Assembly: GCA_964057225.1 (NCBI GenBank)
Contig: OZ059894.1
Span: forward strand, 18,724,001 to 18,788,000
Direction: 5' to 3'
Length of the DNA stretch: 64,000 bases
DNA from: Auanema rhodensis
Lineage: Eukaryota > Animalia > Nematoda
Position 1 is the stretch's first letter; every line of letters starts with the position of its first letter. Below are positions 1 to 64,000 of the stretch, one piece after another. The position numbers and the translations under genes are program-made. The notes below the pieces were generated by a model. It searched no databases, was not told the origin of the DNA, and saw only the letters and a program-made list of their open reading frames with translations.

Positions 1-109
1 AACACAGATCGACGCAGCTTAAAAATCCGCATCGAATGCACTATACTACATTGAGAAACGCTTAATACAAAAATTAGTTATGATCGTTTGAAAAATGATG
101 CATTAGTGT

Positions 110-137
110 ATGTTGAGTTTCCATGTACACTCAACAT
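110..137. other. 28-bp dyad of the monomer, the empty Merlin target site (one per monomer)
   Basis: ATGTTGAGT (110-118) is the reverse complement of ACTCAACAT (129-137). The 10-nt spacer TTCCATGTAC carries the Merlin TSD TCCATGTA at 120-127. Confidence 0.95.
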
Positions 138-150
138 TGCTTCCAAAAAC

Positions 151-185
151 ATTTTGACAAAAATTTTTTCGAAAAATTTCAAAAT
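151..185. other. AT-rich imperfect palindrome centred on TTCGAA (one per monomer)
   Basis: ATTTTGA (151-157) pairs with TCAAAAT (179-185) around the core TTTTTCGAAAAA. The central G is polymorphic (G/A) among monomers. Confidence 0.8.
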
Positions 186-320
186 AATTTAGCAAAAAGT
201 AGATGTTTTTAGATTCCTTTTTTCAAGGCAAAGACGATGGACAATGTTATTCAACGAAAAAAATAATTCTTCAGGGTGAAAATCGAGGATATAAGTGTGA
301 ACTGATATCAGTTGATATCT

Positions 321-385
321 CGGTGCATTTTTAAGCTAGCGCAAATCTGATAACACAGATCGACGCAGCTTAAAAATCCGCATCG
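321..385. other. 65-nt imperfect hairpin (one per monomer)
   Basis: Stems CGGTGC/GCATCG (one G-T pair), ATTTTTAAGCT/AGCTTAAAAAT (11 bp perfect), GCG/CGC and ATCTG/CAGAT close the loop ATAACA. Confidence 0.85.
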
Positions 386-638
386 AATGAACTATACTAC
401 ATTGAGAAACGCTTAATACAAAAATTAGTTATGATCGTTTGAAAAATGATGCATTAGTGTATGTTGAGTTTCCATGTACACTCAACATTGCTTCCAAAAA
501 CATTTTGACAAAAATTTTTTCAAAAAATTTCAAAATAATTTAGCAAAAAGTAGATGTTTTTAGATTCCTTTTTTCAAGGCAAAGACGATGGACAATGTTA
601 TTCAACGAAAAAATTAATTCTTCAGTTTGAAAATCGAG

Positions 639-660
639 GATATAAGTGTGAACTTATATC
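639..660. other. 22-bp dyad GATATAAGT-gtga-ACTTATATC (consensus monomers)
   Basis: Perfect 9-bp arms with a 4-nt loop. The Tc1 insertion TA lies in the left arm of a variant of this dyad. Confidence 0.9.
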
Positions 661-3600
661 AGTTGATATCTCGGTGCATTTTTAAGCTAGCGCAAATCTG
701 ATAACACAGATCGACGCAGCTTAAAAATCCGCATCGAATGCACTATACTACATTGAGAAACGCTTAATACAAAAATTAGTTATGATCGTTTGAAAAATGA
801 TGCATTAGTGTATGTTGAGTTTCCATGTACACTCAACATTGCTTCCAAAAACATTTTGACAAAAATTTTTTCGAAAAATTTCAAAATAATTTAGCAAAAA
901 GTAGATGTTTTTAGATTCCTTTTTTCAAGGCAAAGACGATGGACAATGTTATTCAACGAAAAAATTAATTCTTCAGGGTGAAAATCGAGGATATAAGTGT
1001 GAACTTATATCAGTTGATATCTTGGTGCATTTTTAAGCTAGCGCAAATCTGATAACACAGATCGACGCAGCTTAAAAATCCGCATCGAATGCACTATACT
1101 ACATTGAAAAACGCTTAATACAAAAATTAGTTATGATCGTTTGAAAAATGATGCATTAGTGTATGTTGAGTTTCCATGTACACTCAACATTGCTTCCAAA
1201 AACATTTTGACAAAAATTTTTTCAAAAAATTTCAAAATAATTTAGCAAAAAGTAGATGTTTTTAGATTCCTTTTTTCAAGGCAAAGACGATGGACAATGT
1301 TATTCAACGAAAAAATTAATTCTTCAGGGTGAAAATCGAGGATATAAGTGTGAACTTATATCAGTTGATATCTCGGTGCATTTTTAAGCTAGCGCAAATC
1401 TGATAACACAGATCGACGCAGCTTAAAAATCCGCATCGAATGCACTATACTACATTGAGAAACGCTTAATACAAAAATTAGTTATGATCGTTTGAAAAAT
1501 GATGCATTAGTGTATGTTGAGTTTCCATGTACACTCAACATTGCTTCCAAAAACATTTTGACAAAAATTTTTTCGAAAAATTTCAAAATAATTTAGCAAA
1601 AAGTAGATGTTTTTAGATTCCTTTTTTCAAGGCAAAGACGATGGACAATGTTATTCAACGAAAAAATTAATTCTTCAGGGTGAAAATCGAGGATATAAGT
1701 GTGAACTTATATCAGTTGATATCTTGGTGCATTTTTAAGCTAGCGCAAATCTGATAACACAGATCGACGCAGCTTAAAAATCCGCATCGAATGCACTATA
1801 CTACATTGAAAAACGCTTAATACAAAAATTAGTTATGATCGTTTGAAAAATGATGCATTAGTGTATGTTGAGTTTCCATGTACACTCAACATTGCTTCCA
1901 AAAACATTTTGACAAAAATTTTTTCGAAAAATTTCAAAATAATTTAGCAAAAAGTAGATGTTTTTAGATTCCTTTTTTCAAGGCAAAGACGATGGACAAT
2001 GTTATTCAACGAAAAAAATAATTCTTCAGGGTGAAAATCGAGGATATAAGTGTGAACTTATATCAGTTGATATCTCGGTGCATTTTTAAGCTAGCGCAAA
2101 TCTGATAACACAGATCGACGCAGCTTAAAAATCCGCATCGAATGCACTATACTACATTGAGAAACGCTTAATACAAAAATTAGTTATGATCGTTTGAAAA
2201 ATGATGCATTAGTGTATGTTGAGTTTCCATGTACACTCAACATTGCTTCCAAAAACATTTTGACAAAAATTTTTTCAAAAAATTTCAAAATAATTTAGCA
2301 AAAAGTAGATGTTTTTAGATTCCTTTTTTCAAGGCAAAGACGATGGACAATGTTATTCAACGAAAAAATTAATTCTTCAGGGTGAAAATCGAGGATATAA
2401 GTGTGAACTTATATCAGTTGATATCTCGGTGCATTTTTAAGCTAGCGCAAATCTGATAACACAGATCGACGCAGCTTAAAAATCCGCATCGAATGCACTA
2501 TACTACATTGAGAAACGCTTAATACAAAAATTAGTTATGATCGTTTGAAAAATGATGCATTAGTGTATGTTGAGTTTCCATGTACACTCAACATTGCTTC
2601 CAAAAACATTTTGACAAAAATTTTTTCGAAAAATTTCAAAATAATTTAGCAAAAAGTAGATGTTTTTAGATTTCTTTTTTCAAGGCAAAGACGATGGACA
2701 ATGTTATTCAACGAAAAAAATAATTCTTCAGGGTGAAAATCGAGGATATAAGTGTGAACTTATATCAGTTGATATCTCGGTGCATTTTTAAGCTAGCGCA
2801 AATCTGATAACACAGATCGACGCAGCTTAAAAATCCGCATCGAATGCACTATACTACATTGAGAAACGCTTAATACAAAAATTAGTTATGATCGTTTGAA
2901 AAATGATGCATTAGTGTATGTTGAGTTTCCATGTACACTCAACATTGCTTCCAAAAACATTTTGACAAAAATTTTTTCGAAAAATTTCAAAATAATTTAG
3001 CAAAAAGTAGATGTTTTTAGATTCCTTTTTTCAAGGCAAAGACGATGGACAATGTTATTCAACGAAAAAAATAATTCTTCAGGGTGAAAATCGAGGATAT
3101 AAGTGTGAACTTATATCAGTTGATATCTCGGTGCATTTTTAAGCTAGCGCAAATCTGATAACACAGATCGACGCAGCTTAAAAATCCGCATCGAATGCAC
3201 TATACTACATTGAGAAACGCTTAATACAAAAATTAGTTATGATCGTTTGAAAAATGATGCATTAGTGTATGTTGAGTTTCCATGTACACTCAACATTGCT
3301 TCCAAAAACATTTTGACAAAAATTTTTTCGAAAAATTTCAAAATAATTTAGCAAAAAGTAGATGTTTTTAGATTTCTTTTTTCAAGGCAAAGACGATGGA
3401 CAATGTTATTCAACGAAAAAAATAATTCTTCAGGGTGAAAATCGAGGATATAAGTGTGAACTTATATCAGTTGATATCTCGGTGCATTTTTAAGCTAGCG
3501 CAAATCTGATAACACAGATCGACGCAGCTTAAAAATCCGCATCGAATGCACTATACTACATTGAGAAACGCTTAATACAAAAATTAGTTATGATCGTTTG

Positions 3601-6600
3601 AAAAATGATGCATTAGTGTATGTTGAGTTTCCATGTACACTCAACATTGCTTCCAAAAACATTTTGACAAAAATTTTTTCGAAAAATTTCAAAATAATTT
3701 AGCAAAAAGTAGATGTTTTTAGATTCCTTTTTTCAAGGCAAAGACGATGGACAATGTTATTCAACGAAAAAAATAATTCTTCAGGGTGAAAATCGAGGAT
3801 ATAAGTGTGAACTGATATCAGTTGATATCTCGGTGCATTTTTAAGCTAGCGCAAATCTGATAACACAGATCGACGCAGCTTAAAAATCCGCATCGAATGC
3901 ACTATACTACATTGAGAAACGCTTAATACAAAAATTAGTTATAATCGTTTGAAAAATGATGCATTAGTGTATGTTGAGTTTCCATGTACACTCAACATTG
4001 CTTCCAAAAACATTTTGACAAAAATTTTTTCAAAAAATTTCAAAATAATTTAGCAAAAAGTAGATGTTTTTAGATTCCTTTTTTCAAGGCAAAGACGATG
4101 GACAATGTAATTCAACGAAAAAATTAATTCTTCAGTTTGAAAATCGAGGATATAAGTGTGAACTTATATCAGTTGATATCTCGGTGCATTTTTAAGCTAG
4201 CGCAAATCTGATAACACAGATCGACGCAGCTTAAAAATCCGCATCGAATGCACTATACTACATTGAGAAACGCTTAATACAAAAATTAGTTATGATCGTT
4301 TGAAAAATGATGCATTAGTGTATGTTGAGTTTCCATGTACACTCAACATTGCTTCCAAAAACATTTTGACAAAAATTTTTTCGAAAAATTTCAAAATAAT
4401 TTAGCAAAAAGTAGATGTTTTTAGATTCCTTTTTTCAAGGCAAAGACGATGGACAATGTTATTCAACGAAAAAAATAATTCTTCAGGGTGAAAATCGAGG
4501 ATATAAGTGTGAACTTATATCAGTTGATATCTCGGTGCATTTTTAAGCTAGCGCAAATCTGATAACACAGATCGACGCAGCTTAAAAATCCGCATCGAAT
4601 GCACTATACTACATTGAGAAACGCTTAATACAAAAATTAGTTATGATCGTTTGAAAAATGATGCATTAGTGTATGTTGAGTTTCCATGTACACTCAACAT
4701 TGCTTCCAAAAACATTTTGACAAAAATTTTTTCAAAAAATTTCAAAATAATTTAGCAAAAAGTAGATGTTTTTAGATTCCTTTTTTCAAGGCAAAGACGA
4801 TGGACAATGTTATTCAACGAAAAAATTAATTCTTCAGGGTGAAAATCGAGGATATAAGTGTGAACTTATATCAGTTGATATCTCGGTGCATTTTTAAGCT
4901 AGCGCAAATCTGATAACACAGATCGACGCAGCTTAAAAATCCGCATCGAATGCACTATACTACATTGAGAAACGCTTAATACAAAAATTAGTTATGATCG
5001 TTTGAAAAATGATGCATTAGTGTATGTTGAGTTTCCATGTACACTCAACATTGCTTCCAAAAACATTTTGACAAAAATTTTTTCGAAAAATTTCAAAATA
5101 ATTTAGCAAAAAGTAGATGTTTTTAGATTCCTTTTTTCAAGGCAAAGACGATGGACAATGTTATTCAACGAAAAAATTAATTCTTCAGGGTGAAAATCGA
5201 GGATATAAGTGTGAACTTATATCAGTTGATATCTCGGTGCATTTTTAAGCTAGCGCAAATCTGATAACACAGATCGACGCAGCTTAAAAATCCGCATCGA
5301 ATGCACTATACTACATTGAGAAACGCTTAATACAAAAATTAGTTATGATCGTTTGAAAAATGATGCATTAGTGTATGTTGAGTTTCCATGTACACTCAAC
5401 ATTGCTTCCAAAAACATTTTGACAAAAATTTTTTCAAAAAATTTCAAAATAATTTAGCAAAAAGTAGATGTTTTTAGATTCCTTTTTTCAAGGCAAAGAC
5501 GATGGACAATGTTATTCAACGAAAAAATTAATTCTTCAGGGTGAAAATCGAGGATATAAGTGTGAACTTATATCAGTTGATATCTCGGTGCATTTTTAAG
5601 CTAGCGCAAATCTGATAACACAGATCGACGCAGCTTAAAAATCCGCATCGAATGCACTATACTACATTGAGAAACGCTTAATACAAAAATTAGTTATGAT
5701 CGTTTGAAAAATGATGCATTAGTGTATGTTGAGTTTCCATGTACACTCAACATTGCTTCCAAAAACATTTTGACAAAAATTTTTTCGAAAAATTTCAAAA
5801 TAATTTAGCAAAAAGTAGATGTTTTTAGATTCCTTTTTTCAAGGCAAAGACGATGGACAATGTTATTCAACGAAAAAATTAATTCTTCAGGGTGAAAATC
5901 GAGGATATAAGTGTGAACTTATATCAGTTGATATCTCGGTGCATTTTTAAGCTAGCGCAAATCTGATAACACAGATCGACGCAGCTTAAAAATCCGCATC
6001 GAATGCACTATACTACATTGAGAAACGCTTAATACAAAAATTAGTTATGATCGTTTGAAAAATGATGCATTAGTGTATGTTGAGTTTCCATGTACACTCA
6101 ACATTGCTTCCAAAAACATTTTGACAAAAATTTTTTCAAAAAATTTCAAAATAATTTAGCAAAAAGTAGATGTTTTTAGATTCCTTTTTTCAAGGCAAAG
6201 ACGATGGACAATGTTATTCAACGAAAAAATTAATTCTTCAGGGTGAAAATCGAGGATATAAGTGTGAACTTATATCAGTTGATATCTCGGTGCATTTTTA
6301 AGCTAGCGCAAATCTGATAACACAGATCGACGCAGCTTAAAAATCCGCATCGAATGCACTATACTACATTGAGAAACGCTTAATACAAAAATTAGTTATG
6401 ATCGTTTGAAAAATGATGCATTAGTGTATGTTGAGTTTCCATGTACACTCAACATTGCTTCCAAAAACATTTTGACAAAAATTTTTTCGAAAAATTTCAA
6501 AATAATTTAGCAAAAAGTAGATGTTTTTAGATTCCTTTTTTCAAGGCAAAGACGATGGACAATGTTATTCAACGAAAAAAATAATTCTTCAGGGTGAAAA

Positions 6601-9600
6601 TCGAGGATATAAGTGTGAACTTATATCAGTTGATATCTCGGTGCATTTTTAAGCTAGCGCAAATCTGATAACACAGATCGACGCAGCTTAAAAATCCGCA
6701 TCGAATGCACTATACTACATTGAGAAACGCTTAATACAAAAATTAGTTATGATCGTTTGAAAAATGATGCATTAGTGTATGTTGAGTTTCCATGTACACT
6801 CAACATTGCTTCCAAAAACATTTTGACAAAAATTTTTTCAAAAAATTTCAAAATAATTTAGCAAAAAGTAGATGTTTTTAGATTCCTTTTTTCAAGGCAA
6901 AGACGATGGACAATGTTATTCAACGAAAAAATTAATTCTTCAGGGTGAAAATCGAGGATATAAGTGTGAACTTATATCAGTTGATATCTCGGTGCATTTT
7001 TAAGCTAGCGCAAATCTGATAACACAGATCGACGCAGCTTAAAAATCCGCATCGAATGCACTATACTACATTGAGAAACGCTTAATACAAAAATTAGTTA
7101 TGATCGTTTGAAAAATGATGCATTAGTGTATGTTGAGTTTCCATGTACACTCAACATTGCTTCCAAAAACATTTTGACAAAAATTTTTTCAAAAAATTTC
7201 AAAATAATTTAGCAAAAAGTAGATGTTTTTAGATTCCTTTTTTCAAGGCAAAGACGATGGACAATGTTATTCAACGAAAAAATTAATTCTTCAGGGTGAA
7301 AATCGAGGATATAAGTGTGAACTTATATCAGTTGATATCTCGGTGCATTTTTAAGCTAGCGCAAATCTGATAACACAGATCGACGCAGCTTAAAAATCCG
7401 CATCGAATGCACTATACTACATTGAGAAACGCTTAATACAAAAATTAGTTATGATCGTTTGAAAAATGATGCATTAGTGTATGTTGAGTTTCCATGTACA
7501 CTCAACATTGCTTCCAAAAACATTTTGACAAAAATTTTTTCGAAAAATTTCAAAATAATTTAGCAAAAAGTAGATGTTTTTAGATTCCTTTTTTCAAGGC
7601 AAAGACGATGGACAATGTTATTCAACGAAAAAGTTAATTCTTCAGGGTGAAAATCGAGGATATAAGTGTGAACTTATATCAGTTGATATCTCGGTGCATT
7701 TTTAAGCTAGCGCAAATCTGATAACACAGATCGACGCAGCTTAAAAATCCGCATCGAATGCACTATACTACATTGAGAAACGCTTAATACAAAAATTAGT
7801 TATGATCGTTTGAAAAATGATGCATTAGTGTATGTTGAGTTTCCATGTACACTCAACATTGCTTCCAAAAACATTTTGACAAAAATTTTTTCAAAAAATT
7901 TCAAAATAATTTAGCAAAAAGTAGATGTTTTTAGATTCCTTTTTTCAAGGCAAAGACGATGGACAATGTTATTCAACGAAAAAATTAATTCTTCAGGGTG
8001 AAAATCGAGGATATAAGTGTGAACTTATATCAGTTGATATCTCGGTGCATTTTTAAGCTAGCGCAAATCTGATAACACAGATCGACGCAGCTTAAAAATC
8101 CGCATCGAATGCACTATACTACATTGAGAAACGCTTAATACAAAAATTAGTTATGATCGTTTGAAAAATGATGCATTAGTGTATGTTGAGTTTCCATGTA
8201 CACTCAACATTGCTTCCAAAAACATTTTGACAAAAATTTTTTCAAAAAATTTCAAAATAATTTAGCAAAAAGTAGATGTTTTTAGATTCCTTTTTTCAAG
8301 GCAAAGACGATGGACAATGTTATTCAACGAAAAAATTAATTCTTCAGGGTGAAAATCGAGGATATAAGTGTGAACTTATATCAGTTGATATCTCGGTGCA
8401 TTTTTAAGCTAGCGCAAATCTGATAACACAGATCGACGCAGCTTAAAAATCCGCATCGAATGCACTATACTACATTGAGAAACGCTTAATACAAAAATTA
8501 GTTATGATCGTTTGAAAAATGATGCATTAGTGTATGTTGAGTTTCCATGTACACTCAACATTGCTTCCAAAAACATTTTGACAAAAATTTTTTCGAAAAA
8601 TTTCAAAATAATTTAGCAAAAAGTAGATGTTTTTAGATTCCTTTTTTCAAGGCAAAGACGATGGACAATGTTATTCAACGAAAAAAATAATTCTTCAGGG
8701 TGAAAATCGAGGATATAAGTGTGAACTTATATCAGTTGATATCTCGGTGCATTTTTAAGCTAGCGCAAATCTGATAACACAGATCGACGCAGCTTAAAAA
8801 TCCGCATCGAATGCACTATACTACATTGAGAAACGCTTAATACAAAAATTAGTTATGATCGTTTGAAAAATGATGCATTAGTGTATGTTGAGTTTCCATG
8901 TACACTCAACATTGCTTCCAAAAACATTTTGACAAAAATTTTTTCGAAAAATTTCAAAATAATTTAGCAAAAAGTAGATGTTTTTAGATTCCTTTTTTCA
9001 AGGCAAAGACGATGGACAATGTTATTCAACGAAAAAATTAATTCTTCAGGGTGAAAATCGAGGATATAAGTGTGAACTTATATCAGTTGATATCTCGGTG
9101 CATTTTTAAGCTAGCGCAAATCTGATAACACAGATCGACGCAGCTTAAAAATCCGCATCGAATGCACTATACTACATTGAGAAACGCTTAATACAAAAAT
9201 TAGTTATGATCGTTTGAAAAATGATGCATTAGTGTATGTTGAGTTTCCATGTACACTCAACATTGCTTCCAAAAACATTTTGACAAAAATTTTTTCGAAA
9301 AATTTCAAAATAATTTAGCAAAAAGTAGATGTTTTTAGATTCCTTTTTTCAAGGCAAAGACGATGGACAATGTTATTCAACGAAAAATTTAATTCTTCAG
9401 GGTGAAAATTGAGGATATAAGTGTGAACTTATATCAGTTGATATCTCGGTGCATTTTTAAGCTAGCGCAAATCTGTTAACACAGATCAACGCAGCTTAAA
9501 AATCCGCATCGAATGCACTATACTACATTGAGAAACGCTTAATACAAAAATTAGTTATGATCGTTTGAAAAATGATGCATTAGTGTATGTTGAGTTTCCA

Positions 9601-11560
9601 TGTACACTCAACATTGCTTCCAAAAACGTTTTGACAAAAATTTTTTCGAAAAATTTCAAAATAATTTAGCAAAAAGTAGATGTTTTTAGATTCCTTTTTT
9701 CAAGGCAAAGACGATGGACAATGTTATTCAACGAAAAAAATAATTCTTCAGGGTGAAAATCGAGGATATAAGTGTGAACTTATATCAGTTGATATCTCGG
9801 TGCATTTTTAAGCTAGCGCAAATCTGATAACACAGATCGACGCAGCTTAAAAATCCGCATCGAATGCACTATACTACATTGAGAAACGCTTAATACAAAA
9901 ATTAGTTATGATCGTTTGAAAAATGATGCATTAGTGTATGTTGAGTTTCCATGTACACTCAACATTGCTTCCAAAAACATTTTGACAAAAATTTTTTCAA
10001 AAAATTTCAAAATAATTTAGCAAAAAGTAGATGTTTTTAGATTCCTTTTTTCAAGGCAAAGACGATGGACAATGTTATTCAACGAAAAAAATAATTCTTC
10101 AGGGTGAAAATCGAGGATATATATGTGTGAACTTATATCAGTTGATATCTCGGTGCATTTTTAAGCTAGCGCAAATCTGATAACACAGATCGACGCAGCT
10201 TAAAAATCCGCATCGAATGCACTATACTACATTGAGAAACGCTTAATACAAAAATTAGTTATGATCGTTTGAAAAATGATGCATTAGTGTATGTTGAGTT
10301 TCCATGTACACTGAACATTGCTTCCAAAAACATTTTGACAAAAATTTTTTCAAAAAATTTCAAAATAATTTAGCAAAAAGTAGATGTTTTTAGATTCCTT
10401 TTTTCAAGGCAAAGACGATGGACAATGTTATTCAACGAAAAAATTAATTCTTCAGGGTGAAAATCGAGGATATAAGTGTGAACTTATATCAGTTGATATC
10501 TCGGTGCATTTTTAAGCTAGCGCAAATCTGATAACACAGATCGACGCAGCTTAAAAATCCGCATCGAATGCACTATACTACATTGAGAAACGCTTAATAC
10601 AAAAATTAGTTATGATCGTTTGAAAAATGATGCATTAGTGTATGTTGAGTTTCCATGTACACTCAACATTGCTTCCAAAAACATTTTGACAAAAATTTTT
10701 TCGAAAAATTTCAAAATAATTTAGCAAAAAGTAGATGTTTTTAGATTCCTTTTTTCAAGGCAAAGACGATGGACAATGTTATTCAACGAAAAAAATAATT
10801 CTTCAGGGTGAAAATCGAGGATATAAGTGTGAACTTATATCAGTTGATATCTCGGTGCATTTTTAAGCTAGCGCAAATCTGATAACACAGATCGACGCAG
10901 CTTAAAAATCCGCATCGAATGCACTATACTACATTGAGAAACGCTTAATACAAAAATTAGTTATGATCGTTTGAAAAATGATGCATTAGTGTATGTTGAG
11001 TTTCCATGTACACTCAACATTGCTTCCAAAAACATTTTGACAAAAATTTTTTCGAAAAATTTCAAAATAATTTAGCAAAAAGTAGATGTTTTTAGATTCC
11101 TTTTTTCAAGGCAAAGACGATGGACAATGTTATTCAACGAAAAAAATAATTCTTCAGGGTGAAAATCGAGGATATATATGTGTGAACTTATATCAGTTGA
11201 TATCTCGGTGCATTTTTAAGCTAGCGCAAATCTGATAACACAGATCGACGCAGCTTAAAAATCCGCATCGAATGCACTATACTACATTGAGAAACGCTTA
11301 ATACAAAAATTAGTTATGATCGTTTGAAAAATGATGCATTAGTGTATGTTGAGTTTCCATGTAGGCTCTAGTGCAGTTTTTCCCCCCCCCCGCCTAAGCC
11401 CCGCCCCTTTTGCCAAACGGTGCATACTTTTTGTCAACCTGTATAATTTTAAACCGGCGGGAGACATACCTTTCAGAACGGGGGGTTTGGGGGGTTTACC
11501 CCCCATTCTCGGTGTTTAGTTTTGATTTACTTTTGATTAAATTTAATTATAATATTTTTA

Positions 11561-12488
11561 TTATTCACGGTTATTAATATCATTCATAAAATCATTAATA
11601 TCACATAACATATTTTCAAAAAGGTCTGAATTTATGTGTCTACGGCGCCACATAAATTCACACAAATAACCATCTAACATGTGAGTCTGTACCCCCCATA
11701 AACGCTTAAATTTGGCTTTCGCAATGTTCCAAACTCCCTCTATAGTATTAGTATGAGCTGCGGTTTCGGGGTCAACAAAATTATATGTATGGTTAACCGT
11801 CAGATGGGTGTATTGCTTGTTTAAAGATTCTAACCCCCCATAAGCGCGCCAGCAGTCTGATATTATAGTACTTCCAGGATTTATTGAGAACTCAATACAT
11901 TCCTGGAGAGTAGCTCTACTTCTATCAGGCACTGCATACAAAAAACATTCCTTTGTCTCACGACATATCCCCCCAAACACCCATTGCTCTGGCTTAACCC
12001 TACCAACATTATATTTACGCTTAGATACAAGGGTCTCATCTATCTCTACAGTCATATTAGGGCCCCCTATTTTAACTGGATTTTTTAAAAGGGAGTGGGC
12101 ACAGACCTCACGTAAAAAATTATTATAGTCTACTACAGTATGATTGGATCCTATTCCCAGCTCATCTTTGCAAAATTGAACTGTAGTATACTCCTTTGTC
12201 CAACAGTAGATGAAGAGTATGAAGTTAGCATACGATAAGTGAGAACCTATTTAATTTTAATTATTTACATCTTAAATGTGAAGCTATACCTTCTAAAAAT
12301 GTTCTTTTTTTTAATTGCTGTTCTTTCCTACAGCTTTTTTTGGGGCATCTCCACCGTTCACGCTCTATTGAGAGCTTCATTTCAGATTGGCAGAGGCTAC
12401 AGATCATAGCATCTGGTAACAACCCCTTTTTTTGCAAAAATCGAATTGCATTTTCTTTAGTTGCAACTTTATCTCTTAGAGCGAACAT
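11561..12488 (-). CDS. Merlin transposase, 294 aa, two exons (12488-12290, 12246-11561)
   Basis: Removing the 43-bp intron 12247-12289 (GTATAG...AAATAG) joins ...RTFLE-G-SHLSYANFILFIYCW...KIGGPNMTVEIDETLV in frame. It has an N-terminal CxxC...CxxxxC zinc ribbon and the catalytic motifs VEIDE, IISDCW and HTNTIEG. This copy has a private K for E (FLQKK). Confidence 0.93.
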
Positions 12489-12582
12489 GCTGTCAGATTG
12501 ACTTCGAGATATCGATTGTTTTTTATTTGATATTTATTATAATTTTTTTAATTTTTAAGCAACTGTGTGCTTTTCGGCAAAA

Positions 12583-12592
12583 GGGGCGGGGC
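12583..12592 (+). promoter_or_regulatory. GC-box-like GGGGCGGGGC inside the Merlin TIR, ~95 bp upstream of the transposase ATG
   Basis: Matches the Sp1/KLF GC-box consensus. It is present in both TIRs, so it may simply be a transposase-binding motif. Confidence 0.25.
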
Positions 12593-12800
12593 TTAGGGCC
12601 GGGGGGGGAAAAACTGCACTTGAACCTCCATGTACACTCAACATTGCTTCCAAAAACATTTTGACAAAAATTTTTTCGAAAAATTTCAAAATAATTTAGC
12701 AAAAAGTAGATGTTTTTAGATTCCTTTTTTCAAGGCAAAGACGATGGACAATGTTATTCAACGAAAAAAATAATTCTTCAGGGTGAAAATCGAGGATATA

Positions 12801-14211
12801 CAGTCCTGTGCGATGAAGGTTGCACACCCACTAGAATCCCCCCGTATCTTTTGAATCAAACTACAGAAAATTCGAAAAAAAATATTTTGGATGTTAAAAA
12901 CCACTACAGAATCAATAAAAAAATTTTAAAAATTAATTAAACAAGTTTATTAATATTTAGTTGGATATCCAAAATTATCAATCACTGCTTGAAGTCTTCT
13001 GGGCATCGATTCCACGAGTTTCTTCAGCAGATCCGGTGATATCTCCCTCCAGAGTGTACGGAGGACTCTGAACTTCTCATCCTTATTAGAACATGGGTAT
13101 TTTGAAGATTTTCGTCCAAGTTCTCTCCAAAGATGCTCGATGGGGTTGAGATCCGGAGACTGGCTGGGCCAATTTAGAACGTTCAGCCGGTTCTCTTCCA
13201 TGAACTTCGTTGTCGATCGAGCCGTGTGCTTGGGATCGTTATCTTGCTGCAGGATAAATCGATTCCTCGTTCCGAACTTGTTGATGGCGAACGGCATGAA
13301 GGCTTCTTGAAGAATGTGCTGGTAGTCTTCTGCACACATTCTGCCTTCTACGCGGAATAGTGGCCCAATTTCGGAGTAACAGAAACAACCCCAAACCATG
13401 ACGTTTCCGCCACCATGCTTGACCGTAGGTCGCATGTATTTGGGGTTGTACCGCTGATTGGGTGGCCTTCTGACGAATCCAGGTCCGTCATTTCCAAATA
13501 AGCAAAATTTGCTTTCATCAGTGAAAATGACGGAAGACCAATCTTCAGTGGTCCAGTTCAGATGCTCTTGTGCAAACTGAACACGCTTAAGCCTGTTGTT
13601 GACCGAAATCAACGGCTTTCGCACAGGAACACGGGCCCGTAAGTTTCTGGCTAACAGCCTTCTTCTTACATTGGAGGGATGAAGCATAATGTTAAACATA
13701 CGTTGAAGATGTTGGCTCAACTGCATGGATGTGATGTCTGGATGCTTCTGGACCAGCCTAACCAACAGATTGTCTTGATTGGTCGTGGTTTTTCTTTCTC
13801 GTCCTCTCATATCCACTTTGTATGGTTTCTGGGCATCTTTCCATATTCTTTGAATGGTACTGGAAGGCATCGACAGCATTTCGCCTATTTTTCGAACGCT
13901 TAAGCCCTTCTCCTTCATATTGATTATGATGGATCTTACTTCAGGAGAAGTTTTCTTGCCTCTAGCCATCTTAAATTTATAAATTTTAGTTTTTTATTAT
14001 GCAAAACAAGCAAAAATATGAATATTTTAAATATTAAACTTAAATTATTTTTAAAAAATTCAGTTTACATCATTTTAACTTCAATTTTAATCGATATGTT
14101 GATACTTCAGCCTGAAACCCAAATTAATTTTTTCGAATTTTTTTTTGTAGTTTGAGGTGGTTTTCTGGGGCCTCTAACATCGGGGTGTGCAACCTTCATC
14201 GCACAGGACTG
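12801..14211 (-). mobile_element. Tc1-family DNA transposon (complete, 1411 bp)
   Basis: Perfect 29-bp TIRs CAGTCCTGTGCGATGAAGGTTGCACACCC (12801-12829 and 14183-14211) with a TA TSD on both sides. An additional imperfect subterminal inverted segment CAAACTACA...AAATTCGAAAAAA is present. Confidence 0.97.
12950..13969 (-). CDS. Tc1 DD34E transposase, 339 aa, intact and intronless
   Basis: N-terminal paired-like HTH region with a GRERKTT linker, followed by FTDESKF, VKHGGGNVMVWGCF, QQDNDPKH and WPSQSPDLNPIEHLW. There are 34 residues between the second D and the E. Confidence 0.97.
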   Translation of the reverse strand: MARGKKTSPEVRSIIINMKEKGLSVRKIGEMLSMPSSTIQRIWKDAQKPYKVDMRGRERKTTTNQDNLLVRLVQKHPDITSMQLSQHLQRMFNIMLHPSNVRRRLLARNLRARVPVRKPLISVNNRLKRVQFAQEHLNWTTEDWSSVIFTDESKFCLFGNDGPGFVRRPPNQRYNPKYMRPTVKHGGGNVMVWGCFCYSEIGPLFRVEGRMCAEDYQHILQEAFMPFAINKFGTRNRFILQQDNDPKHTARSTTKFMEENRLNVLNWPSQSPDLNPIEHLWRELGRKSSKYPCSNKDEKFRVLRTLWREISPDLLKKLVESMPRRLQAVIDNFGYPTKY

Positions 14212-17200
14212 TATATGTGTGAACTTATATCAGTTGATATCTCGGTGCATTTTTAAGCTAGCGCAAATCTGATAACACAGATCGACGCAGCTTAAAAATC
14301 CGCATCGAATGCACTATACTACATTGAGAAACGCTTAATACAAAAATTAGTTATGATCGTTTGAAAAATGATGCATTAGTGTATGTTGAGTTTCCATGTA
14401 CACTCAACATTGCTTCCAAAAACATTTTGACAAAAATTTTTTCAAAAAATTTCAAAATAATTTAGCAAAAAGTAGATGTTTTTAGATTCCTTTTTTCAAG
14501 GCAAAGACGATGGACAATGTTATTCAACGAAAAAATTAATTCTTCAGGGTGAAAATCGAGGATATAAGTGTGAACTTATATCAGTTGATATCTCGGTGCA
14601 TTTTTAAGCTAGCGCAAATCTGATAACACAGATCGACGCAGCTTAAAAATCCGCATCGAATGCACTATACTACATTGAGAAACGCTTAATACAAAAATTA
14701 GTTATGATCGTTTGAAAAATGATGCATTAGTGTATGTTGAGTTTCCATGTACACTCAACATTGCTTCCAAAAACATTTTGACAAAAATTTTTTCGAAAAA
14801 TTTCAAAATAATTTAGCAAAAAGTAGATGTTTTTAGATTCCTTTTTTTCAAGGCAAAGACGATGGACAATGTTATTCAACGAAAAAAATAATTCTTCAGG
14901 GTGAAAATGGAGGATATAAGTGTGAACTTATATCAGTTGATATCTCGGTGCATTTTTAAGCTAGCGCAAATCTGATAACACAGATCGACGCAGCTTAAAA
15001 ATCCGCATCGAATGCACTATACTACATTGAGAAACGCTTAATACAAAAATTAGTTATGATCGTTTGAAAAATGATGCATTAGTGTATGTTGACTTTCCAT
15101 GTACACTCAACATTGCTTCCAAAAACATTTTGACAAAAATTTTTTCAAAAAATTTCAAAATAATTTAGCAAAAAGTAGATGTTTTTAGATTCCTTTTTTC
15201 AAGGCAAAGACGATGGACAATGTTATTCAACGAAAAAATTAATTCTTCAGTTTGAAAATCGAGGATATAAGTGTGAACTTATATCAGTTGATATCTCGGT
15301 GCATTTTTAAGCTAGCGCAAATCTGATAACACAGATCGACGCAGCTTAAAAATCCGCATCGAATGCACTATACTACATTGAGAAACGCTTAATACAAAAA
15401 TTAGTTATGATCGTTTGAAAAATGATGCATTAGTGTATGTTGAGTTTCCATGTACACTCAACATTGCTTCCAAAAACATTTTGACAAAAATTTTTTCGAA
15501 AAATTTCAAAATAATTTAGCAAAAAGTAGATGTTTTTAGATTCCTTTTTTCAAGGCAAAGACGATGGACAATGTTATTCAACGAAAAAAATAATTCTTCA
15601 GGGTGAAAATCGAGGATATAAGTGTGAACTTATATCAGTTGATATCTCGGTGCATTTTTAAGCTAGCGCAAATCTGATAACACAGATCGACGCAGCTTAA
15701 AAATCCGCATCGAATGCACTATACTACATTGAGAAACGCTTAATACAAAAATTAGTTATGATCGTTTGAAAAATGATGCATTAGTGTATGTTGAGTTTCC
15801 ATGTACACTCAACATTGCTTCCAAAAACATTTTGACAAAAACTTTTTCGAAAAATTTCAAAATAATTTAGCAAAAAGTAGATGTTTTTAGATTCCTTTTT
15901 TCAAGGCAAAGACGATGGACAATGTTATTCAACGAAAAAATTAATTCTTCAGGGTGAAAATCGAGGATATAAGTGTGAACTTATATCAGTTGATATCTCG
16001 GTGCATTTTTAAGCTAGCGCAAATCTGATATCACAGATCGACGCAGCTTAAAAATCCGCATCGAATGCACTATACTACATTGAGAAACGCTTAATACAAA
16101 AATTAGTTATGATCGTTTGAAAAATGATGCATTAGTGTATGTTGAGTTTCCATGTACACTCAACATTGCTTCCAAAAACATTTTGACAAAAATTTTTTCG
16201 AAAAATTTCAAAATAATTTAGCAAAAAGTAGATGTTTTTAGATTCCTTTTTTCAAGGCAAAGACGATGGACAATGTTATTCAACGAAAAATTTAATTCTT
16301 CAGGGTGAAAATTGAGGATATAAGTGTGAACTTATATCAGTTGATATCTCGGTGCATTTTTAAGCTAGCGCAAATCTGTTAACACAGATCAACGCAGCTT
16401 AAAAATCCGCATCGAATGCACTATACTACATTGAGAAACGCTTAATACAAAAATTAGTTATGATCGTTTGAAAAATGATGCATTAGTGTATGTTGAGTTT
16501 CCATGTACACTCAACATTGCTTCCAAAAACGTTTTGACAAAAATTTTTTCGAAAAATTTCAAAATAATTTAGCAAAAAGTAGATGTTTTTAGATTCCTTT
16601 TTTCAAGGCAAAGACGATGGACAATGTTATTCAACGAAAAAAATAATTCTTCAGGGTGAAAATCGAGGATATAAGTGTGAACTTATATCAGTTGATATCT
16701 CGGTGCATTTTTAAGCTAGCGCAAATCTGATAACACAGATCGACGCAGCTTAAAAATCCGCATCGAATGCACTATACTACATTGAGAAACGCTTAATACA
16801 AAAATTAGTTATGATCGTTTGAAAAATGATGCATTAGTGTATGTTGAGTTTCCATGTACACTCAACATTGCTTCCAAAAACATTTTGACAAAAATTTTTT
16901 CGAAAAATTTCAAAATAATTTAGCAAAAAGTAGATGTTTTTAGATTCCTTTTTTCAAGGCAAAGACGATGGACAATGTTATTCAACGAAAAAAATAATTC
17001 TTCAGGGTGAAAATCGAGGATATAAGTGTGAACTTATATCAGTTGATATCTCGGTGCATTTTTAAGCTAGCGCAAATCTGATAACACAGATCGACGCAGC
17101 TTAAAAATCCGCATCGAATGCACTATACTACATTGAGAAACGCTTAATACAAAAATTAGTTATGATCGTTTGAAAAATGATGCATTAGTGTATGTTGAGT

Positions 17201-20200
17201 TTCCATGTACACTGAACATTGCTTCCAAAAACATTTTGACAAAAATTTTTTCAAAAAATTTCAAAATAATTTAGCAAAAAGTAGATGTTTTTAGATTCCT
17301 TTTTTCAAGGCAAAGACGATGGACAATGTTATTCAACGAAAAAATTAATTCTTCAGGGTGAAAATCGAGGATATAAGTGTGAACTTATATCAGTTGATAT
17401 CTCGGTGCATTTTTAAGCTAGCGCAAATCTGATAACACAGATCGACGCAGCTTAAAAATCCGCATCGAATGCACTATACTACATTGAGAAACGCTTAATA
17501 CAAAAATTAGTTATGATCGTTTGAAAAATGATGCATTAGTGTATGTTGAGTTTCCATGTACACTGAACATTGCTTCCAAAAACATTTTGACAAAAATTTT
17601 TTCAAAAAATTTCAAAATAATTTAGCAAAAAGTAGATGTTTTTAGATTCCTTTTTTCAAGGCAAAGACGATGGACAATGTTATTCAACGAAAAAATTAAT
17701 TCTTCAGGGTGAAAATCGAGGATATAAGTGTGAACTTATATCAGTTGATATCTCGGTGCATTTTTAAGCTAGCGCAAATCTGATAACACAGATCGACGCA
17801 GCTTAAAAATCCGCATCGAATGCACTATACTACATTGAGAAACGCTTAATACAAAAATTAGTTATGATCGTTTGAAAAATGATGCATTAGTGTATGTTGA
17901 GTTTCCATGTACACTCAACATTGCTTCCAAAAACATTTTGACAAAAATTTTTTCGAAAAATTTCAAAATAATTTAGCAAAAAGTAGATGTTTTTAGATTC
18001 CTTTTTTCAAGGCAAAGACGATGGACAATGTTATTCAACGAAAAAAATAATTCTTCAGGGTGAAAATCGAGGATATAAGTGTGAACTTATATCAGTTGAT
18101 ATCTCGGTGCATTTTTAAGCTAGCGCAAATCTGATAACACAGATCGACGCAGCTTAAAAATCCGCATCGAATGCACTATACTACATTGAGAAACGCTTAA
18201 TACAAAAATTAGTTATGATCGTTTGAAAAATGATGCATTAGTGTATGTTGAGTTTCCATGTACACTCAACATTGCTTCCAAAAACATTTTGACAAAAATT
18301 TTTTCAAAAAATTTCAAAATAATTTAGCAAAAAGTAGATGTTTTTAGATTCCTTTTTTCAAGGCAAAGACGATGGACAATGTTATTCAACGAAAAAAATA
18401 ATTCTTCAGGGTGAAAATCGAGGATATATATGTGTGAACTTATATCAGTTGATATCTCGGTGCATTTTTAAGCTAGCGCAAATCTGATAACACAGATCGA
18501 CGCAGCTTAAAAATCCGCATCGAATGCACTATACTACATTGAGAAACGCTTAATACAAAAATTAGTTATGATCGTTTGAAAAATGATGCATTAGTGTATG
18601 TTGAGTTTCCATGTACACTGAACATTGCTTCCAAAAACATTTTGACAAAAATTTTTTCAAAAAATTTCAAAATAATTTAGCAAAAAGTAGATGTTTTTAG
18701 ATTCCTTTTTTCAAGGCAAAGACGATGGACAATGTTATTCAACGAAAAAATTAATTCTTCAGGGTGAAAATCGAGGATATAAGTGTGAACTTATATCAGT
18801 TGATATCTCGGTGCATTTTTAAGCTAGCGCAAATCTGATAACACAGATCGACGCAGCTTAAAAATCCGCATCGAATGCACTATACTACATTGAGAAACGC
18901 TTAATACAAAAATTAGTTATGATCGTTTGAAAAATGATGCATTAGTGTATGTTGAGTTTCCATGTACACTCAACATTGCTTCCAAAAACATTTTGACAAA
19001 AATTTTTTCGAAAAATTTCAAAATAATTTAGCAAAAAGTAGATGTTTTTAGATTCCTTTTTTCAAGGCAAAGACGATGGACAATGTTATTCAACGAAAAA
19101 AATAATTCTTCAGGGTGAAAATCGAGGATATAAGTGTGAACTTATATCAGTTGATATCTCGGTGCATTTTTAAGCTAGCGCAAATCTGATAACACAGATC
19201 GACGCAGCTTAAAAATCCGCATCGAATGCACTATACTACATTGAGAAACGCTTAATACAAAAATTAGTTATGATCGTTTGAAAAATGATGCATTAGTGTA
19301 TGTTGAGTTTCCATGTACACTCAACATTGCTTCCAAAAACATTTTGACAAAAATTTTTTCGAAAAATTTCAAAATAATTTAGCAAAAAGTAGATGTTTTT
19401 AGATTCCTTTTTTCAAGGCAAAGACGATGGACAATGTTATTCAACGAAAAAATTAATTCTTCAGGGTGAAAATCGAGGATATAAGTGTGAACTTATATCA
19501 GTTGATATCTCGGTGCATTTTTAAGCTAGCGCAAATCTGATAACACAGATCGACGCAGCTTAAAAATCCGCATCGAATGCACTATACTACATTGAGAAAC
19601 GCTTAATACAAAAATTAGTTATGATCGTTTGAAAAATGATGCATTAGTGTATGTTGAGTTTCCATGTACACTCAACATTGCTTCCAAAAACATTTTGACA
19701 AAAATTTTTTCGAAAAATTTCAAAATAATTTAGCAAAAAGTAGATGTTTTTAGATTCCTTTTTTCAAGGCAAAGACGATGGACAATGTTATTCAACGAAA
19801 AAAATAATTCTTCAGGGTGAAAATCGAGGATATAAGTGTGAACTTATATCAGTTGATATCTCGGTGCATTTTTAAGCTAGCGCAAATCTGATAACACAGA
19901 TCGACGCAGCTTAAAAATCCGCATCGAATGCACTATACTACATTGAGAAACGCTTAATACAAAAATTAGTTATGATCGTTTGAAAAATGATGCATTAGTG
20001 TATGTTGAGTTTCCATGTACACTCAACATTGCTTCCAAAAACATTTTGACAAAAATTTTTTCGAAAAATTTCAAAATAATTTAGCAAAAAGTAGATGTTT
20101 TTAGATTCCTTTTTTCAAGGCAAAGACGATGGACAATGTTATTCAACGAAAAAATTAATTCTTCAGGGTGAAAATCGAGGATATAAGTGTGAACTTATAT

Positions 20201-23200
20201 CAGTTGATATCTCGGTGCATTTTTAAGCTAGCGCAAATCTGATAACACAGATCGACGCAGCTTAAAAATCCGCATCGAATGCACTATACTACATTGAGAA
20301 ACGCTTAATACAAAAATTAGTTATGATCGTTTGAAAAATGATGCATTAGTGTATGTTGAGTTTCCATGTACACTCAACATTGCTTCCAAAAACATTTTGA
20401 CAAAAATTTTTTCGAAAAATTTCAAAATAATTTAGCAAAAAGTAGATGTTTTTAGATTCCTTTTTTCAAGGCAAAGACGATGGACAATGTTATTCAACGA
20501 AAAAATTAATTCTTCAGGGTGAAAATCGAGGATATAAGTGTGAACTTATATCAGTTGATATCTCGGTGCATTTTTAAGCTAGCGCAAATCTGATAACACA
20601 GATCGACGCAGCTTAAAAATCCGCATCGAATGCACTATACTACATTGAGAAACGCTTAATACAAAAATTAGTTATGATCGTTTGAAAAATGATGCATTAG
20701 TGTATGTTGAGTTTCCATGTACACTCAACATTGCTTCCAAAAACATTTTGACAAAAATTTTTTCGAAAAATTTCAAAATAATTTAGCAAAAAGTAGATGT
20801 TTTTAGATTCCTTTTTTCAAGGCAAAGACGATGGACAATGTTATTCAACGAAAAAAATAATTCTTCAGGGTGAAAATCGAGGATATAAGTGTGAACTTAT
20901 ATCAGTTGATATCTCGGTGCATTTTTAAGCTAGCGCAAATCTGATAACACAGATCGACGCAGCTTAAAAATCCGCATCGAATGCACTATACTACATTGAG
21001 AAACGCTTAATACAAAAATTAGTTATGATCGTTTGAAAAATGATGCATTAGTGTATGTTGAGTTTCCATGTACACTCAACATTGCTTCCAAAAACATTTT
21101 GACAAAAATTTTTTCAAAAAATTTCAAAATAATTTAGCAAAAAGTAGATGTTTTTAGATTCCTTTTTTCAAGGCAAAGACGATGGACAATGTTATTCAAC
21201 GAAAAAAATAATTCTTCCGGGTGAAAATCGAGGATATATATGTGTGAACTTATATCAGTTGATATCTCGGTGCATTTTTAAGCTAGCGCAAATCTGATAA
21301 CACAGATCGACGCAGCTTAAAAATCCGCATCGAATGCACTATACTACATTGAGAAACGCTTAATACAAAAATTAGTTATGATCGTTTGAAAAATGATGCA
21401 TTAGTGTATGTTGAGTTTCCATGTACACTCAACATTGCTTCCAAAAACATTTTGACAAAAATTTTTTCGAAAAATTTCAAAATAATTTAGCAAAAAGTAG
21501 ATGTTTTTAGATTCCTTTTTTCAAGGCAAAGACGATGGACAATGTTATTCAACGAAAAAATTAATTCTTCAGGGTGAAAATCGAGGATATAAGTGTGAAC
21601 TTATATCAGTTGATATCTCGGTGCATTTTTAAGCTAGCGCAAATCTGATAACACAGATCGACGCAGCTTAAAAATCCGCATCGAATGCACTATACTACAT
21701 TGAGAAACGCTTAATACAAAAATTAGTTATGATCGTTTGAAAAATGATGCATTAGTGTATGTTGAGTTTCCATGTACACTCAACATTGCTTCCAAAAACA
21801 TTTTGACAAAAATTTTTTCGAAAAATTTCAAAATAATTTAGCAAAAAGTAGATGTTTTTAGATTCCTTTTTTCAAGGCAAAGACGATGGACAATGTTATT
21901 CAACGAAAAAATTAATTCTTCAGGGTGAAAATCGAGGATATAAGTGTGAACTTATATCAGTTGATATCTCGGTGCATTTTTAAGCTAGCGCAAATCTGAT
22001 AACACAGATCGACGCAGCTTAAAAATCCGCATCGAATGCACTATACTACATTGAGAAACGCTTAATACAAAAATTAGTTATGATCGTTTGAAAAATGATG
22101 CATTAGTGTATGTTGAGTTTCCATGTACACTCAACATTGCTTCCAAAAACATTTTGACAAAAATTTTTTCGAAAAATTTCAAAATAATTTAGCAAAAAGT
22201 AGATGTTTTTAGATTCCTTTTTTCAAGGCAAAGACGATGGACAATGTTATTCAACGAAAAAAATAATTCTTCAGGGTGAAAATCGAGGATATAAGTGTGA
22301 ACTTATATCAGTTGATATCTCGGTGCATTTTTAAGCTAGCGCAAATCTGATAACACAGATCGACGCAGCTTAAAAATCCGCATCGAATGCACTATACTAC
22401 ATTGAGAAACGCTTAATACAAAAATTAGTTATGATCGTTTGAAAAATGATGCATTAGTGTATGTTGAGTTTCCATGTACACTCAACATTGCTTCCAAAAA
22501 CATTTTGACAAAAATTTTTTCGAAAAATTTCAAAATAATTTAGCAAAAAGTAGATGTTTTTAGATTCCTTTCTTTAAGGCAAAGACGATGGACAATGTTT
22601 TTCAACGAAAAAATTAATTCTTCGGGGTGAAAATCGAGGATATAAGTGTGAACTTATATCAGTTGATATCTCGGTGCATTTTTAAGCTAGCGCAAATCTG
22701 ATAACACAGATCGACGCAGCTTAAAAATCCGCATCGAATGCACTATACTACATTGAGAAACGCTTAATACAAAAATTAGTTATGATCGTTTGAAAAATGA
22801 TGCATTAGTGTATGTTGAGTTTCCATGTACACTCAACATTGCTTCCAAAAACATTTTGACAAAAATTTTTTCAAAAAATTTCAAAATAATTTAGCAAAAA
22901 GTAGATGTTTTTAGATTCCTTTTTTCAAGGCAAAGACGATGGACAATGTTATTCAACGAAAAAAATAATTCTTCAGGGTGAAAATCGAGGATATATATGT
23001 GTGAACTTATATCAGTTGATATCTCGGTGCATTTTTAAGCTAGCGCAAATCTGATAACACAGATCGACGCAGCTTAAAAATCCGCATCGAATGCACTATA
23101 CTACATTGAGAAACGCTTAATACAAAAATTAGTTATGATCGTTTGAAAAATGATGCATTAGTGTATGTTGAGTTTCCATGTACACTCAACATTGCTTCCA

Positions 23201-25288
23201 AAAACATTTTGACAAAAATTTTTTCGAAAAATTTCAAAATAATTTAGCAAAAAGTAGATGTTTTTAGATTCCTTTTTTCAAGGCAAAGACGATGGACAAT
23301 GTTATTCAACGAAAAAATTAATTCTTCAGGGTGAAAATCGAGGATATAAGTGTGAACTTATATCAGTTGATATCTCGGTGCATTTTTAAGCTAGCGCAAA
23401 TCTGATAACACAGATCGACGCAGCTTAAAAATCCGCATCGAATGCACTATACTACATTGAGAAACGCTTAATACAAAAATTAGTTATGATCGTTTGAAAA
23501 ATGATGCATTAGTGTATGTTGAGTTTCCATGTACACTCAACATTGCTTCCAAAAACATTTTGACAAAAATTTTTTCGAAAAATTTCAAGATAATTTAGCA
23601 AAAAGTAGATGTTTTTAGATTCCTTTTTTCAAGGCAAAGACGATGGACAATGTTATTCAACGAAAAAATTAATTCTTCAGGGTGAAAATCGAGGATATAA
23701 GTGTGAACTTATATCAGTTGATATCTCGGTGCATTTTTAAGCTAGCGCAAATCTGATAACACAGATCGACGCAGCTTAAAAATCCGCATCGAATGCACTA
23801 TACTACATTGAGAAACGCTTAATACAAAAATTAGTTATGATCGTTTGAAAAATGATGCATTAGTGTATGTTGAGTTTCCATGTACACTCAACATTGCTTC
23901 CAAAAACATTTTGACAAAAATTTTTTCGAAAAATTTCAAAATAATTTAGCAAAAAGTAGATGTTTTTAGATTCCTTTTTTCAAGGCAAAGACGATGGACA
24001 ATGTTATTCAACGAAAAAAATAATTCTTCAGGGTGAAAATCGAGGATATAAGTGTGAACTTATATCAGTTGATATCTCGGTGCATTTTTAAGCTAGCGCA
24101 AATCTGATAACACAGATCGACGCAGCTTAAAAATCCGCATCGAATGCACTATACTACATTGAGAAACGCTTAATACAAAAATTAGTTATGATCGTTTGAA
24201 AAATGATGCATTAGTGTATGTTGAGTTTCCATGTACACTCAACATTGCTTCCAAAAACATTTTGACAAAAATTTTTTCGAAAAATTTCAAAATAATTTAG
24301 CAAAAAGTAGATGTTTTTAGATTCCTTTTTTCAAGGCAAAGACGATGGACAATGTTATTCAACGAAAAAAATAATTCTTCAGGGTGAAAATCGAGGATAT
24401 AAGTGTGAACTTATATCAGTTGATATCTCGGTGCATTTTTAAGCTAGCGCAAATCTGATAACACAGATCGACGCAGCTTAAAAATCCGCATCGAATGCAC
24501 TATACTACATTGAGAAACGCTTAATACAAAAATTAGTTATGATCGTTTGAAAAATGATGCATTAGTGTATGTTGAGTTTCCATGTACACTCAACATTGCT
24601 TCCAAAAACATTTTGACAAAAATTTTTTCGAAAAATTTCAAAATAATTTAGCAAAAAGTAGATGTTTTTAGATTCCTTTTTTCAAGGCAAAGACGATGGA
24701 CAATGTTATTCAACGAAAAAATTAATTCTTCAGGGTGAAAATCGAGGATATAAGTGTGAACTTATATCAGTTGATATCTCGGTGCATTTTTAAGCTAGCG
24801 CAAATCTGATAACACAGATCGACGCAGCTTAAAAATCCGCATCGAATGCACTATACTACATTGAGAAACGCTTAATACAAAAATTAGTTATGATCGTTTG
24901 AAAAATGATGCATTAGTGTATGTTGAGTTTCCATGTACACTCAACATTGCTTCCAAAAACATTTTGACAAAAATTTTTTCGAAAAATTTCAAAATAATTT
25001 AGCAAAAAGTAGATGTTTTTAGATTCCTTTTTTCAAGGCAAAGACGATGGACAATGTTATTCAACGAAAAAATTAATTCTTCAGGGTGAAAATCGAGGAT
25101 ATAAGTGTGAACTTATATCAGTTGATATATCGGTGCATTTTTAAGCTAGCGCAAATCTGATAACACAGATCGACGCAGCTTAAAAATCCGCATCGAATGC
25201 ACTATACTACATTGAGAAACGCTTAATACAAAAATTAGTTATGATCGTTTGAAAAATGATGCATTAGTGTATGTTGAGTTTCCATGTA

Positions 25289-26553
25289 GGCTCTAGTGCA
25301 GTATTTCCCCCCCCCGCCTAAGCCCCGCCCCTTTTGCCAAACGGTGCATACTTTTTGTCAACCTGTATAATTTTAAACCGGCGGGAGACATACCTTTCAG
25401 AACGGGGGGTTTGGGGGGTTTACCCCCCATTCTCGGTGTTTAGTTTTGATTTACTTTTGATTAAATTTAATTATAATATTTTTATTATTCACGGTTATTA
25501 ATATCATTCATAAAATCATTAATATCACATAACATATTTTCAAAAAGGTCTGAATTTATGTGTCTACGGCGCCACATAAATTCACACAAATAACCATCTA
25601 ACATGTGAGTCTGTACCCCCCATAAACGCTTAAATTTGGCTTTCGCAATGTTCCAAACTCCCTCTATAGTATTAGTATGAGCTGCGGTTTCGGGGTCAAC
25701 AAAATTATATGTATGGTTAACCGTCAGATGGGTGTATTGCTTGTTTAAAGATTCTAACCCCCCATAAGCGCGCCAGCAGTCTGATATTATAGTACTTCCA
25801 GGATTTATTGAGAACTCAATACATTCCTGGAGAGTAGCTCTACTTCTATCAGGCACTGCATACAAAAAACATTCCTTTGTCTCACGACATATCCCCCCAA
25901 ACACCCATTGCTCTGGCTTAACCCTACCAACATTATATTTACGCTTAGATACAAGGGTCTCATCTATCTCTACAGTCATATTAGGGCCCCCTATTTTAAC
26001 TGGATTTTTTAAAAGGGAGTGGGCACAGACCTCACGTAAAAAATTATTATAGTCTACTACAGTATGATTGGATCCTATTCCCAGCTCATCTTTGCAAAAT
26101 TGAACTGTAGTATACTCCTTTGTCCAACAGTAGATGAAGAGTATGAAGTTAGCATACGATAAGTGAGAACCTATTTAATTTTAATTATTTACATCTTAAA
26201 TGTGAAGCTATACCTTCTAAAAATGTTCTTTTTTTTAATTGCTGTTCTTTCCTACAGCTTTTTTTGGGGCATCTCCACCGTTCACGCTCTATTGAGAGCT
26301 TCATTTCAGATTGGCAGAGGCTACAGATCATAGCATCTGGTAACAACCCCTTTTCTTGCAAAAATCGAATTGCATTTTCTTTAGTTGCAACTTTATCTCT
26401 TAGAGCGAACATGCTGTCAGATTGACTTCGAGATATCGATTGTTTTTTATTTGATATTTATTATAATTTTTTTAATTTTTAAGCAACTGTGTGCTTTTCG
26501 GCAAAAGGGGCGGGGCTTAGGGCCGGGGGGGGGGGGAAAACTGCACTTGAACC
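25289..26553 (-). mobile_element. Merlin copy 2 (complete, 1265 bp)
   Basis: Same TIRs and TCCATGTA TSD on both sides. It has a left-TIR SNP (GCAGTATTT), and the right TIR has a G12-A4 run. Confidence 0.96.
25485..26412 (-). CDS. Merlin transposase, 294 aa (intron 26171-26213)
   Basis: Same exon/intron structure as copy 1. Confidence 0.92.
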
Positions 26554-29500
26554 TCCATGTACACTCAACATTGCTTCCAAAAACATTTTGACAAAAATTT
26601 TTTCGAAAAATTTCAAAATAATTTAGCAAAAAGTAGATGTTTTTAGATTCCTTCTTTCAAGGCAAAGACGATGGACAATGTTATTCAACGAAAAAAATAA
26701 TTCTTCAGGGTGAAAATCGAGGATATATATGTGTGAACTTATATCAGTTGATATCTCGGTGCATTTTTAAGCTAGCGCAAATCTGATAACACAGATCGAC
26801 GCAGCTTAAAAATCCGCATCGAATGCACTATACTACATTGAGAAACGCTTAATACAAAAATTAGTTATGATCGTTTGAAAAATGATGCATTAGTGTATGT
26901 TGAGTTTCCATGTACACTCAACATTGCTTCCAAAAACATTTTGACAAAAATTTTTTCGAAAAATTTCAAAATAATTTAGCAAAAAGTAGATGTTTTTAGA
27001 TTCCTTTTTTTCAAGGCAAAGACGATGGACAATGTTATTCAACGAAAAAAATAATTCTTCAGGGTGAAAATCGAGGATATAAGTGTGAACTTATATCAGT
27101 TGATATCTCGGTGCATTTTTAAGCTAGCGCAAATCTGATAACACAGATCGACGCAGCTTAAAAATCCGCATCGAATGCACTATACTACATTGAGAAACGC
27201 TTAATACAAAAATTAGTTATGATCGTTTGAAAAATGATGCATTAGTGTATGTTGAGTTTCCATGTACACTCAACATTGCTTCCAAAAACATTTTGACAAA
27301 AATTTTTTCAAAAAATTTCAAAATAATTTAGCAAAAAGTAGATGTTTTTAGATTCCTTTTTTCAAGGCAAAGACGATGGACAATGTTATTCAACGAAAAA
27401 ATTAATTCTTCAGGGTGAAAATCGAGGATATAAGTGTGAACTTATATCAGTTGATATCTCGGTGCATTTTTAAGCTAGCGCAAATCTGATAACACAGATC
27501 GACGCAGCTTAAAAATCCGCATCGAATGCACTATACTACATTGAGAAACGCTTAATACAAAAATTAGTTATGATCGTTTGAAAAATGATGCATTAGTGTA
27601 TGTTGAGTTTCCATGTACACTCAACATTGCTTCCAAAAACATTTTGACAAAAATTTTTTCGAAAAATTTCAAAATAATTTAGCAAAAAGTAGATGTTTTT
27701 AGATTCCTTTTTTTCAAGGCAAAGACGATGGACAATGTTATTCAACGAAAAAAATAATTCTTCAGGGTGAAAATGGAGGATATAAGTGTGAACTTATATC
27801 AGTTGATATCTCGGTGCATTTTTAAGCTAGCGCAAATCTGATAACACAGATCGACGCAGCTTAAAAATCCGCATCGAATGCACTATACTACATTGAGAAA
27901 CGCTTAATACAAAAATTAGTTATGATCGTTTGAAAAATGATGCATTAGTGTATGTTGAGTTTCCATGTACACTCAACATTGCTTCCAAAAACATTTTGAC
28001 AAAAATTTTTTCAAAAAATTTCAAAATAATTTAGCAAAAAGTAGATGTTTTTAGATTCCTTTTTTCAAGGCAAAGACGATGGACAATGTTATTCAACGAA
28101 AAAATTAATTCTTCAGGGTGAAAATCGAGGATATAAGTGTGAACTTATATCAGTTGATATCTCGGTGCATTTTTAAGCTAGCGCAAATCTGATAACACAG
28201 ATCGACGCAGCTTAAAAATCCGCATCGAATGCACTATACTACATTGAGAAACGCTTAATACAAAAATTAGTTATGATCGTTTGAAAAATGATGCATTAGT
28301 GTATGTTGAGTTTCCATGTACACTCAACATTGCTTCCAAAAACATTTTGACAAAAATTTTTTCGAAAAATTTCAAAATAATTTAGCAAAAAGTAGATGTT
28401 TTTAGATTCCTTTTTTTCAAGGCAAAGACGATGGATAATGTTATTCAACGAAAAAAATAATTCTTCAGGGTGAAAATCGAGGATATAAGTGTGAACTTAT
28501 ATCAGTTGATATCTCGGTGCATTTTTAAGCTAGCGCAAATCTGATAACACAGATCGACGCAGCTTAAAAATCCGCATCGAATGCACTATACTACATTGAG
28601 AAACGCTTAATACAAAAATTAGTTATGATCGTTTGAAAAATGATGCATTAGTGTATGTTGAGTTTCCATGTACACTCAACATTGCTTCCAAAAACATTTT
28701 GACAAAAATTTTTTCAAAAAATTTCAAAATAATTTAGCAAAAAGTAGATGTTTTTAGATTCCTTTTTTTAAGGCAAAGACGATGGACAATGTTATTCAAC
28801 GAAAAAATTAATTCTTCAGGGTGAAAATCGAGGATATAAGTGTGAACTTATATCAGTTGATATCTCGGTGCATTTTTAAGCTAGCGCAAATCTGATAACA
28901 CAGATCGACGCAGCTTAAAAATCCGCATCGAATGCACTATACTACATTGAGAAACGCTTAATACAAAAATTAGTTATGATCGTTTGAAAAATGATGCATT
29001 AGTGTATGTTGAGTTTCCATGTACACTCAACATTGCTTCCAAAAACATTTTGACAAAAATTTTTTCGAAAAATTTCAAAATAATTTAGCAAAAAGTAGAT
29101 GTTTTTAGATTCCTTTTTTCAAGGCAAAGACGATGGACAATGTTATTCAACGAAAAAAATAATTCTTCAGGGTGAAAATCGAGGATATAAGTGTGAACTT
29201 ATATCAGTTGATATCTCGGTGCATTTTTAAGCTAGCGCAAATCTGATAACACAGATCGACGCAGCTTAAAAATCCGCATCGAATGCACTATACTACATTG
29301 AGAAACGCTTAATACAAAAATTAGTTATGATCGTTTGAAAAATGATGCATTAGTGTATGTTGAGTTTCCATGTACACTCAACATTGCTTCCAAAAACATT
29401 TTGACAAAAATTTTTTCGAAAAATTTCAAAATAATTTAGCAAAAAGTAGATGTTTTTAGATTCCTTTTTTCAAGGCAAAGACGATGGACAATGTTATTCA

Positions 29501-32500
29501 ACGAAAAAAATAATTCTTCAGGGTGAAAATCGAGGATATAAGTGTGAACTTATATCAGTTGATATCTCGGTGCATTTTTAAGCTAGCGCAAATCTGATAA
29601 CACAGATCGACGCAGCTTAAAAATCCGCATCGAATGCACTATACTACATTGAGAAACGCTTAATACAAAAATTAGTTATGATCGTTTGAAAAATGATGCA
29701 TTAGTGTATGTTGAGTTTCCATGTACACTCAACATTGCTTCCAAAAACATTTTGACAAAAATTTTTTCGAAAAATTTCAAAATAATTTAGCAAAAAGTAG
29801 ATGTTTTTAGATTTCTTTTTTCAAGGCAAAGACGATGGACAATGTTATTCAACGAAAAAATTAATTCTTCAGGGTGAAAATCGAGGATATAAGTGTGAAC
29901 TTATATCAGTTGATATCTCTGTGCATTTTTAAGCTAGCGCAAATCTGATAACACAGATCGACGCAGCTTAAAAATCCGCATCGAATGCACTATACTACAT
30001 TGAGAAACGCTTAATACAAAAATTAGTTATGATCGTTTGAAAAATGATGCATTAGTGTATGTTGAGTTTCCATGTACACTCAACATTGCTTCCAAAAACA
30101 TTTTGACAAAAATTTTTTCGAAAAATTTCAAAATAATTTAGCAAAAAGTAGATGTTTTTAGATTCCTTTTTTCAAGGCAAAGACGATGGACAATGTTATT
30201 CAACGAAAAAAATAATTCTTCAGGGTGAAAATCGAGGATATAAGTGTGAACTGATATCAGTTGATATCTCGGTGCATTTTTAAGCTAGCGCAAATCTGAT
30301 AACACAGATCGACGCAGCTTAAAAATCCGCATCGAATGCACTATACTACATTGAGAAACGCTTAATACAAAAATTAGTTATGATCGTTTGAAAAATGATG
30401 CATTAGTGTATGTTGAGTTTCCATGTACACTCAACATTGCTTCCAAAAACATTTTGACAAAAATTTTTTCAAAAAATTTCAAAATAATTTAGCAAAAAGT
30501 AGATGTTTTTAGATTCCTTTTTTCAAGGCAAAGACGATGGACAATGTTATTCAACGAAAAAATTAATTCTTCAGTTTGAAAATCGAGGATATAAGTGTGA
30601 ACTTATATCAGTTGATATCTCGGTGCATTTTTAAGCTAGCGCAAATCTGATAACACAGATCGACGCAGCTTAAAAATCCGCATCGAATGCACTATACTAC
30701 ATCGAGAAACGCTTAATACAAAAATTAGTTATGATCGTTTGAAAAATGATGCATTAGTGTATGTTGAGTTTCCATGTACACTCAACATTGCTTCCAAAAA
30801 CATTTTGACAAAAATTTTTTCGAAAAATTTCAAAATAATTTAGCAAAAAGTAGATGTTTTTAGATTTCTTTTTTCAAGGCAAAGACGATGGACAATGTTA
30901 TTCAACGAAAAAATTAATTCTTCAGGGTGAAAATCGAGGATATAAGTGTGAACTTATATCAGTTGATATCTCGGTGCATTTTTAAGCTAGCGCAAATCTG
31001 ATAACACAGATCGACGCAGCTGAAAAATCCGCATCGAATGCACTATACTACATTGAGAAACGCTTAATACAAAAATTAGTTATGATCGTTTGAAAAATGA
31101 TGCATTAGTGTATGTTGAGTTTCCATGTACACTCAACATTGCTTCCAAAAACATTTTGACAAAAATTTTTTCGAAAAATTTCAAAATAATTTAGCAAAAA
31201 GTAGATGTTTTTAGATTCCTTTTTTCAAGGCAAAGACGATGGACAATGTTATTCAACGAAAAAAATAATTCTTCAGGGTGAAAATCGAGGATATAAGTGT
31301 GAACTGATATCAGTTGATATCTCGGTGCATTTTTAAGCTAGCGCAAATCTGATAACACAGATCGACGCAGCTTAAAAATCCGCATCGAATGCACTATACT
31401 ACATTGAGAAACGCTTAATACAAAAATTAGTTATGATCGTTTGAAAAATGATGCATTAGTGTATGTTGAGTTTCCATGTACACTCAACATTGCTTCCAAA
31501 AACATTTTGACAAAAATTTTTTCAAAAAATTTCAAAATAATTTAGCAAAAAGTAGATGTTTTTAGATTCCTTTTTTCAAGGCAAAGACGATGGACAATGT
31601 TATTCAACGAAAAAATTAATTCTTCAGTTTGAAAATCGAGGATATAAGTGTGAACTTATATCAGTTGATATCTCGGTGCATTTTTAAGCTAGCGCAAATC
31701 TGATAACACAGATCGACGCAGCTTAAAAATCCGCATCGAATGCACTATACTACATTGAGAAACGCTTAATACAAAAATTAGTTATGATCGTTTGAAAAAT
31801 GATGCATTAGTGTATGTTGAGTTTCCATGTACACTCAACATTGCTTCCAAAAACATTTTGACAAAAATTTTTTCGAAAAATTTCAAAATAATTTAGCAAA
31901 AAGTAGATGTTTTTAGATTCCTTTTTTTCAAGGCAAAGACGATGGACAATGTTATTCAACGAAAAAAATAATTCTTCAGGGTGAAAATCGAGGATATAAG
32001 TGTGAACTTATATCAGTTGATATCTCGGTGCATTTTTAAGCTAGCGCAAATCTGATAACACAGATCGACGCAGCTTAAAAATCCGCATCGAATGCACTAT
32101 ACTACATTGAGAAACGCTTAATACAAAAATTAGTTATGATCGTTTGAAAAATGATGCATTAGTGTATGTTGAGTTTCCATGTACACTCAACATTGCTTCC
32201 AAAAACATTTTGACAAAAATTTTTTCAAAAAATTTCAAAATAATTTAGCAAAAAGTAGATGTTTTTAGATTCCTTTTTTCAAGGCAAAGACGATGGACAA
32301 TGTTATTCAACGAAAAAATTAATTCTTCAGGGTGAAAATCGAGGATATAAGTGTGAACTTATATCAGTTGATATCTCGGTGCATTTTTAAGCTAGCGCAA
32401 ATCTGATAACACAGATCGACGCAGCTTAAAAATCCGCATCGAATGCACTATACTACATTGAGAAACGCTTAATACAAAAATTAGTTATGATCGTTTGAAA

Positions 32501-35405
32501 AATGATGCATTAGTGTATGTTGAGTTTCCATGTACACTCAACATTGCTTCCAAAAACATTTTGACAAAAATTTTTTCGAAAAATTTCAAAATAATTTAGC
32601 AAAAAGTAGATGTTTTTAGATTTCTTTTTTCAAGGCAAAGACGATGGACAATGTTATTCAACGAAAAAATTAATTCTTCAGGGTGAAAATCGAGGATATA
32701 AGTGTGAACTTATATCAGTTGATATCTCGGTGCATTTTTAAGCTAGCGCAAATCTGATAACACAGATCGACGCAGCTTAAAAATCCGCATCGAATGCACT
32801 ATACTACATTGAGAAACGCTTAATACAAAAATTAGTTATGATCGTTTGAAAAATGATGCATTAGTGTATGTTGAGTTTCCATGTACACTCAACATTGCTT
32901 CCAAAAACATTTTGACAAAAATTTTTTCGAAAAATTTCAAAATAATTTAGCAAAAAGTAGATGTTTTTAGATTCCTTTTTTCAAGGCAAAGACGATGGAC
33001 AATGTTATTCAACGAAAAAAATAATTCTTCAGGGTGAAAATCGAGGATATAAGTGTGAACTGATATCAGTTGATATCTCGGTGCATTTTTAAGCTAGCGC
33101 AAATCTGATAACACAGATCGACGCAGCTTAAAAATCCGCATCGAATGCACTATACTACATTGAGAAACGCTTAATACAAAAATTAGTTATGATCGTTTGA
33201 AAAATGATGCATTAGTGTATGTTGAGTTTCCATGTACACTCAACATTGCTTCCAAAAACATTTTGACAAAAATTTTTTCGAAAAATTTCAAAATAATTTA
33301 GCAAAAAGTAGATGTTTTTAGATTCCTTTTTTCAAGGCAAAGACGATGGACAATGTTATTCAACGAAAAAAATAATTCTTCAGGGTGAAAATCGAGGATA
33401 TAAGTGTGAACTTATATCAGTTGATATCTCGGTGCATTTTTAAGCTAGCGCAAATCTGATAACACAGATCGACGCAGCTTAAAAATCCGCATCGAATGCA
33501 CTATACTACATTGAGAAACGCTTAATACAAAAATTAGTTATGATCGTTTGAAAAATGATGCATTAGTGTATGTTGAGTTTCCATGTACACTCAACATTGC
33601 TTCCAAAAACATTTTGACAAAAATTTTTTCGAAAAATTTCAAAATAATTTAGCAAAAAGTAGATGTTTTTAGATTCCTTTTTTCAAGGCAAAGACGATGG
33701 ACAATGTTATTCAACGAAAAAATTAATTCTTCAGGGTGAAAATCGAGGATATAAGTGTGAACTTATATCAGTTGATATCTCGGTGCATTTTTAAGCTAGC
33801 GCAAATCTGATAACACAGATCGACGCAGCTTAAAAATCCGCATCGAATGCACTATACTACATTGAGAAACGCTTAATACAAAAATTAGTTATGATCGTTT
33901 GAAAAATGATGCATTAGTGTATGTTGAGTTTCCATGTACACTCAACATTGCTTCCAAAAACATTTTGACAAAAATTTTTTCGAAAAATTTCAAAATAATT
34001 TAGCAAAAAGTAGATGTTTTTAGATTCCTTTTTTCAAGGCAAAGACGATGGACAATGTTATTCAACGAAAAAATTAATTCTTCAGTTTGAAAATCGAGGA
34101 TATAAGTGTGAACTTATATCAGTTGATATCTCGGTGCATTTTTAAGCTAGCGCAAATCTGATAACACAGATCGACGCAGCTTAAAAATCCGCATCGAATG
34201 CACTATACTACATTGAGAAACGCTTAATACAAAAATTAGTTATGATCGTTTGAAAAATGATGCATTAGTGTATGTTGAGTTTCCATGTACACTCAACATT
34301 GCTTCCAAAAACATTTTGACAAAAATTTTTTCGAAAAATTTCAAAATAATTTAGCAAAAAGTAGATGTTTTTAGATTCCTTTTTTCAAGGCAAAGACGAT
34401 GGACAATGTTATTCAACGAAAAATTTAATTCTTCAGGGTGAAAATTGAGGATATAAGTGTGAACTTATATCAGTTGATATCTCGGTGCATTTTTAAGCTA
34501 GCGCAAATCTGTTAACACAGATCAACGCAGCTTAAAAATCCGCATCGAATGCACTATACTACATTGAGAAACGCTTAATACAAAAATTAGTTATGATCGT
34601 TTGAAAAATGATGCATTAGTGTATGTTGAGTTTCCATGTACACTCAACATTGCTTCCAAAAACATTTTGACAAAAATTTTTTCGAAAAATTTCAAAATAA
34701 TTTAGCAAAAAGTAGATGTTTTTAGATTCCTTTTTTCAAGGCAAAGACGATGGACAATGTTATTCAACGAAAAAAATAATTCTTCAGGGTGAAAATCGAG
34801 GATATAAGTGTGAACTTATATCAGTTGATATCTCGGTGCATTTTTAAGCTAGCGCAAATCTGATAACACAGATCGACGCAGCTTAAAAATCCGCATCGAA
34901 TGCACTATACTACATTGAGAAACGCTTAATACAAAAATTAGTTATGATCGTTTGAAAAATGATGCATTAGTGTATGTTGAGTTTCCATGTACACTCAACA
35001 TTGCTTCCAAAAACATTTTGACAAAAATTTTTTCAAAAAATTTCAAAATAATTTAGCAAAAAGTAGATGTTTTTAGATTCCTTTTTTCAAGGCAAAGACG
35101 ATGGACAATGTTATTCAACGAAAAAAATAATTCTTCAGGGTGAAAATCGAGGATATATATGTGTGAACTTATATCAGTTGATATCTCGGTGCATTTTTAA
35201 GCTAGCGCAAATCTGATAACACAGATCGACGCAGCTTAAAAATCCGCATCGAATGCACTATACTACATTGAGAAACGCTTAATACAAAAATTAGTTATGA
35301 TCGTTTGAAAAATGATGCATTAGTGTATGTTGAGTTTCCATGTACACTCAACATTGCTTCCAAAAACATTTTGACAAAAATTTTTTCGAAAAATTTCAAA
35401 ATAAT

Positions 35406-36300
35406 TTAAAAATAATCAAAATAATTTTCAAAAAGGTCTGAATTTATGTGTCTACGGCGCCACATAAATTCACACAAATAACCATCTAACATGTGAGTCT
35501 GTACCCCCCATAAACGCTTAAATTTGGCTTTCGCAATGTTCCAAACTCCCTCTATAGTATTAGTATGAGCTGCGGTTTCGGGGTCAACAAAATTATATGT
35601 ATGGTTAACCGTCAGATGGGTGTATTGCTTGTTTAAAGATTCTAACCCCCCATAAGCGCGCCAGCAGTCTGATATTATAGTACTTCCAGGATTTATTGAG
35701 AACTCAATACATTCCTGGAGAGTAGCTCTACTTCTATCAGGCACTGCATACAAAAAACATTCCTTTGTCTCACGACATATCCCCCCAAACACCCATTGCT
35801 CTGGCTTAACCCTACCAACATTATATTTACGCTTAGATACAAGGGTCTCATCTATCTCTACAGTCATATTAGGGCCCCCTATTTTAACTGGATTTTTTAA
35901 AAGGGAGTGGGCACAGACCTCACGTAAAAAATTATTATAGTCTACTACAGTATGATTGGATCCTATTCCCAGCTCATCTTTGCAAAATTGAACTGTAGTA
36001 TACTCCTTTGTCCAACAGTAGATGAAGAGTATGAAGTTAGCATACGATAAGTGAGAACCTATTTAATTTTAATTATTTACATCTTAAATGTGAAGCTATA
36101 CCTTCTAAAAATGTTCTTTTTTTTAATTGCTGTTCTTTCCTACAGCTTTTTTTGGGGCATCTCCACCGTTCACGCTCTATTGAGAGCTTCATTTCAGATT
36201 GGCAGAGGCTACAGATCATAGCATCTGGTAACAACCCCTTTTCTTGCAAAAATCGAATTGCATTTTCTTTAGTTGCAACTTTATCTCTTAGAGCGAACAT
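35406..36300 (-). CDS. Merlin transposase with altered C-terminus, 283 aa (intron 36059-36101)
   Basis: The ORF is open through all catalytic motifs and ends ...LFENYFDYF* instead of ...LFENMLCDINDFMNDINNRE*. Confidence 0.8.
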
Positions 36301-36440
36301 GCTGTCAGATTGACTTCGAGATATCGATTGTTTTTTATTTGATATTTATTATAATTTTTTTAATTTTTAAGCAACTGTGTGCTTTTCGGCAAAAGGGGCG
36401 GGGCTTAGGGCCGGGGGGGGGGGAAAACTGCACTTGAACC
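35424..36440 (-). mobile_element. Merlin copy 3, left end deleted (~248 bp incl. left TIR missing)
   Basis: The satellite stops at 35408, followed by a 15-bp filler and then internal Merlin sequence ATTTTCAAAAAGG. The right TIR and TSD (36441-36448) are intact. Confidence 0.94.
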
Positions 36441-39400
36441 TCCATGTACACTCAACATTGCTTCCAAAAACATTTTGACAAAAATTTTTTCGAAAAATTT
36501 CAAAATAATTTAGCAAAAAGTAGATGTTTTTAGATTCCTTCTTTCAAGGCAAAGACGATGGACAATGTTATTCAACGAAAAAAATAATTCTTCAGGGTGA
36601 AAATCGAGGATATATATGTGTGAACTTATATCAGTTGATATCTCGGTGCATTTTTAAGCTAGCGCAAATCTGATAACACAGATCGACGCAGCTTAAAAAT
36701 CCGCATCGAATGCACTATACTACATTGAGAAACGCTTAATACAAAAATTAGTTATGATCGTTTGAAAAATGATGCATTAGTGTATGTTGAGTTTCCATGT
36801 ACACTCAACATTGCTTCCAAAAACATTTTGACAAAAATTTTTTCGAAAAATTTCAAAATAATTTAGCAAAAAGTAGATGTTTTTAGATTCCTTTTTTTCA
36901 AGGCAAAGACGATGGACAATGTTATTCAACGAAAAAAATAATTCTTCAGGGTGAAAATCGAGGATATAAGTGTGAACTTATATCAGTTGATATCTCGGTG
37001 CATTTTTAAGCTAGCGCAAATCTGATAACACAGATCGACGCAGCTTAAAAATCCGCATCGAATGCACTATACTACATTGAGAAACGCTTAATACAAAAAT
37101 TAGTTATGATCGTTTGAAAAATGATGCATTAGTGTATGTTGAGTTTCCATGTACACTCAACATTGCTTCCAAAAACATTTTGACAAAAATTTTTTCAAAA
37201 AATTTCAAAATAATTTAGCAAAAAGTAGATGTTTTTAGATTCCTTTTTTCAAGGCAAAGACGATGGACAATGTTATTCAACGAAAAAATTAATTCTTCAG
37301 GGTGAAAATCGAGGATATAAGTGTGAACTTATATCAGTTGATATCTCGGTGCATTTTTAAGCTAGCGCAAATCTGATAACACAGATCGACGCAGCTTAAA
37401 AATCCGCATCGAATGCACTATACTACATTGAGAAACGCTTAATACAAAAATTAGTTATTATCGTTTGAAAAATGATGCATTAGTGTATGTTGAGTTTCCA
37501 TGTACACTCAACATTGCTTCCAAAAACATTTTGACAAAAATTTTTTCGAAAAATTTCAAAATAATTTAGCAAAAAGTAGATGTTTTTAGATTCCTTTTTT
37601 CAAGGCAAAGACGATGGACAATGTTATTCAACGAAAAAAATAATTCTTCAGGGTGAAAATCGAGGATATAAGTGTGAACTTATATCAGTTGATATCTCGG
37701 TGCATTTTTAAGCTAGCGCAAATCTGATAACACAGATCGACGCAGCTTAAAAATCCGCATCGAATGCACTATACTACATTGAGAAACGCTTAATACAAAA
37801 ATTAGTTATGATCGTTTGAAAAATGATGCATTAGTGTATGTTGAGTTTCCATGTACACTCAACATTGCTTCCAAAAACATTTTGACAAAAATTTTTTCGA
37901 AAAATTTCAAAATAATTTAGCAAAAAGTAGATGTTTTTAGATTTCTTTTTTCAAGGCAAAGACGATGGACAATGTTATTCAACGAAAAAATTAATTCTTC
38001 AGGGTGAAAATCGAGGATATAAGTGTGAACTTATATCAGTTGATATCTCGGTGCATTTTTAAGCTAGCGCAAATCTGATAACACAGATCGACGCAGCTTA
38101 AAAATCCGCATCGAATGCACTATACTACATTGAGAAACGCTTAATACAAAAATTAGTTATGATCGTTTGAAAAATGATGCATTAGTGTATGTTGAGTTTC
38201 CATGTACACTCAACATTGCTTCCAAAAACATTTTGACAAAAATTTTTTCGAAAAATTTCAAAATAATTTAGCAAAAAGTAGATGTTTTTAGATTTCTTTT
38301 TTCAAGGCAAAGACGATGGACAATGTTATTCAACGAAAAAATTAATTCTTCAGGGTGAAAATCGAGGATATAAGTGTGAACTTATATCAGTTGATATCTC
38401 GGTGCATTTTTAAGCTAGCGCAAATCTGATAACACAGATCGACGCAGCTTAAAAATCCGCATCGAATGCACTATACTACATTGAGAAACGCTTAATACAA
38501 AAATTAGTTATGATCGTTTGAAAAATGATGCATTAGTGTATGTTGAGTTTCCATGTACACTCAACATTGCTTCCAAAAACATTTTGACAAAAATTTTTTC
38601 GAAAAATTTCAAAATAATTTAGCAAAAAGTAGATGTTTTTAGATTCCTTTTTTCAAGGCAAAGACGATGGACAATGTTATTCAACGAAAAAAATAATTCT
38701 TCAGGGTGAAAATCGAGGATATAAGTGTGAACTGATATCAGTTGATATCTCGGTGCATTTTTAAGCTAGCGCAAATCTGATAACACAGATCGACGCAGCT
38801 TAAAAATCCGAATCGAATGCACTATACTACATTGAGAAACGCTTAATACAAAAATTAGTTATGATCGTTTGAAAAATGATGCATTAGTGTATGTTGAGTT
38901 TCCATGTACACTCAACATTGCTTCCAAAAACATTTTGACAAAAATTTTTTCAAAAAATTTCAAAATAATTTAGCAAAAAGTAGATGTTTTTAGATTCCTT
39001 TTTTCAAGGCAAAGACGATGGACAATGTTATTCAACGAAAAAATTAATTCTTCAGTTTGAAAATCGAGGATATAAGTGTGAACTTATATCAGTTGATATC
39101 TCGGTGCATTTTTAAGCTAGCGCAAATCTGATAACACAGATCGACGCAGCTTAAAAATCCGCATCGAATGCACTATACTACATTGAGAAACGCTTAATAC
39201 AAAAATTAGTTATGATCGTTTGAAAAATGATGCATTAGTGTATGTTGAGTTTCCATGTACACTCAACATTGCTTCCAAAAACATTTTGACAAAAATTTTT
39301 TCGAAAAATTTCAAAATAATTTAGCAAAAAGTAGATGTTTTTAGATTCCTTTTTTCAAGGCAAAGACGATGGACAATGTTATTCAACGAAAAATTTATTT

Positions 39401-42400
39401 CTTCAGGGTGAAAATTGAGGATATAAGTGTGAACTTATATCAGTTGATATCTCGGTGCATTTTTAAGCTAGCGCAAATCTGTTAACACAGATCAACGCAG
39501 CTTAAAAATCCGCATCGAATGCACTATACTACATTGAGAAACGCTTAATACAAAAATTAGTTATGATCGTTTGAAAAATGATGCATTAGTGTATGTTGAG
39601 TTTCCATGTACACTCAACATTGCTTCCAAAAACATTTTGACAAAAATTTTTTCGAAAAATTTCAAAATAATTTAGCAAAAAGTAGATGTTTTTAGATTCC
39701 TTTTTTCAAGGCAAAGACGATGGACAATGTTATTCAACGAAAAAAATAATTCTTCAGGGTGAAAATCGAGGATATAAGTGTGAACTTATATCAGTTGATA
39801 TCTCGGTGCATTTTTAAGCTAGCGCAAATCTGATAACACAGATCGACGCAGCTTAAAAATCCGCATCGAATGCACTATACTACATTGAGAAACGCTTAAT
39901 ACAAAAATTAGTTATGATCGTTTGAAAAATGATGCATTAGTGTATGTTGAGTTTCCATGTACACTCAACATTGCTTCCATAAACATTTTGACAAAAATTT
40001 TTTCAAAAAATTTCAAAATAATTTAGCAAAAAGTAGATGTTTTTAGATTCCTTTTTTCAAGGCAAAGACGATGGACAATGTTATTCAACGAAAAAATTAA
40101 TTCTTCAGGGTGAAAATCGAGGATATAAGTGTGAACTTATATCAGTTGATATCTCGGTGCATTTTTAAGCTAGCGCAAATCTGATAACACAGATCGACGC
40201 AGCTTAAAAATCCGCATCGAATGCACTATACTACATTGAGAAACGCTTAATACAAAAATTAGTTATGATCGTTTGAAAAATGATGCATTAGTGTATGTTG
40301 AGTTTCCATGTACACTCAACATTGCTTCCAAAAACATTTTGACAAAAATTTTTTCGAAAAATTTCAAAATAATTTAGCAAAAAGTAGATGTTTTTAGATT
40401 CCTTTTTTCAAGGCAAAGACGATGGACAATGTTATTCAACGAAAAAAATAATTCTTCAGGGTGAAAATCGAGGATATAAGTGTGAACTTATATCAGTTGA
40501 TATCTCGGTGCATTTTTAAGCTAGCGCAAATCTGATAACACAGATCGACGCAGCTTAAAAATCCGCATCGAATGCACTATACTACATTGAGAAACGCTTA
40601 ATACAAAAATTAGTTATGATCGTTTGAAAAATGATGCATTAGTGTATGTTGAGTTTCCATGTACACTCAACATTGCTTCCAAAAACATTTTGACAAAAAT
40701 TTTTTCGAAAAATTTCAAAATAATTTAGCAAAAAGTAGATGTTTTTAGATTCCTTTTTTCAAGGCAAAGACGATGGACAATGTTATTCAACGAAAAAATT
40801 AATTCTTCAGGGTGAAAATCGAGGATATAAGTGTGAACTTATATCAGTTGATATCTCGGTGCATTTTTAAGCTAGCGCAAATCTGATAACACAGATCGAC
40901 GCAGCTTAAAAATCCGCATCGAATGCACTATACTACATTGAGAAACGCTTAATACAAAAATTAGTTATGATCGTTTGAAAAATGATGCATTAGTGTATGT
41001 TGAGTTTCCATGTACACTCAACATTGCTTCCAAAAACATTTTGACAAAAATTTTTTCGAAAAATTTCAAAATAATTTAGCAAAAAGTAGATGTTTTTAGA
41101 TTCCTTTTTTCAAGGCAAAGACGATGGACAATGTTATTCAACGAAAAATTTAATTCTTCAGGGTGAAAATTGAGGATATATGTGTGAACTTATATCAGTT
41201 GATATCTCGGTGCATTTTTAAGCTAGCGCAAATCTGTTAACACAGATCAACGCAGCTTAAAAATCCGCATCGAATGCACTATACTACATTGAGAAACGCT
41301 TAATACAAAAATTAGTTATGATCGTTTGAAAAATGATGCATTAGTGTATGTTGAGTTTCCATGTACACTCAACATTGCTTCCAAAAACATTTTGACAAAA
41401 ATTTTTTCGAAAAATTTCAAAATAATTTAGCAAAAAGTAGATGTTTTTAGATTCCTTTTTTCAAGGCAAAGACGATGGACAATGTTATTCAACGAAAAAA
41501 ATAATTCTTCAGGGTGAAAATCGAGGATATAAGTGTGAACTTATATCAGTTGATATCTCGGTGCATTTTTAAGCTAGCGCAAATCTGATAACACAGATCG
41601 ACGCAGCTTAAAAATCCGCATCGAATGCACTATACTACATTGAGAAACGCTTAATACAAAAATTAGTTATGATCGTTTGAAAAATGATGCATTAGTGTAT
41701 GTTGAGTTTCCATGTACACTCAACATTGCTTCCAAAAACATTTTGACAAAAATTTTTTCAAAAAATTTCAAAATAATTTAGCAAAAAGTAGATGTTTTTA
41801 GATTCCTTTTTTCAAGGCAAAGACGATGGACAATGTTATTCAACGAAAAAATTAATTCTTCAGGGTGAAAATCGAGGATATAAGTGTGAACTTATATCAG
41901 TTGATATCTCGGTGCATTTTTAAGCTAGCGCAAATCTGATAACACAGATCGACGCAGCTTAAAAATCCGCATCGAATGCACTATACTACATTGAGAAACG
42001 CTTAATACAAAAATTAGTTATGATCGTTTGCAAAATGATGCATTAGTGTATGTTGAGTTTCCATGTACACTCAACATTGCTTCCAAAAACATTTTGACAA
42101 AAATTTTTTCGAAAAATTTCAAAATAATTTAGCAAAAAGTAGATGTTTTTAGATTCCTTTTTTCAAGGCAAAGACGATGGACAATGTTATTCAACGAAAA
42201 AAATAAATCTTCAGGGTGAAAATCGAGGATATAAGTGTGAACTTATATCAGTTGATATCTCGGTGCATTTTTAAGCTAGCGCAAATCTGATAACACAGAT
42301 CGACGCAGCTTAAAAATCCGCATCGAATGCACTATACTACATTGAGAAACGCTTAATACAAAAATTAGTTATGATCGTTTGAAAAATGATGCATTAGTGT

Positions 42401-45400
42401 ATGTTGAGTTTCCATGTACACTCAACATTGCTTCCAAAAACATTTTGACAAAAATTTTTTCGAAAAATTTCAAAATAATTTAGCAAAAAGTAGATGTTTT
42501 TAGATTCCTTTTTTCAAGGCAAAGACGATGGACAATGTTATTCAACGAAAAAATTAATTCTTCAGGGTGAAAATCGAGGATATAAGTGTGAACTTATATC
42601 AGTTGATATCTCGGTGCATTTTTAAGCTAGCGCAAATCTGATAACACAGATCGACGCAGCTTAAAAATCCGCATCGAATGCACTATACTACATTGAGAAA
42701 CGCTTAATACAAAAATTAGTTATGATCGTTTGAAAAATGATGCATTAGTGTATGTGGAGTTTCCATGTACACTCAACATTGCTTCCAAAAACATTTTGAC
42801 AAAAATTTTTTCGAAAAATTTCAAAATAATTTAGCAAAAAGTAGATGTTTTTAGATTCCTTTTTTCAAGGCAAAGACGATGGACAATGTTATTCAACGAA
42901 AAAATTAATTCTTCAGGGTGAAAATCGAGGATATAAGTGTGAACTTATATCAGTTGATATCTCGGTGCATTTTTAAGCTAGCGCAAATCTGATAACACAG
43001 ATCGACGCAGCTTAAAAATCCGCATCGAATGCACTATACTACATTGAGAAACGCTTAATACAAAAATTAGTTATGATCGTTTGAAAAATGATGCATTAGT
43101 GTATGTTGAGTTTCCATGTACACTCAACATTGCTTCCAAAAACATTTTGACAAAAATTTTTTCGAAAAATTTCAAAATAATTTAGCAAAAAGTAGATGTT
43201 TTCAGTTTTCTTTTTTCAAGGCAAAGACGATGGACAATGTTATTCAACGAAAAAAATAATTCTTCAGGGTGAAAATCGAGGATATAAGTGTGAACTTATA
43301 TCAGTTGATATCTCGGTGCATTTTTAAGCTAGCGCAAATCTGATAACACAGATCGACGCAGCTTAAAAATCCGCATCGAATGCACTATACTACATTGAGA
43401 AACGCTTAATACAAAAATTAGTTATGATCGTTTGAAAAATGATGCATTAGTGTATGTTGAGTTTCCATGTACACTCAACATTGCTTCCAAAAACATTTTG
43501 ACAAAAATTTTTTCGAAAAATTTCAAAATAATTTAGCAAAAAGTAGATGTTTTTAGATTCCTTTTTTCAAGGCAAAGACGATGGACAATGTTATTCAACG
43601 AAAAAATTAATTCTTCAGGGTGAAAATCGAGGATATAAGTGTGAACTTATATCAGTTGATATCTCGGTGCATTTTTAAGCTAGCGCAAATCTGATAACAC
43701 AGATCGACGCAGCTTAAAAATCCGCATCGAATGCACTATACTACATTGAGAAACGCTTAATACAAAAATTAGTTATGATCGTTTGAAAAATGATGCATTA
43801 GTGTATGTTGAGTTTCCATGTACACTCAACATTGCTTCCAAAAACATTTTGACAAAAATTTTTTCGAAAAATTTCAAAATAATTTAGCAAAAAGTAGATG
43901 TTTTTAGATTCCTTTTTTCAAGGCAAAGACGATGGACAATGTTATTCAACGAAAAATTTAATTCTTCAGGGTGAAAATTGAGGATATATGTGTGAACTTA
44001 TATCAGTTGATATCTCGGTGCATTTTTAAGCTAGCGCAAATCTGTTAACACAGATCAACGCAGCTTAAAAATCCGCATCGAATGCACTATACTACATTGA
44101 GAAACGCTTAATACAAAAATTAGTTATGATCGTTTGAAAAATGATGCATTAGTGTATGTTGAGTTTCCATGTACACTCAACATTGCTTCCAAAAACATTT
44201 TGACAAAAATTTTTTCGAAAAATTTCAAAATAATTTAGCAAAAAGTAGATGTTTTTAGATTCCTTTTTTCAAGGCAAAGACGATGGACAATGTTATTCAA
44301 CGAAAAAAATAATTCTTCAGGGTGAAAATCGAGGATATAAGTGTGAACTTATATCAGTTGATATCTCGGTGCATTTTTAAGCTAGCGCAAATCTGATAAC
44401 ACAGATCGACGCAGCTTAAAAATCCGCATCGAATGCACTATACTACATTGAGAAACGCTTAATACAAAAATTAGTTATGATCGTTTGAAAAATGATGCAT
44501 TAGTGTATGTTGAGTTTCCATGTACACTCAACATTGCTTCCAAAAACATTTTGACAAAAATTTTTTCAAAAAATTTCAAAATAATTTAGCAAAAAGTAGA
44601 TGTTTTTAGATTCCTTTTTTCAAGGCAAAGACGATGGACAATGTTATTCAACGAAAAAATTAATTCTTCAGGGTGAAAATCGAGGATATAAGTGTGAACT
44701 TATATCAGTTGATATCTCGGTGCATTTTTAAGCTAGCGCAAATCTGATAACACAGATCGACGCAGCTTAAAAATCCGCATCGAATGCACTATACTACATT
44801 GAGAAACGCTTAATACAAAAATTAGTTATGATCGTTTGAAAAATGATGCATTAGTGTATGTTGAGTTTCCATGTACACTCAACATTGCTTCCAAAAACAT
44901 TTTGACAAAAATTTTTTCGAAAAATTTCAAAATAATTTAGCAAAAAGTAGATGTTTTCAGTTTTCTTTTTTCAAGGCAAAGACGATGGACAATGTTATTC
45001 AACGAAAAAAATAATTCTTCAGGGTGAAAATCGAGGATATAAGTGTGAACTTATATCAGTTGATATCTCGGTGCATTTTTAAGCTAGCGCAAATCTGATA
45101 ACACAGATCGACGCAGCTTAAAAATCCGCATCGAATGCACTATACTACATTGAGAAACGCTTAATACAAAAATTAGTTATGATCGTTTGAAAAATGATGC
45201 ATTAGTGTATGTTGAGTTTCCATGTACACTCAACATTGCTTCCAAAAACATTTTGACAAAAATTTTTTCGAAAAATTTCAAAATAATTTAGCAAAAAGTA
45301 GATGTTTTTAGATTCCTTTTTTCAAGGCAAAGACGATGGACAATGTTATTCAACGAAAAAATTAATTCTTCAGGGTGAAAATCGAGGATATAAGTGTGAA

Positions 45401-48400
45401 CTTATATCAGTTGATATCTCGGTGCATTTTTAAGCTAGCGCAAATCTGATAACACAGATCGACGCAGCTTAAAAATCCGCATCGAATGCACTATACTACA
45501 TTGAGAAACGCTTAATACAAAAATTAGTTATGATCGTTTGAAAAATGATGCATTAGTGTATGTTGAGTTTCCATGTACACTCAACATTGCTTCCAAAAAC
45601 ATTTTGACAAAAATTTTTTCGAAAAATTTCAAAATAATTTAGCAAAAAGTAGATGTTTTTAGATTCCTTTTTTCAAGGCAAAGACGATGGACAATGTTAT
45701 TCAACGAAAAATTTAATTCTTCAGGGTGAAAATTGAGGATATATGTGTGAACTTATATCAGTTGATATCTCGGTGCATTTTTAAGCTAGCGCAAATCTGT
45801 TAACACAGATCAACGCAGCTTAAAAATCCGCATCGAATGCACTATACTACATTGAGAAACGCTTAATACAAAAATTAGTTATGATCGTTTGAAAAATGAT
45901 GCATTAGTGTATGTTGAGTTTCCATGTACACTCAACATTGCTTCCAAAAACATTTTGACAAAAATTTTTTCGAAAAATTTCAAAATAATTTAGCAAAAAG
46001 TAGATGTTTTTAGATTCCTTTTTTCAAGGCAAAGACGATGGACAATGTTATTCAACGAAAAAAATAATTCTTCAGGGTGAAAATCGAGGATATAAGTGTG
46101 AACTTATATCAGTTGATATCTCGGTGCATTTTTAAGCTAGCGCAAATCTGATAACACAGATCGACGCAGCTTAAAAATCCGCATCGAATGCACTATACTA
46201 CATTGAGAAACGCTTAATACAAAAATTAGTTATGATCGTTTGAAAAATGATGCATTAGTGTATGTTGAGTTTCCATGTACACTCAACATTGCTTCCAAAA
46301 ACATTTTGACAAAAATTTTTTCAAAAAATTTCAAAATAATTTAGCAAAAAGTAGATGTTTTTAGATTCCTTTTTTCAAGGCAAAGACGATGGACAATGTT
46401 ATTCAACGAAAAAATTAATTCTTCAGGGTGAAAATCGAGGATATAAGTGTGAACTTATATCAGTTGATATCTCGGTGCATTTTTAAGCTAGCGCAAATCT
46501 GATAACACAGATCGACGCAGCTTAAAAATCCGCATCGAATGCACTATACTACATTGAGAAACGCTTAATACAAAAATTAGTTATGATCGTTTGAAAAATG
46601 ATGCATTAGTGTATGTTGAGTTTCCATGTACACTCAACATTGCTTCCAAAAACATTTTGACAAAAATTTTTTCGAAAAATTTCAAAATAATTTAGCAAAA
46701 AGTAGATGTTTTTAGATTCCTTTTTTCAAGGCAAAGACGATGGACAATGTTATTCAACGAAAAAAATAAATCTTCAGGGTGAAAATCGAGGATATAAGTG
46801 TGAACTTATATCAGTTGATATCTCGGTGCATTTTTAAGCTAGCGCAAATCTGATAACACAGATCGACGCAGCTTAAAAATCCGCATCGAATGCACTATAC
46901 TACATTGAGAAACGCTTAATACAAAAATTAGTTATGATCGTTTGAAAAATGATGCATTAGTGTATGTTGAGTTTCCATGTACACTCAACATTGCTTCCAA
47001 AAACATTTTGACAAAAATTTTTTCGAAAAATTTCAAAATAATTTAGCAAAAAGTAGATGTTTTTAGATTCCTTTTTTTCAAGGCAAAGACGATGGACAAT
47101 GTTATTCAACGAAAAAAATAATTCTTCAGGGTGAAAATCGAGGATATAAGTGTGAACTTATATCAGTTGATATCTCGGTGCATTTTTAAGCTAGCGCAAA
47201 TCTGATAACACAGATCGACGCAGCTTAAAAATCCGCATCGAATGCACTATACTACATTGAGAAACGCTTAATACAAAAATTAGTTATGATCGTTTGAAAA
47301 ATGATGCATTAGTGTATGTTGAGTTTCCATGTACACTCAACATTGCTTCCAAAAACATTTTGACAAAAATTTTTTCAAAAAATTTCAAAATAATTTAGCA
47401 AAAAGTAGATGTTTTTAGATTCCTTTTTTCAAGGCAAAGACGATGGACAATGTTATTCAACGAAAAAATTAATTCTTCAGGGTGAAAATCGAGGATATAA
47501 GTGTGAACTTATATCAGTTGATATCTCGGTGCATTTTTAAGCTAGCGCAAATCTGATAACACAGATCGACGCAGCTTAAAAATCCGCATCGAATGCACTA
47601 TACTACATTGAGAAACGCTTAATACAAAAATTAGTTATGATCGTTTGAAAAATGATGCATTAGTGTATGTTGAGTTTCCATGTACACTCAACATTGCTTC
47701 CAAAAACATTTTGACAAAAATTTTTTCGAAAAATTTCAAAATAATTTAGCAAAAAGTAGATGTTTTTAGATTCCTTTTTTTCAAGGCAAAGACGATGGAC
47801 AATGTTATTCAACGAAAAAAATAATTCTTCAGGGTGAAAATCGAGGATATAAGTGTGAACTTATATCAGTTGATATCTCGGTGCATTTTTAAGCTAGCGC
47901 AAATCTGATAACACAGATCGACGCAGCTTAAAAATCCGCATCGAATGCACTATACTACATTGAGAAACGCTTAATACAAAAATTAGTTATGATCGTTTGA
48001 AAAATGATGCATTAGTGTATGTTGAGTTTCCATGTACACTCAACATTGCTTCCAAAAACATTTTGACAAAAATTTTTTCGAAAAATTTCAAAATAATTTA
48101 GCAAAAAGTAGATGTTTTTAGATTCCTTTTTTCAAGGCAAAGACGATGGACAATGTTATTCAACGAAAAAAATAATTCTTCAGGGTGAAAATCGAGGATA
48201 TAAGTGTGAACTTATATCAGTTGATATCTCGGTGCATTTTTAAGCTAGCGCAAATCTGATAACACAGATCGACGCAGCTTAAAAATCCGCATCGAATGCA
48301 CTATACTACATTGAGAAACGCTTAATACAAAAATTAGTTATGATCGTTTGAAAAATGATGCATTAGTGTATGTTGAGTTTCCATGTACACTCAACATTGC

Positions 48401-49440
48401 TTCCAAAAACATTTTGACAAAAATTTTTTCGAAAAATTTCAAAATAATTTAGCAAAAAGTAGATGTTTTTAGATTCCTTTTTTCAAGGCAAAGACGATGG
48501 ACAATGTTATTCAACGAAAAAAATAATTCTTCAGGGTGAAAATCGAGGATATAAGTGTGAACTTATATCAGTTGATATCTCGGTGCATTTTTAAGCTAGC
48601 GCAAATCTGATAACACAGATCGACGCAGCTTAAAAATCCGCATCGAATGCACTATACTACATTGAGAAACGCTTAATACAAAAATTAGTTATGATCGTTT
48701 GAAAAATGATGCATTAGTGTATGTTGAGTTTCCATGTACACTCAACATTGCTTCCAAAAACATTTTGACAAAAATTTTTTCGAAAAATTTCAAAATAATT
48801 TAGCAAAAAGTAGATGTTTTTAGATTCCTTTTTTCAAGGCAAAGACGATGGACAATGTTATTCAACGAAAAAATTAATTCTTCAGGGTGAAAATCGAGGA
48901 TATAAGTGTGAACTTATATCAGTTGATATCTCGGTGCATTTTTAAGCTAGCGCAAATCTGATAACACAGATCGACGCAGCTTAAAAATCCGCATCGAATG
49001 CACTATACTACATTGAGAAACGCTTAATACAAAAATTAGTTATGATCGTTTGAAAAATGATGCATTAGTGTATGTTGAGTTTCCATGTACACTCAACATT
49101 GCTTCCAAAAACATTTTGACAAAAATTTTTTCGAAAAATTTCAAAATAATTTAGCAAAAAGTAGATGTTTTTAGATTCCTTTTTTCAAGGCAAAGACGAT
49201 GGACAATGTTATTCAACGAAAAAATTAATTCTTCAGGGTGAAAATCGAGGATATAAGTGTGAACTTATATCAGTTGATATCTCGGTGCATTTTTAAGCTA
49301 GCGCAAATCTGATAACACAGATCGACGCAGCTTAAAAATCCGCATCGAATGCACTATACTACATTGAGAAACGCTTAATACAAAAATTAGTTATGATCGT
49401 TTGAAAAATGATGCATTAGTGTATGTTGAGTTTCCATGTA

Positions 49441-50704
49441 GGCTCTAGTGCAGTTTTTCCCCCCCCCCCGCCTAAGCCCCGCCCCTTTTGCCAAACGGTG
49501 CATACTTTTTGTCAACCTGTATAATTTTAAACCGGCGGGAGACATACCTTTCAGAACGGGGGGTTTGGGGGGTTTACCCCCCATTCTCGGTGTTTAGTTT
49601 TGATTTACTTTTGATTAAATTTAATTATAATATTTTTATTATTCACGGTTATTAATATCATTCATAAAATCATTAATATCACATAACATATTTTCAAAAA
49701 GGTCTGAATTTATGTGTCTACGGCGCCACATAAATTCACAGAAATAACCATCTAACATGTGAGTCTGTACCCCCCATAAACGCTTAAATTTGGCTTTCGC
49801 AATGTTCCAAACTCCCTCTATAGTATTAGTATGAGCTGCGGTTTCGGGGTCAACAAAATTATATGTATGGTTAACCGTCAGATGGGTGTATTGCTTGTTT
49901 AAAGATTCTAACCCCCCATAAGCGCGCCAGCAGTCTGATATTATAGTACTTCCAGGATTTATTGAGAACTCAATACATTCCTGGAGAGTAGCTCTACTTC
50001 TATCAGGCACTGCATACAAAAAACATTCCTTTGTCTCACGACATATCCCCCCAAACACCCATTGCTCTGGCTTAACCCTACCAACATTATATTTACGCTT
50101 AGATACAAGGGTCTCATCTATCTCTACAGTCATATTAGGGCCCCCTATTTTAACTGGATTTTTTAAAAGGGAGTGGGCACAGACCTCACGTAAAAAATTA
50201 TTATAGTCTACTACAGTATGATTGGATCCTATTCCCAGCTCATCTTTGCAAAATTGAACTGTAGTATACTCCTTTGTCCAACAGTAGATGAAGAGTATGA
50301 AGTTAGCATACGATAAGTGAGAACCTATTTAATTTTAATTATTTACATCTTAAATGTGAAGCTATACCTTCTAAAAATGTTCTTTTTTTTAATTGCTGTT
50401 CTTTCCTACAGCTTTTTTTGGGGCATCTCCACCGTTCACGCTCTATTGAGAGCTTCATTTCAGATTGGCAGAGGCTACAGATCATAGCATCTGGTAACAA
50501 CCCCTTTTCTTGCAAAAATCGAATTGCATTTTCTTTAGTTGCAACTTTATCTCTTAGAGCGAACATGCTGTCAGATTGACTTCGAGATATCGATTGTTTT
50601 TTATTTGATATTTATTATAATTTTTTTAATTTTTAAGCAACTGTGTGCTTTTCGGCAAAAGGGGCGGGGCTTAGGGCCGGGGGGGGAAAAACTGCACTTG
50701 AACC
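49441..50704 (-). mobile_element. Merlin copy 4 (complete, 1264 bp)
   Basis: TIRs and TCCATGTA TSD on both sides. Confidence 0.96.
49639..50566 (-). CDS. Merlin transposase, 294 aa (intron 50325-50367)
   Basis: As copy 1, with a private L-to-F change (DGYFCEF). Confidence 0.92.
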
Positions 50705-53700
50705 TCCATGTACACTCAACATTGCTTCCAAAAACATTTTGACAAAAATTTTTTCGAAAAATTTCAAAATAATTTAGCAAAAAGTAGATGTTTTTAGATT
50801 CCTTTTTTCAAGGCAAAGACGATGGACAATGTTATTCAACGAAAAAATTAATTCTTCAGGGTGAAAATCGAGGATATAAGTGTGAACTTATATCAGTTGA
50901 TATCTCGGTGCATTTTTAAGCTAGCGCAAATCTGATAACACAGATCGACGCAGCTTAAAAATCCGCATCGAATGCACTATACTACATTGAGAAACGCTTA
51001 ATACAAAAATTAGTTATGATCGTTTGAAAAATGATGCATTAGTGTATGTTGAGTTTCCATGTACACTCAACATTGCTTCCAAAAACATTTTGACAAAAAT
51101 TTTTTCGAAAAATTTCAAAATAATTTAGCAAAAAGTAGATGTTTTTAGATTCCTTTTTTCAAGGCAAAGACGATGGACAATGTTATTCAACGAAAAAATT
51201 AATTCTTCAGGGTGAAAATCGAGGATATAAGTGTGAACTTATATCAGTTGATATCTCGGTGCATTTTTAAGCTAGCGCAAATCTGATAACACAGATCGAC
51301 GCAACTTAAAAATCCGCATCGAATGCACTATACTACATTGAGAAACGCTTAATACAAAAATTAGTTATGATCGTTTGAAAAATGATGCATTAGTGTATGT
51401 TGAGTTTCCATGTACACTCAACATTGCTTCCAAAAACATTTTGACAAAAATTTTTTCGAAAAATTTCAAAATAATTTAGCAAAAAGTAGATGTTTTTAGA
51501 TTCCTTTTTTCAAGGCAAAGACGATGGACAATGTTATTCAACGAAAAAAATAATTCTTCAGGGTGAAAATCGAGGATATAAGTGTGAACTTATATCAGTT
51601 GATATCTCGGTGCATTTTTAAGCTAGCGCAAATCTGATAACACAGATCGACGCAGCTTAAAAATCCGCATCGAATGCACTATACTACATTGAGAAACGCT
51701 TAATACAAAAATTAGTTATGATCGTTTGAAAAATGATGCATTAGTGTATGTTGAGTTTCCATGTACACTCAACATTGCTTCCAAAAACATTTTGACAAAA
51801 ATTTTTTCGAAAAATTTCAAAATAATTTAGCAAAAAGTAGATGTTTTTAGATTCCTTTTTTCAAGGCAAAGACGATGGACAATGTTATTCAACGAAAAAA
51901 TTAATTCTTCAGGGTGAAAATCGAGGATATAAGTGTGAACTTATATCAGTTGATATCTCGGTGCATTTTTAAGCTAGCGCAAATCTGATAACACAGATCG
52001 ACGCAGCTTAAAAATCCGCATCGAATGCACTATACTACATTGAGAAACGCTTAATACAAAAATTAGTTATGATCGTTTGAAAAATGATGCATTAGTGTAT
52101 GTTGAGTTTCCATGTACACTCAACATTGCTTCCAAAAACATTTTGACAAAAATTTTTTCGAAAAATTTCAAAATAATTTAGCAAAAAGTAGATGTTTTTA
52201 GATTCCTTTTTTCAAGGCAAAGACGATGGACAATGTTATTCAACGAAAAAAATAAATCTTCAGGGTGAAAATCGAGGATATAAGTGTGAACTTATATCAG
52301 TTGATATCTCGGTGCATTTTTAAGCTAGCGCAAATCTGATAACACAGATCGACGCAGCTTAAAAATCCGCATCGAATGCACTATACTACATTGAGAAACG
52401 CTTAATACAAAAATTAGTTATGATCGTTTGAAAAATGATGCATTAGTGTATGTTGAGTTTCCATGTACACTCAACATTGCTTCCAAAAACATTTTGACAA
52501 AAATTTTTTCGAAAAATTTCAAAATAATTTAGCAAAAAGTAGATGTTTTTAGATTCCTTTTTTTCAAGGCAAAGACGATGGACAATGTTATTCAACGAAA
52601 AAAATAATTCTTCAGGGTGAAAATCGAGGATATAAGTGTGAACTTATATCAGTTGATATCTCGGTGCATTTTTAAGCTAGCGCAAATCTGATAACACAGA
52701 TCGACGCAGCTTAAAAATCCGCATCGAATGCACTATACTACATTGAGAAACGCTTAATACAAAAATTAGTTATGATCGTTTGAAAAATGATGCATTAGTG
52801 TATGTTGAGTTTCCATGTACACTCAACATTGCTTCCAAAAACATTTTGACAAAAATTTTTTCGAAAAATTTCAAAATAATTTAGCAAAAAGTAGATGTTT
52901 TTAGATTCCTTTTTTCAAGGCAAAGACGATGGACAATGTTATTCAACGAAAAAAATAATTCTTCAGGGTGAAAATCGAGGATATAAGTGTGAACTTATAT
53001 CAGTTGATATCTCGGTGCATTTTTAAGCTAGCGCAAATCTGATAACACAGATCGACGCAGCTTAAAAATCCGCATCGAATGCACTATACTACATTGAGAA
53101 ACGCTTAATACAAAAATTAGTTATGATCGTTTGAAAAATGATGCATTAGTGTATGTTGAGTTTCCATGTACACTCAACATTGCTTCCAAAAACATTTTGA
53201 CAAAAATTTTTTCGAAAAATTTCAAAATAATTTAGCAAAAAGTAGATGTTTTTAGATTCCTTTTTTCAAGGCAAAGACGATGGACAATGTTATTCAACGA
53301 AAAAATTAATTCTTCAGGGTGAAAATCGAGGATATAAGTGTGAACTTATATCAGTTGATATCTCGGTGCATTTTTAAGCTAGCGCAAATCTGATAACACA
53401 GATCGACGCAGCTTAAAAATCCGCATCGAATGCACTATACTACATTGAGAAACGCTTAATACAAAAATTAGTTATGATCGTTTGAAAAATGATGCATTAG
53501 TGTATGTTGAGTTTCCATGTACACTCAACATTGCTTCCAAAAACATTTTGACAAAAATTTTTTCGAAAAATTTCAAAATAATTTAGCAAAAAGTAGATGT
53601 TTTTAGATTCCTTTTTTCAAGGCAAAGACGATGGACAATGTTATTCAACGAAAAAATTAATTCTTCAGGGTGAAAATCGAGGATATAAGTGTGAACTTAT

Positions 53701-53872
53701 ATCAGTTGATATCTCGGTGCATTTTTAAGCTAGCGCAAATCTGATAACACAGATCGACGCAGCTTAAAAATCCGCATCGAATGCACTATACTACATTGAG
53801 AAACGCTTAATACAAAAATTAGTTATGATCGTTTGAAAAATGATGCATTAGTGTATGTTGAGTTTCCATGTA

Positions 53873-55136
53873 GGCTCTAGTGCAGTTTTTCCCCCCCCCC
53901 CGCCTAAGCCCCGCCCCTTTTGCCAAACGGTGCATACTTTTTGTCAACCTGTATAATTTTAAACCGGCGGGAGACATACCTTTCAGAACGGGGGGTTTGG
54001 GGGGTTTACCCCCCATTCTCGGTGTTTAGTTTTGATTTACTTTTGATTAAATTTAATTATAATATTTTTATTATTCACGGTTATTAATATCATTCATAAA
54101 ATCATTAATATCACATAACATATTTTCAAAAAGGTCTGAATTTATGTGTCTACGGCGCCACATAAATTCACACAAATAACCATCTAACATGTGAGTCTGT
54201 ACCCCCCATAAACGCTTAAATTTGGCTTTCGCAATGTTCCAAACTCCCTCTATAGTATTAGTATGAGCTGCGGTTTCGGGGTCAACAAAATTATATGTAT
54301 GGTTAACCGTCAGATGGGTGTATTGCTTGTTTAAAGATTCTAACCCCCCATAAGCGCGCCAGCAGTCTGATATTATAGTACTTCCAGGATTTATTGAGAA
54401 CTCAATACATTCCTGGAGAGTAGCTCTACTTCTATCAGGCACTGCATACAAAAAACATTCCTTTGTCTCACGACATATCCCCCCAAACACCCATTGCTCT
54501 GGCTTAACCCTACCAACATTATATTTACGCTTAGATACAAGGGTCTCATCTATCTCTACAGTCATATTAGGGCCCCCTATTTTAACTGGATTTTTTAAAA
54601 GGGAGTGGGCACAGACCTCACGTAAAAAATTATTATAGTCTACTACAGTATGATTGGATCCTATTCCCAGCTCATCTTTGCAAAATTGAACTGTAGTATA
54701 CTCCTTTGTCCAACAGTAGATGAAGAGTATGAAGTTAGCATACGATAAGTGAGAACCTATTTAATTTTAATTATTTACATCTTAAATGTGAAGCTATACC
54801 TTCTAAAAATGTTCTTTTTTTTAATTGCTGTTCTTTCCTACAGCTTTTTTTGGGGCATCTCCACCGTTCACGCTCTATTGAGAGCTTCATTTCAGATTGG
54901 CAGAGGCTACAGATCATAGCATCTGGTAACAACCCCTTTTCTTGCAAAAATCGAATTGCATTTTCTTTAGTTGCAACTTTATCTCTTAGAGCGAACATGC
55001 TGTCAGATTGACTTCGAGATATCGATTGTTTTTTATTTGATATTTATTATAATTTTTTTAATTTTTAAGCAACTGTGTGCTTTTCGGCAAAAGGGGCGGG
55101 GCTTAGGGCCGGGGGGGGAAAAACTGCACTTGAACC
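53873..55136 (-). mobile_element. Merlin copy 5 (first unit of tandem dimer)
   Basis: Left TSD TCCATGTA. The right end GAACC is followed by only TCCAT and then the next copy. Confidence 0.96.
54071..54998 (-). CDS. Merlin transposase, 294 aa (intron 54757-54799)
   Basis: Same structure as copy 1. Confidence 0.92.
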
Positions 55137-55141
55137 TCCAT

Positions 55142-56406
55142 GGCTCTAGTGCAGTTTTTCCCCCCCCCCCGCCTAAGCCCCGCCCCTTTTGCCAAACGGT
55201 GCATACTTTTTGTCAACCTGTATAATTTTAAACCGGCGGGAGACATACCTTTCAGAACGGGGGGTTTGGGGGGTTTACCCCCCATTCTCGGTGTTTAGTT
55301 TTGATTTACTTTTGATTAAATTTAATTATAATATTTTTATTATTCACGGTTATTAATATCATTCATAAAATCATTAATATCACATAACATATTTTCAAAA
55401 AGGTCTGAATTTATGTGTCTACGGCGCCACATAAATTCACACAAATAACCATCTAACATGTGAGTCTGTACCCCCCATAAACGCTTAAATTTGGCTTTCG
55501 CAATGTTCCAAACTCCCTCTATAGTATTAGTATGAGCTGCGGTTTCGGGGTCAACAAAATTATATGTATGGTTAACCGTCAGATGGGTGTATTGCTTGTT
55601 TAAAGATTCTAACCCCCCATAAGCGCGCCAGCAGTCTGATATTATAGTACTTCCAGGATTTATTGAGAACTCAATACATTCCTGGAGAGTAGCTCTACTT
55701 CTATCAGGCACTGCATACAAAAAACATTCCTTTGTCTCACGACATATCCCCCCAAACACCCATTGCTCTGGCTTAACCCTACCAACATTATATTTACGCT
55801 TAGATACAAGGGTCTCATCTATCTCTACAGTCATATTAGGGCCCCCTATTTTAACTGGATTTTTTAAAAGGGAGTGGGCACAGACCTCACGTAAAAAATT
55901 ATTATAGTCTACTACAGTATGATTGGATCCTATTCCCAGCTCATCTTTGCAAAATTGAACTGTAGTATACTCCTTTGTCCAACAGTAGATGAAGAGTATG
56001 AAGTTAGCATACGATAAGTGAGAACCTATTTAATTTTAATTATTTACATCTTAAATGTGAAGCTATACCTTCTAAAAATGTTCTTTTTTTTAATTGCTGT
56101 TCTTTCCTACAGCTTTTTTTGGGGCATCTCCACCGTTCACGCTCTATTGAGAGCTTCATTTCAGATTGGCAGAGGCTACAGATCATAGCATCTGGTAACA
56201 ACCCCTTTTCTTGCAAAAATCGAATTGCATTTTCTTTAGTTGCAACTTTATCTCTTAGAGCGAACATGCTGTCAGATTGACTTCGAGATATCGATTGTTT
56301 TTTATTTGATATTTATTATAATTTTTTTAATTTTTAAGCAACTGTGTGCTTTTCGGCAAAAGGGGCGGGGCTTAGGGCCGGGGGGGGGAAAAACTGCACT
56401 TGAACC
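55142..56406 (-). mobile_element. Merlin copy 6 (second unit of tandem dimer)
   Basis: Starts GGCTCTAG at 55142. The right end is followed by TCCATGTA and then satellite. Confidence 0.96.
55340..56267 (-). CDS. Merlin transposase, 294 aa (intron 56026-56068)
   Basis: Same structure as copy 1. Confidence 0.92.
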
Positions 56407-59400
56407 TCCATGTACACTCAACATTGCTTCCAAAAACATTTTGACAAAAATTTTTTCGAAAAATTTCAAAATAATTTAGCAAAAAGTAGATGTTTTTAGA
56501 TTCCTTTTTTCAAGGCAAAGACGATGGACAATGTTATTCAACGAAAAAAATAATTCTTCAGGGTGAAAATCGAGGATATAAGTGTGAACTTATATCAGTT
56601 GATATCTCGGTGCATTTTTAAGCTAGCGCAAATCTGATAACACAGATCGACGCAGCTTAAAAATCCGCATTGAATGCACTATACTACATTGAGAAACGCT
56701 TAATACAAAAATTAGTTATGATCGTTTGAAAAATGATGCATTAGTGTATGTTGAGTTTCCATGTACACTCAACATTGCTTCCAAAAACATTTTGACAAAA
56801 ATTTTTTCGAAAAATTTCAAAATAATTTAGCAAAAAGTAGATGTTTTTAGATTCCTTTTTTCAAGGCAAAGACGATGGACAATGTTATTCAACGAAAAAA
56901 TTAATTCTTCAGGGTGAAAATCGAGGATATAAGTGTGAACTTATATCAGTTGATATCTCGGTGCATTTTTAAGCTAGCGCAAATCTGATAACACAGATCG
57001 ACGCAGCTTAAAAATCCGCATCGAATGCACTATACTACATTGAGAAACGCTTAATACAAAAATTAGTTATGATCGTTTGAAAAATGATGCATTAGTGTAT
57101 GTTGAGTTTCCATGTACACTCAACATTGCTTCCAAAAACATTTTGACAAAAATTTTTTCGAAAAATTTCAAAATAATTTAGCAAAAAGTAGATGTTTTTA
57201 GATTCCTTTTTTCAAGGCAAAGACGATGGACAATGTTATTCAACGAAAAAATTAATTCTTCAGGGTGAAAATCGAGGATATAAGTGTGAACTTATATCAG
57301 TTGATATCTCGGTGCATTTTTAAGCTAGCGCAAATCTGATAACACAGATCGACGCAGCTTAAAAATCCGCATCGAATGCACTATACTACATTGAGAAACG
57401 CTTAATACAAAAATTAGTTATGATCGTTTGAAAAATGATGCATTAGTGTATGTTGAGTTTCCATGTACACTCAACATTGCTTCCAAAAACATTTTGACAA
57501 AAATTTTTTCGAAAAATTTCAAAATAATTTAGCAAAAAGTAGATGTTTTTAGATTCCTTTTTTCAAGGCAAAGACGATGGACAATGTTATTCAACGAAAA
57601 AAATAATTCTTCAGGGTGAAAATCGAGGATATAAGTGTGAACTTATATCAGTTGATATCTCGGTGCATTTTTAAGCTAGCGCAAATCTGATAACACAGAT
57701 CGACGCAGCTTAAAAATCCGCATCGAATGCACTATACTACATTGAGAAACGCTTAATACAAAAATTAGTTATGATCGTTTGAAAAATGATGCATTAGTGT
57801 ATGTTGAGTTTCCATGTACACTCAACATTGCTTCCAAAAACATTTTGACAAAAATTTTTTCGAAAAATTTCAAAATAATTTAGCAAAAAGTAGATGTTTT
57901 TAGATTCCTTTTTTCAAGGCAAAGACGATGGACAATGTTATTCAACGAAAAAAATAATTCTTCAGGGTGAAAATCGAGGATATAAGTGTGAACTTATATC
58001 AGTTGATATCTCGGTGCATTTTTAAGCTAGCGCAAATCTGATAACACAGATCGACGCAGCTTAAAAATCCGCATCGAATGCACTATACTACATTGAGAAA
58101 CGCTTAATACAAAAATTAGTTATGATCGTTTGAAAAATGATGCATTAGTGTATGTTGAGTTTCCATGTACACTCAACATTGCTTCCAAAAACATTTTGAC
58201 AAAAATTTTTTCGAAAAATTTCAAAATAATTTAGCAAAAAGTAGATGTTTTTAGATTCCTTTTTTCAAGGCAAAGACGATGGACAATGTTATTCAACGAA
58301 AAAAATAATTCTTCAGGGTGAAAATCGAGGATATAAGTGTGAACTTATATCAGTTGATATCTCGGTGCATTTTTAAGCTAGCGCAAATCTGATAACACAG
58401 ATCGACGCAGCTTAAAAATCCGCATCGAATGCACTATACTACATTGAGAAACGCTTAATACAAAAATTAGTTATGATCGTTTGAAAAATGATGCATTAGT
58501 GTATGTTGAGTTTCCATGTACACTCAACATTGCTTCCAAAAACATTTTGACAGAAATTTTTTCGAAAAATTTCAAAATAATTTAGCAAAAAGTAGATGTT
58601 TTTAGATTCCTTTTTTCAAGGCAAAGACGATGGACAATGTTATTCAACGAAAAAATTAATTCTTCAGGGTGAAAATCGAGGATATAAGTGTGAACTTATA
58701 TCAGTTGATATCTCGGTGCATTTTTAAGCTAGCGCAAATCTGATAACACAGATCGACGCAGCTTAAAAATCCGCATCGAATGCACTATACTACATTGAGA
58801 AACGCTTAATACAAAAATTAGTTATGATCGTTTGAAAAATGATGCATTAGTGTATGTTGAGTTTCCATGTACACTCAACATTGCTTCCAAAAACATTTTG
58901 ACAAAAATTTTTTCGAAAAATTTCAAAATAATTTAGCAAAAAGTAGATGTTTTTAGATTCCTTTTTTCAAGGCAAAGACGATGGACAATGTTATTCAACG
59001 AAAAAATTAATTCTTCAGGGTGAAAATCGAGGATATAAGTGTGAACTTATATCAGTTGATATCTCGGTGCATTTTTAAGCTAGCGCAAATCTGATAACAC
59101 AGATCGACGCAGCTTAAAAATCCGCATCGAATGCACTATACTACATTGAGAAACGCTTAATACAAAAATTAGTTATGATCGTTTGAAAAATGATGCATTA
59201 GTGTATGTTGAGTTTCCATGTACACTCAACATTGCTTCCAAAAACATTTTGACAAAAATTTTTTCGAAAAATTTCAAAATAATTTAGCAAAAAGTAGATG
59301 TTTTTAGATTCCTTTTTTCAAGGCAAAGACGATGGACAATGTTATTCAACGAAAAAATTAATTCTTCAGGGTGAAAATCGAGGATATAAGTGTGAACTTA

Positions 59401-60626
59401 TATCAGTTGATATCTCGGTGCATTTTTAAGCTAGCGCAAATCTGATAACACAGATCGACGCAGCTTAAAAATCCGCATCGAATGCACTATACTACATTGA
59501 GAAACGCTTAATACAAAAATTAGTTATGATCGTTTGAAAAATGATGCATTAGTGTATGTTGAGTTTCCATGTACACTCAACATTGCTTCCAAAAACATTT
59601 TGACAAAAATTTTTTCGAAAAATTTCAAAATAATTTAGCAAAAAGTAGATGTTTTTAGATTCCTTTTTTCAAGGCAAAGACGATGGACAATGTTATTCAA
59701 CGAAAAAATTAATTCTTCAGGGTGAAAATCGAGGATATAAGTGTGAACTTATATCAGTTGATATCTCGGTGCATTTTTAAGCTAGCGCAAATCTGATAAC
59801 ACAGATCGACGCAGCTTAAAAATCCGCATCGAATGCACTATACTACATTGAGAAACGCTTAATACAAAAATTAGTTATGATCGTTTGAAAAATGATGCAT
59901 TAGTGTATGTTGAGTTTCCATGTACACTCAACATTGCTTCCAAAAACATTTTGACAAAAATTTTTTCGAAAAATTTCAAAATAATTTAGCAAAAAGTAGA
60001 TGTTTTTAGATTCCTTTTTTCAAGGCAAAGACGATGGACAATGTTATTCAACGAAAAAATTAATTCTTCAGGGTGAAAATCGAGGATATAAGTGTGAACT
60101 TATATCAGTTGATATCTCGGTGCATTTTTAAGCTAGCGCAAATCTGATAACACAGATCGACGCAGCTTAAAAATCCGCATCGAATGCACTATACTACATT
60201 GAGAAACGCTTAATACAAAAATTAGTTATGATCGTTTGAAAAATGATGCATTAGTGTATGTTGAGTTTCCATGTACACTCAACATTGCTTCCAAAAACAT
60301 TTTGACAAAAATTTTTTCGAAAAATTTCAAAATAATTTAGCAAAAAGTAGATGTTTTTAGATTCCTTTTTTCAAGGCAAAGACGATGGACAATGTTATTC
60401 AACGAAAAAATTAATTCTTCAGGGTGAAAATCGAGGATATAAGTGTGAACTTATATCAGTTGATATCTCGGTGCATTTTTAAGCTAGCGCAAATCTGATA
60501 ACACAGATCGACGCAGCTTAAAAATCCGCATCGAATGCACTATACTACATTGAGAAACGCTTAATACAAAAATTAGTTATGATCGTTTGAAAAATGATGC
60601 ATTAGTGTATGTTGAGTTTCCATGTA

Positions 60627-61891
60627 GGCTCTAGTGCAGTTTTTCCCCCCCCCCCCGCCTAAGCCCCGCCCCTTTTGCCAAACGGTGCATACTTTTTGTC
60701 AACCTGTATAATTTTAAACCGGCGGGAGACATACCTTTCAGAACGGGGGGTTTGGGGGGTTTACCCCCCATTCTCGGTGTTTAGTTTTGATTTACTTTTG
60801 ATTAAATTTAATTATAATATTTTTATTATTCACGGTTATTAATATCATTCATAAAATCATTAATATCACATAACATATTTTCAAAAAGGTCTGAATTTAT
60901 GTGTCTACGGCGCCACATAAATTCACACAAATAACCATCTAACATGTGAGTCTGTACCCCCCATAAACGCTTAAATTTGGCTTTCGCAATGTTCCAAACT
61001 CCCTCTATAGTATTAGTATGAGCTGCGGTTTCGGGGTCAACAAAATTATATGTATGGTTAACCGTCAGATGGGTGTATTGCTTGTTTAAAGATTCTAACC
61101 CCCCATAAGCGCGCCAGCAGTCTGATATTATAGTACTTCCAGGATTTATTGAGAACTCAATACATTCCTGGAGAGTAGCTCTACTTCTATCAGGCACTGC
61201 ATACAAAAAACATTCCTTTGTCTCACGACATATCCCCCCAAACACCCATTGCTCTGGCTTAACCCTACCAACATTATATTTACGCTTAGATACAAGGGTC
61301 TCATCTATCTCTACAGTCATATTAGGGCCCCCTATTTTAACTGGATTTTTTAAAAGGGAGTGGGCACAGACCTCACGTAAAAAATTATTATAGTCTACTA
61401 CAGTATGATTGGATCCTATTCCCAGCTCATCTTTGCAAAATTGAACTGTAGTATACTCCTTTGTCCAACAGTAGATGAAGAGTATGAAGTTAGCATACGA
61501 TAAGTGAGAACCTATTTAATTTTAATTATTTACATCTTAAATGTGAAGCTATACCTTCTAAAAATGTTCTTTTTTTTAATTGCTGTTCTTTCCTACAGCT
61601 TTTTTTGGGGCATCTCCACCGTTCACGCTCTATTGAGAGCTTCATTTCAGATTGGCAGAGGCTACAGATCATAGCATCTGGTAACAACCCCTTTTCTTGC
61701 AAAAATCGAATTGCATTTTCTTTAGTTGCAACTTTATCTCTTAGAGCGAACATGCTGTCAGATTGACTTCGAGATATCGATTGTTTTTTATTTGATATTT
61801 ATTATAATTTTTTTAATTTTTAAGCAACTGTGTGCTTTTCGGCAAAAGGGGCGGGGCTTAGGGCCGGGGGGGGAAAAACTGCACTTGAACC
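60627..61891 (-). mobile_element. Merlin copy 7 (complete, 1265 bp)
   Basis: TIRs and TCCATGTA TSD on both sides. Confidence 0.96.
60826..61753 (-). CDS. Merlin transposase, 294 aa (intron 61512-61554)
   Basis: Same structure as copy 1. Confidence 0.92.
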
Positions 61892-62953
61892 TCCATGTAC
61901 ACTCAACATTGCTTCCAAAAACATTTTGACAAAAATTTTTTCGAAAAATTTCAAAATAATTTAGCAAAAAGTAGATGTTTTTAGATTCCTTTTTTCAAGG
62001 CAAAGACGATGGACAATGTTATTCAACGAAAAAAATAATTCTTCAGGGTGAAAATCGAGGATATAAGTGTGAACTTATATCAGTTGATATCTCGGTGCAT
62101 TTTTAAGCTAGCGCAAATCTGATAACACAGATCGACGCAGCTTAAAAATCCGCATCGAATGCACTATACTACATTGAGAAACGCTTAATACAAAAATTAG
62201 TTATGATCGTTTGAAAAATGATGCATTAGTGTATGTTGAGTTTCCATGTACACTCAACATTGCTTCCAAAAACATTTTGACAAAAATTTTTTCGAAAAAT
62301 TTCAAAATAATTTAGCAAAAAGTAGATGTTTTTAGATTCCTTTTTTTCAAGGCAAAGACGATGGACAATGTTATTCAACGAAAAAAATAATTCTTCAGGG
62401 TGAAAATCGAGGATATAAGTGTGAACTTATATCAGTTGATATCTCGGTGCATTTTTAAGCTAGCGCAAATCTGATAACACAGATCGACGCAGCTTAAAAA
62501 TCCGCATCGAATGCACTATACTACATTGAGAAACGCTTAATACAAAAATTAGTTATGATCGTTTGAAAAATGATGCATTAGTGTATGTTGAGTTTCCATG
62601 TACACTCAACATTGCTTCCAAAAACATTTTGACAAAAATGTTTTCGAAAAATTTCAAAATAATTTAGCAAAAAGTAGATGTTTTTAGATTCCTTTTTTCA
62701 AGGCAAAGACGATGGACAATGTTATTCAACGAAAAAATTAATTCTTCAGGGTGAAAATCGAGGATATAAGTGTGAACTTATATCAGTTGATATCTCGGTG
62801 CATTTTTAAGCTAGCGCAAATCTGATAACACAGATCGACGCAGCTTAAAAATCCGCATCGAATGCACTATACTACATTGAGAAACGCTTAATACAAAAAT
62901 TAGTTATGATCGTTTGAAAAATGATGCATTAGTGTATGTTGAGTTTCCATGTA

Positions 62954-64000
62954 GGCTCTAGTGCAGTTTTTCCCCCCCCCCCCGCCTAAGCCCCGCCCCT
63001 TTTGCCAAACGGTGCATACTTTTTGTCAACCTGTATAATTTTAAACCGGCGGGAGACATACCTTTCAGAACGGGGGGTTTGGGGGGTTTACCCCCCATTC
63101 TCGGTGTTTAGTTTTGATTTACTTTTGATTAAATTTAATTATAATATTTTTATTATTCACGGTTATTAATATCATTCATAAAATCATTAATATCACATAA
63201 CATATTTTCAAAAAGGTCTGAATTTATGTGTCTACGGCGCCACATAAATTCACACAAATAACCATCTAACATGTGAGTCTGTACCCCCCATAAACGCTTA
63301 AATTTGGCTTTCGCAATGTTCCAAACTCCCTCTATAGTATTAGTATGAGCTGCGGTTTCGGGGTCAACAAAATTATATGTATGGTTAACCGTCAGATGGG
63401 TGTATTGCTTGTTTAAAGATTCTAACCCCCCATAAGCGCGCCAGCAGTCTGATATTATAGTACTTCCAGGATTTATTGAGAACTCAATACATTCCTGGAG
63501 AGTAGCTCTACTTCTATCAGGCACTGCATACAAAAAACATTCCTTTGTCTCACGACATATCCCCCCAAACACCCATTGCTCTGGCTTAACCCTACCAACA
63601 TTATATTTACGCTTAGATACAAGGGTCTCATCTATCTCTACAGTCATATTAGGGCCCCCTATTTTAACTGGATTTTTTAAAAGGGAGTGGGCACAGACCT
63701 CACGTAAAAAATTATTATAGTCTACTACAGTATGATTGGATCCTATTCCCAGCTCATCTTTGCAAAATTGAACTGTAGTATACTCCTTTGTCCAACAGTA
63801 GATGAAGAGTATGAAGTTAGCATACGATAAGTGAGAACCTATTTAATTTTAATTATTTACATCTTAAATGTGAAGCTATACCTTCTAAAAATGTTCTTTT
63901 TTTTAATTGCTGTTCTTTCCTACAGCTTTTTTTGGGGCATCTCCACCGTTCACGCTCTATTGAGAGCTTCATTTCAGATTGGCAGAGGCTACAGATCATA
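62954..64000 (-). mobile_element. Merlin copy 8 (cut by window edge)
   Basis: Left TSD TCCATGTA (62946-62953) and left TIR are present. The element runs off the window. Confidence 0.95.
63153..64000 (-). CDS. Merlin transposase, 5'-partial (intron 63839-63881)
   Basis: Exon 2 is complete and exon 1 is truncated by the window edge. Confidence 0.88.

Follow-up and report, generated by a model that had tools for sequence, protein, structure and literature searches.

The window analysed here, a stretch of 64 kb, is a tandem satellite array broken up at seven sites by a Merlin element, in eight copies altogether, and once by a Tc1-like element. On balance, the eight Merlin copies probably go back to a founder insertion, or a few, at a near-symmetric site of the satellite monomer, followed by amplification within the array. 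One founder, or very few, would have chosen the near-symmetric site that is the best dyad of the monomer, a two-fold symmetric transposase complex mildly favouring such sites with no requirement for 9-bp arms. Unequal exchange or gene conversion in the array would later have multiplied the copies, Merlin-bearing monomers presumably being copied like any other monomer variant, and copying of this kind would fix site and orientation while the flanking variants are reshuffled. Both parts of this scheme have precedents in the extracts of the literature drawn on here: DDE elements generally have symmetric target motifs that are longer than the target site duplication (TSD) (PMC2577343), and multiplication of TE insertions inside an array is known (PMC5932611). 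The case that Merlin reads the palindrome is weak, because the eight copies likely descend from one or few insertions multiplied by satellite turnover. On present evidence, what the locus chiefly offers is a clear illustration that satellite turnover can look like site-specific integration.

The satellite monomer (1-351, forward strand) is 351 bp long, has about 31% GC and is repeated in tandem throughout the window, in which 150 complete monomers were scored; a comparison with the contigs of four sequencing runs showed the satellite to be very abundant in them. The dyad occupies 28 bp of the monomer (110-137, assigned to neither strand) and reads ATGTTGAGT-T-TCCATGTA-C-ACTCAACAT. Its 9-bp arms (110-118 and 129-137) are perfect reverse complements, and 12 of the 14 pairs about the axis 123/124 match. 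This axis ranks first of the 351 even axes at half-widths of 12-14, 19 and 20; it is not unique at narrow widths, with 32 axes equal at half-width 4 and nine at half-width 8. Over half-widths 4-25, three axes stand alone in first place at one width or another, and nine hold it alone or in a tie, which bears out an earlier statement, made in a preliminary description of this DNA, that the monomer has few such axes among its 351 positions. The composition-weighted symmetry score of the dyad is 14.9, as against 10.1 for the runner-up axis, and any axis of at least 12/14 was found in only 7 of 1000 first-order Markov monomers, which makes this dyad an unusual one. The monomer has a second dyad (289-308; 9-bp arms, 4-nt spacer, axis 298/299), which contains the site of the Tc1-like element in its left arm and is used by no Merlin copy in the window.

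Several possible identities for the repeat were considered. An Rfam search of positions 1-800 returned nothing above the gathering score, and thus no RNA gene is indicated; comparison of the dyad with viral contigs gave no match, nor did comparison by eye of the monomer with the four FISH probes in the available part of the Auanema rhodense preprint (10.64898/2026.08.27.747507). The SFE elimination motif of rhabditids, described as a 29-bp palindrome with a GGC-N3-GCC core (PMC13060919, in extract), was rejected as an identity for the dyad, which has 28 bp and no GGC or GCC.

The Merlin elements, which read GG...CC, lie between copies of TCCATGTA, the 8 bp that form monomer positions 120-127 (forward strand) in an empty copy and that are duplicated at occupied sites. 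The TSD is present on both sides at five of the seven occupied sites; of the other two, one holds a copy without a left end and one runs into the end of the window. The centre of the TSD is the dyad axis 123/124, so that the observation from which this work started, an 8-bp TSD centred exactly on a 28-bp dyad and itself palindromic at 6 of 8 positions (three of four pairs), is upheld in full. That DDE elements favour symmetric targets, also put forward there, agrees with what is given in PMC2577343. It had further been argued that the independence of the insertions is irrelevant; this was overstated, the centring amounting to one post hoc event in which a single uniform insertion on such an axis has p of about 0.003-0.03, depending on the choice of width.

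In the palindromic target-site model, as the extract of PMC2577343 presents it for the P element, IS903 and Tc1, the TSD likewise forms the middle of a longer symmetric site whose arms lie beyond it. The Merlin case differs in that its dyad is 28 bp long whereas the motifs there have at most 19 bp, in that it consists of one site and no logo, and in that all eight copies share one orientation. The window holds its own control for symmetric targets in the Tc1-like element (12801-14211), which looks intact, with a 339-aa ORF and a 29-bp perfect terminal repeat, and which is inserted in the TA of a +AT variant of the monomer; its empty site agrees at 9 of 10 positions with the Tc1 target motif CAYATATRTG (PMC2577343). 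The +AT variant was also considered as a Tc1 footprint, which was rejected since one base is replaced besides the addition.

The element belongs to the Merlin superfamily: its DDE_Tnp_IS1595 transposase, 51-bp TIRs beginning with GG and 8-bp TSD all fit the definition quoted from PMC8101967, namely TIRs of 24-462 bp starting 5'-GG and a TSD of 8 or 9 bp. All copies lie on the reverse strand. M1 (11364-12626) has 1263 bp and imperfect 51-bp TIRs (46 of 51 positions matching) with a GG start, and M2 (25289-26553) agrees with it in site and orientation. A truncated copy (35409-36440), the sister of M2, lacks the first ~250 bases and the left TSD; M3 (49441-50704), M6 (60627-61891) and M7 (62954-64000, cut by the window end) are single copies. 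The remaining site carries a head-to-tail dimer (53873-56406), in which copies 53873-55136 and 55142-56406 lie inside one intact pair of 8-bp TSDs.

In M1 the transposase is probably split into two exons, both on the reverse strand. The putative exon 1 (12290-12488) encodes 66 aa with a Cys-pair zinc ribbon, matched weakly by PF12760 (E 0.0039, below the PF12760 cut-off); a 43-nt GT-AG intron is predicted at 12247-12289 (reverse strand), where the change of frame aligns with the uninterrupted homolog P0004; and exon 2 (11561-12246) is an open frame encoding an IS1595-type DDE domain (PF12762, DDE_Tnp_IS1595, E 2e-17). The blocks of the acidic triad are conserved in an alignment of 38 sequences, and no domains other than the usual zinc ribbon and DDE were found in the protein. 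Its best named homologs are Auanema proteins, with 71% and 60% identity, which makes a nematode host probable. The GG-terminal TIRs, the 8-bp TSD, the single DDE_Tnp_IS1595 transposase and the weak zinc ribbon are all shared with the Merlin/IS1595 elements (the relatives of IS1016) in the part of PMC8101967 used here; the predicted 43-nt intron and the clustering at one position of a host satellite are where the present element differs. It is a new family of Merlin, with a mechanism that is most likely known already, and literature searches for a Merlin target motif, satellite targeting, target preference or transposition mechanism found nothing.

Two features of the element ends may be recorded here. 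The TIRs contain C/G runs (11392-11412 and 12578-12600) and one GCCTAA unit, which equals the nematode telomere repeat (PMC13060919, in extract); the G-rich strand of the TIR might form a quadruplex. At the left junction of the truncated copy (35409-35430) about 17 additional bases are found that are similar to the satellite beside them and that by their appearance could be a templated insertion from end-joining repair.

The number of insertion events can be approached through the flanking monomers. M1, M2 and the truncated copy are one lineage: they have in common the type of their first downstream monomer, which 9 of the 150 monomers carry, and their pair scores fall in the top 0.3%, 0.3% and 3.1% of the background. 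A variant found in 2 of the 150 monomers and one SNP within the element are moreover common to M2 and the truncated copy. M3, the dimer, M6 and M7, which come from a stretch of the array that is more uniform, have no significant flanking variants in common with anything (background fractions of at least 0.196), and one to five lineages are therefore possible. The eight copies, at seven sites, are all oriented alike. At palindromic hotspots the P element inserts in either orientation at random (PMC2577343, as excerpted); among five lineages a single orientation has p = 0.06, which is not decisive, and an argument from orientation is weak if the copies share descent.

A second approach was by sequencing depth. 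The depth of interior contigs of the young element is 0.6-2.7 times that of its diverged, presumably single-copy relatives, and the summed depth of the satellite, with the same relatives as reference, is 4,000-77,000x. Allowing for a 31-fold overcount, all four runs come out at no more than 0.1-0.44 elements per 100 monomers, as against about 5 in the window, which suggests that the element is at least 10-fold more frequent in the window than across the satellite as a whole, on an arithmetic that is rough, contig depth not being copy number and the runs possibly deriving from other strains than the assembly. The contrast in depth suggests a local cluster, unlike what targeting among thousands of like sites would give.

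The earlier suggestion that the transposase reads the two 9-bp half-sites needs to be weighed against this. In its fullest form, the family would read a half-site like TTGAG lying 3-7 bases outside each side of the TSD, for which the dyad would be a perfect hotspot; several of the copies would be independent local insertions and the dimer would reflect re-targeting beside a resident end. We regard this as rather unlikely. The first rank of the dyad among the 351 axes is what it would predict, and the four sites with no flanking variants in common, like a dimer junction that is exact at both element ends, are consistent with it. Arms beyond the TSD are also listed for IS903 (Table 1 of PMC2577343), and the right tip of the element carries TTGA in register with the arm which, together with the TTGAGCC at the ends of older relatives, echoes the target-restoring ends of the P element in the excerpt of that paper. 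Against this, the overall match of tip to arm is only 4 of 10 (p = 0.31), none of the eight copies is reversed, the copies cluster despite the thousands of like targets, and the usual two domains are all that the protein has.

Flanking symmetry at other insertions had been named beforehand as the point on which the half-site proposal could fall, and the result is mostly against a requirement for 9-bp arms. Flanks of dispersed copies were taken from contigs and compared by hand, one side only, among the loose ends listed (21 of 24); three were readable, with arm matches of 7/10, 4/10 and 3/10, the remaining loose ends having too few flank bases or a blurred consensus. Among the loose ends listed there is no satellite junction of the opposite orientation, to which no weight can be given, as contigs that overlap an element end by just about 30 bases seem to be missing from the comparison. 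The 4/10 belongs to a left end that differs from a window copy at 1 of 124 bases and has a non-satellite flank, and the 3/10 to an older relative, whose right flank was read from the consensus of two contigs; two of the three readable flanks thus fail to match the arm. The 7/10 (p about 0.007) comes from a second left flank, which reaches 11/18 when the TSD is included (p about 0.003) and favours the reading of half-sites, with a likeness that ends beyond the arm. The near-identical left end and the older relatives, with their non-satellite flanks, show that the family is not confined to the satellite. Of the targeting inference, then, the part that stood is that the centring beats uniform chance; the arm requirement is mostly contradicted by the other sites.

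Sites of other elements bear on the same question, and on whether symmetry mattered at all. From 80 metagenome loci, 8 distinct scorable sites with TIRs and TSD could be rebuilt for other Merlin families (one of them a 324-bp non-autonomous element, and one with a 9/8-bp TSD); they have 2-7 of 14 pairs, compared with local means of 3.3-4.0. Thirteen loci from a prokaryote collection were examined and none was scorable. Among 12 plasmid loci, two that had no paired ends and two with mismatched TSDs were left out, one of the four scoring 8/14; the seven ISAcra1-like sites with perfect 7-bp TSDs have 2-6 of 14 pairs and one other IS1595 site has 6/14. None of the 8 other Merlin sites and 8 clean IS1595 sites, therefore, exceeds 7/14. 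Extended arms are not a family trait, as far as sites from distant relatives (36-56% or about 30% protein identity) can speak to this, for these sites belong to other families and are a test of the superfamily, not of the window element.

Background symmetry at the other Merlin sites is what would be expected if one insertion fell on the dyad by coincidence, its symmetry being irrelevant, and was later amplified. The probability per event is about 0.01-0.03 when the choice of width is allowed for, and the case was picked post hoc from a very large scan, both of which make coincidence easier to accept. It is nonetheless unlikely, since the axis is the best of the monomer by a clear margin and a short symmetric core, TT-N3-AA, is present in six of the seven clean ISAcra1-like sites, which indicates that the family is not blind to symmetry. 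A founder at a mildly favoured near-symmetric site thus remains the preferred reading.

The preliminary description had offered two further routes, a transposase that cuts an extruded cruciform and a host protein bound to the dyad that recruits the transposase; neither finds support in this analysis, and we consider them highly improbable. The single-stranded DNA of 100-147 does fold into a hairpin (-7.3 kcal/mol, z -3.16), with a 9-bp stem and a 10-nt loop that encloses the entire TSD, as the cruciform route would want. However, cruciform extrusion is unfavourable with 9-bp arms and a 10-nt loop, hairpins are absent from the sites of the other elements, and the dyad is no better conserved than the remaining monomer (3 of 39 variant sites fall in its 28 of 351 bases). 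The dyad also lacks GGC-N3-GCC, the core of the elimination motif in rhabditids (PMC13060919).

The dimer is a more interesting lead than targeting of the dyad, and by analogy its junction resembles those of the IS30 type. Between the two element ends lies a 5-bp spacer, TCCAT (55137-55141, forward strand), identical to the first five bases of the TSD. The junction is spanned with zero differences by an 82-nt contig from X2, an independent run, which makes an assembly error unlikely. In X2 the depth of the junction is about 0.4 of single copy; germline restriction of the satellite could explain this, by analogy with the large germline-limited satellite blocks of Auanema rhodense in the extract of the preprint 10.64898/2026.08.27.747507. 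Recombination between two TSDs was rejected as the origin of the dimer, since it would leave 8 bases and 5 are found. A double insertion with a loss of 3 bp and an IS30-type end-to-end junction fit equally well. At the site of the extra copy, one arm of the dyad is replaced by the element end, so that the full dyad is not needed if the dimer arose by second insertion.

Both possibilities have counterparts elsewhere. In Drosophila (hobo, P and an R1 array; PMC5932611, in extract), head-to-tail dimers likewise occur at one site and the insertion was multiplied with the array; hobo dimer junctions often have small deletions, while P and intact hobo junctions keep the full 8-bp TSD, in contrast to the five bases kept by the Merlin dimer. 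IS30, as presented in the excerpt of PMC9333248, has a dual specificity for near-palindromic hot spots and for insertion beside its own ends, and shares with the present element a near-palindromic target and a junction of left and right ends with a spacer derived from the flank. It differs in belonging to an unrelated bacterial family and in its 2-bp spacer, as against the 5 bp of the Merlin dimer. For composite transposon circles of IS1595, the review PMC9462459, as excerpted, credits homologous recombination. That Merlin itself has an IS30-like dual specificity, reading, to either side of the cut, a half-site similar to the tip of its TIRs and attacking beside resident ends to leave a 5-bp junction derived from the flank, is distinctly improbable. 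Were it so, the satellite dyad would be a built-in safe haven, and the element would be a eukaryotic DDE transposon that targets a satellite and forms junctions (copy-out/paste-in). A true end-to-end junction in the dimer would point to a bacterial-style mechanism in an animal; and proof that the arms are read would make the element, with its transposase of about 295 aa and its 28-bp target, a rarity among eukaryotic DNA transposons in being site-selective.

Among eukaryotic elements, the Dada DNA transposons target multicopy RNA genes (PMC3706591), and they resemble the present element in that a single position of a multicopy sequence is occupied repeatedly. Dada, on the other hand, is of another superfamily, while the Merlin target is a satellite without an Rfam match and three of the Merlin copies are one lineage.

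Some minor observations concern the other elements collected for the site comparison. The first 8 bases of the Merlin left end (11364-11371), GGCTCTAG, are the same as those of the ISAcra1-like bacterial elements (L094:673-680), despite a protein identity of only about 32%. These ISAcra1-like elements (L094-L104) have 7-bp TSDs, mostly TT-N3-AA, at seven of the nine loci with paired ends, as against the 8 bp usual for the IS1595 family. The 324-bp non-autonomous element has GG ends, is flanked by a 9-bp TSD and is present at L075:128-451 and at L076:626-949, where it is nested inside a Merlin that has an 8-bp TSD.
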